Positions 1 through 64,000 of a stretch of DNA of 64,000 bases are shown in pieces (position 1 is the first letter of the stretch; every line of letters starts with the position of its first letter). The translations under genes and the position numbers were made by a program. Origin of the DNA: Elainellaceae cyanobacterium (lineage in GTDB: Bacteria; Cyanobacteriota; Cyanobacteriia; CAKZMO01); the NCBI GenBank assembly GCA_050331115.1, contig JBHJHD010000011.1, forward strand, positions 9,034-73,033, read 5' to 3'. Below the pieces are notes generated by a model, which did no database searches, had not been told where the DNA came from, and saw only the letters and a list, made by a program, of their open reading frames with translations.

Positions 1-1274
1 GGGCCTTTATTTACCCCTTTTTCCTGGCGTTTTTGTACTACGTCTTGCAGCGGGCTATGCTGCCTGCCCTACTCGCCATCGTGCTGCAGGGGCTCTTTTA
101 CCCCCAGTGTTTATTTCTCTCCTCTGGGGTCCTGGTGCTGCGGCTGCTGGAGTGGCGGCAGGGGCTTCGGCTGTCGCGGCAGCGGCCAGACTATGTGCTG
201 TGCGTTGCGGGGCTTGGGATGGCTTTTATCATGCTGCTGCCCTATGCCCTCAAGATTTCAGACTATGGTCCGGTGCTAACGGTGGCGGAAGCGCGATCGC
301 TGCCGACCCTGGAGGGGGACGGGCGAAAAAACTTTTTCTTTGACAACCCGCTTAAGTTTTGGCTGTGCGGCGAGCGCTCGGGCATCTTGCCCTACAGCTG
401 GTGCAAGTATGAGCGCCCCCCGGAGCTGTGGGCGAGCCTGCTGCTACCGCTGCTGCTGTGGCGATCGCGGCGAGCCAGTCAGAATACCCTAGGGCATAAG
501 GTAACGCCCGATGTGGCGCTGCTGCTGCAGGTAATTGCGGCATCGGTAGGCATGTTCTTTCTGGCCCATGCCCTGCTGTTTCGGCTGCATCTGCCGAGTC
601 GCTACATCAAGCACAGCGTGCCCATGGTGGTCACCATTGCGGCGGGCGTTTCCCTGGTGCTGCTGCTAGAGGCTGGGCTGCAGTGGGCCAAGCGGCGGCG
701 ATCGCGGCAAAATCTTGCGGCTCTGGGCGTTGTGGGGCTGGTAGGCCTCTACAGCTTTGGCTATCCGCTGCTCATGGATGAGTACCCCAACCCCGACTAT
801 GTCGCTGCTCAAAGCACATCCATGTATGAGTTTCTAGCCCGTCAGCCGAAGGACGCGCTAGTGGCCTCCCTTTCGGACCAGGCTAACAATATTCCGGCCT
901 TGGCGAAGCGATCGGTGCTGTCGAGTTCTGAAACCGCTAACCCGTACCATTTGGGGTATTATCGGCAGATTCAGGCGCGGACAGAAGACCTGATGGCGGC
1001 TCAGTACAGCGTTACCCCGTCGGTGGTTAGGGATTTTGTTGAGACCTACGGCGTCGATCTGTGGCTCGTCGACGCCAACGCTTTCGAAGCGGAGTATATT
1101 TCCCAGAACCCCTGGCTAAGGCAAATTCAGCCGACCGCAGATGAGGCGAGGCAGCGGCTGAGCCAGGGACAAAGGCCGCTGCTCGAAACGCTAATCCGCC
1201 CCTGCCGAGCGTTTCGAGGGCAGGGGCGGATTATTCTCGACGCTCAGTGCATCGTCGAGCGTCTCTCAGAGTAG
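1..1274 (+). CDS. Multi-pass membrane protein, 5'-partial (possibly GT-C-fold glycosyltransferase-like)
   Basis: The frame stays open back to the window edge (AFIYPFFLAFLYY...). Several hydrophobic segments (e.g. LAHALLFRLHLPSRY) are followed by a soluble C-terminal region. The family assignment is tentative. Confidence 0.6.
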   Translation, partial: AFIYPFFLAFLYYVLQRAMLPALLAIVLQGLFYPQCLFLSSGVLVLRLLEWRQGLRLSRQRPDYVLCVAGLGMAFIMLLPYALKISDYGPVLTVAEARSLPTLEGDGRKNFFFDNPLKFWLCGERSGILPYSWCKYERPPELWASLLLPLLLWRSRRASQNTLGHKVTPDVALLLQVIAASVGMFFLAHALLFRLHLPSRYIKHSVPMVVTIAAGVSLVLLLEAGLQWAKRRRSRQNLAALGVVGLVGLYSFGYPLLMDEYPNPDYVAAQSTSMYEFLARQPKDALVASLSDQANNIPALAKRSVLSSSETANPYHLGYYRQIQARTEDLMAAQYSVTPSVVRDFVETYGVDLWLVDANAFEAEYISQNPWLRQIQPTADEARQRLSQGQRPLLETLIRPCRAFRGQGRIILDAQCIVERLSE

Positions 1275-1334
1275 CCCGCTGGATGAAGCGGCTGGCTTGT
1301 CTGGCTCTAGGCGTCTGGCTTTAGGCGTCTGGTG

Positions 1335-1538
1335 CTAGGCGTCTGGGCCAAAGCCTTCCCAAAGCTCCGCCTGATGGGGCGTTACAATAACTTCGTCTTC
1401 GGTGACAGTCTCGGCAGCGGACGGGCTCATCAGGTAGACCCGAGCGGCGGTGTAACCCACCACAAAAGTAGTAAAGGCCGCGGCTAGACCGAGCGCTATT
1501 GTTTGGTCAGCTGAAGCATGCGTAGAGTTGTAGGTCAT
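1335..1538 (-). CDS. Small single-TM hypothetical protein (67 aa)
   Basis: ATG preceded by GAGG, one hydrophobic segment (IALGLAAAFTTFVVGY) and an acidic tail. Confidence 0.6.
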   Translation of the reverse strand: MTYNSTHASADQTIALGLAAAFTTFVVGYTAARVYLMSPSAAETVTEDEVIVTPHQAELWEGFGPDA

Positions 1539-1585
1539 GAGATACAGCCTCGATTGGGTAACTCAAGTATTATCGGGGCAATTCT

Positions 1586-1599
1586 GTAACAACTGCTAC
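1586..1599 (-). promoter_or_regulatory. Putative NtcA site (GTA-N8-TAC) over the promoter of the 67-aa ORF
   Basis: The minus strand reads GTAGCAGTTGTTACA, with a -10-like GATAAT at 1574-1569. Confidence 0.4.
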
Positions 1600-1977
1600 G
1601 CTTTTAGGTTTTTTTATTAATTGAGTTACTGTTCTACATATCCAACTACACCCTTAAAAGGAATCGCTCTGCAGCGGTGGAATCGCCTGCTCTACCAGAG
1701 ATACGGGTAAGTCAGCGCGGTGGGAGACGATGCCGTGACCAACGCCGGCAATCAGGCCTAGAATAGCGGAGAGGACTATCAAGTTCATGGCGTTCCTTAC
1801 GGCGTAACTGGGTTAGGAAGGGCTGAAGCCTGCTTTACAAACGCGTGAGCAGGCTCCGCATTAGGCTCTCAGCTGCGGGGCGTCGATTCTGTAGCCGGAT
1901 TTACATTTCGCTATGCCTGCCCCTGCACCGATGCCAATAACGCATAGGCTTAATACAATTTTTGCAAGGCGCTCTAC

Positions 1978-2547
1978 ATGAATACTCCGGCCCACGTGGT
2001 CTTGAATTTGCTGTTCATCGGTCGACAGGATCAAACCGACGTCCTGCTGCCGGTTGTCATTGGCGGGCTTTTACCAGATTTACCGATCTTCCTGTTCTAT
2101 GGCGTTGAGAAGCTCAAAGGTACGCCAGAAAGGGTAATTTGGCGGCAGGCCTACTACGAGCCCGGGTGGCAGAACTTTATCGACCTATTTAATTCCGTTC
2201 CCCTCGTGCTGCTGGGCCTAGGGCTGGCGCTTTGGCTCGGCTCGCGCTCTAGCGTACTGCTGTCTATCAGCATGCTGCTGCACATCGCAGGAGATTTGCC
2301 CCTGCACCACAACGACGGGCACCGCCACTTTTTCCCGCTGTCGAACTGGCGCTTTGAAAGCCCTGTGTCTTACTGGGACCCCAATCACTACGGCGGCATC
2401 GTCACCGTCATAGAAATCCTGGCGGTGGTTGCGGGCTGTGCCCTGCTGCTCACCTGCTACCACTCCTGGGGCTGCCGCCTGGCGGTGGGGGTGATTGGGG
2501 CGCTCTATGCGGCCTACTTTGCCTACGTGCTCACCGTTTGGGCCTGA
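1978..2547 (+). CDS. Membrane-bound metal-dependent hydrolase-like protein
   Basis: MNTPAH, GGLLPD and LLHIAGDLPLHHNDGHRHFFP His/Asp motifs within hydrophobic helices. Confidence 0.65.
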   Translation: MNTPAHVVLNLLFIGRQDQTDVLLPVVIGGLLPDLPIFLFYGVEKLKGTPERVIWRQAYYEPGWQNFIDLFNSVPLVLLGLGLALWLGSRSSVLLSISMLLHIAGDLPLHHNDGHRHFFPLSNWRFESPVSYWDPNHYGGIVTVIEILAVVAGCALLLTCYHSWGCRLAVGVIGALYAAYFAYVLTVWA

Positions 2548-2588
2548 TAAGTTGAGTAATGGCGCGGCGTCGCCTCATGGGCCATAGC

Positions 2589-3893
2589 CTAGAGGCCGAA
2601 GGCTCGTTTTGCGTCGGCCAGCTTCACGCTCCGGTCTGCGAGGCCATTGACGCCGCCGTTAATCACCCGCGTCACCGCGACCACGTCATCAGCATTAGCA
2701 AGGGTGTTTAGGCGTCTAGAATCCCAAAACCAGCCCGCACTTCGGGCCGCGAGCTCGTCTTCAGTCAGCCGCGTGGGCTGGTTCACTAGCTGAGTTCCTA
2801 GACCTAGACCGGTGCCGCAGGCCGTGTAGTTAGCTCGCCCGGTAATTTGAATCAGGCCCCGCCCCTTAAACCGAGGCCCGTCCCCCGGCACGACGTTGCC
2901 CAGGTCGAGCCGCCCTTCGTACTGGGTGCCGTCTGAGAGCTCTTCCACAAACCGAAACTCTCCAGACTCGTGGGCGAGCTGCGCTAGAAAGTGGGCCTGC
3001 TGCAGGGGACGGGTGATGCCGAACTCGGCCATAGTCAAGTTGAGTGGCCCTACAAATCGACGCAGCCGAGACAGTGATGCGTTGGGGGCAATTCGCCGCA
3101 GCTGCGCTTCGGTCACTTCAGCTAGGCGGGGAAAAAGTCCCTCGTAGGGCAGACGGCTGAAGGGGCGGGCGGGTAGCCTCACCACGCCTCGCCGCGTGGC
3201 AATGACCCGGATGGCATTGTCGACCACGGCGTCTTGGGAGCCCAGGCGATCGCCGTCGATCTGCTCGACAAAGAGCTTCAGCGTATCCGCTGCCCGCGCC
3301 CGAAGCTGCGGAAAGCCCAGCCGGCGCGGCAGCACAAATAGCCCCTCATAGGGCAGCCGACCTTGAGGACGCGGGGGCTGACCGGCGAGGGCTCTTAGCA
3401 GGCTATCGGCCTCAGCATCGGCAGAAGTGGGCACTGAATCTGAAATTTGGTCGACGAGCTGCTCTAGGCGCTGGCCCGCGAGTCGGCGCCAGGTTACCAG
3501 CTGTAAACCGCTGACCCTAGCCGCGGTGTAGCCGAAGAGGCCTTCGTAGGCGTAGACTCCCACGGGCCGCATCAGCGGGAACCCCCGCAGAGCGCGAATC
3601 AAGGCGTCGGCCTGCTCATCAGCGGGCATTAGTCGATCGCCCTCTAGGTGCTCCAGGAAGAGTCTCACGCCGCCCCCGGCCCGCTGCCGCAGGTCTGATA
3701 GCGGGCGATCGCCAAAAATACCCACGTAGGGCGAACTGCCCGCTGGCCTTGACGCCTGGTTTGTCAGCGTCCTCAGCAGGTCATCGACCCGGTTATCGTT
3801 GGGGGACGCTGCTGTCCCAGCTATCGCGGGAATGAATCTTCCCAGCGCCCGCGCCGCGAGCATTCGCCAGGCAGTCAGTTGACGATTATCCAT
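2589..3893 (-). CDS. Glycoside hydrolase family 19 (chitinase/endolysin-like) with N-terminal repeats
   Basis: C-terminal FLAQLAHESG, YEGRLDLGN..PGDGPRFKGRGLIQITGRANY and VTRVINGG are GH19 hallmarks. Confidence 0.9.
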   Translation of the reverse strand: MDNRQLTAWRMLAARALGRFIPAIAGTAASPNDNRVDDLLRTLTNQASRPAGSSPYVGIFGDRPLSDLRQRAGGGVRLFLEHLEGDRLMPADEQADALIRALRGFPLMRPVGVYAYEGLFGYTAARVSGLQLVTWRRLAGQRLEQLVDQISDSVPTSADAEADSLLRALAGQPPRPQGRLPYEGLFVLPRRLGFPQLRARAADTLKLFVEQIDGDRLGSQDAVVDNAIRVIATRRGVVRLPARPFSRLPYEGLFPRLAEVTEAQLRRIAPNASLSRLRRFVGPLNLTMAEFGITRPLQQAHFLAQLAHESGEFRFVEELSDGTQYEGRLDLGNVVPGDGPRFKGRGLIQITGRANYTACGTGLGLGTQLVNQPTRLTEDELAARSAGWFWDSRRLNTLANADDVVAVTRVINGGVNGLADRSVKLADAKRAFGL

Positions 3894-4274
3894 GCTTCCC
3901 TGTCCTTGCCGCTGGCGCTAATGTAATCGAGAGAGATATCGGCTGACACATTTTTTGTTCAGAAACTATAATCCCAAACTATGAGAAACTTTGGAACCTG
4001 AGATTAGCGTGGGACAGGCCGCCGTCGATCTCGCCATCTTGGGACATCTCCACATGCTTAGCAGCGCTATTATGAGCGGCTGGACAAATTTTCTAAATTG
4101 TGCTGACTGACTTGCCCCCAATTCGAAGGGGTTATCCACGGCGGATATGCTCAAATACGCCGCTTTATCCGGATTGCTCTACTCAAATTTCCTGAGCTAA
4201 TTGCTTTGGCTAAATTACTTATCCCATACCGATAATTCACATCGATAGTACGTCATTGAGGAGAGAATAGACCT

Positions 4275-4757
4275 ATGACTCAGCGAATCCGTCAGCAGGC
4301 CCAGCAGGTTTGGCAGGCGCTATCCGGCGCAGATACGCGCCAGGCCTATGGCACCGCCGTAGCCCATACCTGGACCATCCTCAGAGAGAGTAGTTTGCTG
4401 CTTTGGCTGCTGGCCTGCCTAGTTCTAGTAGCGTTTGATGCCGGAGCAGCAACGGCGATCGCTGCCGGGCGGACTTCCCGCACCGTTATGGGTCGTCTTG
4501 GAGAAGCCAAGCCCGATGCGATCGCGGCGAACGCGAAGCAGACGCTGCTGACGGCCGGCAAAACCGGTCTGGCCAACACCCTCACCCAGGCGCGGGAGCA
4601 GCTCAGGCTGCCGCAGAAAGCCGTCGCCCAGCCTGCCACAGCGACAAGGCCAGAGGCAGCAGTAAAGCCAGGGGCAGCGCCCGCAGAAGAGACTGCGTCG
4701 GAGGTGACCCCAAGTACCGGTGCGACACCGGCAGCGGACAGCGCCGCGGCGAAGTAG
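4275..4757 (+). CDS. Hypothetical single-TM protein
   Basis: GAGGAG RBS upstream, TM segment LLLWLLACLVLVAF and an Ala/Pro-rich tail. Confidence 0.7.
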   Translation: MTQRIRQQAQQVWQALSGADTRQAYGTAVAHTWTILRESSLLLWLLACLVLVAFDAGAATAIAAGRTSRTVMGRLGEAKPDAIAANAKQTLLTAGKTGLANTLTQAREQLRLPQKAVAQPATATRPEAAVKPGAAPAEETASEVTPSTGATPAADSAAAK

Positions 4758-4867
4758 GTAGGAGATTAGCGCGGTGCTGAGGCGATGTCGATGGGGGCGA
4801 TCGCGCTGTTTTCCTGTAGGGTGACCGCTGCCGCTGCGCCGTCGGGGTTGAGCGTCACCAGCGCTAC

Positions 4868-4906
4868 GAAGACGAAGCGGCTGCCGGGGAGCGCCGCTTC
4901 GTCTTC
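4868..4906. terminator. Hairpin between convergent genes
   Basis: GAAGACGAAGCGGC...GCCGCTTCGTCTTC, a 14-bp inverted repeat. Confidence 0.55.
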
Positions 4907-4987
4907 CTCATCTTTGATAAATGCGGATGTCCGCTAGCTTTGTTATTGGCCATAATCCAAAGGCCTCGTATCGTTAGGCTCAGCGCT

Positions 4988-7234
4988 CTAGACAGCAGCC
5001 CCTTCCACCGGGTCAAAGCTCACATTGGACACAGCGCCGCTGTTCTCCAGGGTCACATCCAGACGGCCCACTGAGCTATTGCCTAGGGCTGTACCCAAGT
5101 GAATCGTCTGCAGCGCGTTGTTGTGCCCCATGGGAATGTCTATCACCTCCAGCACCGTGGTGTCGTTCTCTCCATAGAGCGTGATCGAGCTCTGGTCCTC
5201 TTCGTTATCTAGAATATCGACGCTTTCCAAGCTCACGCCGCCGTCAAAGTCAAAGCTGAGCGTGCCGCCCTGGGCGCTGTCGTCTGGGTCACTAGCGTCG
5301 CCATCCTCTGAAAGGATTAGCACTAGACCCAGGTCCTCTGACTGCAGATCGAAATCGCCGCCGGTCGGCCTTTCGCTGTCGAAGAGCATGGCAGGGGTGC
5401 GCTCATCGGCAGACGAAATCATAACCCCCTCAAACTGATCGCTCACCAGGGTACCCCCGCTCAGCCCTGGCTGGTCAAAATTCAGGCCGGGATCACCGGA
5501 CGCCGCGTCCTCAAAATCTGCGGGGGCGATCGCAAACTGACTGCGAACTTCGGGAACCCGCAGGGCAATATCGGGGTCCGCTAGCAGCGCCGCTTCGGTG
5601 TAGGGCTCTACGCCGTAGGTGGTCACCGTCAGCGCTTGCGTAGCAGGATCAATCGCAAACTCGCTCCAGCCGTAGTGATGGGCCGCGATATACTCCCCCT
5701 GCAGCAGCGTCGCGTCGATGTCGGAGTCCTCTAGCCCTATGGGGTCAAAGCCCAAGGGCGTCAGCCTAGCGTCCACGATCTCACGCACGTACTGGTTTTG
5801 GGCGTCTACCCCGGTGAGGCTCAAGTATTCAGCCTGGCTCTTGCCCTGAGCTTCTAAAAGCGCAGGTGGTGTAAAAGCAACGGTGGCGGGGCCAAACGGT
5901 GCGGCGAAGGTCTCGTTGAAGGGCTCCGGCAAGAACGGTACGGTAAGCTGAATGCCCACCGGGCCGATCATGACGTCCACGACGTCGGTGGGGATTTGCG
6001 GCCCGTCGAAGAAGGCTTGATAGGTAACGTTGTTGACCACATTGCCATGGAAGTCGCCCGTCACAAACACCACATTGTCGATGTCGTTCTCGCTGATGAA
6101 GCCCAGCAGCTCGGCCCGCTCGGCGGCGTAGCCCTCCCAGCGCTCCCCCGCCACGGGAACGCCGAAGTTTTGGATGGGCACCGTGGAAAAGACAAATTTC
6201 CAGGTAATACCGGCCGTCTCAGCCGCTAGCAGGTCTTGCTTAAACTGCTCTAGCTGCGCTTCTCCAAGCAGGGTGCGGCCCGGCTCAAAGGCGGATTTTA
6301 GGTAGGCCTGGATGTCTTCTTCGGGGGCGGCTTCTGAGATAAAGGGCAGCGGCGCGTCTCTAAAAGAGCGCAGGTCTAGGGTGTAGGTGGCCGCATCCCT
6401 ACCAAAGGTGTTGAAGCGGTAGAGCTGTTGCTCATTGGCCGTGCGCTCGTCGCCCGTCTCTCCGTAGAACAAGTCGCGGAGCGGCTTGTAGTCTTGAAAG
6501 GCGGTGAGGGCGTCCTCGAAAACCGGGGTGTCATTGACAAAGCCAATCTCGGCGTCGCCAAAGATTTGGTCTTCTTGGGGAGAGTCCGCCGGGGCCGCGC
6601 CGCCCGCAAAGTCGTTGGTGATTTCGTGGTCATCCCAAGTAGCGTAGACCGGGGTGGCAGCCCGCAGGGCAGCCCAATTGTTGACGCCGAAGCGCTCAGC
6701 ATAGATCTCAGCGTGCTTGATGCGAAATTCTTCTAGGGTTTGCGCCTGGGTGACTCCCGGCAGGGCCGCCGATTCGCTGTCGGCTTCCACGGTGTCTCCC
6801 ATCTGCACGAAGAAGTCTAGGTCGCGCTCCGGTACGTTGCCGATCGCTGGGTAGGGGCTCAGCTCTCCCTGCCAATCTCCCGAGACGCCAAACCGCAGTC
6901 CAGAATAGGTGCTTAGGGAGACGGCGGTACGGAACTGGCCAGCTTCCATCTCTCCCACCCGGTCAGTGACCCGATAAAAATACTGAGTCGCTGGCGCTAG
7001 GTCGACTAGCTCGGTTTTAATCGGCACCAGCGGATCGTCTACGGTTTCCGTTTGGGCGGCGACTATGGCGCTAAAGGCTGCATCTGTCGACAGCTCAAAT
7101 AGGACGTCCCCCGGGATGACGCTGCGGGTCCAAAGCACTGCCGCGTCGGTCGTAACGTCACCGGAGGCAACCCCGTTAGGCAAAGTGTCAATGATGCCTA
7201 AATCGAAATCGGGTTCACTGGGAGCATTTACCAT
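4988..7234 (-). CDS. phoD: PhoD-family alkaline phosphatase with an extra C-terminal acidic domain
   Basis: GVASGD..AVLWTR, QMGD, WDDHEITND, LDLRSFR, WEGYAAER and VTGDFH motifs. Confidence 0.9.
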   Translation of the reverse strand: MVNAPSEPDFDLGIIDTLPNGVASGDVTTDAAVLWTRSVIPGDVLFELSTDAAFSAIVAAQTETVDDPLVPIKTELVDLAPATQYFYRVTDRVGEMEAGQFRTAVSLSTYSGLRFGVSGDWQGELSPYPAIGNVPERDLDFFVQMGDTVEADSESAALPGVTQAQTLEEFRIKHAEIYAERFGVNNWAALRAATPVYATWDDHEITNDFAGGAAPADSPQEDQIFGDAEIGFVNDTPVFEDALTAFQDYKPLRDLFYGETGDERTANEQQLYRFNTFGRDAATYTLDLRSFRDAPLPFISEAAPEEDIQAYLKSAFEPGRTLLGEAQLEQFKQDLLAAETAGITWKFVFSTVPIQNFGVPVAGERWEGYAAERAELLGFISENDIDNVVFVTGDFHGNVVNNVTYQAFFDGPQIPTDVVDVMIGPVGIQLTVPFLPEPFNETFAAPFGPATVAFTPPALLEAQGKSQAEYLSLTGVDAQNQYVREIVDARLTPLGFDPIGLEDSDIDATLLQGEYIAAHHYGWSEFAIDPATQALTVTTYGVEPYTEAALLADPDIALRVPEVRSQFAIAPADFEDAASGDPGLNFDQPGLSGGTLVSDQFEGVMISSADERTPAMLFDSERPTGGDFDLQSEDLGLVLILSEDGDASDPDDSAQGGTLSFDFDGGVSLESVDILDNEEDQSSITLYGENDTTVLEVIDIPMGHNNALQTIHLGTALGNSSVGRLDVTLENSGAVSNVSFDPVEGAAV

Positions 7235-7773
7235 GTAGTAAGACCTCGCTCAAAGGAGCATCGTGGGCATTTAAGGCCTCTAAATCTCGGGCGGCAGGCT
7301 ATAAGCCTGTCCGAGAGCGGGTTTCGCTAATGCGTCAATGAAATGCACTAGGCGATGTGTCGATTGGCACCTAAATTTTTCATACCATACCGCCGCGGGG
7401 CGCGATCGCCATGTCGCCTGCCCCACATTGATCAAATCTGCTCGGTCAAATCTGTAGGGCTGTTCTGTAGCACTGTGAGCGGTCTGCAGGAAAGCGATCT
7501 GCAGGAAAGCAGGCTGTGGGAACTGGGCAGCAGGGAGACGAAGCCTCACGCCTTATGGGGATAAACCACAAATGTTATGCTAGGTAAAATCAAAATACCT
7601 GCGTTCATTTCTCAACCGCTGTACTGCTCCCAGTGCGGTTTTTAAGCGTGCTCTTTAGGCTAGATGCAGTTCACCTGACACCCCAACCATGATGCTTCAA
7701 CACCCCGTAGTCTCACCCTGTCCGAGATTGGAGGATTGCTAACAACCTACAGTTGTGCGCATCTAAAAACCTT

Positions 7774-9759
7774 ATGGACACGCCTTTTGAAATTACGCTG
7801 CAGATGGTGCTGGTCACCATATCGGGGATCACGGCTCAGGTTTTAGGGGATTACCTGAAGCTGCCCAGCATCGTCTTTCTACTACTGTTCGGCATGCTGC
7901 TGGGGTCCGACGGACTCGCCATTATTCATCCCAGCATGCTGGGCGTAGGGCTAGAGGTCATCGTTGCCCTCTCCGTCGCCCTGATCCTGTTTGAGGGTGG
8001 CCTCAACCTAGAGCTGCGGGACCTAGGGCGCGTCTCGGGTAGCCTGCAGAACCTAGTCACATTCGGCACCTTGATCACGCTAATTGGGGGCGGTATGGCG
8101 GCCCACTGGTTTAGCGAATTTCCCTGGACGCTGGCGTTTCTATACGCGTCCTTAGTCGTCGTCACCGGCCCCACCGTGATTACGCCTCTGCTGAAACAGG
8201 TGCAGGTGGAGCGGCGGGTTGCGGCGCTGCTGGAGGGGGAAGGGGTGCTGGTGGACCCGGTGGGTGCCATCCTGGCCGTCGTGGTGCTAGACGTGATTCT
8301 CAACGGCGATACCGATCCCGTCATGGTGATCAGCGGCCTGCTGCTGCGGCTCAGCATCGGCGGCGCGATCGGGGCGATTGGCGGCTGGCTGATGGGGCTA
8401 TTCTTGAAGCGGGCTGACTTCCTGTCTGAAGATTCTAAAAACCTGGTCGTGCTGGCAGGCGTATGGGGCCTATTTGGTCTGGCGCAGACGATTCGCAGCG
8501 AGTCGGGGCTAATGACCACGGTGATTGCGGGCATCGTGCTGCGGGCGTCATCCCTGCCGGAAGAGCGGCTGCTGCGCCGATTCAAGGGGCAGCTGACGGT
8601 GCTAGCGGTATCGGTACTGTTTATCCTGCTGTCAGCGGATCTCTCGATCGCCAGCCTGTTTGCCCTAGGGTGGGGGGCGCTGGCAACGGTGGTGACGCTA
8701 ATGCTGGTGGTGCGCCCCATCAATATCTGGGCCTGCACCTGGAACAGCGATCTCAACTGGCGGCAAAAGCTATTTTTGGCCTGGGTGGCGCCCAAAGGCA
8801 TCGTCTCGGCGTCGGTGGCCTCGCTGTTTGCCATCTTGCTCACCGAGCGGGGCATCAGCGGCGGCGATGCTATCAAGGCCCTTGTCTTCTTGACGATCAT
8901 TACCACCGTTGCCGCCCAGGGCCTGACGGCGGGCTGGGTAGCCCAGTTGCTGGGCATCACCTCGACCCAGGCTACCGGGGCCGTGATTGTCGGCTGCAAT
9001 CCTTTTAGCAAGCTCATTGCACGCCTGTTTAATGACCGAGGCGAGTCCGTCGTTCTAATTGATACCGACGAGGAGGCCTGCATAGAGGCGGAAAAGGAAG
9101 GGCTGACCGTTATTGCCAGCAGCGCGCTAGAGGTCGATGTGCTAGAGGAAGCGGGCCTGGCCACTGCGGGTACCTTTCTGGCAATGACCAACAACAGCGA
9201 GGTGAATTCTGTACTGGCGCAGCGGGCGACCGAGGAGTTCAAGCCGCCTCGGGTGCTAGCGGTGACCACCGGCGAGCTGAAGACCGACCTGGAGCTAGTG
9301 GAAGACAGCGGCGGCAATAAAGCGCCCAAGCCCCCTACCGCGAAGGTGCAGCAGGCCTTTGTGCAAAAGCTGCCACTTAAGGCCTGGAATGGCCATATTC
9401 AAGAGGGGGCTATCAAGCTGGGAGAGACGACTCTCAAGGAACCAGGCTTCCTGTTTCAACAGGCCCATCTCAAAGCGCTAACGCGGGCCGGAGAGCTTGT
9501 GCCCATTATGGTGGAGCGCGAAAAGCGACTACAGGTGGTGAGGGCCCAGGAAGAATGGCAGGCGGGCGATCGCATCTTTTATCTGCTTCACGATCCGCGG
9601 CCCAAGCTGCTGCGCCGGCTGTCGGGTAGCTCAACGCCGTCTCGACTGGCGATTGAAAAGCTGCCTGCGGTGGAAGAAATTCCCCTCCCCAAGCCGCCTG
9701 GCCTAGACGAGCAGCCGGGCGCTCTGCCGCTACCGCCCCAGGCGCAGCAGACTACATAA
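7774..9759 (+). CDS. CPA1 Na+/H+ antiporter with TrkA-N domain
   Basis: ILFEGGL, VTGPTVITPL, LEGEGVLVDPVG and APKGIVSAS motifs, then a TrkA-N-like region. ATG 7774 is preferred over TTG 7753. Confidence 0.9.
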   Translation: MDTPFEITLQMVLVTISGITAQVLGDYLKLPSIVFLLLFGMLLGSDGLAIIHPSMLGVGLEVIVALSVALILFEGGLNLELRDLGRVSGSLQNLVTFGTLITLIGGGMAAHWFSEFPWTLAFLYASLVVVTGPTVITPLLKQVQVERRVAALLEGEGVLVDPVGAILAVVVLDVILNGDTDPVMVISGLLLRLSIGGAIGAIGGWLMGLFLKRADFLSEDSKNLVVLAGVWGLFGLAQTIRSESGLMTTVIAGIVLRASSLPEERLLRRFKGQLTVLAVSVLFILLSADLSIASLFALGWGALATVVTLMLVVRPINIWACTWNSDLNWRQKLFLAWVAPKGIVSASVASLFAILLTERGISGGDAIKALVFLTIITTVAAQGLTAGWVAQLLGITSTQATGAVIVGCNPFSKLIARLFNDRGESVVLIDTDEEACIEAEKEGLTVIASSALEVDVLEEAGLATAGTFLAMTNNSEVNSVLAQRATEEFKPPRVLAVTTGELKTDLELVEDSGGNKAPKPPTAKVQQAFVQKLPLKAWNGHIQEGAIKLGETTLKEPGFLFQQAHLKALTRAGELVPIMVEREKRLQVVRAQEEWQAGDRIFYLLHDPRPKLLRRLSGSSTPSRLAIEKLPAVEEIPLPKPPGLDEQPGALPLPPQAQQTT

Positions 9760-9786
9760 TTTCAGGCTTTTCCCTTGGGAAATGTT

Positions 9787-9800
9787 GTATTCCTTAATAC
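9787..9800. promoter_or_regulatory. Possible NtcA-like site upstream of ctaA-ctaB
   Basis: TGTA-TTCCTTAA-TAC. There is no well-placed -10 box. Confidence 0.25.
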
Positions 9801-10053
9801 GCCCGCCTCGGCGCTGACAACCCTAAAGAAAACCCTAAAGCTTGGTCAGGACCGAGAAACCGTCACTACAGTGGAGTAAGAGAAAGGTTCAGTCTCACGG
9901 CAGGTTTTCGAGAAGCAGCGACTCAGACGTCCGCGGCATCGCTGTTACGCTTCGCAATATTTTCTCCGTCGTGCAGCTGAGCCGATTGACCTAGGTCCGA
10001 TCCATGGCGTGACCTAGCAGACAGCGACTCAACATTTGTCACAAGAGGTCTTA

Positions 10054-11004
10054 ATGGCTCATTTTGCTCAGTGGCCGACCCATCGACCCGATCAGGCGAC
10101 ATCCACTGGTGCCCCACAGCTCAACTCAGCGGCGGTTCAGCAAGTTCGTCGCCTCGTCTGGAAGATGGCGATCGCTACCTTTATTTTGATGGCGATTGGC
10201 AGCGCGACCCGGGTGATGAACGCTGGCCTGGCCTGCCCCGACTGGCCGCTGTGCTACGGCACTTTAATCCCCACCCAGCAAATGAACCTACAGGTGTTTC
10301 TAGAGTGGATTCACCGCCTGGATGCGTCTTTAATTGGCCTGATGGCGATCGCGCTAGTGGCGCTCTCCTGGCGGCGGCGACTGGTTCTACCCCAGTGGTT
10401 GCCCTGGGCCTCTCTGGGGGCGCTGGCGTTGGTTCTCGTTCAGGGACTGCTGGGCGGCCTCACCGTGACCCAGCTGCTTCGCTTTGATATTGTTACGGCC
10501 CACTTAGGTACGGCGCTGCTGTTCTTCATCACCCTGCTGACCATCGGCCTGCTGCTGCTCCCCGCCCCTGCAGTGCAGCCCCGCCGCCCTCTGCTGCTCC
10601 CCGCCGTTAGCCTCACCGCTGTCGCGCTGATCTACGCCCAAAGCCTCTCCGGCGGGTTAGTGGGCTCCCAGTGGGCGCTCCATCAGTGCCTACAGCTGAC
10701 CCAGCTCTGTTCGGTGGTCAATATCCACCTGCTGGGGGTCATTCCCACCAGCATTGCCGTGGTTACCGCCGTCGCCCTGGGATGGCAATTGGAGACGCGC
10801 CTCGCCCGCGCTGCGGCGGCGCTGCTGGTGGCGCAAATTTTTCTGGGAACGGCGACGTTTCGACTACACCTCCAGGTCGAGCTATTGACCATCAGCCATC
10901 AGGTGGTAGCGGCGGCGCTGCTGGGCAGCCTGGTGTGCATCGCGGTCCGCAGCCTGCAGGCGGCCCAGGCCGGCGGGTTCGCTAGCGAGACCCTAGCCCG
11001 CTAG
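10054..11004 (+). CDS. ctaA: Heme A synthase (CtaA/COX15)
   Basis: GSATRVMNAGLACPDWPLCYG, FLEWIHR and TAHLG. ATG 10054 has a GAGG RBS. Confidence 0.95.
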   Translation: MAHFAQWPTHRPDQATSTGAPQLNSAAVQQVRRLVWKMAIATFILMAIGSATRVMNAGLACPDWPLCYGTLIPTQQMNLQVFLEWIHRLDASLIGLMAIALVALSWRRRLVLPQWLPWASLGALALVLVQGLLGGLTVTQLLRFDIVTAHLGTALLFFITLLTIGLLLLPAPAVQPRRPLLLPAVSLTAVALIYAQSLSGGLVGSQWALHQCLQLTQLCSVVNIHLLGVIPTSIAVVTAVALGWQLETRLARAAAALLVAQIFLGTATFRLHLQVELLTISHQVVAAALLGSLVCIAVRSLQAAQAGGFASETLAR

Positions 11005-11099
11005 CGCTAGGCTGGCAAGACGACTAAAGCCGGCGAAACGCTAGCCCGCTTACCGGTGTCTCCTCAATATTTCTGAATTACTTTGAACCCAAGATTTCT

Positions 11100-12065
11100 A
11101 TGCAAAACGTTGCGACTCCTGTCCGTCACCACACCAACCTCTGGCAGCTCCTGCAGAGCTACTGGCAGCTCACCAAGCCCCGTATCATCATCCTGCTGCT
11201 AATTACCACAGCCGGCAGCATGTGGATTGCTGCGGCGGGCGCGGTAGACCCGGTGCTTCTGCTCTCGACAATCACGGGCGGTGCCCTAGCAGCCGCCTCA
11301 GCCAACACCATCAACTGCCTGTACGATCGCGACATCGACTACGAAATGGAGCGCACCCGCCATCGCCCGCTGCCCTCGGGCCGGGTGCAGCCGCGAGACG
11401 CGCTGCTGTTTGCGATCGCCCTAGCGCTGCTCTCCTTTTGTCTCCTGACGACAGCCGCCAACCTGCTTAGCGCTCTGCTGGCCATGTCGGGAATTGTCAC
11501 CTACGTGCTGGTCTACACCCACTGGCTGAAGCGCCACAACAGCCAGAATATCGTCATCGGCGGCGCGGCAGGCGCTATTCCTCCGCTGGTGGGCTGGGCG
11601 GCGGTGACCGGTGAGCTGAGCTGGCCCGCCTGGATTCTGTTTGCCATCGTCTTTGTGTGGACGCCGCCCCATTTTTGGGCGCTGGCGATGATGATTCGCG
11701 AAGATTACGCCAAGGTGGGCGTGCCCATGCTGCCGGTCGTGGTTGGCGAAGAGTCCACTGCCCGCCAGATTTTGGGCTACACCATCCTGCTGCTGCCTAC
11801 CACGCTGCTGCTGGTCTACCCCTTCGGCGTCTTGGGGAGCGTGTATGCCGTCAGCGCCCTTTATTTGGGCGGTCTGTTCATCGTCAAGGCTTGGGCGCTG
11901 CTGCAAAGCCCGTCTGACCTAGGCTTGGCGCGATCGCTGTTTAAGTATTCTATCTTCTACATGATGCTGCTGAGCGCCGCCATGGCTGTAGATAGTCTGC
12001 CAGTGACCCATGAGCTGACGGCTACGGTTGCTCGCTTTGGTCATCAGCTGCTAGCCCTGCTATAG
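11100..12065 (+). CDS. ctaB: Heme O synthase (protoheme IX farnesyltransferase)
   Basis: [29 protein letters not shown] and [10 protein letters not shown]. Confidence 0.96.
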
Positions 12066-12108
12066 GCTAAAGCTAAGCTAGTGGCGATGCTTGTGGCATT
12101 GAGATCAA

Positions 12109-12278
12109 CGGCGGCAGCTCAGCGTACGCGTTTAGCGCAGCTCTTGGCCCTTACCCCCCAACCCCTCTCCCAGTTCTGGGAGAGGGGAGCCTGGTTCCCT
12201 GCCCTCAGGATTGAGGAAAGGCTAAGGATGGGGCTTTACTAGGAAGCTAAACAGATACACCTCCCTGAGGTGCCGCCG
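12109..12278. mobile_element. MITE/REP-like non-coding element
   Basis: 14-bp terminal inverted repeats (CGGCGGCAGCTCAG / CTGAGGTGCCGCCG, 1 mismatch), inner GTTTAGC/GCTAAAC, and the perfect hairpin CCCCTCTCCCAG-TT-CTGGGAGAGGGG at 12162-12187. Confidence 0.6.
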
Positions 12279-12295
12279 CTGGCCCATTGCTCTTC

Positions 12296-13774
12296 TTACA
12301 CAAACTCGCCCTCAATCACCTTCTGGCGACGGCGGGCAAAAACCGCCGCGCCCGCAGCCAGCCCTGCGATCGCCCCGATATAGTAAGGCGAAACGCTCGG
12401 CCATCGGCTGTGCCAAAGCCCGCCAGCGTCAGCTTCTTCGGGGGAAATAACCTCTGGCGGAGATATGACCTGCCAGGACAGCAGCTCCAGGTCAGCATCG
12501 TCCTGGAGCTGCTCCCGGCGATCGATATAGTTTTGCAGGATGCTGCTGTTGGCCAAAAGCTGCTGCTCAGCAGCGCCGTACTGCCGCAGCAGACCCGTAA
12601 TCCGGCGGCGCTCTGTCGCTAGCGTAGCCTCGACCTGCGCAAGGGTCTTTTGGCGTAGCTCCAAAACCTCAATCTGATGCACGATCCCTACCAGCTTCTG
12701 CAGCAGCTCACCGTATATGGGCTGCTGAAACACAGGGTCAACTGGTCCTCGGGGATTGTCAAGAAATCTTCGCAGACTGCCCTGGGCCGTTTGATTGAGC
12801 TGGGCAGAAATCGCGCTGTGCCGCTGATGGAGGGCGCGTAAGGATTGACTGTTTGCCTGAGGGCGGCCAAACTCAGCGGCAATTTGCTGCTCGACCTGCC
12901 GGAGCTCCTGCAGCCGCTGCTGGTAGGGCGCATCACGCTGCAGGAGCGTCCTGGCCGGCGTTTGAGAGAGACCCACGCGATCCTGCAGCACAGCGCGCGC
13001 TTTATAGGCGGCGGAGAGGCGCTGATTGATGTCAATGCTCTGTCGCTTAACGTCAGCGGTTCGAGCTGCCGCGAGCTTTGCCTGTTGACTAGGTGCTGGT
13101 CCGCTGCCGTACAGCCGGCGAAGCTGATCTTGATCGGCCCTGACCCGCTGCTGCACCTGAGGAATCTGCGCTTCCACAAACTGCAGACCCCGGCAAGCGG
13201 ACTGGCGACAGGTGTGGCCGTGGCTGAGGTAGGTTGAGCTGACCTGCTCGATGACGGCCTCCGCCATATCGGCATCGGGATGGCGGTAGCGGATGTCAAA
13301 GGTTTCCCCTACGGCTTCGATGGTTAGCGACTGAAGCAGACCGTCATAGGTAATATCGACAGATCGGGACTGAAGCTGAGCGACGACTGGTTCGAGCAGA
13401 GCCGGGCTCTCCATCACCTCAAGCTGCGTCTGTAGATCCAAATGGACCGCCTGCTCGCCCTGGGCCGCCAGGGTGACGCGGGCCTCGTAGGTTGGCGGGA
13501 TAACCTGAGTAATCTGATCGACTACGCCCACCGCAGCGGCGATCGCCACGCCAGCGGCGAGACCAATAGGTAGAAAGCGATCGCTGGGGTCGGGGTGACA
13601 TATCGATGCGTCGTAGCCCACGGGAGCCCTTTCCGACTGGGCCGCGAGCACAACCGCTGCAGAAGACGAAACAATCACGTAAGGCAGACCCTCTGAATGC
13701 GCTGATTCAGATGAGGCCCAAAGGGGCAACATCGCGATTGTTTCCATAATCCTCCTCGCAATACGTCGGTGCAC
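12296..13774 (-). CDS. Wzz/GumC-like polysaccharide chain-length protein without a kinase domain (start uncertain)
   Basis: TM, then PPTYEARVTL..TQLEVMESPALLEPV, a long coiled coil, WQVISPPE and a C-terminal TM. Confidence 0.7.
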   Translation of the reverse strand: MHRRIARRIMETIAMLPLWASSESAHSEGLPYVIVSSSAAVVLAAQSERAPVGYDASICHPDPSDRFLPIGLAAGVAIAAAVGVVDQITQVIPPTYEARVTLAAQGEQAVHLDLQTQLEVMESPALLEPVVAQLQSRSVDITYDGLLQSLTIEAVGETFDIRYRHPDADMAEAVIEQVSSTYLSHGHTCRQSACRGLQFVEAQIPQVQQRVRADQDQLRRLYGSGPAPSQQAKLAAARTADVKRQSIDINQRLSAAYKARAVLQDRVGLSQTPARTLLQRDAPYQQRLQELRQVEQQIAAEFGRPQANSQSLRALHQRHSAISAQLNQTAQGSLRRFLDNPRGPVDPVFQQPIYGELLQKLVGIVHQIEVLELRQKTLAQVEATLATERRRITGLLRQYGAAEQQLLANSSILQNYIDRREQLQDDADLELLSWQVISPPEVISPEEADAGGLWHSRWPSVSPYYIGAIAGLAAGAAVFARRRQKVIEGEFV

Positions 13775-13906
13775 AATATGTCGGCTTGCGCTTCCGATGA
13801 GTTATACGGTGTTTCCACGGACCCATCGGGACACCTACTCATCTTCCCAAGCAGGCGGCTACAATTAATGTAGAGTCTAAACATCAAGGGACAACTTGGC
13901 TGACCT

Positions 13907-14926
13907 ATGACCCCAGCGGTGCTCATCAAAGATTTGCAGAAGCGCTACGGCTCCGTTGAGGCGCTCAACGGGGTCTCGTTTCACATCGAGCCGGGCGAGA
14001 TCTTTGGGCTGCTTGGGCCCAACGGAGCCGGAAAGACCACGCTCCTGCGCTGCCTGTGCACTTTGGCATCGCCAGATTCAGGAGAAATTCAGGTCTCTGG
14101 TATCTCGGTGCTAGACGAGCCCAAGCTGGCTCGCCAGCGGATTGGCTATGTGGCCCAGGAGGTGGCGCTAGACAAAGTGCTCACCGGGCAAGAGCTGCTC
14201 GAGCTGCAGGCGGCGCTCTACCACATTCCCCGGGTGGAGGCGACGCGGCGCGTTGAGTCGATGGCTTCGCTGCTGGGGCTCAGTGGCCGACTAGGCCAAA
14301 AAAGCGGCACTTACTCTGGCGGTCTACAAAAGCGCCTCGACTTGGCCGCTGGCCTGCTGCACCAGCCCGACGTCCTCGTACTCGATGAGCCCACGGTAGG
14401 GTTAGACATCGAGAGTCGCGTAGTAGTCTGGGACTTTCTGCGGCAGCTAAAGGCCAACGGAACGACGGTGCTGCTGACCAGTCACTACCTTGAAGAGGTG
14501 GATGCGCTAGCGGACCGCGTCGCTATCATCGACAAAGGAGCCGTAATTGCATCGGGCACCTCCTCTGCTCTCAAGGACAAGGTCGGGGGCGATCGCATCA
14601 CCCTGCGCATTCGCGAGTTCACCTCGGATGATGAAGCGGCCCAGGCCCGCGGGCTGCTGGAGGCGCTGCCGTTTGTGCAGGAGATCATTATCAATGCGTC
14701 CCAGGGCAACTCTTTGAACCTGGTTGTCGATCCCCAGAGCGAGGCCCTCGTCACGGTGCAGCAGGCGCTTAAGTCTGCAGGGCTACCCACCTTCGGTATT
14801 TCCCAGGCCCGCCCTAGCCTGGATGACGTCTACCTAGCCGCCACCGGGAAGACCCTGATGGATGCAGAGCTTGCCGCCGCCGGCAGCCGCGATCTGAAGG
14901 CCGAACGTAAGCAGAGCATGCGGTAG
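13907..14926 (+). CDS. ABC transporter ATP-binding protein (DrrA-like)
   Basis: GPNGAGKTT, YSGG signature and VLDEPT. Confidence 0.95.
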   Translation: MTPAVLIKDLQKRYGSVEALNGVSFHIEPGEIFGLLGPNGAGKTTLLRCLCTLASPDSGEIQVSGISVLDEPKLARQRIGYVAQEVALDKVLTGQELLELQAALYHIPRVEATRRVESMASLLGLSGRLGQKSGTYSGGLQKRLDLAAGLLHQPDVLVLDEPTVGLDIESRVVVWDFLRQLKANGTTVLLTSHYLEEVDALADRVAIIDKGAVIASGTSSALKDKVGGDRITLRIREFTSDDEAAQARGLLEALPFVQEIIINASQGNSLNLVVDPQSEALVTVQQALKSAGLPTFGISQARPSLDDVYLAATGKTLMDAELAAAGSRDLKAERKQSMR

Positions 14927-15042
14927 CGATAGCCTACGTCCATATCGCGATTATCCATTGACCTGCTTCACCTCTAATCGATCTTCTCTACTCTGTTCAT
15001 TGGATTAGCTTACGCCCAACTCGGACAACACCCCATACCACC

Positions 15043-15915
15043 ATGAACCAGACGATCACCCCGCTCAATCCCGCCTCTAGCGCCGCTCAGCAAACGCCAG
15101 GTCTGCTCTCCGGCGAATTCCTCCAGGAAACTGGAGCGCTGGCGAAGCGGTTGTTCATTCAGCTCCAGCGACGCCCCACAACGCTGATTGCGGGCATTAT
15201 TCAACCGCTAATGTGGCTGATTCTCTTCGGCGCGCTGTTTCAAAACGTTCCTCAAGGGCTGTTTGGCACCAGCCAGAGCTATGGTCAGTTCTTAGGCGCT
15301 GGCATCATCGTGTTTACCGCGTTCGGTGGGGCGCTCAACGCCGGGCTTCCCGTCATGTTCGACCGGGAGTTTGGCTTCCTCAACCGGCTATTGGTCGCGC
15401 CGCTGGCCTCCCGCCTGTCCATCGTGGTGGCCTCTGCCCTCTTTATCGCCACCTTGAGCATGATCCAAACCGCCGTGATTGTGGCCGCGAGCGCCGTCAT
15501 GGGGGCAGGGCTACCCGGCGTCGGCGGACTGCTGCTGCTGGCCGGTATCGTACTCCTGCTGGTCTTGGGGGTGACGGGCCTTAGCCTCTCCCTAGCGTTC
15601 GCCCTACCAGGCCACGTGGAGCTAATCGCCGTCATCTTTGTCACCAACCTACCGCTGCTGTTCTCTAGTACTGCGCTAGCGCCCCTCTCTTTCATGCCCG
15701 TCTGGCTGAGGTGGATTGCCGCTCTTAACCCGCTCAGCTACGCCATCGAACCCATTCGCTACATCTACGTCAACAGCGCCTGGACCTTTAACAGCGTCGT
15801 CATGCAGGCCCCCTTTGGCGAGGTTACCCTTTGGGCAGCGCTACTGGTTCTAGTCGGGTTTGACGCCGTGGCGATTTTGCTGGTCCGCGCTCTGCTGCGG
15901 CGCTCGTTTTCTTAG
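15043..15915 (+). CDS. ABC-2 type permease
   Basis: IQPLMWLILFG, DREFGFLNRLLVAP and NPLSYA; follows the ATPase gene. Confidence 0.93.
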   Translation: MNQTITPLNPASSAAQQTPGLLSGEFLQETGALAKRLFIQLQRRPTTLIAGIIQPLMWLILFGALFQNVPQGLFGTSQSYGQFLGAGIIVFTAFGGALNAGLPVMFDREFGFLNRLLVAPLASRLSIVVASALFIATLSMIQTAVIVAASAVMGAGLPGVGGLLLLAGIVLLLVLGVTGLSLSLAFALPGHVELIAVIFVTNLPLLFSSTALAPLSFMPVWLRWIAALNPLSYAIEPIRYIYVNSAWTFNSVVMQAPFGEVTLWAALLVLVGFDAVAILLVRALLRRSFS

Positions 15916-16227
15916 GCGGCTTCTTAAGCAGCTATACGCCCTTGGAGGCGCTTCGCAAGCGCGCTTCAGCCGGAGCTGGGTACGAATGCCCCTCTTTACA
16001 ATCTAATGCTGAGGTAGCCACCTTCTAGATAGGCACATTTTCTAGCACGACGAGGCGGCAGCAGGCCATAATTGCGCTAACTGTATTAGATAAAGATGTC
16101 TTCGGTGCGCCTCTGAATCGCCAAACTTGGTCGCCAAACTTGGTCCGCTAGCCCGCGCTGCATCTGTTCAGCCAATTACGCCATACTGATTACGCCATAC
16201 TACAGCTAAACTCGACGGTAACTTCCC

Positions 16228-16566
16228 ATGAAATCCTCTACTCAATTCTCCCTCGCGCTGTCTGTTGCACTCTGCGGCCTCGCCGGCTTAACCCCGCTTG
16301 CCAGCGCCCAGACCACCGTCGACCCCCTAGAGGATCTGCGGACCCAGGACGGGGGGAGCGGCCCCTTTGAAGGCAGCGGCGGCTCCGCTCAGCAGGGCGT
16401 CTTCGACATCATTCACAGCACCGTCCTCAGTAATGACACCTCTGCGGAAGAGTTTAACGAGGCGCGCAGCGAGAATATTGAAGCGGAGGCCGACAGCTTC
16501 CGAGAGCAGCGGCGGCGATTGCTCAATCAAGAAGATCAAGGCGCAGCGGCAGAAGACCCCCAGTAG
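16228..16566 (+). CDS. Small secreted hypothetical protein
   Basis: Signal peptide ending ASA-Q and an acidic mature part. Confidence 0.7.
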   Translation: MKSSTQFSLALSVALCGLAGLTPLASAQTTVDPLEDLRTQDGGSGPFEGSGGSAQQGVFDIIHSTVLSNDTSAEEFNEARSENIEAEADSFREQRRRLLNQEDQGAAAEDPQ

Positions 16567-16620
16567 GGGGGCGCGGCCTATGGCCACTGCTAGGAGACCT
16601 GTCGCTAGAGGACTTATCGG

Positions 16621-17223
16621 ATGTCCACTGCGGACGTTTCGGCTGACATTCTCGCTTTCTGGTTCGGCGACGCTAGCCGAGACGATGTGAGCTACCAAGC
16701 CCGCCGTAAGCTTTGGTTTAGAAAATCAGCGACGTTTGATAAGGAGGTCCGCCAGCGATTCGAGTCGGTTTATAGGCAAGCCGTCGCCGAGTCCTGGGCT
16801 CGGTCCCCAGATCGACAGGCGGCTCCGGCAGATAGCTTAGCGCTGACCCTACTGCTCGATCAGCTGCCCCGAAATATGTTTCGCGGCAGCCCAGCGGCGT
16901 TTGCCGCCGATCCCCAGGCTCAGGGCGTGGCAAAGCAGGCGATCGCCCGCGGCTTCGACCAGGCGCTATTGCCCCTACAGCGCATGTTTTTCTACTTTCC
17001 GCTAGAGCACAGCGAATGTGGGGTAGACCAGCAGCAGGCGGTAGACCTATTTAAGACAATAGCGGAACAGGCCCCAGAGCTGAGCGATGCCTTCGACTAC
17101 GCGCGCCGTCACCAGCGGGTGATCGATCGCTTCGGGCGCTTTCCCCACCGAAATCCAATCCTAGGTCGCCGCAGCACCCCTGCCGAGGTAACCTTTCTGA
17201 AGCAGCCAGGGGCACGGTTCTAG
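16621..17223 (+). CDS. DUF924 family protein
   Basis: ILAFWF, LDQLPRNMFRGS, FFYFPLEHSE and FGRFPHRN. Confidence 0.92.
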   Translation: MSTADVSADILAFWFGDASRDDVSYQARRKLWFRKSATFDKEVRQRFESVYRQAVAESWARSPDRQAAPADSLALTLLLDQLPRNMFRGSPAAFAADPQAQGVAKQAIARGFDQALLPLQRMFFYFPLEHSECGVDQQQAVDLFKTIAEQAPELSDAFDYARRHQRVIDRFGRFPHRNPILGRRSTPAEVTFLKQPGARF

Positions 17224-17225
17224 GG

Positions 17226-19886
17226 ATGGTATCACTGCTGTCAAATCTCTATCGACGGCTGCGCGCCCTCTCCCTCCGCCCCAAACGAATCGCAATTTTT
17301 GAGGCCTGCGCCATTGGTCTGGTGTCCGGGCTAGCGGCGGTGCTGCTGCGCCAGGGGGCTGGGGCTTTGGGGGGGTGGCGCATTCAGATGTCGACGCAGC
17401 CGTCACACTGGTGGGCGCTGCCCGTCATCGGCTTTTTGGGCGGTGGGCTGGCGGGGCTGCTGGTGGAGGGGCTGTCGCCTGAGGCCGAAGGCAGCGGCAT
17501 CCCTCAAGTGAAAATGGCGCTCGCTAACATGCCCATCCGGCTCAACCTGCGGGTGGCTCTAGTAAAGCTGATTGGCGTAATCCTGGTGATGGGGTCTGGC
17601 CTCAACCTAGGGCGACAGGGGCCCACAGTGCACATCGGTGCGGCGCTAGCGGCTCAGTTCAACCAGTGGATACCCACTTCGCCGGAGTACCGGCGACAGC
17701 TCTTGGCCTCGGGCGCGGCCGCAGGCCTGGCGGCGGGCTTCAACGCGCCTATTGCTGGGGTGCTGTTTGTCGTCGAAGAGCTGCTGCAGGACTTTTCTGG
17801 GCTGACCTTAGGGACCGCCATTCTGGCATCGTTTATCGGGGCCGTGGTCTCGCGGATTTTGGGAGGCCGCAGCATCAGCTTGACCCTGACGGCGACTGTC
17901 TCCCAGGCCGATGTCTCGCTGCAGGATGTGCCCTTCTTCGTGGTGCTGGGGCTGCTGGCCGGCGTGCTGGGAGCGCTATTTGGCCGCGGTATCGTGGCCA
18001 GCCGGCAGCTCAACCGGCGGCTGCAGATACGGCTGCCGCTCAAGGTGGCGATCGCCGGGGCCATTTCAGGGGCGATTGCCATGCTGCTGCCCGCTGCCTT
18101 TCGCGACAGCACGGGGCTGCCGGAGTTCCTCAGTCAGGGACAGGTGGCTTGGCAGCTGGTCCTATTGGCCTTTGGGCTCAAGTTTTTGCTCACCCTCATC
18201 GCCTGCGGCGCGGGGGCACCGGGGGGGATTTTTGCACCGGCGCTGATTTTGGGGTCCTCGCTGGGGGTGCTGGTGGGCACGGGAGCGGCGGCCCTGGCGC
18301 AAATGGTTGACGCACCACTGGGGCTGACTGCCAGCATCGGCTCGGCGTCTACCTACTCCCTGGCGGGCATGGGGGCTTTTTTCAGCGCCGTGACCAAAGG
18401 GCCGATCACCGCGATTGTGATCATCTTTGAGATGACGGCCGACTTTAATCTGGTGCTGCCGCTGATGATTACCTCGGTTACCGCCTACCTCACCTCGGAC
18501 CTACTCTACAGCGGCTCAATCTACAACCGTCTGCTGGCGCTACAGGGCATTAGCTTTGACCCAGCGGGGGAGGACAGCGAGCCGATCACTAACCTGACCG
18601 CAGCGCAGCTCATGCAGCCCCGGGTAGAAACCCTGTCTAGCCACCTGCCGCTGCACGAGGTAGTGCAGGCTTTCTCTGAGTCTCACCACCGGGGCTTTCC
18701 CGTGGTTAACGAAGGCAAGCTGGTGGGCATTGTCACCCGCTCAGACCTATCGGACAGCTCACGGCGGCGGGCGAGGCGATCGCTGAAGGCCAGCCAGCTT
18801 CGCCTAGCGGATATCATGACGCCCCAGCCGGTGACGGTGCGGCCGGCCGATCACCTGTCTCATATCCTGTACCTACTCAACCGTTTTAAGATCAGCCGTC
18901 TGCCGGTCACCGACGGGCAGCGTCTCGTGGGCATCATCACCCGGGCTGACATTATTCGCGCGGAGTCAGACCAGCTCAGCGGCACCGCGCCGTCCACCAC
19001 CCAGGCAGAGCCGTCCTACCTGGTCTATCAAACCCGCTCCCCCGCGACGGGCCGTGGTCGGCTATTGGTACTGCTGGGCAATCCCCATACCGCGCCCCAC
19101 CTGCTGCAGATGGCGGCGGCGATCGCCCGCAGCCGCGGCTATGAGCTGGAATGCCTGCAGATTATCAAAACCTCCCGCAGTCGCGCCCCCTGCGAGGCCA
19201 CCGTCCACACCCAGTTCAGCCGCAGGCTGCTGCGGCAGGCAGAGCAGGTCGGACGAGAGTGGCACCTGCCCGTCCATACCCAAATTCGGGCTGCCCACGA
19301 CATCGCGCAGGCCACCTTGGAGGTGATTGAGGCGCACCACATTGACCTTACCCTCATGGGCTGGCAGGGCAGAACTAAGATCCCAGGACGGGTATTCGGC
19401 AACGCGGTCGACACCCTGATTCGCCAGGCGAACTGCGAGGTGATTGTGGTCAAGCTGCAGCCTTCGCCCAAGTTCGAAAACTGGCTCTTCCCGGTGGCGG
19501 GCGGCCCTAATTCGCAACGGGCGCTGCGGCGCATCCCCGCGCTCGTTCGCCTCGGGCAATCGCCGATGGTCACGGTCTGCCAAGTGTTCGACCCCGCTAA
19601 AGGCCGCAACGACAAGCCCCTAAGAAAGATAGTTCAGCAGCTTGGAAAGCGCGGCTGCCCCGTTCAGTCTCGCTCGGCCTGGGGCGCAACCGTCAGCGAC
19701 GGCGTCTTGGCGATCGCCGATGAGGAAAAGTCAGACGTGATTATTTTAGGGGCTAGCCGCGCCGGCATCTTGATGCAGACCCTACGCAGCAACATCCCCG
19801 AGGCGATCGCCCGCAACAGCAGCGCCACCGTCATTTTGGTACGAGGGCCGCTAACCCTGGAGACATCGGCCTTTCCCAAACTCTGA
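17226..19886 (+). CDS. ClC chloride channel/transporter with CBS pair and Usp domains
   Basis: GSGIP, GRQGP, FNAPIAG and GGIFAP motifs, two CBS repeats and C-terminal Usp-like domains. Confidence 0.93.
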   Translation: MVSLLSNLYRRLRALSLRPKRIAIFEACAIGLVSGLAAVLLRQGAGALGGWRIQMSTQPSHWWALPVIGFLGGGLAGLLVEGLSPEAEGSGIPQVKMALANMPIRLNLRVALVKLIGVILVMGSGLNLGRQGPTVHIGAALAAQFNQWIPTSPEYRRQLLASGAAAGLAAGFNAPIAGVLFVVEELLQDFSGLTLGTAILASFIGAVVSRILGGRSISLTLTATVSQADVSLQDVPFFVVLGLLAGVLGALFGRGIVASRQLNRRLQIRLPLKVAIAGAISGAIAMLLPAAFRDSTGLPEFLSQGQVAWQLVLLAFGLKFLLTLIACGAGAPGGIFAPALILGSSLGVLVGTGAAALAQMVDAPLGLTASIGSASTYSLAGMGAFFSAVTKGPITAIVIIFEMTADFNLVLPLMITSVTAYLTSDLLYSGSIYNRLLALQGISFDPAGEDSEPITNLTAAQLMQPRVETLSSHLPLHEVVQAFSESHHRGFPVVNEGKLVGIVTRSDLSDSSRRRARRSLKASQLRLADIMTPQPVTVRPADHLSHILYLLNRFKISRLPVTDGQRLVGIITRADIIRAESDQLSGTAPSTTQAEPSYLVYQTRSPATGRGRLLVLLGNPHTAPHLLQMAAAIARSRGYELECLQIIKTSRSRAPCEATVHTQFSRRLLRQAEQVGREWHLPVHTQIRAAHDIAQATLEVIEAHHIDLTLMGWQGRTKIPGRVFGNAVDTLIRQANCEVIVVKLQPSPKFENWLFPVAGGPNSQRALRRIPALVRLGQSPMVTVCQVFDPAKGRNDKPLRKIVQQLGKRGCPVQSRSAWGATVSDGVLAIADEEKSDVIILGASRAGILMQTLRSNIPEAIARNSSATVILVRGPLTLETSAFPKL

Positions 19887-20147
19887 GCCAGCCAGCCGCT
19901 ATCCTCCACCGCCCTGGGCGTGCCAACGGGGTGATCACGGTCTAATATATTTCATGGAGGTGTCGAGGTTTTCGCGCGGTTGTCCTGGCTACAGCATCGA
20001 CGATATTCTCCAGGGATCATTCAGCGTTTGATTATTCAGCACTCTAGCGTCAGCGCTCTAGGGATATCCCGTTAAATATTAAGCTAGACGTCAGCGCTAC
20101 TCTGGTCTCAACCCCGATCTCAACTCACAGTCTCAACCCACAGTTTT

Positions 20148-20645
20148 ATGGCACCCATGGCACGTTATCGCTCCCTTCTCTCCTGTCTCTTAGCGGCGAT
20201 CGCTATATTCATCGTGAGCTGCGGTGGCTCCACTGAAGCCGCCTTGCCGTCCTATTCCGATGCCGATATCGCTCAGATTGAGGCCTACGTCGCCGATATC
20301 GATCAGCTGCGCGATCGCCTCACAGAGCTGCCTGAGATGGCCCGTAAAGCCCGCTGGTCAGACGTTGACTCTTTGATTCACGGTCCCTTGGGCGAGCTGC
20401 GCTTCAAAATGTCGTCAATCGCCCGCAAGCTGGACGAAAGTAAGCAGGCCGACGCCCGCAGCGTGTCTAGGGAAGTGTTTGACCATCTGATCGCCATCGA
20501 CGAGGCCGCGACGGCTCAGAGCTATGAGCGGGCGCTGCTGAACTACAACGGCATTTTGGAGGACATTGAGCGGTTTGTACAGCTGACGCCCGCCTTCCCG
20601 AGACCAGGAGCCGATGAGGCGGCGCTGCCCGCCCCCCTCAGCTAA
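20148..20645 (+). CDS. psbQ: Photosystem II lipoprotein PsbQ (CyanoQ)
   Basis: Lipobox IVSC and W.DV.SLIHGPLGELR. Alternative start at 20157. Confidence 0.9.
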   Translation: MAPMARYRSLLSCLLAAIAIFIVSCGGSTEAALPSYSDADIAQIEAYVADIDQLRDRLTELPEMARKARWSDVDSLIHGPLGELRFKMSSIARKLDESKQADARSVSREVFDHLIAIDEAATAQSYERALLNYNGILEDIERFVQLTPAFPRPGADEAALPAPLS

Positions 20646-20680
20646 TCGGAGTAGTCAGCGCTAAAGAGAGCGCACGTCCC

Positions 20681-21754
20681 GTGGCTCAGCTGTTGGTCAA
20701 TCTCTCGTTTTTGATGGCAAAGCCGACGGGACTTGCCATCTACGGGTCAAATTTAGCGCCCCATCTAACCCCTCTAGATCCGGTTCTGCTTTCGCCCTTG
20801 GCGCACCCCGGCCACCGGGTTCATCGGGTGCCTGGCAATATGACTCCTCAGCAGGGGTCCAAAGGTCACGCCCGACGGCTTTGGTGGACCCAGCGGGCCC
20901 TGCCGAGCCTCTCTAGAAGCTACGGCAGTCGCCTCCTGTTCTCCCCAATTCCGGAAGCGCCGCTGGGGACGGGCGATCGCTTTGTGGTTACGGTACATGA
21001 CTTCATCGCCCGCCGCTTTTCAAAGTCGACCTCTCCTTTGGGGCTATATACCCGCTACTACGTCCCCCACGTCCTTCAGCAGGCGGTGCAGGTGATCACG
21101 AACTCTGAGGCCACCGCTCGCGACGCGGTGCAGTTTTGCGGCCTCGACGCCCGCAAGATCACGCCCATCCCCCTGGCCTACGATGCGGAGCATTTTCGGG
21201 AGCTAGGTCTCCCTACAGAGCCCTATTTTCTATACCTTGGGCGACATGATCCCCACAAAAACCTGGCGCGAATCTTAGCGGCCTTTGCCCAAATTGCAGA
21301 CCTAGACTGTGAGCTGTGGCTGGCCGGGACGCCAGACGAGCGCTTTACGCCGCAGCTCAAAGCCCAAGCTGCTGAATACGGTCTGACGGAGCGGCTTCGA
21401 TTTTTAGACTACGTGCCTTATGACCAGCTGCCCGTGATCATCAATCAGGCGATCGCCTTGGTGTTTCCTAGCCTCTGGGAGGGGTTCGGGCTTCCAGTTC
21501 TAGAGGCAATGGCCTGCGGTACGCCGGTGGTCACGTCTAATATTTCTGCGCTGCCTGAAGTGGCAGGAGACGCTGCACTTTTAGTCAACCCGTACGAGAC
21601 CCTAGAGATTGCCGCAGCGATGCAGACGATTGCCGTTGATTGTAGTGCAAGAGCTCAGCTAAAGCGAGCAGGCCTAGCGCGAGCGCGGCGGTTTAGCTGG
21701 CAGCAGACGGGTAAACAAACCCGTGACGTACTCAGAAGAGCCCTTGAAGCGTAA
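20681..21754 (+). CDS. GT4 glycosyltransferase
   Basis: [21 protein letters not shown] and HKNL. Confidence 0.93.
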
Positions 21755-21916
21755 TCGTGAGCTGCGTAATCTTGAGGCCCCCAGTACGGTTTGGGAAAGC
21801 GCTGTGGGGAATGCCCAAGTAGAATTGCCCACAGCGTCAAGGGTTCGGTAGGAATACGGTTACTGTAGCCAAAGACTTGAATTATAGTTGTACTGTCGAA
21901 GCTTCGTATGTGCAGC

Positions 21917-22129
21917 CTAGCTCTGTAGCATCCCGGCAGAAGCGTCGGGCGCTGGGGATGGCTCGAGGGAAGGATTAATTGAGGAGATTAACTCGTCAAG
22001 AGCATCCTGGGAAATATCTTCCTCAAGAATATCCTTGAAAAACTGAGGAATTTCGTCTAGCGAGCAGACGCCGTGCCGTAGCGCATAGCCGTACATAGAC
22101 CTAACCCGCTGCTTCATTCGCTTTTCCAT
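21917..22129 (-). CDS. Small hypothetical protein (~70 aa)
   Basis: MEKRMKQRVRS... from ATG 22129, with an AT-rich upstream region. No family recognised. Confidence 0.45.
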   Translation of the reverse strand: MEKRMKQRVRSMYGYALRHGVCSLDEIPQFFKDILEEDISQDALDELISSINPSLEPSPAPDASAGMLQS

Positions 22130-22407
22130 AGTTACACACCCAAACGCATTAATACCCAAGCAAACTGTCAGCTCAAAATGACTTGTGTCCCTATATGAAA
22201 GCCTCTGTAGACCAGGTAACGGTATTTTAATCGGCCACAATTAAATCTGGCCTTATAAAACCGCGCTTGAGACAAGCAGCTCTACTTCATTACCTATAAT
22301 TCTAAAGGCTGGCAGGTGATGGATATGTGTTATCTAGCACATATTAAATGAAGCTTAGGTGAATATCCCTCAGTAAATAGTTTCAGCTGAAGGGCAGGCC
22401 AAGGAAC

Positions 22408-23406
22408 CTATAGCGTTACCGAATTGAGCTGCTGCCTGGGATCGTAGCTACGGATGGTTTGAAGCTCTCTGTATAAATCTTCCTCAGCCTGGCTAATGGC
22501 CTTGGGCGGAACAATAGTTATCCTAACCAGCTGATCGCCTCTGCCGCCCTTCGGCAGCGGCCAACCCTTGCCGCGCAGGCGCAGCGTCTGCCCCGAGCGG
22601 ATTCCCGCCGGCACATTCATCGCCACGGAGCCATCGGGCGTCGGAACGTCGATTGCCCCGCCTAACACGGCTTCATCTGGAGTAATGGGAACCTCGCAGA
22701 CTAGGTTGTTGCCGTCAAAGGAGAAAAAGCGATGGGGCTTTAAATTTACGGTCAAGTACAAGTCGCCGCGCTGGTTCGAGTAGGGAGAAACGCGTCCCTT
22801 ACCCCGTACGCGGATGCGGCTTCCGGACTTGGCCCCCGGCGGGATACGCACCGTAATTACTTCATCCCCCAGGCTGAGGCGCTGCTGAACGCCGCGAAAG
22901 GCGTCCGCAAAACTCAGAGTAATGGGAGACTCTAAATCTTGACCTGCCGTGGCGAACGGATCGCTGCCAAAACCGTCTGCGCCAAAACCCCCCGGAGCCT
23001 GGCTGGTGCGAGCTTTGTATCGAAATCCCTGCTGGCGACCTGACGCGCCCGTATTGAAGCGACCCAGCAGCTCGTTGATAAAGTCGTCAAAGCTGCTGTA
23101 CTGGCTAAAGTCAAAGCCGTCTGCACCAGCGCTTGGGCCAGCAGACCCAGGCCAGCCGCTTGGAGCACTCGCCTGCTTCCAATATTGACCGAACTGATCG
23201 TACTTTTTCCGCTTTTCGGAGTCGGATAAAACTTCGTAGGCTTCGTTGACTTCTTTGAAGCGGTTTTCTGCCTGCTGGTCGCCCGGATTCATATCAGGGT
23301 GATACTTACGAGCCAGCTTACGATAGGCTCGCTTGATTTCATCGGCATTTGCGCCCTTGGCTACGCCGAGCACGGCGTAGTAGTCTTTGAAGTCAGTTGC
23401 AGCCAT
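22408..23406 (-). CDS. dnaJ: Class B J-domain protein (DnaJ/CbpA-like)
   Basis: [13 protein letters not shown]-domain, G/F-rich region and C-terminal domain without a zinc finger. Confidence 0.9.
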
Positions 23407-23580
23407 CCACCTCACTCTCCTAACAACGGATTCATGCTTACCTCTAGCCTATCAAGCGCTCAAAAGGGGGCGGGTTCGGTTATGCCAGTCCGGCGATCGC
23501 AATTTCCGCACCTTTTAGGCGTGGGGTTTGGGTTCGGCTTTTGGGTAGGGCTCGCTGGATAAGGCTTGTTGAGGTCCACT

Positions 23581-24036
23581 CTATAAAGCATAGGCCATCC
23601 GCACTAGCGCGTCGAACCCGTCGCTGAGATCTGGGGGCGCGCCGCTTAAGCAGCGCTGCATCCGATGCATGACGGCCTCTGGAACCTGACGCGATCGCCC
23701 TTGGTTACGCTGCAGGCAGAGCGCAAACGGCGCATCGAGCCAGCAGGCGTATACCAAAGCAAACCCTAGGGCGCGGGCCATCTGGATCGCGCGGCGGCGC
23801 TGGCGGCGTACGACATTAGTGGCATCATAGACGACTAGGGCTGGTGCAGCATCCTTGGCCTCCAGGAGCTTCTCTATCATGCGGGCTTCAACCTGGGCCC
23901 AGGGACCTTGAACAGCCTCATCACCGAACAGCTCGGCGCGAATTGCGTCGGTTGAGACGACCCGGCTAGCAGGGGCAAACTGATGCGCCAGGGTCGTCTT
24001 GCCGCTGCCGGGAAGCCCCACCATGATCACTAGCAC
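23581..24036 (-). CDS. AAA_33 P-loop kinase
   Basis: GLPGSGKTT, STDAIR, YDATN and RSRQVPE. Confidence 0.85.
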   Translation of the reverse strand: MLVIMVGLPGSGKTTLAHQFAPASRVVSTDAIRAELFGDEAVQGPWAQVEARMIEKLLEAKDAAPALVVYDATNVVRRQRRRAIQMARALGFALVYACWLDAPFALCLQRNQGRSRQVPEAVMHRMQRCLSGAPPDLSDGFDALVRMAYAL

Positions 24037-24044
24037 CGCCTTGC

Positions 24045-24662
24045 TCAGGACCCGGACCCGCGCGAGGCGCGAATGGCCCGCTGAGCGATGAAGGCAGCAA
24101 AGGCGATCGCTAACCCGATGAGCACGAATTTGCCGATTGGCCCCAGATAGCGACCAATGAGGGTGTAGTTCTGGCCTAAAAAGTAGCCTGAAATGGTCAA
24201 AAATCCGATCCAGACGATAGTTCCTAGGGTGGAGTAGAGCAAAAACGGCACGAACGCCATCTCCTCAAGCCCCGCCGGTACAGAAATATAGGTGCGGATG
24301 CCCGGAATCAAGCGGCCCGCCATGACGGCAATCGAGCCGTAGCGGCTGAACCACTGACGGGACCTATCCACATCCTTTGCCGACAGCCCCAAGATTTTTC
24401 CGTAGCGATCGACCAGCTGCTTAAGCCGCTCTGTGCCCAGCGATCGCCCCAGCCAGTACCAGGGCAGCGCCCCCGCCACCGACCCGACGGTTCCCGCGAT
24501 GATAACCCCCACAAGCCCCAGCTCTCCTTGAGAAACGCTGAACCCCGCCAGGGGCATGATCACCTCCGACGGAATGGGGGGGATGACGTTCTCAAGCAGC
24601 ATTAAGAAAGCGATACCGAAGTATCCCAGGGAGCCAATGATATCGGCGATCCAGTTCAGCAT
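24045..24662 (-). CDS. dedA: DedA family membrane protein
   Basis: LENVIPPIPSEVIMPLAG and GRLIPGIRTYISVPAG. Confidence 0.93.
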   Translation of the reverse strand: MLNWIADIIGSLGYFGIAFLMLLENVIPPIPSEVIMPLAGFSVSQGELGLVGVIIAGTVGSVAGALPWYWLGRSLGTERLKQLVDRYGKILGLSAKDVDRSRQWFSRYGSIAVMAGRLIPGIRTYISVPAGLEEMAFVPFLLYSTLGTIVWIGFLTISGYFLGQNYTLIGRYLGPIGKFVLIGLAIAFAAFIAQRAIRASRGSGS

Positions 24663-24686
24663 AGATCTTAAGGATTAAGGTACCGA

Positions 24687-26186
24687 CTATGGTCGCGGCT
24701 CATCCGGGCCAAAGTACTGAGCCACAAAATTACCGTGCAGCCCGTAGGGCACGTGGTGCTTCAGCTGCAGCGTCGCGATCGCCCCTTGCTCCATCGACTG
24801 GGCATCCAAAATCACCAGCTCCGATCGCCCCTGGCCCGCGTTAAACACCATCGTCATCACCCAGCCGTCGTCCTCCGCCGTCGCGCCAGGGCGGGGCACA
24901 AACACCGGCTCGCCCACAAAACCCTGGGGCGCGGCGCTCCACAGCTGGCGATCGCCCGTCTCTAGATCTGCCTTGAGGATACACTGCAGCGGGGCGTTGC
25001 CGCTGGGCTGCTGCGCTGCACCCAGATAGGCATAGCGGTAGGGTCTGCCGGCGCGGTGGGGGTTCACCCAGGGAAACTCGCAGCAGCGGCTCTCCAGCAG
25101 CGATCGCGCTACTGTCTTTTGGTTTAGGTCGATTTCAAAGCGCCACAGCTGCCCCGCCGGGACCTGGTCGAAGTTGACCTGACGGAAGTCTGAATCGGGC
25201 TCCACCTCGGGGAAGCCTTCGTAGGAAACCGAGTCGACGTAGATTTTACCCTCGCTCTCAAAGGCGTTGGCGTGGTGTAACACAAAGCAGCACTGAGCGT
25301 CGAGGGACACCGCCTCGCCGGACGGCTGCCGGGGCACGATGATCACCCGAGTAGGTTTCTCCGGCTGAAACTTAATGCACTCCCCCGGTCCCCGCAGCCC
25401 CAGTGCAAAAGGCACCGGGTTAAAGGCCACCGGGTTTTGAAAGAAGATGGCGTAGTTGGGGGTGATGGCAAAATCGTGGATAAAGGCGAACCCAGGTACG
25501 TTATGGGAGTAGCGCCGCCGTAGCTTACCGCTGGGGTAGAACTCAAACAGGTTTATTTTGGTGGAGAGGCCGGGCTGGATGGAGAAGTTAACCAGGCAGG
25601 GCTCGCCATCGGTGAACTGGCATTCGGGGTCTATCCAGGGGTGGGCCGCAAACGAGTCCCCCTCATCCAGTACGCCGTCTAGGACGTCGATGCCGATGGT
25701 CTCTAGGGTGTGCGGGTTGAGGCGGTGGGGCTTGTCGGCCTCCCACAGGGCCAGCAGCTTGTTGCCCCAGTAGATAATGTTGGTGTTGGCGATATTCTTG
25801 AGGCGAAAGTCAAAGGCGTTAGCCAGCACGCCCCCCGGCTTTTGGGTGCCGAAGACGCCCCGATAGAGAATCGCTTCTGCCGCTTGCTCAGCGCAGTAGC
25901 CCTCGGTGCGCACGTAGCGGTTGCGGAAGTGGGCCTTACCGTCCTTGAAGGCGATCGCGCAGATCATGCCGTCGCCGTCGAAGGGGTGGTGGATGCGATC
26001 GCCGCCCACGTCTAAGAGCCCCGGCCCATTGCGAAACAGCGTGCCCGTTAGCGCAGCGGGAATCTCCCCCGCTATCTCGTCAATCCAGTAGTCAAACTCG
26101 TTGTAGAGAGAGCGGTAGCCCTCCTGCCAGTCTTGCTGACTGTAGGGACGGCCGTGGGTTTCGGTAAGAGGTGTAGATGGGGTCAC
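24687..26186 (-). CDS. Carotenoid/apocarotenoid cleavage oxygenase
   Basis: FRNGPG, HPFDGDG, AHP, IHDF, HHAN, EPVFVP, EDDG and YGLHG (iron-ligand His residues). Confidence 0.93.
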   Translation of the reverse strand: MTPSTPLTETHGRPYSQQDWQEGYRSLYNEFDYWIDEIAGEIPAALTGTLFRNGPGLLDVGGDRIHHPFDGDGMICAIAFKDGKAHFRNRYVRTEGYCAEQAAEAILYRGVFGTQKPGGVLANAFDFRLKNIANTNIIYWGNKLLALWEADKPHRLNPHTLETIGIDVLDGVLDEGDSFAAHPWIDPECQFTDGEPCLVNFSIQPGLSTKINLFEFYPSGKLRRRYSHNVPGFAFIHDFAITPNYAIFFQNPVAFNPVPFALGLRGPGECIKFQPEKPTRVIIVPRQPSGEAVSLDAQCCFVLHHANAFESEGKIYVDSVSYEGFPEVEPDSDFRQVNFDQVPAGQLWRFEIDLNQKTVARSLLESRCCEFPWVNPHRAGRPYRYAYLGAAQQPSGNAPLQCILKADLETGDRQLWSAAPQGFVGEPVFVPRPGATAEDDGWVMTMVFNAGQGRSELVILDAQSMEQGAIATLQLKHHVPYGLHGNFVAQYFGPDEPRP

Positions 26187-26304
26187 GGATAGCGTCTACT
26201 TATTTACAGGGTTACTTAAGGGGTGAAACTTTCGAGTAGCGGTTTGAGGCGCGGCAAATGAAGCCAAAACGAGCGCGGGCTTGGAGTGGCTGAAGCGGTG
26301 ATGG

Positions 26305-27774
26305 CTAATCGACGTCGCCAGCGGACTGAAGTGCCGCAGAGGTCGGCGGCGTATAGGTCTGATGGGAGATCGAGGTGGCCGTGGATATCGCCTCGTGGCC
26401 AACGGCTGGGGCCGGGACTACGCTCGCATGGGCTGTATCAACCGCCGTATCAATACTATCGTCCGGCAGCAGCCGTAAAAACAGCAGGGGCAGCAGCGTA
26501 CTCACGTTGGCAATCAGCACCAGCAGCCACAGCTGCTCGAAGCTCGCCTCAGTAATGCCCAGGGCTTTCGTCAGCAGCGCTCCGCCCTCGTGGGACACCA
26601 GACGCGCCAGATTCAAAATCGACATTAGCAGCGCGAACAGGGTGGCCTCTACCCCCGGTGGGCAGATGCGGGCCGCCAGCACCAAGATCGGCATGTAGGC
26701 GATCTCCCCCATCACCGTCAACACTAAGCTATCTCCCAAGCTAAACCAGCGGTCATCAATGCCCAGGGCGCGGTTGGCGTGGGTGACCAGCAGTAGGGAC
26801 GTCAGGCCCAGCACCGCTGAAATTAGAATCGTCCAGCGGAAGATAACGCGAAAGGGCACCTTCTTGAAGAACCGCTGAAACAGCCAAATGCCGGCGATCG
26901 CCGCCGCGCTAGTCACCAGCCGCAGCCGGCCCAGGAACTCAGCGCTAAAGCCTAAGTCGTTGGTGGAAAAGAAGAAAAACGCTGAGTCAGAGGAGGGCGT
27001 CGACTGCCACAGAAAAATGAACAGCGCCGGCATCCAGATGGCCCGCTGGCTCACTGCCTGCCGCAGTAGCCCCACCTGCTGACGCACGATAGCCATCCCT
27101 TGGGTCGCCTCGGTCTTCTCCTCGTTGATTAGCCCCGCCACGCAGGACACTAGTAGCGGAAAGGAGGCGGTAATTAAAAACACCGTCTGGCTGCTGAACT
27201 CCTCCAGCAGCGAGCCGCTGAAGTAGGCCGTCAGCAGGCCGCCTACCGCCGCCGTCCCCCAGCACAGAGACTGAAGCGAGCCTGCCGCCGCCTGAGACTC
27301 CCGCCGGGCCCGCTCCACCACCAGCGAATCGACAATCACGTCGCTGAGGGCGATGGAGGCCGAGCTAAGGGTGATCACCACCGTGGCGGCGATCGCGCTG
27401 TCCACCACCGTCGCCAAAGTCACCCAGGCGGCAGCTCCTACTAAGCCCGACAGGATCAAATAAGGGCGGCGGCGATAGCCAAAGATGGGCAAACCGTCAG
27501 AGATGAAGCCAAACACGGGCTTAACGATCCAGGGAATGGACACCACGCCCAGCAGCGCCGCCATCTGCGTGGGCGAGAGGCCCAGCTCGTCTTTCAGGAA
27601 AAAGCTCACCGCCAGCTGAGCGAGCCCGAGCGTCCCTTGGACAAAGTACACCAGCAGAATGGCGGCCAGCTCAAGGCTGGGCCGATTGCCAAACAGGAGA
27701 TGGGTTTGAACTGCGGCAGCGAGGGGGCTTACCGCGTCCTGCTGGGGCGCAAGCGGGTCTGAAGACGGGGCCAT
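26305..27774 (-). CDS. Folate/biopterin (BT1) MFS transporter
   Basis: PWIVKPVFGFISDGLPIFGYRRRPY and ICPPGVEATLFALLM. Confidence 0.93.
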   Translation of the reverse strand: MAPSSDPLAPQQDAVSPLAAAVQTHLLFGNRPSLELAAILLVYFVQGTLGLAQLAVSFFLKDELGLSPTQMAALLGVVSIPWIVKPVFGFISDGLPIFGYRRRPYLILSGLVGAAAWVTLATVVDSAIAATVVITLSSASIALSDVIVDSLVVERARRESQAAAGSLQSLCWGTAAVGGLLTAYFSGSLLEEFSSQTVFLITASFPLLVSCVAGLINEEKTEATQGMAIVRQQVGLLRQAVSQRAIWMPALFIFLWQSTPSSDSAFFFFSTNDLGFSAEFLGRLRLVTSAAAIAGIWLFQRFFKKVPFRVIFRWTILISAVLGLTSLLLVTHANRALGIDDRWFSLGDSLVLTVMGEIAYMPILVLAARICPPGVEATLFALLMSILNLARLVSHEGGALLTKALGITEASFEQLWLLVLIANVSTLLPLLFLRLLPDDSIDTAVDTAHASVVPAPAVGHEAISTATSISHQTYTPPTSAALQSAGDVD

Positions 27775-27904
27775 TTATGTTAAGAAATATCAATTCCCTT
27801 AATCATAGCGCCCCTGTCCCAAGGTGCCGCCGTCGGGGCCCGATCTCCGGTCCATCTGTTGGTCTGTCTCAGGACTGAAACGCGATCGCCGCCGGCCCTA
27901 TCGC

Positions 27905-30103
27905 TTACGCCTCAGGTAAGATTTCGGCCCGCAGATACTTTAGCCCGGTGACGCCCTGGAGCTGCTCTACCGTACCGTCTTCCACGGCGGCTTCAATCCA
28001 GCCTTCCCGCATCAGATAGCGCAGATATTCCTCGTACTGCCGCCGCTCGCTGCCTGTGGAATAGACCACCGTAAGCGCCCCGGGCTGAGTGATGCGCGCC
28101 CCCGTCGCCTTATCCACGGCTTTGTCAATGCGCTTTTTCACAATCTCGTAGCGGGTATCCCGGGTGCCCCGCACCTCGAAAGGGCGATCGGTGCGCTCAT
28201 CGTGGAAAATATCCACCGTCAGATCCTGCACCAAAACCAGGTGAGTCATCTCCAAGTCGGTGTCAAACTCAGCTTGAATTTGAAAGGCTCGCCGGGCGCA
28301 GCGGCAGATGCCCCGCAGCTGATCGTAGCGCAGGCTGCGCAGGTGAAACGGCGAGAAGCTCGCGTTGATCGATTGGCCCGCGTAGATCATGTGGTCGATG
28401 CCGTCGGTGGTCTCCACATCGCAGTAGTGGGGAATGATGGCCTGCATCTTTACTTGACAGTCGTCCCACACTTGGCGGAGCTGGGTGTTGAACTGGCTGA
28501 GCAAGGCATCGAAGCGATCGCGGGCGGCGTGGACGGTGCCCTGCTCGTCGCTGCAGGCCTCTCGGTAGGCTAAGACCGCCTGCCGCGTCACGTCCCCACA
28601 CTGGGCGAAGTAATCGAAGTTAGTCTCAACGTAGTCCCGTAGGTACTGAGCCGCCGTCACTTCGGTATCTACGGTGACGCCTTTGCGTAGCTCCGTCACC
28701 CTCGCCAGCAGATCTAGCCGCATCTGCTCGCACAGGGCGTGTCCTTCAGCCGCGTAGGCCGCCTCTAACACCGCGATCGCCAGCTCGAATTGGGTCAGCA
28801 GATCTTCCTGAATGGCGCGGTTGCGCTCGTGGGAGGAGCCGCGAATATCGGAGGCCCCATAGAGCGGATAGACGCTGGTAAACGCAATAGCCTCCGACGG
28901 CAGCCCCCAGCTGCGGCGCTCGGCCTCCTGGGCAAAGCGCCACTCCACGGCAGCGTGAATCTTGCTGGTAAACTGCCGCTGCTGCATCTGCCGCAGGGCG
29001 TTGGTGAGCGCCATAGTAAACGAGGGGATGAGCTGCTCGGCGTACTTGCGGTCTACGCCGTCGAAGTGGTGCACCTCGTTGCTGAGCACAACGACGGTGC
29101 CGATAGGGTTGCGCACGGACTTGCCGGCGACGGTGGTCTTGGCAATCAGCGGCATGAGCAGCAGCGACCGGGTGCCCATGGCGAGCATTCTGTTGCCTTC
29201 GGTGATTGCCGCCTGGGCCAGGTCCGGGACGCTGACCACCTGAGCCGTCTCAATCGCCTGGACGATGGGCTGCCCCTTGAGGGAGTCTAGAGCGTACTCC
29301 GCAGCGTCAATTTCTGCGCTGATAGAGCCGCTAAAGATCCGCATGACGTTGTCATCAATGCCGGCAATAATGGTGTTCTGGGCTCGAAACAGCTGGCACA
29401 TCTGCTTATTGAGCTTTTCAAAGGCGGCGCTGCCGGTAATCGAGTCGCGGTTGACCAAGAGCTGGGTGATGCGGCGAATGGTTTCCCGCGTGGTAACGTC
29501 GACGCCTTCGAGGGCGATCGCTCCCTTAAGCGCGTAGTCGCTCGGCTCGATTTGGTTCACTAAGCGGTCGAGCCACTGGGGGTCGTTGGCCAAGGCTCGC
29601 TGCTCATCGAGGCTCAACCGCTCAAGATTTAGCGCCTCTAGGAAAGGGGTCTGGGCCGCGTCAACCCGCAGTCCATGGGGGCACAGCCCAAACTGGACAT
29701 AGCGCGGGCTCTGGTAGAGCGGACTGGAGATTTTGGCGAGCACGGGCTGATGAAGCGATCGCAGGGGGGCGGCAAACCGGTAGCGCTGCACCAGCAACAC
29801 CCGGAGAATTTGCGCCTTGACCAGCCAGGCCAGTGCGCTCAAGCTTGACTCAGGCAGCTGCTTCAGGTCTGAGAGTACGGTGTCTCTAGGGGCAATATCT
29901 TCGATATTGACGCCTAAGAACTGCTGAAAGTAGCGGTTAGTAGCGCTGATGGCGCCCGTTTTTGGGTTGATGAACGCAACCAGCAGCTCGTTAGGCACTA
30001 CGTCACAGACGCCGTCACGATGGCCTGACGCGTGGGACGGCTTTTGTTGAGAAGAAATCAGCTCGGCGACGGAAACCCGGTTTTTGGAAGAGCAGGCAGT
30101 CAT
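27905..30103 (-). CDS. GAF-domain protein with an uncharacterised C-terminal region
   Basis: GAF-like segment (RSLLLMPL..PIGTVVVLS) and C-terminal PLYGASDIRGSS, YEIVKKRIDKA, EQLQGVTGLK. Confidence 0.75.
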   Translation of the reverse strand: MTACSSKNRVSVAELISSQQKPSHASGHRDGVCDVVPNELLVAFINPKTGAISATNRYFQQFLGVNIEDIAPRDTVLSDLKQLPESSLSALAWLVKAQILRVLLVQRYRFAAPLRSLHQPVLAKISSPLYQSPRYVQFGLCPHGLRVDAAQTPFLEALNLERLSLDEQRALANDPQWLDRLVNQIEPSDYALKGAIALEGVDVTTRETIRRITQLLVNRDSITGSAAFEKLNKQMCQLFRAQNTIIAGIDDNVMRIFSGSISAEIDAAEYALDSLKGQPIVQAIETAQVVSVPDLAQAAITEGNRMLAMGTRSLLLMPLIAKTTVAGKSVRNPIGTVVVLSNEVHHFDGVDRKYAEQLIPSFTMALTNALRQMQQRQFTSKIHAAVEWRFAQEAERRSWGLPSEAIAFTSVYPLYGASDIRGSSHERNRAIQEDLLTQFELAIAVLEAAYAAEGHALCEQMRLDLLARVTELRKGVTVDTEVTAAQYLRDYVETNFDYFAQCGDVTRQAVLAYREACSDEQGTVHAARDRFDALLSQFNTQLRQVWDDCQVKMQAIIPHYCDVETTDGIDHMIYAGQSINASFSPFHLRSLRYDQLRGICRCARRAFQIQAEFDTDLEMTHLVLVQDLTVDIFHDERTDRPFEVRGTRDTRYEIVKKRIDKAVDKATGARITQPGALTVVYSTGSERRQYEEYLRYLMREGWIEAAVEDGTVEQLQGVTGLKYLRAEILPEA

Positions 30104-30443
30104 AGTGACGTCCAGGGGCGGTGGGGAGATTAGCTCATACGTTCATGTACTTAGATTTACGCAATACCCTATCTAACGTTTTAAGATTTCCTTAGGCTTT
30201 ACCGAAGATTTGAGAACCCAAAGCCTAGATATAGGGAGAAAAATAGGCCCTGGTCCCAGGCCAATTGACGCTCACCCGATCGGCCTATGGCGGCGGAGTG
30301 ATTTAGAAATTTTGGCGTCGCGCCGTTCAAATATATGCGGCAGTGTGCTAGCTTAGTAAAGCTTCAAAAATTTCAGCCGATGCGGATGGCGATCGCTCTC
30401 AAGGCTAGCCTCCGACTATCGCGTTTTGACACCATCATATTTT

Positions 30444-30516
30444 GGCTCAGTAGCTCAGTGGTTAGAGCAGGGGACTCATAAGCCCAAGGTCGCAGGTTCA
30501 AATCCCGCCTGAGCCA
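30444..30516 (+). tRNA. trnM: tRNA-Met(CAT), elongator type
   Basis: GGCTCAG/CTGAGCC acceptor stem, D-arm AGCTCAGTGGTTAGAGC, anticodon loop CTCATAA and T-loop GGTTCAAATC. CCA is not encoded. Confidence 0.95.
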
Positions 30517-30545
30517 TTCAATCTATATAGGTTCAATCCGCTTTC

Positions 30546-30980
30546 TCAAATTGCCCGGTTTGTCTCAAGCCAGTAGCTCTTAAAGCTGCTGATGCTGGCG
30601 TAGAACTGTGTTGTGCTTACTGGCTTGACCATATAGCCATTGGCACCGTTGACGTAGGCGAACTCAATATCCTTAGGGTTGGACGACGTCGAGAACACGA
30701 CAATGGGAATGCGCTTTAGAACGTCATTCTGCTTGACCTGAACGATAAACTCCCGGCCGTCAGTTCCGGGAAGGTTGAGGTCAAGTAGGATAATCATGGG
30801 CTCAGGAGACGCTCCATCCTGATATGCCTCTTGAAGAAACGCTAGCGTATCGTCTGCGTTCTCAAATCGGCGAATGCGGTTGGGAATTTTGAGCTTAATG
30901 AGCGATCGCCTAAGCGCGGCGTAATCTGCGTCACTATCCTCAACCACAATGAGCTGAGAGTTCTCAGAGAAGGCAGCCAT
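30546..30980 (-). CDS. Phytochrome-associated single-domain response regulator (Rcp type)
   Basis: VEDS, LLDLNLPG.DG, IPIVVFSTS and KP motifs; directly downstream of the phytochrome gene. Confidence 0.9.
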   Translation of the reverse strand: MAAFSENSQLIVVEDSDADYAALRRSLIKLKIPNRIRRFENADDTLAFLQEAYQDGASPEPMIILLDLNLPGTDGREFIVQVKQNDVLKRIPIVVFSTSSNPKDIEFAYVNGANGYMVKPVSTTQFYASISSFKSYWLETNRAI

Positions 30981-31007
30981 ATCCAGATAATTATAAGATT
31001 CATTGCA

Positions 31008-33341
31008 TTATATCTGCGCTGGTAACGTAATGTAAAACGTACTCCCCTCTCCAGGGACTGATTTTAGGGCAATCGAGCCGCCGTGGCGCTCAATGATTCG
31101 TTTGACCAACGTCAGGCCAACGCCCGTTCCCCCTTTGTACTTTTTAGGGGAGTGGAGGCGCTTAAACAGCCTGAAGATATTGTTCTGGTGCTTTTCGGGA
31201 ATGCCGATGCCGTTATCTTTGACGTAGAACGTCACCGTCGGCTCCGCTTCGCTGGGTTGGTGAACATTGCCACCGTCCCACAGGCCAATCTCAATCCGCT
31301 TCTGCTTGTTCTCGTTGTATTTGATGGCGTTACTGACCAAGTTGGTAAACACCTCCATAATTTGGATAGAATCCCCCAGCACAATGGGGAGCGACGGCGC
31401 TATCTGTAGCTCAAGTTCGTCTTCTGAAGACTGCGTCTGGAATAGGTCAACTATCTCTTGAAGCAGTTCTGACGTGTTGACCGGCAGCTTAGCGATTTCA
31501 GCGCGGCCCAGCCGGGAGTAGTGCAGCAGGGAATTGATTAGGTTTTCCATCCGCTGGGTCAGCTTAGAGATCGCCTGGAGATGACTCAACCCTTCCTCAT
31601 CCAGCTGTTCGGCGTAGTCTTCTAGCAAAAAGCTAGAGTAGTTGTAGATGCCGCGCAAGGGCTCTTTTAAGTCGTGGGAAGCGGCGTAGGCGAAGGAATC
31701 TAGCTCATCGTTGCTGGTCATCAGCTGGCTGTTGAGTTCGGCTATGGCGTCAGCCTGCCGCAGTACGGTCCCCACGATGGCATTCTTTAACGCATATACG
31801 CCATCAATTTCGCAGGCCATCCAGAGTAAAGAGTTGCCGAAAACAGTCTCTTGCCAGCGCTCAAACGACTGGCGCGGAGAGAGATTTAAGCTGCCGTCGG
31901 CCATGATTTCGGCGGGCTTGTTGGGGTCCCCGGCCCAGGTTACCGACTGTATCACCTCAGGCCGGAACCAAAGAATGTAGTTCTTAGTGATGCGGGTCAC
32001 AGAAAGGGCAAGGAGTCCGCTGGCGATCGCCTTGTAGTCCTCCGCAGGAGGGTATAAGTCTGGCAGCTTCTCGGTGACCAGCACATCGTCTTGAATATTC
32101 TCGCCCACCCAGTCAATCAGCGCCTCGACCTGCTCCTCATAGGGAGTGACGCCAATTAGCGAAAGCCCGCCATCGGTGCAGATAGCGGCTCCCTGGGCGT
32201 TGACCATCTTCAGCAGCAGCTCGCCACTACTCACCAGGCTTTTCGCGAACGAATCTTCGCTGGCGAGGCGATCGATAAGCAGCGCCTGCACCTCCTTCAC
32301 GGTCATTTTGTACAGCAGGTCCTCGTTTTCCTCCTTTGCCGCTAGCTCTAGGGACATCGCCTGCCCCAAAAACTCACAGGAGGTCCGCACTTGGTAGGTG
32401 ACGTAGCGGGGGCTGTCGTGGTGGCAGGCGATCAGGCCCCAAAGCGCGCCGTTTTTAATCAAGGAAATCGACATAGAGGCCTCTACCCCCATGTTCTTGA
32501 GGTATTCGACGTGGAGCGGCGACACGCTGCGCAGCACCGAGTGGCTGAGGTCTAAGGGAACCGCCGCCTCACTGCCGCCTGTCCCCCGCTGGTCTGTTTC
32601 CCGCTGGCTTATTTCCCTTTGCCGCACCAAACCCACCGGCTCATAGTTGATGTCTGGGATCAGCCGCAGCCAGTTGAGCAGGTAGAGCCGCCGGGCCGGA
32701 GCTGGAATATCTGTCGAGGGGTAGCGCAGTCCTAGGAAGGGCTCAACCGCTTCTCCTCTGCTTTCGGCCTCTACGACGCCACTCCCATCCGCTTCAAACC
32801 GGTACACCATCACTCGGTCAAACCCGGTAATGCTGCGAACGTCGTTCACCACTATCTGGCAGAGGTCCTGCAGGGTTCGCGTCCGCTGCAGTTTGGTGAG
32901 GGTTGTTTTCACCAGGCGATAAAAGTCAAAAAAGCTGGTGGTTTCGACCGCAGGGACCTTTTCAAGCTCAAAAATGACGGTTCCGCCGTGGCGGTGGGCA
33001 ATACCGTCAAAGGTCAGCGCTGCCTCGGGAGCGTCAATAGCGACGGAAATTGGGTTTAGGCTTTCGAAGTCTCCGGAAAGGCAATGTCGAATTTCATCGG
33101 CGACTTCGGTCCCCACCAGGTCATCAATCGGCGTTCCCAAAAGGGTCTCAGGGCTTCGACCCAAAAGCGCACCCGCATTTTCGCTCACCTGAACAATTCG
33201 GTAATCGGGCTCTTCTAACACAAACAGAACGCCGTGGGGTTGAATAGCGCCAGGAATATGAACCTGTTCGCGATCGCAGTTAGTAAGGCTAACGTTCTGC
33301 GCGGTGATGACGTTGGAACGCTGTGGTGACGAGTCTGTCAT
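31008..33341 (-). CDS. Bacteriophytochrome-type PAS-GAF-PHY histidine kinase (CphB/BphB-like)
   Basis: N-terminal NCDREQVHIPG Cys, DIP motif, SPLH rather than CH in the GAF domain, PRQSF tongue, SHDLKEPL H-box and HATPase domain. Confidence 0.93.
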   Translation of the reverse strand: MTDSSPQRSNVITAQNVSLTNCDREQVHIPGAIQPHGVLFVLEEPDYRIVQVSENAGALLGRSPETLLGTPIDDLVGTEVADEIRHCLSGDFESLNPISVAIDAPEAALTFDGIAHRHGGTVIFELEKVPAVETTSFFDFYRLVKTTLTKLQRTRTLQDLCQIVVNDVRSITGFDRVMVYRFEADGSGVVEAESRGEAVEPFLGLRYPSTDIPAPARRLYLLNWLRLIPDINYEPVGLVRQREISQRETDQRGTGGSEAAVPLDLSHSVLRSVSPLHVEYLKNMGVEASMSISLIKNGALWGLIACHHDSPRYVTYQVRTSCEFLGQAMSLELAAKEENEDLLYKMTVKEVQALLIDRLASEDSFAKSLVSSGELLLKMVNAQGAAICTDGGLSLIGVTPYEEQVEALIDWVGENIQDDVLVTEKLPDLYPPAEDYKAIASGLLALSVTRITKNYILWFRPEVIQSVTWAGDPNKPAEIMADGSLNLSPRQSFERWQETVFGNSLLWMACEIDGVYALKNAIVGTVLRQADAIAELNSQLMTSNDELDSFAYAASHDLKEPLRGIYNYSSFLLEDYAEQLDEEGLSHLQAISKLTQRMENLINSLLHYSRLGRAEIAKLPVNTSELLQEIVDLFQTQSSEDELELQIAPSLPIVLGDSIQIMEVFTNLVSNAIKYNENKQKRIEIGLWDGGNVHQPSEAEPTVTFYVKDNGIGIPEKHQNNIFRLFKRLHSPKKYKGGTGVGLTLVKRIIERHGGSIALKSVPGEGSTFYITLPAQI

Positions 33342-33573
33342 AGATAGATAATCGACAACTTAGGAAATATGGGGACGCTGGAGAGGGTCGCCGCAGCCAG
33401 TGAGCTAGCGCAAACCCGACCGGGATTAGCAGGCTGCTGTGGCTCGCAGCGGAGTCGGAATGGCGCTAGGTCAAAAACCAGACACCTATTCTAGATCGAG
33501 TATTCCCAAGATGTCGCCTTGCCTAAGGCCATAGGGCCAAACAGCCCCCACAGATAGCCCTCACAGATAGCTC

Positions 33574-36500
33574 TCACAGGTAGCCCTCACAAATGGTGCG
33601 ATCGCTTTCAGCCACCTCGGTACTGTAGCGCAGGTAGCCGTTGAGCCAGCGGCAGCCGTCCATCAGCAGCTCGCTAAGGCTAGACTCGTTTTGCAGCGAC
33701 GGAGCCGGGCGACCGTTGAGGTTGAACTCAAACAGCGGCTCGACCCTATCTGAATGGCTCATCAGCACGGCCATATCCCAGCCCCGCACACAGCCTCCTT
33801 CTTCCACCACCACCAGCATCTCGCCGTCGACAGAGACCTTGGCGTAGCAAATAGGCGATCGCTGCGCTCTCAAAACCCGCATGGCGCTGCCGTCCCGGCG
33901 CCACAGGCGTACCGTACGGTCGGCGCTGTAGGACAAAATGCAGCGCCCGTCTGGCGTAAAGCGCACCCCCCGCACCCGCGCTTCGTGGCCGCGAAAAGTT
34001 TTCAGCAGCGTGCCGTGCCGATGCCAGAGCTTCACGGTACCGTCGGCGCTTGCGGAGGCAAACTGCTGTCCGCTGGGGCTAAACTGCACGTCTAAGACTC
34101 GGGCGTCGTGACCCTGCAGCGTTGCGATTGGGTCGCCGGCAGTCCGCCAGAGGTGCACCGTGCGCCCGCTAGCCGCCGCAATCTGATCGCCAGCAGGGCT
34201 CATGCTCACCCCCATGATGCGAGCGCCATGGCCGTAGAGAGAGGCCACTAGCGAGCCGTCTAGCCGCCACAGCCGCAGAATGCGATCGTTGCCGGCGGAG
34301 ATCAGCAGCTGGCCATCGGGGCTGAAGCTGACGTGACGTATGCCGTTGTAGTGCTCATCAAACACCTGCAGCAGCGAGCCGTCCCGTCGCCACAGCCGAA
34401 CGGTTTGGTCGTTACTTGCCGAGGCAATTAGAGTGCCGTCGGGGCTAGTGCTAACGCTGCGCACCAGGTCTTCATGGCCGTGGAAGGTGCGCACCAGCTC
34501 ACCGTTGAGCTGCCACAGCTTTACGGTGCCGTCTTCCCCAGCAGTGGCCAAATGCCTATCGGCGCTCAGGCTGGCGTCGAGTACCCGGTGGCGGTGGCCC
34601 TGATCCACATACAGCCCTAGCCCGTCCAGTCCCCACAGGCGAATGGTTCGGTCTTCCCCCGCGGTGGCCAGCCGCCGCCCGTCTAGGCTGAAGCCTAAAC
34701 CGTAGACCGAGCTGCCGTGTCCCCGAAACTGAACGATAGTTTGACCTTGAGTATCGCACAGCCGCACCGTGCGATCGGCGCTGGTGAGGGCAAGCAGCTG
34801 GTTGTCGGGGCTAAAGCAGACGCCGTAGCCCGTAGCGCCATGCTGGTGGAGGGTACTGATAAGAGCGCCGTCCGGAGTCCAGACCTTTACGGTGCCGTCT
34901 TCCCCGGTAGAGACCAACATCTGGCCGTCGACGCTGTAGGTGACGCTGAAGACGCGGCCCTCGTGGCCCTTGATCTCTGCAAGCAGCGTCCCTGAACAGT
35001 GCCAGAGGCGAATTTTTCCGCCGTCGCAGGCGGTGGCCAGCACGCTGCCGTCGGGGCTGAAGCTGACGTTATAGATGGCGACACCGCGCCGGAACACCCT
35101 CAAGGACTCTCCCCGAATATTCCACAAGCGCAGCACCCCGTCTTCTCCGCCGCTGGCCAGCGTGCTGCCGTCAGGACTAAAACAGACGCTAAAAATGCGA
35201 TCGCTATGGCCCTTGAGGGTCCGCACCGGCACCCCATCCCGCCGCCACAGCCGCACCGTGCGATCGGCGCTGACGGAGGCCAGCAGGGTGCCGTCAGGGC
35301 TAAACTTCACGCTATGCACCTGGTCACGGTGACCGGTACAGACCGTGACCGCTTCTCCCTCGGGGGTCCACAGCCGCACGGTGTGGTCTGCGCTAGCGGA
35401 CGCCAGGACCTGACCATCGGGGCTAAATTCGACGTCGAACACGGAGGCGGTATGGCCTGAGAAGCGGTTTACCTCTCGAATCTGGTTGAGGGTGTGCCAC
35501 AGCCGCTCCCGCGTCTGCCGCTGGATGGCGCTTACGACGGCGTCGCCTGCGACATGACTGGCTGTATTGATGCTGGCCGTGTTATTAGCCGTACTATTGG
35601 CTGCGCTGCTCGCTGTGGGCGTAAGCGCCAGGAGCTTGCGTCCGGCTTTGACGCTAGAGAGCAGCGCCCCGAGGTGGTCGTGGGAGAGCAGCAGCGCTTG
35701 GGACAGGGCGTTGAGCACCTTGATTTCCGCCAGCTCGGCGCGGCGGCGCTCCTGCTGTTCTTTATGGAGAGTCTGCTTGAGCTGGGCTTTGGTCTGCTTT
35801 AGCTCAGTGAGCAGCTCTGGGGTTTGCTCCTGGCGGATGAAGGGCACCAGGTAGTCGTGGACCAGCTGGTAGTAGCGGATAGAGGCGCTGGGCAGCTCAA
35901 ACACCAGACCCGCCCCGACCAGGATGCGTAGCACCGGAGCCAAGCGATCCTTATCGACCTCGGCTTCTTCCGCCAGTTCGGTGCGGGTTTTGAGGGGGCG
36001 GGTGCCCTGCTCTTCGGTGAGGAAGTAGAGGAGCTGCTTGGCTAACTGCTGATTTTCTGGACCACAGTTTTCTACCGCCGCATCCACGTACCGCCGCACC
36101 AGCTCGGTTTTCGGTCCGCGATCGCGGTAGGCCTGGAGCGTCGTAATGTCTTCTACCTGCATCTGTGCCCCCACGATCTGCAGCTCGATGGGGCTCACCT
36201 GATTGAGCTCCTGGGCTAGGTCGTCCACCAGCGCGTCGATCAGGTCGGGCTCTAGGGAGAAGGGGGTACGTTCGGTGAGCCGGTAGATTACCGATTTCGC
36301 CTCCTCCCGCGAGAAGTTGCCGATGTAGTAGAGAATCTGTTGGTCGAGAATGTTGTTGTTGACTACATCTAAGCTAATGAAGCGGGTGATCTCCAGCAGG
36401 GAGTGGAGATAATCTTCCCGCAGGGACAAAATTACCTTGACGTAAGGAATGTCGAGGCAGGCTTTCAAAAACAGGTAGAATTCCCGGCGCTGGTGGGGGC

Positions 36501-38394
36501 GCTTGCAGGCCGAGTAGAACTCCTCAAACTGATCGAAGATCACAACTGTGGTTAGGTTGCGCTCATCGTTGCCGGCCAGCTGCCCTAGGGTGCTCAACTC
36601 AGGCTCGTCCTCCAGGGGGATGCGCTGCTCCCCCAGCGCCTGGAGCAGCGCCTCATGAAGGTTCTCCCGCCAATCCGTGTAGACCTGCAGCAGCACCGGC
36701 AGCGTTTCCCGAGAGCCGATGGTGCTGCGCTCTAGGGTCGGGATCAGTCCGGCGACCAAAATTGAGCTTTTACCCACTCCGGACTGCCCATAGAGCACCG
36801 TCAGTCGGTTGTCGTTGCGCCCCAGACGGTTGACCAGACGGTCAATGTCGGCTTGCCGCCCCGACGCCGCCAGCTCATGCACTCCATAGCGAGTGGGGGG
36901 GTGGGCGATCGCTGGGTTGGTGACCGGCTGCTTGGGCTGCAGCCGCGTCGCCCCCAGAAAGGCCCGAAAGCCAAACTGATATTCGATGGAGCGGCGGTTC
37001 TGGCGAATCTTAAAGGCTTTGAGATACTGCTGCTGATGAAAGTAGACCCGGCGCAGCTGGTTGAGGATGCGGATATACAGCTCCGGGTCGTACTGGGGAT
37101 TAGTCTCCCGCCGCGCCTTTTCTAGGCTTTCGATGGCGGGCTGGGGCTTCTGCAGCGCCAGCAGCGCCCTGGCCTGAGCCAACAAATACCACCCCTGGTG
37201 AAAGGACCGCTCCCACGCCCGGTCGACCTTCTGCTCGTGGGTCAGGTCTGGCTCCGGCAATAAGGCCTGCTCTAGAGTCGCGATCGCCCGGTCTGCCACA
37301 GCTTTAGCCTCGTGCCAGTCTTCCTGGGCCAGGGCCACCTCGCTGAGGAACCCGTAGGCCCGCGCCAGCCGAAACGGCTGCCGATAGTAACGCTGCAGGG
37401 CCACGGCCCGCTGGGCCACCTGGTCGAGCTCGTCCCACCGCTTTAGCCGCTGCAGCACCTCGCCTAAGGCGTTGATGAACTTGGCCGTGCACTCTGGGTG
37501 GTGGGCGGCCTCAAAGACGCCGATGCAGCGCTGGAAGTAGCTCCGGGCTCGCTCACAGGAGCGCTTATGCTCCAGGCGGTTTTGCTCAGCCCAGGTGCGC
37601 CACAGCAGCCCCAAGCTATAGAGCAAGCAGCCCTGCCGCCGCCAGTCGTCCGTCTGCTGCCAAAAGTCTAGGCTGCGGCTGTAGCGCTCCTCAGCTTCTG
37701 AGAGCTTCTGGGTGGCGTAGGCCTCTCGCCCCAGCAAAAAGTCCAGACTGGCCTCTAGCTCAGGCTCTACCACCACCTGCCGCCGTCCTAAGTCCCGCAG
37801 CGCCGCCATCAGCTCCGCCTCGTAGCGGCTGCCGAAAATGTCGGTATTGCTCAAAAAAGGTCCTACCCCTGCCTTCAAAACCTGCTCAAAGAGCTGCTCT
37901 TCCCCGTGCTTTAGGGCGTCGAGAAGCTGGGCAGTGGCGGGCTGAAAATCGATGGTGGTGGCCCAGCTTTGAAAATCAGGCGCGAGCCGAATCATCTGCC
38001 GCAGTACGTCGTCGTTTACCCAAATGATTAGGGGGAAGGGGAAGCACTTACGAAATTCATCCCGCACCTGGTTCGCGGACTTCAACAGCTGGTCGAGGTG
38101 GGCTACCGACTCTAGCCCGGTCACCATCAGCGCCTGGGGCGAGCCGCTGTGGGCGATCGCCTCCTGAATTGCGGTCAGCACCGTATGGTCCCCAAGCTTC
38201 AGGTGCACCGTGCTCACCGGCAGAGGGGAGGCCCGGCAGATCCAGTCCACCATGGTGTGCTGCAGGTCGGCGTAGTTGCAGTGGGCCAGCACCAGAGAGA
38301 ACTCCTCCGGCGCTAAATCCACCACGCGCACAATCTTATTGACGGCCTGCCAATTGTGGCGATCAGCTTCCACTATAGACTCGAGGCTAGCCAT
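33574..38394 (-). CDS. NLR-like protein: N-terminal domain + TPR-like + nSTAND-type NTPase + ~14 WD40 repeats
   Basis: Walker A GQSGVGKSS, Walker B VVIFDQFEE, YQLVHDYLV and repeated GH...FSPDG...D.TVRLW. ATG 38394 has an AGGAGG RBS. Confidence 0.9.
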   Translation of the reverse strand: MASLESIVEADRHNWQAVNKIVRVVDLAPEEFSLVLAHCNYADLQHTMVDWICRASPLPVSTVHLKLGDHTVLTAIQEAIAHSGSPQALMVTGLESVAHLDQLLKSANQVRDEFRKCFPFPLIIWVNDDVLRQMIRLAPDFQSWATTIDFQPATAQLLDALKHGEEQLFEQVLKAGVGPFLSNTDIFGSRYEAELMAALRDLGRRQVVVEPELEASLDFLLGREAYATQKLSEAEERYSRSLDFWQQTDDWRRQGCLLYSLGLLWRTWAEQNRLEHKRSCERARSYFQRCIGVFEAAHHPECTAKFINALGEVLQRLKRWDELDQVAQRAVALQRYYRQPFRLARAYGFLSEVALAQEDWHEAKAVADRAIATLEQALLPEPDLTHEQKVDRAWERSFHQGWYLLAQARALLALQKPQPAIESLEKARRETNPQYDPELYIRILNQLRRVYFHQQQYLKAFKIRQNRRSIEYQFGFRAFLGATRLQPKQPVTNPAIAHPPTRYGVHELAASGRQADIDRLVNRLGRNDNRLTVLYGQSGVGKSSILVAGLIPTLERSTIGSRETLPVLLQVYTDWRENLHEALLQALGEQRIPLEDEPELSTLGQLAGNDERNLTTVVIFDQFEEFYSACKRPHQRREFYLFLKACLDIPYVKVILSLREDYLHSLLEITRFISLDVVNNNILDQQILYYIGNFSREEAKSVIYRLTERTPFSLEPDLIDALVDDLAQELNQVSPIELQIVGAQMQVEDITTLQAYRDRGPKTELVRRYVDAAVENCGPENQQLAKQLLYFLTEEQGTRPLKTRTELAEEAEVDKDRLAPVLRILVGAGLVFELPSASIRYYQLVHDYLVPFIRQEQTPELLTELKQTKAQLKQTLHKEQQERRRAELAEIKVLNALSQALLLSHDHLGALLSSVKAGRKLLALTPTASSAANSTANNTASINTASHVAGDAVVSAIQRQTRERLWHTLNQIREVNRFSGHTASVFDVEFSPDGQVLASASADHTVRLWTPEGEAVTVCTGHRDQVHSVKFSPDGTLLASVSADRTVRLWRRDGVPVRTLKGHSDRIFSVCFSPDGSTLASGGEDGVLRLWNIRGESLRVFRRGVAIYNVSFSPDGSVLATACDGGKIRLWHCSGTLLAEIKGHEGRVFSVTYSVDGQMLVSTGEDGTVKVWTPDGALISTLHQHGATGYGVCFSPDNQLLALTSADRTVRLCDTQGQTIVQFRGHGSSVYGLGFSLDGRRLATAGEDRTIRLWGLDGLGLYVDQGHRHRVLDASLSADRHLATAGEDGTVKLWQLNGELVRTFHGHEDLVRSVSTSPDGTLIASASNDQTVRLWRRDGSLLQVFDEHYNGIRHVSFSPDGQLLISAGNDRILRLWRLDGSLVASLYGHGARIMGVSMSPAGDQIAAASGRTVHLWRTAGDPIATLQGHDARVLDVQFSPSGQQFASASADGTVKLWHRHGTLLKTFRGHEARVRGVRFTPDGRCILSYSADRTVRLWRRDGSAMRVLRAQRSPICYAKVSVDGEMLVVVEEGGCVRGWDMAVLMSHSDRVEPLFEFNLNGRPAPSLQNESSLSELLMDGCRWLNGYLRYSTEVAESDRTICEGYL

Positions 38395-39695
38395 GCCTGC
38401 ACCTCCTGGGTTTCGGCCAGGATGGGGTTGATGTCGTTCCACAGCTGGCCGTTGTGACGGTACTCAAACACAAACAGGCTGCGCAGCAGCAGCTTATAGG
38501 CCTCTTCGCCCCGTACGTCCTGGCGCTGCTGCATAATTTTTTGCAGCAGGGGCCACTCATCCCCAGTGATCGCTAGGCTAAGCTCGTTGCGGCGCTGGGC
38601 GATGATGCTCTCTAGGCAGGCCTGGGAGATGGGCGGGTCCTCTTGCTGTAGGCAGCGGTTGAGCAGCACCAGCAGGTTGCGCACGTGGCCGCCGCTGATG
38701 CTGCAGAGTCGATTGAGGGTGTCAATGTGATCGAATACGTCTAGAACGTGATCTAAACGCTCCTGGGGGGGGCTGTTGGGAAAGGCCCTTGCCAGCACCA
38801 TCTGTCGCAGCAGCGCCATTCCCGGTTCGCAGGGCTGGCCACTCGGCAGCTTCACCGGCACCATGGGCAGCACCTTGGGGTCAACGCCAAACCGATTGAT
38901 TAGCCGGCCCAGCTCATTGGAGAACACCAGCACCAGGGGAATGGTGTACACTACGTGGCAGTTAAGCTGCTTTAGCTGGTCCCCCCGGTCTACAAACAGA
39001 TACTCCGGCTGCGATCGCCCCGAGGGCTTCAGGGAGCTGTCCACCCGGTCTAGGTTATCCACAATTACCACCAGACCTCGTCGACCGCGCTTTTTCAGCT
39101 CCTGGTTGGCGCGGGTAAACAGCTCGGCGTTGATGGCCTCTAGAATGCTGCTGGTGCGGGGCTCTAAATACTGCCGCAGGCGATCGCGCAGCCGGGGGCT
39201 CTCCCGAGTCTGGGCGGTGATTTTACCAATACCCAAGGATAGCTCGGCCTCTACGTCGAGGCTCACCGGAGTCTTTAGAAAAGCCGAAACCTCCTCAAAC
39301 AGGCTGGCGAAGTAGCGGGGCCGCAGGTGAATGTCAATGGCCTCTAGGCTGCCGCTCACCCGCTGAGCAATGGCCAACAGAATGTCGGTGACGTCGATAT
39401 CCGCTAGGTCAAGGTCACGGCTCGATTCAAAATAGACCGTGTGGAAGCCTTCATCCTCTAGCTCTGCCTTCAGCCGCAGCAGCTCTGTAGATTTTCCGCA
39501 GCCGATGTGGCCCGTGAACAATTGGCAGGTCGGTTCGTCAGTAGCGAGTATGGTAATCATGCGGCGCAGCTCACGGATGAGATCGCTGCCGCGCACTGGA
39601 GAAAAGTCGATGTAGTATTTCCGATCCTTTGGATCTTCAACTTTCAGCGTTCTGGTCGGATTACAGGCCCTATAGAAGCGGCGTAGATCCAGCAC
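38373..39695 (-). CDS. P-loop ATPase (AAA/KAP-like), partner of the downstream WD40 protein
   Basis: GHIGCGKST, LVVIVDNLDR and SGGHVR. The GTG start at 39695 has an AGGAG RBS. It overlaps the next gene by 22 nt. Confidence 0.88.
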   Translation of the reverse strand: MLDLRRFYRACNPTRTLKVEDPKDRKYYIDFSPVRGSDLIRELRRMITILATDEPTCQLFTGHIGCGKSTELLRLKAELEDEGFHTVYFESSRDLDLADIDVTDILLAIAQRVSGSLEAIDIHLRPRYFASLFEEVSAFLKTPVSLDVEAELSLGIGKITAQTRESPRLRDRLRQYLEPRTSSILEAINAELFTRANQELKKRGRRGLVVIVDNLDRVDSSLKPSGRSQPEYLFVDRGDQLKQLNCHVVYTIPLVLVFSNELGRLINRFGVDPKVLPMVPVKLPSGQPCEPGMALLRQMVLARAFPNSPPQERLDHVLDVFDHIDTLNRLCSISGGHVRNLLVLLNRCLQQEDPPISQACLESIIAQRRNELSLAITGDEWPLLQKIMQQRQDVRGEEAYKLLLRSLFVFEYRHNGQLWNDINPILAETQEVQAWLASSL

Positions 39696-39984
39696 GATGG
39701 TGCTCCTAACGGATAAGACGAGTACGTACGAGGCTCCATTCAAGTGTGCCTTGCCTTCCCCCTGACTGTGTATTACCCGACGGGGTCATACCGACCTGAG
39801 GGCTGGGGGAAAATCTAGACGGGCCCCGCTTACTTACTATAGTTACCGGGCTCCCCCTAGGTAACCGGGTTAAACGGACGCTATCCAATTTGACCACTCC
39901 CGCAGCTGGTCCGCTGCTTTAGCCTTACGGGCGATTGCTGCTATCGCGGCATCGGCTCATCTCGCAGTAGATCGCTTTAACTCA

Positions 39985-40585
39985 CTACTGGGTGAGCTGC
40001 CCCAGATTCTCGTAAATCTCCTCAATCGCACAGGTAAACCCAATGCTGGCAAACTCAACCTGCTCCCCAGCCCTATAGACTTGAGGTACCCATAAACTAT
40101 CCGACTTCCGCTGGAACCGCTCAACCAAAACCTGCTTTTGGTGAACCAGCACGTACTCTTCCAGTTCCAAAATCGATTGATAGTCAGAGAACTTATCGCC
40201 CCGCTCGCGCAGCGTCTCCGAGAGAGAATCGAAGGCCTCAGTTAAGTCTGACAGTACCTCTATAATCAGCTTTGGATGCAGAATGAAATCCTCGCTAGAG
40301 CTGCGATCGCGAGCATCACAGGTCACCGCCAAATCTGAGTAATAGAACAGATTCAAAGGCGGTAGCCGCACCTTCATATCGACCGAATAGGCGATACAGC
40401 TCGACCCGCGTAGGTGATTCACCAGCAGCGCCGAGAGGTTGCCCGTAATGATTACATGGGCTTTATTTACCCCGGCCATTGCCACAAGCTGACCCTGCAG
40501 GTATTCGTGCTTAATCAAACTCACCCGCTCAATCTCTAGGTACTCTTTAGGGGTGAAGTACGCATGGCGCTTGCTTGACGTTATT
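39985..40585 (-). pseudogene. Uma2 (DUF820) endonuclease-like gene, probably degraded
   Basis: YFTPKEYLEIER..KHEY..G.LVAMAG and PKLIIEVLS. The expected start reads ATA, YYSD replaces the usual YYPD, and there is an 8-aa insertion in EAFD|RGDK. Confidence 0.65.
40204..40227 (-). repeat. 24-nt small dispersed repeat (SDR-like) inserted in-frame
   Basis: TCTCTCTCGGAGACGCTGCGCGAG splits CGAT|CG; removing it restores EAFDRGDKF. Confidence 0.65.
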
Positions 40586-40618
40586 GTTCAACCTAGCTTG
40601 ACTTCACTGCGCTCGATG

Positions 40619-42457
40619 TCACCGGCCCACCGCTACCTGCATCGACTGACGCGTTTTATCGGCCTGGTCCAGCAGAGATTCCGCAAAGGCGATCGCCTGC
40701 TGATCGGATTTGCCTCCGGCGAGCTGGGCCAGCTCCTCGCGGCGCTGCTGCTGGTCTAGGGGCATCACCCGCACCACGGTGCGCACCGCATCGCTGGCCG
40801 TCTTGCTCCCTATATCATCGGCGGCGGGTTCGCTGGCGGCTTCTGCTTTCTTGGCGCGGCGCTTTGTCCCAGGCGGCGAAACCGACGGGGTAGCGATCGC
40901 TCCATCCCCCACCACGGCCTTACTGACGTGGAAGTGATTGTCGGCCATGGCCGCCACAATCGGCTGGTGAGTGACGCACAGCACCTGATGACGATGGCTG
41001 AGCTGATGCAGCTTTTCGGCGATCGCCTGGGCCACCCGACCGGACACCCCGGCGTCGATCTCATCAAAAATCATCGTCCCTACTGCATCGGCTTGGGAGA
41101 GGCACACCTTTAAGGCCAGCAAAAAGCGGCTCATCTCGCCGCCGGAGGCCGTCTCGGACAGCGGCTGCAGCGGCTCGCCGGGGTTGGGGCTAAACATAAA
41201 GGTGATCCGGTCCGCGCCGCTGACGGTAGGGGAAACGGGAGAGACCGCCACTTGGAACTGCACCTTGTCCATAGCTAAGGGCTTCAGCTGGCTGATGATC
41301 TGGTCCTGGAGCTGCTGGGCCGCCGCCTGACGGAGCTGGGTAAGCTGGGCGCAGGCCTCCACTAGTTTGGCCTGCTTCACCTGGTGGGCTTGCTCTAGCG
41401 CCTCCATCGACTGGCCGCCGTCGTTGAGGGCCTCTAGCTCCGTCTGCAGCTGCTGGTCGCGGGCGATCGCCTCCCCTAGGGTAGGGCCATACTTGCGGCA
41501 AATCTGCTTGAGCTGCACAATACGCTCCTCCACCTCGCTTAGCCGCTGGGGGTCGGTCTCTAGCACCTCGCCATAGGCATTGATCTGCCGCCCGGTTTCC
41601 TCCACGTGGGCCAGGGCCTCGTTGAGCATTTCCAGCATGGGGACAATGGTGGTGTCGTACTCCGCCATCGTGGTGAGGGTATCGTGGGCGCGACCCAGCA
41701 GGTCAGCGCAGGCGTCGCTGCCGTCGTCGGCTTGGTAGAGCAGCTGATAGGCCTGATAGCTATACTGCTGCAGCTCTACCGCATGGCTGAGGCGCTTGCG
41801 CTCTTGTTCCAGGTGGTCTAGCTCGTCAGGATTATCGAGGTTGGCCTCCTGTAGCTCTTTAGCCTGAAAGGTGAATAGGTCGAGCTGCTGCTGCCGCTGG
41901 GCCTCCTGATGCTTGCGGCGCTCTAGGGCCTTGAGGGCAGCCTGTGACGCGCCGTAGGCCTCGGCCACCACGGCCAGCTGGCTTTGCAGCTCGGGGCCGC
42001 CAAAGCCGTCGAGCCAGCGGCGTTGCAGGGCCGCCTCCCCGAGCTGCACGGTCTGACCTTGGGCGGTAATTTCCACCAGCCGCTGGCGCAGCGATTCAAT
42101 CTGCTGCTTATTCACCAGCATGCCGTTTACCCGAGAGCGGTTACGCACCCCGCCCCGCCCCGCGGTCAGCTCCCGGCGGCAGACCATTACCCCGTCCTCT
42201 ACGGATTCAATCTCCTGCGCGGTCAGCCAAGCGCCTAGCTCCGGCACCAGCGCAAAGCGAGCTTCGATTAGGCCGCGATCGCTCCCAGCCCGCACGATGC
42301 GCCCCGACACCCGCCCCCCCAGGACGGCGTCAATAGCGTCTAAAATAATTGATTTTCCGGCCCCTGTTTCTCCGGTGAGCACGTTGAGGCCATTGCCAAA
42401 TAGGAGGTCCAAAGAGTCGACTAGGGCAAAGTTTTCGACGTGGAGGGAGATCAGCAT
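40619..42457 (-). CDS. recN: DNA repair protein RecN
   Basis: LTGETGAGKSI, ASGGEMSRFLLALK, FDEIDAGVSG and VLCVTHQP. Confidence 0.97.
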   Translation of the reverse strand: MLISLHVENFALVDSLDLLFGNGLNVLTGETGAGKSIILDAIDAVLGGRVSGRIVRAGSDRGLIEARFALVPELGAWLTAQEIESVEDGVMVCRRELTAGRGGVRNRSRVNGMLVNKQQIESLRQRLVEITAQGQTVQLGEAALQRRWLDGFGGPELQSQLAVVAEAYGASQAALKALERRKHQEAQRQQQLDLFTFQAKELQEANLDNPDELDHLEQERKRLSHAVELQQYSYQAYQLLYQADDGSDACADLLGRAHDTLTTMAEYDTTIVPMLEMLNEALAHVEETGRQINAYGEVLETDPQRLSEVEERIVQLKQICRKYGPTLGEAIARDQQLQTELEALNDGGQSMEALEQAHQVKQAKLVEACAQLTQLRQAAAQQLQDQIISQLKPLAMDKVQFQVAVSPVSPTVSGADRITFMFSPNPGEPLQPLSETASGGEMSRFLLALKVCLSQADAVGTMIFDEIDAGVSGRVAQAIAEKLHQLSHRHQVLCVTHQPIVAAMADNHFHVSKAVVGDGAIATPSVSPPGTKRRAKKAEAASEPAADDIGSKTASDAVRTVVRVMPLDQQQRREELAQLAGGKSDQQAIAFAESLLDQADKTRQSMQVAVGR

Positions 42458-42890
42458 AAGGGGGACGGTGAGCTGGACGACGCCAGAACTAGTACATCAG
42501 TATAGTACGTCCAATAGACTCCTTAAGTTTGACACACTCTCTATAGGCTACAAGGGATGCAATAGCGGGTGAGGCGATAGTACCAGGTTTACGGTGGCGA
42601 TCGCAGAGCTATCTAAGGAATGGGAATTTTAGCCAGACTTCAATCTTGAAGATGAGCGGCTTGGCCACCGTGAGCCTGCTGAGGAACCTGTCGTCGCTCT
42701 GTGCGTCCAATTACTAGAACACTTCGGTAAACTTTGTAACTTGACTGTCGCTGACGCGGCTCACGCCAAAGGCTACGCAGTAGCCAGTCAGATGCCGAGC
42801 AGAGTCCAAGTCTATCTCTACTGAGATAGAGCTTGTAGATTGGGATGCACGCCGCCTAAAAATTTTTTAACAGATTTAAATAAAGAGGCT

Positions 42891-45260
42891 ATGGCTAGTA
42901 TCACCGTCACCACAGCAGCTAATTCAGGAGCAGGTTCGCTCAGAGAGGCGATCGCCAGCGCCAGCAGCGGCGACACAATCGTATTTTCGTCCCAGCTTGC
43001 AAATAAAACGATTCGCCTCGACGAGCAGCTTGTCGTCAGTAAAAGCCTCACCTTTGATGGGGCGGCCGCGCCCAACCTGACCCTCAGCGGTCAGAACAAG
43101 ACGCGGATTATGCACGTAGACTACAACTTTTCAGATGTTGTAATTCGAAACCTCGCCTTTGCCAACGGCCGCGCCGCCGACAACGACCCCAACAATAAAC
43201 CGCAGCAGGGCGGAGCGATTAAGCTTGGCGATCCCAATACGCTGGTGGTCGAGAACTCTCGCTTCATCAACAACGCCGCCGAGCGCGGCGGTGCGATCAA
43301 CGTCGGCTACGGGGCCAGCGCCACGATTGTCAATAGCGTCTTTGACGGCAATGATGGCACCCTCGCCGACAACGGCTTCAGCGCCGGGGCGATTTCCACT
43401 GCCGGGGGCGGCAAGGGTGCGAAGGTCGTCAACCGTAGGGGCGATCGCGAAGTGGGTGGTGAGGCGTTCCTCGATATTCGCAATTCCACCTTCACCAATA
43501 ACAAAGGCTCCTACGGCGCAGTCTATACCCTGCTCAGCGGCCTGCGGGTAGAAGACACGGTTTTTCGCAATAACGAAGGTACGCGGGGCGCTGGCGCCAT
43601 TTTCACCGATGGCGCCAACGGCACCGCCCAAGACGATAATCTGGGCGGAACGACAATTGTTCGCAACGTGGTAGCCGAGAACAACAAAAGTGGCGAACAC
43701 GGCGGGGCCTTCTATTTCTATGGGTATTCCGGCGATAAATACATTGTCGAGAACGCTCAAATAGCCGGCAACAGCGCTTTTCGCGGCGGCGGCATCGGGG
43801 CCCAGTCGGGCCGGGATAAAGACAACGGCGTTGAGCTGATTATTCGCAACTCGGTGATTGCCGACAATACGGCGTCATCCCAGGGCGGCGGCCTATGGAC
43901 CGACGTGAAGGACGGCGTCACAATCGAGGACTCGACCTTCTCGGGCAACCAGGTCACGACCCCCACCGGCGGCGGCGACATCGGTGGGGCGATCGTCCTC
44001 AACACCCGCGAAGAAGCCAAGTCGACCATCACCAACACCACGTTTGTCGACAACTACGCCGGTCGCCAGTCGGGCAATATCTGGATCGGCGGTCGGGAGA
44101 AGGCCAAGAATCTCACCATCACCGACTCTCGCTTTGCAAACAATCGCGCCGGCAGCAGAGATACGGAAAATACCGTCAACTTTGAGGTCAAAGAAGGGGG
44201 CGGCAACCTGGTCCAAAGTAAGACGGGCGTAGACACCGGACTGCCCAAGGCCAAGCTGGTGGAGACCCTGAAGCTCGACCCCATACCAACGGCGGGCGGT
44301 TCCAACAGCGGCGCGGGTGACCCGCCTGCTCCCACCACTGGCACCCCCACTACCGGCGCTTCCACAGGGGAAGACGCTGCGCCGCCTAAGTCAATGCCTG
44401 AGCCCACAGACGATAAGCCCCAAGACCCCATCGGCGAGTCTTCCATGGCGGGCGGCGATCGCCCCGTGAAGACGGGCAGCGGTGACGATACTGTAGTTAT
44501 TGGCGCAGAGGACAGCACTGTAAACGCCAAATCTGGCGACGACTTCGTCTACTCCGAGGGAAACATCTCCGGCAGCGTGCACACCGTTGACCTAGGTGCT
44601 GGTGAGGATAGCTTCTGGGCTACCAGCGGAGACAACGCCATTGCCGGCAAAGATGACAACACCATCGGCATTGGCAAAGGCGACGATACCGTTAGCACCT
44701 ACGGTGGCGATGACTTTGTCTACTCCGTTGGGGGCGGCGGCGGCGATAACACGCTGAGCCTGGGCGGCGGCGACAACACTGTCTGGGTTGAGGGCGGCAG
44801 CTATAAAATTACTGCCGGGGCAGGAGACGACGCTATTGGTCTGGGTGTCGGCGTCGATAGCGTCAACGCAGGCAGCGGCGACAACGTCATCTATACGATC
44901 GACGCCGCCTCCGCGGGGAATAAAGACATCATGACCGGTGCGGGCAACGACTACATTCAAACGGGAGCCGGGGATGACCGGCTCGACGGTGGCCTAGGTG
45001 ATATCAATACCCTTGCCGGCGGCGAGGGTGCAGACACCTTTGTGCTGCGGCAGGGCACTTATACCTATGTCGAGGATTTTGAAGCAGGGCGCGATGCGAT
45101 CGCGCTATCGGGCACCGGCCTTAGCGAGATAAGCATCAGTCAGGGTACCGGAGAGGCTGCTCAAGATGCCTTCATCAGCGTAGATGGGGCGATGGTGATG
45201 CAGGTGGCCGATACTCAGGCGACGGCGCTCGATGGCGGCAGGAGCTTTATTGGGGCATAG
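42891..45260 (+). CDS. Secreted beta-helix (GGAI-repeat) protein with RTX-type Ca-binding repeats
   Basis: TVTTAANSGAGSLREAI start, repeated GGA(I/F)...F.NN motifs, a Pro/Thr linker and G.G.D repeats ending GGEGADTFVL. ATG at 42891 has a GAGG RBS. Confidence 0.85.
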   Translation: MASITVTTAANSGAGSLREAIASASSGDTIVFSSQLANKTIRLDEQLVVSKSLTFDGAAAPNLTLSGQNKTRIMHVDYNFSDVVIRNLAFANGRAADNDPNNKPQQGGAIKLGDPNTLVVENSRFINNAAERGGAINVGYGASATIVNSVFDGNDGTLADNGFSAGAISTAGGGKGAKVVNRRGDREVGGEAFLDIRNSTFTNNKGSYGAVYTLLSGLRVEDTVFRNNEGTRGAGAIFTDGANGTAQDDNLGGTTIVRNVVAENNKSGEHGGAFYFYGYSGDKYIVENAQIAGNSAFRGGGIGAQSGRDKDNGVELIIRNSVIADNTASSQGGGLWTDVKDGVTIEDSTFSGNQVTTPTGGGDIGGAIVLNTREEAKSTITNTTFVDNYAGRQSGNIWIGGREKAKNLTITDSRFANNRAGSRDTENTVNFEVKEGGGNLVQSKTGVDTGLPKAKLVETLKLDPIPTAGGSNSGAGDPPAPTTGTPTTGASTGEDAAPPKSMPEPTDDKPQDPIGESSMAGGDRPVKTGSGDDTVVIGAEDSTVNAKSGDDFVYSEGNISGSVHTVDLGAGEDSFWATSGDNAIAGKDDNTIGIGKGDDTVSTYGGDDFVYSVGGGGGDNTLSLGGGDNTVWVEGGSYKITAGAGDDAIGLGVGVDSVNAGSGDNVIYTIDAASAGNKDIMTGAGNDYIQTGAGDDRLDGGLGDINTLAGGEGADTFVLRQGTYTYVEDFEAGRDAIALSGTGLSEISISQGTGEAAQDAFISVDGAMVMQVADTQATALDGGRSFIGA

Positions 45261-45287
45261 TGACAGATAGCCAGCGGCTTAGCGAAC

Positions 45288-45323
45288 AATCGGCGGCTAG
45301 GGTTAAAATCCTAGCCGCCGATT
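45288..45323 (+). terminator. Terminator-like hairpin
   Basis: AATCGGCGGCTAGG...CCTAGCCGCCGATT followed by TG TTCT. Confidence 0.7.
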
Positions 45324-45472
45324 TGTTCTATTGAGATAGCCAGACGTGATATACATGTTTCGTCTGCTCTATGGCTTATTACGCTAGCTCAGCCGCTCAG
45401 GACTGCCCTGTTGGCGTAAAGCCTTGAGATTCATTGCGATAGTTGACGGAGCGCTAGTTGTTGGGAGTCGAC

Positions 45473-45871
45473 ATGAATTCTTTTTATCAAGATCTACTGG
45501 GAAGGCTTACAAATCAGCTAAGCCAGACGCAGAAAGAAGCCACGATAGATCTCTGCCTATTGGGCATGTATGCAGATCATTCGATCTCTCTAGCAGAACA
45601 AGACTTTATTGAAGATGAGTCTATTACTCTAACCTGGGAATCTGGAGTTTCGTTTAATGGGTACGTGCAAAAAGCAACCGCGCAAGTCAGAGACGCGCAA
45701 GATGACCCAGAAGCGATGAAAGCGTTGCTTCAGCGCATTGGCGATCGCCTGGGAAGCGACGAGTCAAAGCGGGTCGCGGTCAACGAGCTTGAGAAACTGC
45801 TGCAGGCCGATGGCGTGGTTAAGACGGAAAAAGAATTTCTGTCTCAGGTGAGAGCAGCTCTGAGCCTCTAG
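45473..45871 (+). CDS. TerB-like protein
   Basis: GMYADHSISLAEQDFI and LLQADGVVKTEKEFL, two acidic metal-site-like motifs. GGAG RBS. Confidence 0.6.
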   Translation: MNSFYQDLLGRLTNQLSQTQKEATIDLCLLGMYADHSISLAEQDFIEDESITLTWESGVSFNGYVQKATAQVRDAQDDPEAMKALLQRIGDRLGSDESKRVAVNELEKLLQADGVVKTEKEFLSQVRAALSL

Positions 45872-45907
45872 GCCTAATCGGTTGGGCCCAATCAGTGGCG
45901 CTTCAAG

Positions 45908-46435
45908 ATGCGAATTTTTACTCCGCTGATCATCTGGACCGCTGGCATTCTGGTGACAGCGCTAGCTGGCGCGCTCACCAACGCCGTCAACGGCCACATT
46001 TCGCCCCTCTACTTTGTAAATATCCTGGGATGGGGAGACATGGAACAGGTTCCCCGAGCGGCAATCGCCCAGGGCATTTTTGAAGGTGCTGTGGTGGGGC
46101 TACTCTTGTCCACGGTTTTTACCGTTGCTACCGGGCTCATTTCCCGTTTTAGGTGCTCAGCTGCCGATGGCCTCAGGTATCTCGGCTATATACTTGCGAC
46201 CGTGCTGGTGGCCTGGGGCGTTGGCGGGGCGATCGCGGTTGGGCTAGCCCGCTTAAGCCCTGAGTTTTATCAGAACACCTTTCGCGGCGTGCCGGAGCAG
46301 ACGGGGGCGATGCTTCGATATGCCTGGGTGGGCGGCAGCATTGTAGGGCTGCAGCTGCTAGCGGCGAGCGGAGTTCTACTGGCCTTTTCTCTCATTCCTA
46401 GCTTGGTCTGTGTCACACTCTCGCGCTCAAACTAG
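45908..46435 (+). CDS. Hypothetical membrane protein
   Basis: Four hydrophobic segments and a duplicated (I/L)SP.(Y/F) motif. Confidence 0.65.
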   Translation: MRIFTPLIIWTAGILVTALAGALTNAVNGHISPLYFVNILGWGDMEQVPRAAIAQGIFEGAVVGLLLSTVFTVATGLISRFRCSAADGLRYLGYILATVLVAWGVGGAIAVGLARLSPEFYQNTFRGVPEQTGAMLRYAWVGGSIVGLQLLAASGVLLAFSLIPSLVCVTLSRSN

Positions 46436-46542
46436 CAGGGGTTCATTGAGCTTATTGAGAAGCAAGACCTAAGTAGCTGACCACAAGTAGACGCTGCTGG
46501 AGGCGAACCCTTAGTTAGGGTCGTTTATTTATGGTCCCCTGC

Positions 46543-47445
46543 CTATGTGCCATGGACAGATAGCGGTTCTGCAGCCTGAGGCTGGGCCGCAATCAGCTCC
46601 TCCATATTTTGAGCGATCGTTTGGCAAATGGCATTCAGCGGCAAGTCGTTGGGGTCGTGGCCAAAGGGATTCTCAATCTCTACGCCAATCTCCTCAATGC
46701 CAAATACCGTAAAGCTGACAATGCCCGTCACCAGACCGGTCCACACGCCCCAGGTATCCACCACCAAAAACGGCAGTGCGCAGCAGTAAAGCAGCAGCAG
46801 CTGCTTTAGGTGAATCGCATAGGCCAGCGGAATGGGCGTTTTCAAGATGCGCTCGCTGCCCCCCAGCACGTCCACAAGTTTATTTAGCAGCTCCTGCATG
46901 CCGTGGAGCTGATACAGCGGCAGGCGATCGCCCTCATACTGACGCTGCAGGTAGTCGCCAATCCAAAAGGCAATCTGCAGCGGTACGTGACCGGCTTGAT
47001 TGAGCGTTTTGAACTGAGATGGGGTGATAAATCTCTGGACGTCCTCGAACGATTCGCCTCGTAGGTGGTGCTTCATCGCAAAGGCAAAGGCGCTCAATAG
47101 CCGCACCGTTTCGGCCTTTGCCTGCCGCTCCTGGTCGCTGTGGGCCTGAACGTTAATCCAAATCTGCCGACCCAGGTTTCGCGTCGCGTTGACTAGGCTG
47201 CCCCAAAGCTGTCGGCCCTCCCAAAAGCGGGCATAGGCAGTGTTGGTGCGAAACACCAGCAGCAGCCCCAGCACCAGGTCGGGGATGATGCTGTTGAAGG
47301 GCAGCGCCACATTGATGTCAAAAGCATAGAGGACGGAGGCAATCGCGCCGATGGCGGTACAGAGCAGCGTGCGCGGCCAGATGGCTGGGATGACTGAACC
47401 CCGCCATCGGAGTGCGTCTCGAAACCAGTGTTGATCTACTACCAC
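46543..47445 (-). CDS. Bestrophin family channel
   Basis: LLVFRTNTAYARFWEGR, ERILKTPIP and EIENPFG.DPNDLPL. Confidence 0.95.
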   Translation of the reverse strand: MVVDQHWFRDALRWRGSVIPAIWPRTLLCTAIGAIASVLYAFDINVALPFNSIIPDLVLGLLLVFRTNTAYARFWEGRQLWGSLVNATRNLGRQIWINVQAHSDQERQAKAETVRLLSAFAFAMKHHLRGESFEDVQRFITPSQFKTLNQAGHVPLQIAFWIGDYLQRQYEGDRLPLYQLHGMQELLNKLVDVLGGSERILKTPIPLAYAIHLKQLLLLYCCALPFLVVDTWGVWTGLVTGIVSFTVFGIEEIGVEIENPFGHDPNDLPLNAICQTIAQNMEELIAAQPQAAEPLSVHGT

Positions 47446-47503
47446 CGAATCACCAACTTAAAGTCTACAAAACTGCGGGTTTTGAACTGATCGGGCTGTC
47501 CTA

Positions 47504-47641
47504 ATACCAAATGAATATAAAGATGCACATTAGGCTCACCCCGGCTGTCGCCATCCCCGACGCCCTTCGGGCAGGCTTTGCCAAAAGCAAGGGGGATTAC
47601 AGGAGAATCTCAATATATGCAGCCACACACGGAATTGGTAT
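47504..47641. mobile_element. MITE-like element in the bestrophin upstream region
   Basis: Terminal ATACCAA / TTGGTAT inverted repeats with inner symmetric TGCA motifs, plus an internal ATCCCC...GGGGAT stem. Confidence 0.5.
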
Positions 47642-47893
47642 AAGCGCCCAAACCAGCGGAATAAAAGGCCACTATGGCCAACTAAGTTGAACTAAGTCCC
47701 CCAAAAGTGAAGCTTTAGGGGGAATATTAAAGCTTAAGCGCGATATTTTCAGAAACCCCGTCCGATTTCAGCGATTCTTCTCAAAAACTCAAGATTCACG
47801 GTCAAAATGAGTAAATGTACAGCCGCTGAGCTGATATCAGAACTTGCGCGTAGCGCACCTTATCCCTAGGCATAGCGAATCAGATGCAACGCA

Positions 47894-48511
47894 TCAATCG
47901 TCCAGCCAAGACTCTAGGCCCAGTAGGTCTACCTTCGTCTCCATATCCGTGCCGCGCTCAGTTTCCTTCACCTGCCGCAGCATATCCCGTAGCGCCCTCG
48001 TCTCTACCGCGTCCGTCGGGCCATCATACAGACCCCGTCGCTTCAGCTCCTGGGTGAGCACCTGCCGCAGGCTGTCAAACGCCTGCTGCATCTCCGGACC
48101 ATAGTGACCGTCGATCTCGCCGGTGTAAAAGCCTTCCTGCTTCAGCCGCGCCTGCGCCTGCTCTAAAGACTGCTTGGGCACCCGGGCCGCCTGGCGATCG
48201 CGACTGTCCTGCATCACCTGGTCTACCCAGCTATTGTCCAGCGCCCGACGCAGGCGGTCCTGCTGTTCACGGATCTTGGACAAATCGATCAGGTCTAGCT
48301 CGTGGCCCAAAATATGGTCCGTTTCATCGATGATGAAGCTGAGCAGGCGATCGCTTTCAGCCTGCTGAAGGATCTCTGACAGTCGCGTCTCTTGGGCCTG
48401 AGTCAGACAGCTCTGGAGTGAAAGCCAGTAATACTCCTGTGCGATTTCCGCGTAGCCCTGAGATTTGTGGAGCAGGTCTTCTGAAATAGTGTCAAGATTT
48501 TCCATGTCCAT
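47894..48511 (-). CDS. Peptidoglycan-binding-domain protein with a helical N-terminal domain (candidate sigma partner)
   Basis: AQARLKQEGFYTGEIDGHYGPEMQQA is PG_binding_1-like and is followed by a degenerate second copy. AGGTGA RBS. Confidence 0.75.
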   Translation of the reverse strand: MDMENLDTISEDLLHKSQGYAEIAQEYYWLSLQSCLTQAQETRLSEILQQAESDRLLSFIIDETDHILGHELDLIDLSKIREQQDRLRRALDNSWVDQVMQDSRDRQAARVPKQSLEQAQARLKQEGFYTGEIDGHYGPEMQQAFDSLRQVLTQELKRRGLYDGPTDAVETRALRDMLRQVKETERGTDMETKVDLLGLESWLDD

Positions 48512-48602
48512 AGGTTCACCTGAAGTGCGTCATAAAAAGTTGAGGGGACGGCGATTGATAAGTAGCATTGGCGCGCCCTTCGCATGAGCGCGCTCTACAT
48601 AT

Positions 48603-48626
48603 GTGTCGAGAGAAGACGAATGTGAC
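48603..48626 (-). promoter_or_regulatory. Shared motif copy 1 (GTCACA-N12-CGACAC)
   Basis: Lies upstream of the PG-binding gene, on its coding strand. Confidence 0.55.
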
Positions 48627-48834
48627 GGCCGTAGCGAATACACTTTATAGAAACTTGTTGTTTAGTAAAGCTTCTGTAAATCGGCCCATATTGCAGCAAC
48701 AACCTGAAGCCTTCGACAGAAAGTGACCCACATCGCTGAAAACCTCACTATCCAAAGGGTATTATGCTTAGACGTTACAGGCTGAGCCGCTTAAGTAAAT
48801 TTTCTCAACCCATAAAATTCTCAACCGGACAGGT

Positions 48835-48858
48835 GTCACACTTAGATACTTTCGTCAC
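48835..48858 (+). promoter_or_regulatory. Shared motif copy 2 (GTCACA-N12-CGTCAC)
   Basis: Ends 25 nt before the sigma ATG at 48884. Confidence 0.55.
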
Positions 48859-48883
48859 AATTACTCAGATATCTCTACTTCCC

Positions 48884-49507
48884 ATGAGCATGGCCAACGA
48901 CGATTGCCCCCCCAATCAGCTCCAGGCGGTTATCCGTGAGATCCTAAGCACCAACAGTGCTCATCCATACTCGTTTATTTCGATGGTGCAGCGGTTCATC
49001 AACCAGTACAACTTGACCCACACCACCGAGCCCCACGAGATTATTCACATTGCCTACGAGCGCACGCGCAAGGCCGAGAAAAAGCAAACTATTATCAACT
49101 ACAAAGCTTGGCTGCGGAGCACCTGCCTCAATATTATTCGCGAAAAATCTCGTGAGCGGCGAAAGGAAACGCTGATGGACCCTCAATCCCATGAGTTTGA
49201 GGCCCAAACTGCTGTTGAGGTCAATAGCGAACCGGTATCACAGGTGACCCAAGAGCAGCGCATCGACCTGCTGTTTTTGGCGCTAGAGCGGCTATTTGAA
49301 ATTAGACCTGACATCGGCCAGCTGCTGAAGTTTCGGCTTTTGGATGGCTATGACTGGGTCCAGATTCAGAAGATATTGGCGGAGGAGGGAGAAGACTGCA
49401 AGCTGGCCACGTTGCGTAAGCGAGCGGAGCGCGGGAAGCGGCTACTGCGGCGAATTTACCACCAGCTTGAGAAAGATTTACTGCAGGAGCAGGGCGTCCA
49501 AGGCTGA
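48884..49507 (+). CDS. ECF-like sigma-70 family sigma factor
   Basis: Region-2-like HEIIHIAYER..NYKAWLRSTCLNIIRE and region-4-like LLKFRLLDGYDWVQI..ATLRKRAERG. The start is placed at 48884 rather than 48764. Confidence 0.8.
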   Translation: MSMANDDCPPNQLQAVIREILSTNSAHPYSFISMVQRFINQYNLTHTTEPHEIIHIAYERTRKAEKKQTIINYKAWLRSTCLNIIREKSRERRKETLMDPQSHEFEAQTAVEVNSEPVSQVTQEQRIDLLFLALERLFEIRPDIGQLLKFRLLDGYDWVQIQKILAEEGEDCKLATLRKRAERGKRLLRRIYHQLEKDLLQEQGVQG

Positions 49508-49556
49508 TCGGTTGTGCACTGTAGCGTAAGGCCTACAGCCTGGGTTTAAAGCTTTA

Positions 49557-49593
49557 ACGGCTAGGGCAGAGGATTGAATTCCTGCCCTAGCCG
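49557..49593. terminator. Hairpin between the convergent sigma and NfeD-like genes
   Basis: ACGGCTAGGGCAG...CTGCCCTAGCCGT, a 13-bp stem. Confidence 0.65.
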
Positions 49594-49613
49594 TCGGCTT
49601 ATTTTAGTTCGCT

Positions 49614-49865
49614 TTAGTTCATGTCATTTGCGCTGTTGGTGTCGATCAGCAGCGTCAGATTTTCTCTGCCGACTACGTAGACAATATCATCTGGGCACAG
49701 GCTCATGCCCTCTCGAACGCCGCGAGCAGACCAGGTTGTGGCCTGATATTTGACCCTCCACTTTTCTCCTTGAGAAACGACTTTGTCGATAATGGCTTCA
49801 GCGAGCTGAGTTTTGAACCCAGGCATGAATGAGCTGGAGACAGATGTGACTTCGGAGAGAAACAT
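49614..49865 (-). CDS. Stand-alone NfeD-like C-terminal (OB-fold) protein
   Basis: AIIDKVV..WRVKYQATTWSAR..VYVVGRENLTLLI. AGGAG RBS and no TM segment. Confidence 0.85.
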   Translation of the reverse strand: MFLSEVTSVSSSFMPGFKTQLAEAIIDKVVSQGEKWRVKYQATTWSARGVREGMSLCPDDIVYVVGRENLTLLIDTNSANDMN

Positions 49866-49947
49866 GGCGTACTCCTATAGTTCAGGGTGAGTTGAGAGTA
49901 GCTAAGGGCAGAAACCTCAGAACTTCTTATCTGACTCTCAAGTTAAA

Positions 49948-49972
49948 GTGATGGGCTTCCCCCCTTTGTGAC
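49948..49972 (-). promoter_or_regulatory. Shared motif copy 3 (GTCACA-N13-CATCAC)
   Basis: Lies upstream of the NfeD-like gene, on its coding strand. Confidence 0.5.
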
Positions 49973-50035
49973 CTACACAGAGCAATATAGACCGTCGCAG
50001 CATTCTGTAATTGCTATAAGAGCACGAGAAGGACT

Positions 50036-50719
50036 TCAGCTCGGCGAATCGAATCGATAGCCTTTGCCATAGACCGTGTGAATTAAGGCGGGCTCTCCCA
50101 AGTGCTCCAGCTTACGCCGCAGCAGGCGTACCTGAGCTGCCAAAACGTTGCTGGTCGACGGCTCTTCCTGCCAAACCTGTTGATAAATCGCCTCGTGGGA
50201 AAGCAGCTGGTTGGGGTGGCGCATAAAATAGCTCAGCAGCAGACTCTCTTTTTCCGATAGCTCTACCGTGCGATCGCCCCGGGAAGCCACTTGATTAGCG
50301 GGGTCCAGCGCCAGGTCGCCCAGCGTAAGACGCTCGACAGATTCTGATGGTGATAGGGTTGGCGGTCGCCGCAGCAGCGCCCGCACCCGAGCCAGCAGTT
50401 CCTTGAGCTCAAAAGGTTTTACTAAGTAGTCGTCCGCACCGGCGTCTAGCCCATCGACCCGATCGTCTACCGTATCTTTGGCCGTTAAGAACAGCACCGG
50501 CGTCACCCGGCCCTGCGATCGCAGCCGTCGGCACAGATCCAAGCCGCTCTCCCCCGGCAGCATCCAGTCTAAAATCAGCAGGTCGTAGGTCTGCGACTCC
50601 GCCAGCTGTCCCCCCGCGCGGCCGTCATAGGCCGTCGTCACGGTATAGCCCTCTCGCCGCAGTACTTGACTGAGCGCGTCCGCCAGCTCGGCTTCATCGT
50701 CTACCAGGAGAATGTGCAT
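50036..50719 (-). CDS. OmpR-family response regulator
   Basis: LLVDDE, ILDWMLPG, GADDYLVKPF and IHTVYGKGYRF. Confidence 0.95.
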   Translation of the reverse strand: MHILLVDDEAELADALSQVLRREGYTVTTAYDGRAGGQLAESQTYDLLILDWMLPGESGLDLCRRLRSQGRVTPVLFLTAKDTVDDRVDGLDAGADDYLVKPFELKELLARVRALLRRPPTLSPSESVERLTLGDLALDPANQVASRGDRTVELSEKESLLLSYFMRHPNQLLSHEAIYQQVWQEEPSTSNVLAAQVRLLRRKLEHLGEPALIHTVYGKGYRFDSPS

Positions 50720-50739
50720 GGCTCAGATTTAGCGGTAGT

Positions 50740-53628
50740 TTAGCGGCCAAGGGGCGGCGCCGACGTTTCGTTGGGATCGTCTTCTATCAGATCTAGCTCA
50801 AGACTCGGGCTAGGCTCAGCGGGTGAGGGGGTTGGTTCAACTTGAGTTGACTCTTCCTCAATGGGAAAAGCCTCAATCGGAGCGGGTTCGGAAGGAATAG
50901 GGTCAGGGGAAGCAGGTTCGGCGGGCTCTGGGGTTACAGGCACGCCCTCAGTCGTGCCGCCCGTAGGAAAGTCAACGGTGGCCGGGTCAACCAGCTCCGG
51001 CTCGTAGTCAATGGGTTCCGCGTCAAAGCGGCGCGGCGTTCCCGTCCAGGCAAAGTCGCTGATGCGCAGGTTGAGAGAGCCGATTTCTCGGTCGGGGTTA
51101 AACCGGAAAAGGACGCCAAAGGTGCGGCGACTATACTCAACAAAATAGCTCGTATCAAAGTCCTCGTCTTCCGACAGGCTGATCGAGGTCTGAAATCCGA
51201 CCCGAAAGGGACCAATAAGCTGAGCCGTTAAGCCCCCTGACACCACTTCTCGATCCTGCACGCGATCAAAGGTGAAGGGAGATTCACTCCCCTCCGTGCT
51301 GCGGCGATAGGTGAGGTTGAAGCCGAGGTAGTCGAAGGCGGGGCGAGAGAAATGGCCAAACTGACCAAAAAGCGATAGCTCTCCCGTCAGGATAGGCTGG
51401 GTGTCACCACTGCTATAAAATCCAGCAACGCCGCGCACTCTGGGGTTTAAGGCAAGAAAAGGAACGACGGGCGTCGGCGTATATCGCAGTCCTTGATCGG
51501 GAGTTGCAGGAAGCGGGGTGCCGGCCCAAAGCGTGACGGGACGCCGCACCTCCGCCGCCACCTGGTAGCGGGTCAGGGTAGTGTTGTTGTCCTCTCGCTC
51601 GAGAATCGGGCCGAGAAGATCGTCGCGCCGCTCAAAGCGGATGTCGTCGGTAATGCGCTGCACGGAGCCTTGGTACGTGAGCTCAGCGCCCGAGTTCCCT
51701 AGCGGAATCGCCGGGGAGGTGGCAATCACGCCAAAGGACTGATCCACTGTTTGAAAACCTAGGGTACCGTTGAACAGGCGATCGCGGTAGCTGTATTCTC
51801 CAGTGAAGGTATACCCACTGGGCGTGCTGCGGCGCAGGCGGACTAGGCCCCGGAGGTCTTCGTCGGCGAAGTTACTGTCAAAGTCGAGGCTGGTGAGAAT
51901 AGTGCTAGCCTCTAAAGACGTCAGCGAGTCAAAGGCGGCGTCTAGCTCCGCGGTCAGGCCATAGGAGTTGGGGTTGAGCACCCCCGTGTCGTCTTCGCCA
52001 ATTTCAATATCGTCTTCATCGCGGCCCGTAAACGCCCGCTGAATAAAGAACTGAGGCGTGAAGCTAAACCGAACCACCGGCGTATCGATTACCTCGAATT
52101 CGCGCTCTGCAAACAGACCGTCTCGGTCTTCTTCGTCAAAGCCAAACTGAACCGGCAGCGGGTCCTGCTGACGCTGGTCGAAGACGTAGCGCGATCGCAA
52201 TAGCGGTATGGTGAGCCCCCGATCAATGACCAGACGGGGATTCCTCAGGCGCAGCTCGCTGCGGGTGGCGGACAGGCGCTGAAAGGTTGCCTGATTAGTG
52301 CGAATTTCTAGCTCTGGGGGAGAAAAGGGGTCGTTGGTAAGCCTCACGTTGGCCGCCACCCAGCCGCCGGGGCGAAAGTCGATGCGCTCGGCCTCAAACC
52401 GGAGCTGCCGCACGCTGCCTGCGGCTGAGCCTTGATCGACGTTGCCGCCGGTGGAAGAAATTCCCGCCCCGATGGTCACGCCGCCCACGGCAGTCGCGGT
52501 CTGCACCTCGGGCTGCTGGCGGCTGAGACGGGCGCTGAGGACATCGTCGTTAGAAACGCCAACATCAGCCCCTGCCCTTTGGTTGGCTGCCGATGGGTCA
52601 TCCACGGGGCGATCGCCGGAGAGGTCCGAGGCAATCTGGGGGATAAAGACCTCGCCCCGAGCGTCGAGGATAGCCCCCTCCTCCCGCACAAAATTATATT
52701 CAATGCGATCGCCCCGCAGCACCTGCTCACCCCGGGTAAATACGACGTTCCCCGTAGCGATGGCGATCTGGTTGGGGAGGTTGACGCGGACTTCGTCAGC
52801 CAGCAGCACCGAACCCCTCACCGTCAGGGCGACATTCCCCTCGGCGATAAAGGACTGCTGCTGCCGGTCATAGACTTGGCGATCGGAAATCACCTCTAGG
52901 GCGTCAATGCCATCGGCCACGCCGCTGGCTGCCCCCTCTGCAGGGTCGTCTAGCTCCAGCTCCTCTAGCGGGATAGCGTTGGTTTCGGGGGTAGCGCTGG
53001 GACGCTGCGCTGGGGCGGCAGGGTCTAGGGTTGGCAGCGGGGCCTGAAAGTCGCTGGGAATGGGGTCCTGGGCCTCGGGCTGTTGGGCGACCCAATCCAC
53101 CAGCTCGCTCAGCAGATCCCGACTCTCATGCAGCAGCACCGCCGCTTCTTCGTAGACGGCTTCGTCAGCGGCGAGCCTCGACTGGGCATCGGCTTCTAGC
53201 GCGATCGCCCGCTCTTCGTCAAGGCCGTGGTCTTGATAGAGGTCACCAAGCTGCGACCCCGGCAAGGAGCCGTTTCCCGGTAAGCCGACCTCCACCGGCG
53301 GACCCAGACCATCTATGTCTGTAGCGCCTGCGTCAGCGGTATCTGCTTCCGCGCTGCCTGTTTCTGCGCTAGCAAGCTCGACGCCAGGAAGCCTAGGGCT
53401 ACGAGATTCAGGGCTGCGAGATTTGCTGCTGTCCACGGCAACAGCTGGGTCAGAAGCGATCAGGGTTGAGGCTACTACCGACAGCGCCCTGGGGGCCATA
53501 GGCTCTGGCAACAGCACCTGTCGCTCAGCCTCGGCCAATAGACTAGCTTCAGGCCAAGACAGCGTATCGGCGTGCGGCACTGTTGCCACATGAACAAGGG
53601 GTGGCGGTGGCGGCACTGGATAGGGCAT
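50740..53628 (-). CDS. LptD/OstA-like outer-membrane assembly protein (DUF3769)
   Basis: OstA-like N-domain (AEGNV..L.AD..ATGNV..RGEQVLRGDRIEYNF), TNDPFSPPELE and YSYRDRLFNGTLGFQTV. Confidence 0.85.
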   Translation of the reverse strand: MPYPVPPPPPLVHVATVPHADTLSWPEASLLAEAERQVLLPEPMAPRALSVVASTLIASDPAVAVDSSKSRSPESRSPRLPGVELASAETGSAEADTADAGATDIDGLGPPVEVGLPGNGSLPGSQLGDLYQDHGLDEERAIALEADAQSRLAADEAVYEEAAVLLHESRDLLSELVDWVAQQPEAQDPIPSDFQAPLPTLDPAAPAQRPSATPETNAIPLEELELDDPAEGAASGVADGIDALEVISDRQVYDRQQQSFIAEGNVALTVRGSVLLADEVRVNLPNQIAIATGNVVFTRGEQVLRGDRIEYNFVREEGAILDARGEVFIPQIASDLSGDRPVDDPSAANQRAGADVGVSNDDVLSARLSRQQPEVQTATAVGGVTIGAGISSTGGNVDQGSAAGSVRQLRFEAERIDFRPGGWVAANVRLTNDPFSPPELEIRTNQATFQRLSATRSELRLRNPRLVIDRGLTIPLLRSRYVFDQRQQDPLPVQFGFDEEDRDGLFAEREFEVIDTPVVRFSFTPQFFIQRAFTGRDEDDIEIGEDDTGVLNPNSYGLTAELDAAFDSLTSLEASTILTSLDFDSNFADEDLRGLVRLRRSTPSGYTFTGEYSYRDRLFNGTLGFQTVDQSFGVIATSPAIPLGNSGAELTYQGSVQRITDDIRFERRDDLLGPILEREDNNTTLTRYQVAAEVRRPVTLWAGTPLPATPDQGLRYTPTPVVPFLALNPRVRGVAGFYSSGDTQPILTGELSLFGQFGHFSRPAFDYLGFNLTYRRSTEGSESPFTFDRVQDREVVSGGLTAQLIGPFRVGFQTSISLSEDEDFDTSYFVEYSRRTFGVLFRFNPDREIGSLNLRISDFAWTGTPRRFDAEPIDYEPELVDPATVDFPTGGTTEGVPVTPEPAEPASPDPIPSEPAPIEAFPIEEESTQVEPTPSPAEPSPSLELDLIEDDPNETSAPPLGR

Positions 53629-53857
53629 AGACTAACTACTCACACCAAAAAAAAGCCCGGCTGTCCCACAGGATGACTTGTCGCATAGCGAGTGCGGAGC
53701 ACTCAGCGCGTCAGTAGGACGCAGCGCTGGTCGCTGGGCTAACCCAATAGAGAATTAGCCACCAGCTAAGAAAACGTCCCCAAACGAGCCGGGGACGAGC
53801 GACGTCAACACACCAACTTGGCCCAGATCCCAAGCTTAAAGCTAAGACAATAGCGCC

Positions 53858-53974
53858 TTATTCGAAGTCGCGGCGGTTGGGGTTGCGGGCTGGGTCATTG
53901 GATAGAAATCCAAAGATAAACAGACCAACGAAAAAGGAAACAACGACGTATACAGCGATTTTTAGAGTCAGCAT
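53858..53974 (-). CDS. psbI: Photosystem II protein PsbI (missing from the ORF track)
   Basis: Manual translation: [38 protein letters not shown]. Confidence 0.97.
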
Positions 53975-54026
53975 AGTATCTCAATGCAGAAATTGGCTGA
54001 CCTCATCATACCGAACTGTGCTCCCC

Positions 54027-55067
54027 TTAAGTCGCCAGCGCCGCATGCAGAACATCCCGGTGCATAAAGGCGCGATCGCGCAGGGACTGAATCTGGTCTG
54101 GGGAAAGGGCACTGCCGTTGACGAAGTGCTCTAGCCAAACTTGGCTCATCCTAGCGGCGTCGGTGGGCATTTCGTCAAGCGTCCAGCCCGGTATAGAAAG
54201 TGTCTGCATCAGCTGATCGATTTTGGGATCGTAGCTGATGGCAAACGTGCGGCATTCTGCCGCTGCTGCCATAATCACGCCGTGGAGGCGCATGGCGATC
54301 GCCATTTCCACTCCCCTGAAGACCCCTGCCAACTGACGGGGGTCTTTGAGCTGCAGCAGGTGGCTCGGCTCAGACAGCTGAGCTAAAACGAGCTGGGCCA
54401 GCTCCAGATCTTGGGGGAGCTGAAAGGGAACAACCAGCATGCAGGCCCCGGTCGCGGCCTGTAGCAGCGCCAAGGCCTCAGTCATAACTGACAGCCGCTG
54501 CGGCGTCAGATCCGGATGGGTTCTGAGGGTAACGGCGATTCGCGGGGCCGGTAGCTCCCACAGCCCGGCGACTCGCTCCCCCGCCAGCGCCCAAACGGGG
54601 TCCGGGGCGAGCAGGCCAGGAATGTTCCAGACTGCGAGCTGCTGGGCCGAGCCCTGATCCCGCACGCTCACGGCAGAACAGAGGCGGTAGGCCCGCTGGG
54701 CAATGCGCTGGGTGAGCGGGCGCTTAAGGGGGCCAATGCCCTGGGCCCAGGCCACGGTCTTGAGCCCGAACTGCTGAGCCAGGCCCATCAGCCCACCGTA
54801 ATAGATGGGGTTTAGACGACTCGTCGCGTCCTGCATGAGGCTGCCGCCGCCCCACATAAAGGCGTCTGCCTGCCGCAGCGCCGTCAGCACCGCTTGAGGA
54901 GACTTCCGCGGCACGGCCTCCACTTGGTACTGCTGCTGGGTAAGCTGGGGCTGGCCCGATAGAACCACAGGGACGGCGTTAGGGGGCAGCATTTGCAGCG
55001 CGGTCGCCAAAAGCGCCTCATCTCCCCCATTGCCCATGCCGTAGTAGCCGCACAACACTGTCCGCAT
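54027..55067 (-). CDS. csaB: Polysaccharide pyruvyl transferase CsaB
   Basis: CGYYGMGNGGDEALL, WGGGSLMQDATS, AMRLHG and SYDPK. Confidence 0.92.
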   Translation of the reverse strand: MRTVLCGYYGMGNGGDEALLATALQMLPPNAVPVVLSGQPQLTQQQYQVEAVPRKSPQAVLTALRQADAFMWGGGSLMQDATSRLNPIYYGGLMGLAQQFGLKTVAWAQGIGPLKRPLTQRIAQRAYRLCSAVSVRDQGSAQQLAVWNIPGLLAPDPVWALAGERVAGLWELPAPRIAVTLRTHPDLTPQRLSVMTEALALLQAATGACMLVVPFQLPQDLELAQLVLAQLSEPSHLLQLKDPRQLAGVFRGVEMAIAMRLHGVIMAAAAECRTFAISYDPKIDQLMQTLSIPGWTLDEMPTDAARMSQVWLEHFVNGSALSPDQIQSLRDRAFMHRDVLHAALAT

Positions 55068-55213
55068 TCAGTCCCCCGCTCGGCCATTGCCTTTATTCAA
55101 ATACACCCAATCTCGCCAAACTGAGGCTTGGCCCCCTTACAATAGAGCAGGTTGGGCGTTCGTGCGCCGACGCCATCCTCGCAATAGTCGCAATAGATTT
55201 AATAAAAACCTCG

Positions 55214-55549
55214 ATGCACGCCCTTTCCATTCCCACCTGGATTATCCACATTTCTAGCGTTATTGAATGGACGGTAGCCATCGGGCTGATCTGGATATAT
55301 GCAGACGTCAGCGGCGATCGCGCTTGGCGACTGCTGTCGGTGGCCATGCTGCCGGCTTTGGTGAGCGCCATGTGCGCCTGCACCTGGCATTTCTTCGACA
55401 ATCCCCCCAGCTTAGATTGGCTGGTGACCCTGCAGGCGGCCATGACGGTGCTGGGCAACACGACGCTGTGCATCGCGGCCTGGTGGATTTGGCGATGGTC
55501 AAAGACCGACCCCCAAGGGTCATCGCGCGACAGGAAAACTAATGTCTAA
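55214..55549 (+). CDS. ycf49: Ycf49-like protein (DUF2499)
   Basis: MHALSIPTWIIHISSVIEW and SAMCACTWHFFDN. Confidence 0.9.
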   Translation: MHALSIPTWIIHISSVIEWTVAIGLIWIYADVSGDRAWRLLSVAMLPALVSAMCACTWHFFDNPPSLDWLVTLQAAMTVLGNTTLCIAAWWIWRWSKTDPQGSSRDRKTNV

Positions 55550-55862
55550 AGAGACCCTATTTGCCCTATCTCTATTTCCCTACCTGGGCTTTCTGTGGTT
55601 CTTAACGCGCTCCGGCAAGACGCCTCCCCTAGCGCTGGCGGGTTTTTATGGAACGCTGCTGTTTGTAGCCGTTACGATTCCAGCGGGGCTATACGCTAAA
55701 TCTGCCTATGGTGAGGAGCTGGCCAACGTCGACGCGCTGCACGGCGGGGCGGAGATTTTTCTGACGCTGACCAATATTTTGGTGGTGCTGGGGTTTCGGC
55801 GGGCCATCCAGCAGCGATCGCTAGACCACGCAGAGAATACCAAACAGCCCCAGGGAGAGTAG
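55542..55862 (+). CDS. DUF3593 membrane protein
   Basis: LFALSLFPYLGFLWFL and LANVD.LHGGAE; overlaps the ycf49 stop. Confidence 0.88.
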   Translation: MSKETLFALSLFPYLGFLWFLTRSGKTPPLALAGFYGTLLFVAVTIPAGLYAKSAYGEELANVDALHGGAEIFLTLTNILVVLGFRRAIQQRSLDHAENTKQPQGE

Positions 55863-56241
55863 AAATCCTTGGATTAAAAACATGCGCAGCATCCACCAGT
55901 AGACAGAGCGTGATGACGAGGCTGGTGTTGTCGATGTCGCTAAGTTAAGCATGCACTATTCCCATAGCTGGTCAATAAAAAAGCGCGGGTAACCGACGCG
56001 TTCTGTCAAAGCTAGCTCACACCAATTGGCTTTGGTAAAACCCTTAGAATCATTTCACAATTGGCCGGGAGTCTGAGCACACCGTGAAGACAAAGACGGC
56101 CCTAGGGCACAAATCCGCTCTGGCTGGGTTAAGCTTGACGCCAAAAGTGTCCAAAGAGGCTGATCGCGGGCGCTGAGAGTGTGTCAGAATGTAAGCGGTT
56201 TTTGCCAGATTACATAAAGAAGTATGAAGTAGGCATCGGAT

Positions 56242-58356
56242 ATGGATTTGATATATGAATACGCCTGGATCATTCCAGTTCTTCCGCTCTTCGGCGCGAT
56301 GGTTCTGGGCATTGGCTTAATCTCCTATGGGGAGACTTTCGCAAAGCTGCGCAGCCTAAGCTCTGTTTTCATCGTGTCGCTGACGGGAACGGCCATGGTC
56401 TTGTCGTTTGCGATTCTCTACAGCCAAATCCAAGGGGCCGCGCCCTATGAGCGGCTGATTGAGTGGGCTTCTGCCGGAGATTTTCGCTTGACGATGGGCT
56501 ACGTCATCGACCATTTGACGGCGCTGATGCTGGTCGTTGTCACCACGGTGGCGTTCTTGGTGATGGTGTATACAGACGGCTACATGGCTCACGACCCGGG
56601 CTATGTCCGCTTCTACGCCTACCTCAGCTTATTCAGCTCATCCATGCTGGGCCTCGTCATCAGCCCGAATTTGGTGCAGGTCTATATTTTTTGGGAGCTG
56701 GTGGGGATGTGCTCCTACCTGCTCATTGGCTTCTGGTACGACCGCAAGGCGGCCGCAGACGCCTGCCAAAAAGCCTTTATCACCAACCGAGTTGGCGACT
56801 TTGGTCTATTGCTCGGTATCCTGGCGCTCTACTGGGCTACCGGCAGCTTCGAGTTCGACGTGGTTGGCGAGCGTCTACAGGATCTTGTGGCGAGCGGCGC
56901 TCTGGCCCCGGCCCTGGCAGGCTTTTTTGCCGTGCTGGTATTCCTCGGCCCTGTGGCCAAGTCCGCCCAGTTTCCGCTGCACGTGTGGCTCCCCGATGCG
57001 ATGGAAGGCCCCACGCCGATTTCTGCCCTCATTCACGCCGCAACGATGGTGGCGGCCGGGGTATTCCTCATTGCCCGCATGTTTCCCATGTTTGAGGCCC
57101 TGCCCACCGCAATGTCCATCATTGCTTGGACTGGTGCCTTCACGGCCTTTATGGGTGCAAGCATTGCCATCACTCAGAATGACATCAAGAAGGGACTGGC
57201 CTATTCCACTATGTCTCAGCTGGGCTACATGGTTATGGCCATGGGCGTCGGAGCCTATACTGCTGGGCTATTTCACCTGATGACCCACGCCTACTTTAAG
57301 GCGATGCTGTTCTTGGGCTCTGGCTCTGTCATTCACGGCATGGAAGACGTTGTCGGTCACGACCCAACCCTAGCTCAAGACATGCGGCTGATGGGCGGCC
57401 TGCGCCGCTACATGCCGGTAACGGCCATCACGTTCTTAATCGGTACCCTGGCGATCTCTGGAATTCCGCCCTTTGCAGGCTTCTGGTCTAAGGACGAGAT
57501 TTTAGGCTCAACCTTCGCCGTGAGCCCAGTGCTCTGGGGCATAGGCTGGCTGACGGCGGGAGCTACCGCTTTCTACATGTTCCGCATGTACTTTATGACC
57601 TTTGAGGGAGAGTTTCGCGGCCAGGATGAGGGGGTCCGCCAGCTGCTCAACCGCGAGAAGCGGCAGCGCATGGGCCTAGCCTTTGGGCCAGGAGCCATGG
57701 ACCCGCAGGAGCTCGTGGTTGAGCACGACGAGCACGAGGCCCACGGTGATGGCGATCACGGTGATGGCGATCACGATGACGCTCATAGCCACGGCGGCCA
57801 CAGCGAGGTGCCCCACGAGTCGCCCTTTGCCATGACGTTTCCGCTGATGGCGCTGGCCATTCCCTCGATGCTCATTGGCCTACTGGGTACGCCATTTGCC
57901 AACTATTTCGAGGAATTTATTCATGCCCCTGGTGAAGCGGTTGACGCCTTAGAGCACGCTGCCGAGTTTGAGTGGAGCGAGTTCTTGATTATGGCGGGTA
58001 ACTCGGTGGGGATCGCCCTCATCGGCATTACCCTGGCGTCGCTGATGTACCGACAGCACAAGATCAACCCAGATGCGATCGCCAGCAAGATCCGTCCCTT
58101 CTACAAGCTGTCCCTTAACAAATGGTATATCGACGAAATCTACAACACGGTCTTCGTGCAGGGCGTCATCCGCATCGCTAAGCAGGTGCTCGAGGTCGAC
58201 ATCCGCATCGTCGATGGGGTAGTCAACTTAGCCGGTTTCGTTACCCTGGTAACGGGCGAAGGCCTAAAGTATATCGAGAACGGGCGGGCCCAGTTCTACG
58301 CGCTGATTGTGTTTGGCGCGGTGCTAAGTCTCGTATTGCTCTCTAGCGTGACTTAA
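56242..58356 (+). CDS. ndhF1: NAD(P)H dehydrogenase subunit 5 (NdhF1)
   Basis: AKSAQFPLHVWLPDAMEGPTPISALIHAATMV and FHLMTHAYFKA; lies upstream of ndhD. Confidence 0.96.
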   Translation: MDLIYEYAWIIPVLPLFGAMVLGIGLISYGETFAKLRSLSSVFIVSLTGTAMVLSFAILYSQIQGAAPYERLIEWASAGDFRLTMGYVIDHLTALMLVVVTTVAFLVMVYTDGYMAHDPGYVRFYAYLSLFSSSMLGLVISPNLVQVYIFWELVGMCSYLLIGFWYDRKAAADACQKAFITNRVGDFGLLLGILALYWATGSFEFDVVGERLQDLVASGALAPALAGFFAVLVFLGPVAKSAQFPLHVWLPDAMEGPTPISALIHAATMVAAGVFLIARMFPMFEALPTAMSIIAWTGAFTAFMGASIAITQNDIKKGLAYSTMSQLGYMVMAMGVGAYTAGLFHLMTHAYFKAMLFLGSGSVIHGMEDVVGHDPTLAQDMRLMGGLRRYMPVTAITFLIGTLAISGIPPFAGFWSKDEILGSTFAVSPVLWGIGWLTAGATAFYMFRMYFMTFEGEFRGQDEGVRQLLNREKRQRMGLAFGPGAMDPQELVVEHDEHEAHGDGDHGDGDHDDAHSHGGHSEVPHESPFAMTFPLMALAIPSMLIGLLGTPFANYFEEFIHAPGEAVDALEHAAEFEWSEFLIMAGNSVGIALIGITLASLMYRQHKINPDAIASKIRPFYKLSLNKWYIDEIYNTVFVQGVIRIAKQVLEVDIRIVDGVVNLAGFVTLVTGEGLKYIENGRAQFYALIVFGAVLSLVLLSSVT

Positions 58357-58568
58357 GGTAACGCCACATCAGGTCACGCCGCTACACTGGCGCTAAATTG
58401 GGGGTGTCGAACGGACATCCCCAACCAGGGAACCAGCACGATGGTTCTTTGAGGTCCGGCCGTAGACCATTGCCTCAGATCATCGCTTGACCCGATCATC
58501 GCTCGACCGCCCATCATTACTACGTTTTGCCCACACTGCATCTTGCAAATACTTTTGCAGAAACCGCA

Positions 58569-60188
58569 ATGCTTACTGCTGAATTTCCCTGGCTATCGAC
58601 CATTATCCTCTTTCCGATCGCGGCGTCTTTGCTGATTCCCATCATTCCCGACAAAGACGGTAAGACGGTCCGGTGGTACGCGCTCGTCATTGGCCTGATC
58701 GACTTTTGTCTGATTGCCTACGCGTTCTACAACTTCTACGACCCCAGCACCGCTTCGCTGCAGCTCGTCGAGCGCTACAGCTGGGTACCCACCCTAGGGC
58801 TGAGCTGGTCCGTGGGGGTAGATGGCCTGTCGATGCCGCTCGTGCTGCTCACTGGCTTTATCACCACCCTAGCGATTTTGGCCTCTTGGCCGGTAACCCT
58901 CAAACCCAGGCTGTTCTATTTCCTGCTGCTGGCTATGTACGGCGGCCAGATTGCCGTCTTTGCGGTCCAAGACCTGCTGCTGTTCTTCCTGGCTTGGGAG
59001 CTGGAGCTGATCCCGGTGTATCTCCTGCTGTCTATTTGGGGCGGCAAGAAGCGGCTTTACGCGGCAACGAAATTTATCCTCTACACCGCGGGCGGCTCGC
59101 TGTTTATTTTGGTAGCAGCGCTGGCCATGGCCTTCTACGGCGACACCGTCACCTTCGACATGACGGCGCTAATGCAAAAGGACTTCCCGCTTAGGTTTGA
59201 GCTGCTGGCTTACGCGGGCTTCCTGATTGCCTATGCCGTCAAGCTACCCATCTTTCCACTGCACACCTGGCTACCCGATGCCCATGGCGAGGCGACGGCT
59301 CCGGTCCATATGCTGCTGGCGGGTATTCTGCTGAAGATGGGCGGCTACGCGCTAATCCGCATGAACATCGAGATGCTGCCCGACGCCCACGCCTATTTTG
59401 CGCCGGTGCTGATCATCCTTGGCGTTGTGAATATCATCTATGCGGCGCTGACGTCCTTTGCACAGGGTAACCTAAAGCGTAAAATCGCCTACTCCTCGAT
59501 TTCCCACATGGGCTTTGTGCTCATTGGCATTGGCGCGTTTACCGACCTGGCCCTCAGTGGCGCAGTGCTGCAGATGGTATCCCACGGCTTGATTGGGGCT
59601 AGCCTGTTCTTCTTAGTGGGTGCCACCTACGATCGCACCCATACGCTCATTCTGAAAGAGATGGGCGGCATCGGTCAAAAGATGCCCCGCATCTTCGCCA
59701 TGTTTACCACCTGCTCGCTGGCGTCCCTAGCGCTGCCCGGGATGAGCGGCTTCGTGGCTGAGGTGATGGTGTTTGTCGGTTTTGCCACCAGCGATGCCTA
59801 CAGCCTCACCTTCCGGGTGATTATCGTCTGTCTGGCCGCCGTTGGCGTGATCCTGACGCCCATCTACCTGCTGACCATGCTGCGGGACATTTTCTATGGG
59901 CCTGAGAACAAGGAGCTGACCTCCCACGAGGCGCTCGTGGATGCGGAGCCCCGCGAGGTATTCATCATCGCATCGCTGCTAGTGCCTATCATCGGCATTG
60001 GGCTCTATCCCAAGATTTTGACCCAGGTGTACGACGCTAAGACGCTGCAGCTCACCGAGCGGATGCGCAACGCTGTACCGTCGCTGGTTGAGCAATCTCC
60101 GGTGGCCGAGTACGACCCGGAACAGCCTCTAGCCGGACTGCCTGCGGCAGGGAAAGCTGTGGCGATCGCCCCAGCCATTAGGCCATAG
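58569..60188 (+). CDS. ndhD1: NAD(P)H dehydrogenase subunit 4 (NdhD1)
   Basis: [27 protein letters not shown] and [16 protein letters not shown] at 58569. Confidence 0.96.
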
Positions 60189-60280
60189 GTTATGGGCTAT
60201 AGGTTATTGGGCTATAGGCCAATCGACCGAGATAGGCCAACAGTCGCTCTAGCCGATTGCTTATCACACCGCTCGATCAT

Positions 60281-60348
60281 ACGCTGTTAACAACGAGCGT
60301 TTTTTCAATACCGTTTTCTAATGCCACTGACATTACGTCAGTGGCATT
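60281..60348 (+). terminator. Terminator and a second hairpin after ndhD1
   Basis: ACGCT...AGCGT followed by a T-run, then AATGCCACTGAC-ATTAC-GTCAGTGGCATT. Confidence 0.6.
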
Positions 60349-60427
60349 GGCTTATTCAGGCCTCTAGGACCGTCGATGGCTGGCGGTAAGCACGATAGCA
60401 GTCCCGGTTAAGGAGGAAGTATTCACC

Positions 60428-60886
60428 GTGGGATCTAAACCGTCTCTACAAGCTGTCGGCTGGCGCGAGCGCGTATCGCTGCCTTCCCTGGGCATTGTCA
60501 CGATCAAGGCTAAGGTAGATACCGGCGCTAAAACCTCAGCCCTTTACGCCTTCGATATCGAGCCTTTTCAAAAAGACGACGAAGACTGGGTTAGCTTCAA
60601 GGTTCACCCCTATCAAGGAGACCGCGATCGCACGATTTCTGCCGAAGCGCCGCTGATGGAAAATCGCGCGATTCGCAGCTCCAACGGCCAAGTTGAGCAG
60701 CGCCCCGTCATCCGTACCGTCGTTGCCCTAGGCGACCAGACGTGGGAGATCGACGTGACGCTGACCCACCGCAGCGCTATGGCCTTCCGCCTGCTGCTGG
60801 GTCGGGAGGCGCTGCAGGGACGATTTTTAGTCGACAGTGGGCGATCGTTTTTACGCTCAAGCGCTAAGCCCCCGACAGGGCCATAA
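60428..60886 (+). CDS. RimK-associated retropepsin-like putative protease
   Basis: VGWRE, AKVDTGAKTS and LLLGREAL. AGGAGG RBS. Confidence 0.88.
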   Translation: MGSKPSLQAVGWRERVSLPSLGIVTIKAKVDTGAKTSALYAFDIEPFQKDDEDWVSFKVHPYQGDRDRTISAEAPLMENRAIRSSNGQVEQRPVIRTVVALGDQTWEIDVTLTHRSAMAFRLLLGREALQGRFLVDSGRSFLRSSAKPPTGP

Positions 60887-60940
60887 CGCATAAGTCACAA
60901 CGCTTAAATTACAACGCTACACAGGACATAGGCATTCGCC

Positions 60941-61846
60941 ATGAAAATCGCTATTCTTTCCCGCAGCGCCTCCCTCTACTCGACGAATCGTCTTAAGGAG
61001 GCCATAGTCGCTCGAGGCCATACTGTCAGCGTCATCGACTACCTGCGCTGCTACATGAACATCACGGCCCATAACCCCCAGGTCATTTACCAGGGTAAGC
61101 CACTCGGCGACATCGACGCGGTTATTCCCCGCATCGGCGCGTCCAAAACTTTCTATGGGACTGCCGTGGTGCGCCAGTTCGAAATGATGGATGTGTTTAC
61201 CACCAACGAATCCCAGGGCATCTCTCGCTCTCGCGACAAGCTGCGCTGCCTGCAGCTGCTGGCTCGGAAGGGAATTGGCCTACCGGTGACCGGCTTTGCC
61301 CATTCCACCAAAGATATCGATGGCCTGATCGACGTGGTCGGCGGCGCGCCGCTGGTGATTAAGCTGCTAGAGGGCACCCAGGGCATCGGCGTGGTGCTGG
61401 CGGAAACGACCCAGGCGGCCACGTCCGTCATTGAGGCGTTTCGCGGCCTAGACGCCAACATCCTGGTGCAAGAGTTTATCAAAGAGGCCAAGGGCATGGA
61501 CATCCGCTGCTTCGTGGTGGGCGATAAAGTGATTGCCGCCATGAAGCGCCAGGGGGCCCCGGGCGAATTTCGCTCTAATATTCACCGGGGCGGCTCGGCG
61601 GAGAAGATTCGGCTGACGCCGGAGGAGCGCAGCACGGCAACGCGGGCGGCTAAAGCCATGGGCCTCAAGGTGGCGGGGGTCGATATTTTACGCTCTAACC
61701 ACGGTCCCGTGGTGATGGAGGTGAACTCTTCTCCCGGGCTGGAAGGCATCGAGGCGGCAACGGAGGTAGACGTGGCCGGGAAGATCGTTGAGTTTATTGA
61801 AAAGAATGCCGCGGATGGGAGCCTGAAAGATCGGGTTCAGGGGTAA
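60941..61846 (+). CDS. rimK: RimK family alpha-L-glutamate ligase
   Basis: [28 protein letters not shown] and [12 protein letters not shown]. Confidence 0.96.
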
Positions 61847-61894
61847 TGGGCTTGGGGCATCGCCAATGTTGGGAAAAAGCATATTGTCATACCC

Positions 61895-62470
61895 CTATTG
61901 CTTAGACCAGTCCTGAGCCACGCAGAGCGAGCATACCCCCCAGCGCTCCAGCTCTCCGGGCGGTGTGGCGCAGCGGCAGCGGGGACAGTGGGGTAAATTC
62001 TGCGATCGCGATCGCACTTTCGTCTCCCAGGCCTGAAACGCTTCAGCTGCGCTTTGAGGTACCACCTGGCGCGGGAACCGACCCCCCTTAACTCGTGCTG
62101 GGTGCTGGCGCCACAGCGCCGCCGAAGCGATCTGCGTCTCGGAGGAGGACGCTCCGTCTAGGTCGGGTTTCGACCATCGCTGCTGGGCCATGGAAAACTG
62201 AATGTCTTGGCAGGGAAAGTCGGGAAAGCGATGGCGCAGCTTTTTGAGGATGTGGTGTCGCTCAAACGCTAGGGTTTGAGCCCATACCGGGCTGGCGGTG
62301 GCAACGACGAGCCGCTGCCGCCGAATCGAAACCGGCCGGGCGTTGGCCGCCACGGCCGGTCCCACAATCTCGGCCCAAGCAGCGAGCAGCCTTTGGAACT
62401 GCTGCTGCTGGCGGCGGGCAGGGTGGCGATCAAAGGTCTTAACGAGCTGGGTTAAAGAAGTGAACGCCAT
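61895..62470 (-). CDS. DUF721/DciA family protein with a C-terminal Zn ribbon
   Basis: WAEIVG..A.P...L.V...SPVWAQ.L and CPRC..CSLC. Confidence 0.85.
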   Translation of the reverse strand: MAFTSLTQLVKTFDRHPARRQQQQFQRLLAAWAEIVGPAVAANARPVSIRRQRLVVATASPVWAQTLAFERHHILKKLRHRFPDFPCQDIQFSMAQQRWSKPDLDGASSSETQIASAALWRQHPARVKGGRFPRQVVPQSAAEAFQAWETKVRSRSQNLPHCPRCRCATPPGELERWGVCSLCVAQDWSKQ

Positions 62471-62629
62471 TGTTTAAAGCAGCATTTTACAAAATCTAGC
62501 GCGGTTTTCGTAGAGAGTATAATTCGCTTCGCCGCTATAATCCTTAGTATAAAATTCCTAATATGATAGGAATATTAACGCACTGCACTGGTCGCGGCAT
62601 TCAGCCGACTATTTGGCTATACTCGCCCT

Positions 62630-64000
62630 ATGATGACATCCATTCCCTCGCCACTTACTCATCCTAGCGCTAACCCTGGGCGAGACTTACACCCGGTTCT
62701 CAGTGCTGCTATAGACTGCCTAGATGTTGAGCTAGAAGCAGAGCTAGACCGCTACCGGCGGCTGGCTAACCCTAAGGGCACAGCGGCGCTGGTGCCACTG
62801 GCGCCAAGCCAGGAAGCGCAAGCAGGCCAGACGCAAGCAGGCCAGACGCAAGCAGGCCAGACGCAAGCAGGCCAGACGCAAGCAGGCCAAGCGCAGGCAG
62901 GCCAAGCGCAGGTAGGCCAGATGCAAGCAGGCCAAGCGCAGGTAGGCCAAGTGCAGGTAGGCCAGATGCAAGCAGGCCAAGCGCAGGTAGGCCAAGTGCA
63001 GACAGGGCCCATGCCGTCAGCTCAAGCGCAATCAAATCTAGAGATGGCGATCGCTGCAGCTTCAAGCGGCGTTGGCGGTCAAATCCTGCCCTACTCAATG
63101 GGCGAATACGCCGACGAATCGCAGGACGCTAGCGCTGATTCGACTGCGGCCCCAGAGACCTATCTTGAGTCATCCGAGGAGCTGCTGCGGAGTTTGGGCG
63201 ACACCTACGGTGAGGCATCCTACGCCGATGATTTGTACGGTCGGCTCCCACAAGGCGGCGAGCGGCCGCGGCGTAGGTTTCCAGGGCTGTTTACACCCCT
63301 AGGCGTAGGGCTAATACTCTTGGTCGGTCTATCGAGCCTGACGCTGACCTATGCTTTCTTCAACATTCGATCGGCGCAGGTTGCCCGTCAGGACGCGTCC
63401 AGTCAAGCGGCTTCGGAAGCCGATCCCCTATCCCCTTTGTCGCCTAACCTTACAGTCGGTGAGTTTACGAAGCTCGACTTAGGCCGTCTGAGCGCTCTGC
63501 CTATATTTCGAGGCAATCGCTCGAATGAGAGCGTTACACCCCCTGATGTAGGTCAAACCTCTGCTGAGGCGCTCAGCCCAAGCGCTGACCCTGAGCTAGA
63601 GGCTGAGAATACAGCGGTTGATGATATCCCTGTCAGCGCACCTGAGGCGGCTGTAGTAGCGCCACCAGTGCGGCAGCCGGTTCAGCCGGCTCGCTCTACT
63701 GCTAGGACCCTTCCCTCAAGGCCGCCCGTCGCTACTCCCCCAGCCCCGCCGGCGATCGCCCCGGCCCGGCCCGAAGCTGCAGTTGACAACGCTAGCCAAA
63801 GTGGCGATGCTGCACCTTCTCCCGTACCACAGGCACTATCGACGTCTTCTAGGTCTGCCGCACCGCAAGATTCTGCGTCGCAGACTGCCCCGTCACAAAA
63901 TTCCGCACCGCGGGCCCCAGCACCGCAGACTGCCACACCGCAAACCACTACGCCGCAGGCCCCAGCACCGCCAGCCGCACCACAGGCCAATGCGCCGCAG
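62630..64000 (+). CDS. Conserved cyanobacterial bitopic membrane protein, 3'-partial (missing from the ORF track)
   Basis: Manual translation: MMTSIP..LHPVLSAAIDCLDVELEAELDRYRR..PETYLESSEELLRSL..TM (TPLGVGLILLVGL)..PNLTVGEF, then a Pro-rich linker. No stop was seen before the window end. From memory, similar proteins end in a SPOR domain. Confidence 0.8.
   Translation, partial: MMTSIPSPLTHPSANPGRDLHPVLSAAIDCLDVELEAELDRYRRLANPKGTAALVPLAPSQEAQAGQTQAGQTQAGQTQAGQTQAGQAQAGQAQVGQMQAGQAQVGQVQVGQMQAGQAQVGQVQTGPMPSAQAQSNLEMAIAAASSGVGGQILPYSMGEYADESQDASADSTAAPETYLESSEELLRSLGDTYGEASYADDLYGRLPQGGERPRRRFPGLFTPLGVGLILLVGLSSLTLTYAFFNIRSAQVARQDASSQAASEADPLSPLSPNLTVGEFTKLDLGRLSALPIFRGNRSNESVTPPDVGQTSAEALSPSADPELEAENTAVDDIPVSAPEAAVVAPPVRQPVQPARSTARTLPSRPPVATPPAPPAIAPARPEAAVDNASQSGDAAPSPVPQALSTSSRSAAPQDSASQTAPSQNSAPRAPAPQTATPQTTTPQAPAPPAAPQANAPQ
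62819..62998 (+). repeat. In-frame 15-nt tandem repeat x12, encoding Q(A/V)GQ(T/A/M/V)
   Basis: CAAGCAGGCCAGACG-type units. Units 7-9 are duplicated as units 10-12. Confidence 0.95.

What the first reader, a model, noticed from the sequence alone, without database searches (positions are those of the whole stretch)
47894..49972. Candidate self-contained ECF-like sigma module: sigma, PG-binding partner and NfeD-like gene share one promoter motif
Seen: three separately oriented genes each carry the same bipartite motif upstream on their own coding strand. These are GTCACA-N12-CGACAC (48626-48603, PG-binding gene), GTCACA-N12-CGTCAC (48835-48858, sigma) and GTCACA-N13-CATCAC (49972-49948, NfeD-like). 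Each copy is followed by an AT-rich hexamer. Known: ECF sigmas usually autoregulate and sit next to their targets and anti-sigmas, and ECF41 promoters use a TGTCACA -35 element, though with different spacing. Inference: this is an autoregulated mini-regulon. The 205-aa protein may act as a soluble anti-sigma or cell-wall sensor, and the TM-less NfeD OB-fold may be an output. I know of no characterisation of such a system.
Basis: partly seen in the sequence, partly recalled or inferred. Interest (0 to 1): 0.8.

Follow-up and report, generated by a model that had tools for sequence, protein, structure and literature searches.

The report
Unannotated sigma/anti-sigma module with own promoter
A cyanobacterial gene labelled "hypothetical" encodes a very divergent ECF-type sigma factor that appears to switch on itself, a neighbouring soluble partner that probably holds it in check, and one small extra gene, all through a shared promoter sequence that recurs next to its relatives in other cyanobacteria.

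Summary
The three motif copies lie at the stated coordinates. Each sits on the coding strand upstream of its gene, and they are the only intergenic cluster of this motif in the 4.67-Mb genome. The conserved form is GTCACA-N15-17-CAC followed by an AT-rich stretch, which is normal ECF promoter geometry.

The 207-aa protein has no Pfam hit and NCBI calls it hypothetical. A family profile nevertheless matches solved ECF sigmas (SigW, E 3.6e-7) across sigma2 and sigma4. The family holds 312 clusters at E<=1e-30.

The motif precedes all 15 sigma homologues used to define it, and 9 of 13 independent homologues (shuffles give a mean of 0.10).

The 205-aa neighbour carries a conserved, unannotated N-terminal domain. 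Of the 15 genes in the relatives that carry it, 13 lie beside a sigma of this family. The complex model clamps this domain between sigma2 and sigma4 (ipSAE 0.84, best control 0.01). Its C-terminal half is a PG_binding_1 domain, and the protein has no membrane segment.

The NfeD-like OB gene is a regulon member only in this genus.

Verdict: an autoregulated sigma/anti-sigma mini-regulon, and a new variant of the ECF kind. The binding, the start sites and the signal are all inferred, not shown.

The parts
47894..48511 (-). Partner gene, 205 aa, soluble. It has an N-terminal sigma-linked domain (residues about 1-100) and a C-terminal PG_binding_1 region. Proposed cognate anti-sigma.
   Evidence: ORF. 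Pfam PG_binding_1 scores 29.8 bits (cut-off 23) at residues 115-144. There is no hydrophobic 19-mer (max KD 0.54). NCBI names the orthologues 'peptidoglycan-binding protein'.
48212..48511 (-). N-terminal domain of the partner (residues 1-100). It is helical, matches no Pfam family, and has Y27, L30, I47 and D65 invariant in 21 sequences.
   Evidence: Alignments A2 and A4. Of 15 genes in the relatives that carry it, 13 are adjacent to a sigma homologue. The complex model gives ipSAE 0.84/0.84/0.83 against a best control of 0.01. The AF2 model has blocks of pLDDT 83-98 for residues 11-70.
48068..48202 (-). PG_binding_1/PG_binding_2-like region (residues 104-148) of the partner.
   Evidence: Pfam PF01471 E 7e-07 and PF08823 E 2e-05. 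The weak Foldseek match to the SleB N-terminal domain has probability 0.60.
48603..48626 (-). Partner promoter: GTCACA (48626-48621), N15, CAC (48605-48603), then ATATGTAGAG.
   Evidence: It is conserved as a footprint in 4 congeneric genomes.
48835..48858 (+). Sigma promoter (autoregulatory): GTCACA (48835-48840), N15, CAC (48856-48858), then AATTACTCAGATA.
   Evidence: It is conserved in 4 congeners. The equivalent site lies upstream of all 15 homologues in the defining set and of 9 of 13 independent ones.
48884..49507 (+). Divergent ECF-like sigma factor, 207 aa. The start may be ATG 48890, which is the start conserved in G002.
   Evidence: Pfam gives 0 hits. NCBIfam TIGR02937 scores 18.4 bits against a cut-off of 42.9. 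The family profile hits SigW (E 3.6e-7) and SigE (E 4e-4) over both domains. The family has 312 clusters at E<=1e-30.
49549..49600 (.). Strong hairpin between the convergent sigma and NfeD-like genes, followed by a U-rich tail on the + strand. Likely a shared terminator.
   Evidence: strand folding gives -43.6 kcal/mol, z -3.32, with 0 of 200 shuffles as stable. The simple terminator scan did not call it.
49614..49865 (-). NfeD-like OB-fold protein, 83 aa, with no membrane segment and no protease domain. Proposed regulon output, specific to this genus.
   Evidence: Pfam NfeD scores 25.7 bits, below the cut-off of 29.1. Of 8 homologues scanned, 5 pass the cut-off. Orthologues with the motif occur only in G002 and G003.
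49948..49972 (-). NfeD-like gene promoter: GTCACA (49972-49967), N16, CAC (49950-49948), then TTTAACTTGAGAG.
   Evidence: It is nearly invariant from -35 to about +25 in 3 genomes, while the flanks diverge.

Best explanation
The region is a self-contained sigma/anti-sigma mini-regulon. The gene at 48884-49507 encodes a very divergent group-IV (ECF-like) sigma factor.

Inferred mechanism:
- With core RNA polymerase, its sigma4 domain reads GTCACA at -35. Its sigma2 domain reads CAC plus an AT-rich stretch at -10, with 15-17 nt between the two elements. Transcription probably starts at a purine about 8-11 nt after the CAC.
- Three promoters of this kind drive the sigma itself (positive autoregulation), the divergently transcribed 205-aa partner, and the convergent 83-aa NfeD-like OB-fold gene.
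- The partner is a soluble cytoplasmic protein. Its helical N-terminal domain of about 100 residues, which no family model annotates, inserts between sigma2 and sigma4. This keeps the sigma off core polymerase, so it acts as an anti-sigma and provides negative feedback.
- The partner's C-terminal PG_binding_1 domain is the likely input. The best guess is a cell-wall-derived ligand or a protein partner whose binding releases the sigma.

Shown here:
- the sites and their conservation;
- the sigma homology;
- the gene linkage of sigma, N-domain and motif.

Inferred:
- that this sigma reads this motif;
- that the partner binds and inhibits;
- the start sites;
- the signal.
For: **Sites**
- All three sites are real. 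They are the only intergenic cluster in the genome.
- Two other exact intergenic hits (C113, C37) are not conserved in congeners.
- Footprints: the three boxes are the conserved islands in intergenic alignments whose mean column identity is 55% and 68%.

**Sigma**
- A profile of 15 homologues hits ECF sigmas in the PDB: SigW E 3.6e-7 over profile positions 50-194, and SigE E 4e-4.
- The Atlas neighbours are ECF-type sigma clusters.

**Motif and sigma co-occur**
- All 15 homologues in 14 loci of 11 genomes have GTCACA-N15-17-CA[CTG] upstream, either of the sigma gene itself or of the gene in front of it on the same strand. The -10 triplet is CAC in 25 of the 31 sites tabulated at these loci.
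- In an independent sample, 9 of 13 new homologues have it within 350 nt upstream on the coding strand. In 2000 shuffles the mean was 0.10 loci and the maximum 2. The first 350 nt of coding sequence gave 1 of 13.
- All 6 new homologues at E<=1e-36 have it.
- Geometry (21-23 nt from the start of -35 to the start of -10) and strict co-orientation with the downstream genes fit a promoter.

**Partner**
- Its N-domain is found in 15 genes of the 61 genomes searched, and 13 of them are adjacent to a sigma of this family.
- C-termini vary as anti-sigma sensor domains do: PG_binding_1, DPBB_1, cadherin/LamG.
- The complex model gives ipSAE 0.84 (best of 3 controls 0.01). That mark was reached by 58 of 80 solved complexes and by 2 of 110 mismatched pairs. 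The runs agree in at least 81% of contacts, and the partner's pLDDT is at least 81. Contacts cover sigma residues 8-86 and 123-193.
Against: - No transcript or start-site data exist. No RNA run holds this DNA.
- Nothing shows that this sigma, rather than another factor, reads the motif.
- The sigma fails every curated family threshold.
- The complex pass may partly reflect the model's memory of solved sigma/anti-sigma complexes. It also used my own alignments, so its calibration holds only roughly.
- The partner's fold has no significant match to known anti-sigma domains. PupR scores Z 6.2, which is noise level for helical bundles.
- A peptidoglycan-binding domain in a protein with no export signal is odd, and its ligand is unknown.
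- Four of the 13 independent homologues lack the motif: three fused forms and one distant member.
- Several genomes hold two paralogues with near-identical motifs (G004, G005, G009, G044), so how specificity is kept is unexplained.
Confidence: 0.78

Rival explanations
1. The motif is the binding site of a separate transcription factor, not a promoter read by this sigma. The candidate would be a protein that binds the half-repeat TCACA...TCACA on one face of the helix, such as the OmpR-type response regulator encoded next door at 50036-50719.
For: In the sigma promoter GTCACA occurs twice, 19 nt apart (48835 and 48854). The same doubling is seen in L023 and L027. An OmpR-family regulator gene is syntenic in G000, G002 and G003.
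Against: No response regulator was evident in my ORF tables of the distant loci that keep the motif (L018-L027, L042-L054). I scanned only some of those neighbours against Pfam. The second box is conserved as CAC plus an AT-rich run, not as a repeat of GTCACA. All sites are co-oriented with the downstream gene, and divergent genes each have their own copy. The spacing equals ECF -35/-10 geometry. OmpR-type sites usually repeat every 10-11 bp (recalled).
Confidence: 0.06
2. The motif is a promoter, but a different sigma factor of the cell reads it. The divergent sigma, the partner and the NfeD-like gene are merely its co-regulated targets.
For: No experiment links this sigma to the motif. The -35 GTCACA resembles the ECF41 -35 TGTCACA (PMC3426412, passages read), so another ECF could in principle read it.
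Against: Motif clusters are found only at loci of this sigma family. Genome-wide counts of the pattern equal the reversed-pattern control in the 61 relatives. The motif is present in very different cyanobacterial lineages wherever the sigma is, and the -10 (CAC/CACTA) differs from the ECF41 CGTC. I did not test whether each genome lacks an ECF41 sigma.
Confidence: 0.08
3. The sigma and promoter reading is right, but the 205-aa protein is not an inhibitor. It would instead be a positive co-factor or adaptor that tethers or activates the sigma, or simply a regulon product that binds peptidoglycan fragments.
For: The N-domain has no detectable similarity to known anti-sigma domains. In L024 two N-domains are fused to a canonical ECF sigma, and in L020 the sigma genes sit with a NACHT NTPase. 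These arrangements go beyond a simple anti-sigma.
Against: The predicted interface covers both sigma2 and sigma4, which is the geometry by which class I anti-sigmas block core binding (established knowledge, recalled). The architecture of a constant N-terminal sigma-binding domain plus a variable C-terminal sensor, sometimes beyond a membrane segment (L026, KD 2.0), is the anti-sigma pattern. Co-expression from the sigma's own promoter is typical of anti-sigmas.
Confidence: 0.12

Closest known systems
ECF (group IV) sigma factor with co-encoded anti-sigma, e.g. B. subtilis SigW/RsiW or E. coli RpoE/RseA
   Same: A two-domain sigma (sigma2 plus sigma4, about 200 aa) with profile-level homology to SigW and SigE. 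A bipartite promoter with 21-23 nt between the element starts. An autoregulatory site upstream of its own gene. An adjacent partner predicted to sit between sigma2 and sigma4.
   Different: It fails all curated sigma models. Pfam gives 0 hits, only 1 of 15 family members matches Sigma70_r2 and 6 of 15 match r4_2. The promoter lacks the usual AAC and CGT cores. The partner has no membrane segment, no zinc-binding HxxxCxxC motif (its single Cys is visible in the sequence) and no known anti-sigma domain.
ECF41 sigma factors (promoter TGTCACA-n16-CGTC; Wecke et al. 2012, PMC3426412, passages read)
   Same: A near-identical -35 element: GTCACA in 31 of 31 sites by selection, preceded by T in 15 of 31.
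   Different: The -10 is CAC/CACTA, not CGTC. There is no C-terminal SnoaL-like extension, because the protein ends about 10 residues after sigma4. There is no COE-type neighbour gene. There is a dedicated partner, whereas the paper describes ECF41 as regulated by its fused C-terminal domain. The PDB profile search lists SigW, SigE, SigH and SigD among its hits, and no entry named as ECF41.
ECF-like sigma domains in cyanobacterial conflict systems (Kaur, Iyer, Burroughs, Aravind 2021, PMC8195603, passages read)
   Same: That paper notes ECF-like HTH domains fused to TRADD-N, and ECF sigma genes in caspase/EACC2/TPR neighbourhoods of multicellular bacteria. Members of the present family are fused to TRADD-like_N, TPR, PIN_3 and HicB, and one sits beside a NACHT NTPase.
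   Different: The window's module has no effector, NTPase or protease component. The passages I read describe neither the promoter motif, nor the N-terminal partner domain, nor the PG_binding_1 partner.
NfeD/STOPP proteins (Pfam PF01957 C-terminal OB domain)
   Same: The 83-aa protein aligns to the NfeD C-terminal OB domain (E 1.3e-5). Five of 8 homologues pass the Pfam cut-off.
   Different: It is the OB domain alone. There is no membrane segment, no ClpP-like protease part, and no stomatin/SPFH gene next to it (neighbours).

Membership tests
ECF (group IV) sigma70-family sigma factor | Homology to both the sigma2 and sigma4 domains of known ECF sigmas | tested here: met
   The profile of 15 homologues against PDB sequences gives SigW (5wuq) E 3.6e-7 over profile positions 50-194, and SigE E 4e-4 over 48-195. 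The window protein alone gives NCBIfam PRK12527 E 4.4e-6 over residues 43-165.
ECF (group IV) sigma70-family sigma factor | Passes the curated family models (Pfam Sigma70_r2 plus r4/r4_2 or Sigma70_ECF; TIGR02937) | tested here: not met
   Pfam gives 0 families at E<=0.1. TIGR02937 scores 18.4 bits against a cut-off of 42.9. Among 15 family members, 6 match r4_2 and 1 matches r2 at E<=0.01. Membership therefore rests on profile-level evidence only.
ECF (group IV) sigma70-family sigma factor | Only two domains, a short linker, no region 1.1 or region 3 | tested here: met
   The protein is 207 aa. The SigW alignment places sigma2 at about residues 30-95 and sigma4 at about 130-195, which leaves a linker of about 35 residues.
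ECF (group IV) sigma70-family sigma factor | Autoregulatory bipartite promoter upstream of its own gene | tested here: met
   The site is present and conserved. That the sigma itself reads it is inferred, not tested.
ECF41 | Promoter TGTCACA-n16-CGTC | tested here: not met
   The -35 is similar, but the conserved -10 is CAC at N15-17. In the window's sigma promoter CGTC sits at N12. The ECF41 consensus is taken from PMC3426412.
ECF41 | Fused C-terminal SnoaL-like regulatory extension and a COE neighbour gene | tested here: not met
   There is no extension, since the protein ends shortly after sigma4. The neighbours are a PG_binding_1 protein, an NfeD-like protein and a response regulator.
Class I / zinc-binding anti-sigma domain | Recognisable anti-sigma domain by sequence or fold; HxxxCxxC in the zinc-binding type | tested here: inconclusive
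   No Pfam or NCBIfam anti-sigma family matches. The protein has one Cys only. Foldseek finds no match at E<=0.001. The VIA wide search gives the PupR cytoplasmic anti-sigma domain Z 6.2 (rmsd 2.8, 55 aligned), among unrelated helical hits at Z 5-6.5.
Class I / zinc-binding anti-sigma domain | Binds the cognate sigma across sigma2 and sigma4 | tested here: met
   This is a model only. ipSAE is 0.84 in two runs and 0.83 in the third, and the best control is 0.01. Contacts fall on sigma residues 8-86 and 123-193. Physical binding cannot be tested with these tools.
PG_binding_1 (PF01471) | Passes Pfam's gathering score | tested here: met
   It scores 29.8 bits against a cut-off of 23, over residues 115-144, covering 30 of the 57 profile positions.
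NfeD (PF01957 C-terminal OB domain) | Passes Pfam's gathering score | tested here: not met
   It scores 25.7 bits against a cut-off of 29.1. Homologues reached from it do pass, 5 of 8 at 33-41 bits, so the homology is credible but the window protein itself is below threshold.
NfeD (PF01957 C-terminal OB domain) | Membrane anchor and/or ClpP-like protease domain, with an SPFH/stomatin partner gene | tested here: not met
   The protein is 83 aa with a maximum hydrophobic window of 0.88. No SPFH gene is among the neighbours scanned.

The most novel reading that the evidence does not exclude
The partner would be a cytoplasmic peptidoglycan-fragment sensor. Its PG_binding_1 domain, which lies in a protein with no export signal, would bind muropeptides or wall precursors. 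These appear in the cytosol on wall damage or phage attack. Binding would release a sigma factor of a Pfam-invisible family that multicellular cyanobacteria also wire into NACHT, TRADD-N, PIN and HicB conflict systems. That would be a bacterial transcriptional analogue of NOD-type cytosolic peptidoglycan sensing, built on a new anti-sigma fold.
Probability: 0.15. Interest if true: 0.85.

Novelty: new variant of a known kind. Interest (0 to 1): 0.6.

Why it matters
Annotation pipelines call this sigma 'hypothetical' and its partner 'peptidoglycan-binding protein'. A whole regulatory family in cyanobacteria is therefore invisible at present: at least 312 clusters at 50% identity, found in 12 of 401 sampled genomes of the phylum and in 11 of 61 close relatives.

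The comparative data supply what an experiment needs:
- a sigma;
- a candidate anti-sigma with a new sigma-binding domain;
- a sharply defined promoter consensus;
- a three-promoter regulon small enough to test with reporters.

The consensus differs from standard ECF motifs, so the pair may also serve as an orthogonal expression switch in cyanobacteria. The recurring wall-related sensor domains (PG_binding_1, DPBB_1) and the fusions to conflict-system domains suggest a link between wall status or infection and transcription. That link is not described in the papers I could search.

Tried and rejected
**Expression**
- No RNA holder is listed for window:47800-50100. Only 3 DNA runs of one stromatolite-metagenome study hold it. 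I did not use read laying, because contigs cannot show start sites.

**Earlier notes**

**Fold of the partner**
- Foldseek against the PDB gave nothing at E<=0.001.
- The VIA wide search gave a best Z of 6.5, and the PupR anti-sigma domain at Z 6.2 sits within noise. This is no evidence for or against an anti-sigma fold.
- The Atlas search with the N-domain gave no usable hit.

**A wider regulon in this genome**
- The two further exact intergenic hits lie upstream of an MBL-fold gene (C113) and of a coiled-coil gene (C37). They are about what chance predicts. They are not kept as full motifs in the orthologous regions found: G001-G004 for C113, and G001-G003 for C37, which has no match in G004. 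I rejected them as members.
- One-mismatch variants of GTCACA gave 143 intergenic hits with no pattern.
- Genome-wide pattern counts in the 61 relatives equal the reversed-pattern control, so there is no sign of a large regulon.

**NfeD-like gene as a family-wide output**
- Rejected. None of 9 distant NfeD-like loci carries the motif.

**Terminator**
Folding shows it.

**Literature**
- Searches for TGTCACA+ECF+sigma (3 papers), GTCACA+sigma factor+cyanobacteri (17 papers), TRADD-N+sigma factor+cyanobacteria (2 papers) and ECF/cyanobacteria/anti-sigma/peptidoglycan-binding/classification (59 papers, 12 listed) found no description of this promoter or partner.
- The main text of the ECF re-classification (PMC7826278, passages read) does not mention them.
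- Its supplementary group tables were not available. They could list this family as a numbered ECF group with a predicted motif.
Full report
**1. The observation**

The three motif copies are at the coordinates given: 48626-48603 on the minus strand, 48835-48858 on the plus strand and 49972-49948 on the minus strand. Each lies in an intergenic gap and points toward the gene downstream of it.

The genes are:
- a 205-aa PG_binding_1 protein (47894-48511, minus);
- a sigma-like protein (the ORF opens at 48764, but the start conserved in relatives is ATG 48884 or 48890; plus strand);
- an 83-aa NfeD-like protein (49614-49865, minus).

It was written from these sites, so the fairer test is the whole genome. 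That genome is 4,665,345 bases in 171 contigs at 58% G+C. There the pattern gives six matches: the three local ones and three inside long ORFs. GTCACA itself is rare, at 759 copies on both strands.

**2. The motif, refined**

I compared loci of sigma homologues from other genomes. The conserved form is GTCACA, then 15-17 bases, then CAC (25 of 31 sites; CAT in 3 and CAG in 3). After the CAC comes an A/T-rich stretch, and about 6-8 bases further on a purine-rich T(A/G)(G/A)A(G).

Counted to the CAC, the distance between the starts of the two elements is 21-23 nt, the usual ECF promoter geometry. In low-G+C filamentous cyanobacteria the element reads tCACTA(a/t)T.

In the genus of the window, the three promoters are the conserved islands in otherwise diverged intergenic DNA. 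Mean column identity is 55% over 4 genomes for the sigma-partner spacer and 68% over 3 genomes for the NfeD-like leader.

**3. The sigma**

- The 207-aa protein has no Pfam match at E<=0.1.
- It has only sub-threshold NCBIfam ECF matches: TIGR02937 at 18.4 bits against a cut-off of 42.9, and PRK12527 at E 4.4e-6.
- Its close relatives in NCBI are 'hypothetical protein' of Elainellaceae metagenome genomes.
- A profile of 15 homologues taken from genome loci (alignment A1) matches solved ECF sigmas over both domains: SigW at E 3.6e-7 and SigE at E 4e-4.
- The same profile finds 312 clusters (50% identity) at E<=1e-30 and 738 at E<=1e-10. It then merges into ECF sigmas in general, with 12,032 at E<=1e-3.
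- Only 6 of the 15 match Pfam Sigma70_r4_2, and only 1 of 15 matches Sigma70_r2.

This is a real but very divergent ECF-like clade that domain-based surveys would largely miss. One example is the Pfam-based cyanobacterial sigma survey PMC11119718, whose passages I read.

The family is patchy. It is found in 11 of 61 relatives with the single protein at E<=1e-3. It is found in 12 of 401 genomes sampled across the phylum at E<=1e-12, where only 7 candidates per genome were scored. The window's genome holds one copy.

**4. Motif and sigma travel together**

In the first set, all 15 sigma genes have the motif on their coding strand. The set covers 14 loci in 11 genomes, and the relatives share 21-83% identity with the window's protein. 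In 13 cases the motif lies directly upstream. In 2 cases it lies in front of a co-directional upstream gene.

That set defined the pattern, so I tested it on 13 further homologues from the phylum sample:
- 9 of 13 have GTCACA-N15-17-CA[CTG] within 350 nt upstream on the coding strand.
- In 2000 shuffles of the same regions the mean was 0.10 loci and the maximum 2.
- The first 350 nt of the coding regions gave 1 of 13.
- All six homologues at E<=1e-36 have it.
- The four without it are three fused proteins (with PIN, or of 479 and 552 aa) and one distant member.

Kin are not independent, so these numbers overstate significance, but the association is plain.

Across the 61 relatives, genome-wide counts of GTCACA-N15-17-CACWWW equal those of the reversed-pattern control. 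Among the matches listed (215 further matches were not shown), the only clusters that are not a tandem repeat are the three-site clusters at the sigma loci of G000, G002 and G003.

Two further exact intergenic hits in the window's genome lie upstream of an MBL-fold gene and a coiled-coil gene. They are about what chance predicts and are not conserved in the orthologous regions found in congeners. The regulon in this genus is therefore the three local promoters.

**5. The partner**

The 205-aa protein has no hydrophobic segment (maximum 19-residue Kyte-Doolittle mean 0.54) and one cysteine. Its residues 104-148 match PG_binding_1 and PG_binding_2.

Its first 100 or so residues form a conserved helical domain with no family assignment. 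Y27, L30, I47 and D65 are invariant in 21 sequences. The consensus is EYxxLS...RLxxIL..AExDxLLSFxIDExDH.

In the 61 relatives this N-domain is found in 15 genes, and 13 of them lie next to a sigma of this family. The exceptions are G044:C321, near the end of its contig, and G007:C236. Conversely, 14 of the 15 sigma genes have such a neighbour. The one without (L025) abuts what looks, by eye only, like an integrase gene.

Behind the constant N-domain the C-termini vary:
- one to three PG_binding_1 repeats;
- DPBB_1;
- cadherin, LamG and Reelin-type domains beyond a membrane segment;
- in one case a canonical ECF sigma.

A constant sigma-linked head with a variable tail is the anti-sigma architecture.

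The complex model of the sigma with partner residues 1-105 scored ipSAE 0.84, 0.84 and 0.83. The best of 3 controls scored 0.01. This mark was reached by 58 of 80 solved complexes and by 2 of 110 mismatched pairs. The runs agree in at least 81% of contacts, and the partner's pLDDT is at least 81.

Contacts fall on sigma residues 8-86 and 123-193, so the partner touches both domains. The model supports binding but does not show it. It may lean on solved sigma/anti-sigma complexes, and it used my own alignments.

Folded alone, the partner gives mean pLDDT 78.7. It has no significant structural neighbour. Foldseek finds nothing at E<=0.001, and the PupR anti-sigma domain at Z 6.2 sits within the noise for helical bundles.

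**6. The NfeD-like gene**

The 83-aa protein matches the NfeD C-terminal OB domain below Pfam's cut-off (25.7 against 29.1 bits). Five of 8 homologues pass the cut-off. Homologues are common, in 36 of 61 relatives and often in several copies. Only the orthologues in G002 and G003 (84% and 73% identity) sit beside the sigma and carry the motif. None of 9 more distant loci does.

In G004 the gene is missing from the orthologous locus. A motif copy there abuts the 3' end of the sigma gene on the opposite strand. I did not follow this up.

In other lineages the extra motif-bearing genes are different small ORFs. The output is therefore lineage-specific. This protein has no membrane anchor, no protease part and no SPFH neighbour, so its role is open.

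**7. Other anatomy**

A strong hairpin (49549-49600, -43.6 kcal/mol, z -3.32) lies between the convergent sigma and NfeD-like genes and probably terminates both. The OmpR-type response regulator at 50036-50719 is syntenic in the genus but has no motif. No response regulator was evident in my ORF tables of the distant loci, though only some of those neighbours were scanned against Pfam.

**8. Comparison with what is known**

The system works like an ECF sigma with a cognate anti-sigma. It is a member of the sigma70/ECF superfamily only at profile level, because it fails the curated models.

It is not ECF41. The -35 is alike, but the -10 (CAC, not CGTC), the missing SnoaL-like extension, the missing COE neighbour and the presence of a partner all differ (PMC3426412, passages read).

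Relatives of this sigma are fused to TRADD-like_N, TPR, PIN_3 and HicB. This ties the family to the 'ECF-like HTH' noted in cyanobacterial conflict systems (PMC8195603, passages read). The passages I read in that paper describe neither the promoter nor the partner domain.

My four literature searches found no description of either. The supplementary tables of the ECF re-classification (PMC7826278) could not be opened and might list the family as a numbered group.

**9. Verdict**

This is an autoregulated mini-regulon built from a Pfam-invisible ECF-like sigma, a soluble candidate anti-sigma with a new sigma-binding domain and a PG_binding_1 tail, and a genus-specific OB-fold output. All three genes share a family-specific promoter, GTCACA-N15-17-CAC.

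It is a new variant of a known kind. The start sites, the dependence of the promoters on this sigma, inhibition by the partner and the signal all remain to be shown.

Noticed in passing
L004 85-110 (+), G004:C925: In the orthologous locus of G004 the NfeD-like gene is missing. A full motif copy (GTCACA-N17-CAC) lies 15 nt beyond the sigma stop codon on the opposite strand, so it would read antisense into the sigma gene. It could be a leftover promoter after a deletion or an antisense control. The contig is only 2263 bases long.
   Followed up: no
L024 3387-4913 (-), G009:C126: The gene downstream of a sigma homologue encodes 508 aa with two tandem copies of the partner N-domain. A canonical ECF sigma follows at the C-terminus (Pfam Sigma70_ECF, r2 and r4, weak). 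This suggests a candidate anti-sigma fused to a second sigma.
   Followed up: partly
L020 3912-8542, G005:C232: This locus holds two tandem sigma paralogues. A 321-aa partner with three PG_binding_1 repeats leads the first. A 728-aa NACHT NTPase follows the second. Three motif copies are present, one of them driving divergent small ORFs.
   Followed up: partly
proteins P0045, P0138, P0133, P0145, P0099, P0063: Family members are fused to TRADD-like_N, HicB, PIN_3 (twice) and long TPR arrays. These domains are typical of toxin-antitoxin and conflict systems.
   Followed up: partly
L026 4282-4720 (-), G009:C196: Two small tandem ORFs (65 and 60 aa, starting MKLGEIL...) each have their own motif copy downstream of a sigma-partner operon. 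By eye they resemble the N-terminal domain of type II secretion ATPases. That resemblance is recalled and was not tested.
   Followed up: no
G000 C113:9710-9738 (-) and C37:2261-2286 (+): These are the only other exact intergenic motif matches in the window's genome. They lie 27 and 31 nt upstream of an MBL-fold hydrolase gene and a coiled-coil protein gene. They are not conserved in the orthologous regions found in congeners, so they are probably chance.
   Followed up: yes
window 42840-45260 (+): An 806-aa ORF has a Gly/Asp-rich repetitive C-terminal half (GxGDD-like runs), which suggests a secreted calcium-binding repeat protein. It was not scanned against any library.
   Followed up: no
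window 50740-53628 (-): A 962-aa ORF with a Pro/Glu-rich N- and C-terminus lies directly upstream of the response regulator on the same strand. It is syntenic in G002 and G003. It was not scanned.
   Followed up: no
G060:C33:37158-37207: Two overlapping pattern matches come from a 21-nt tandem repeat (GTCACAAACCAAGCGCCAATAG...). They are unrelated to the sigma loci.
   Followed up: no
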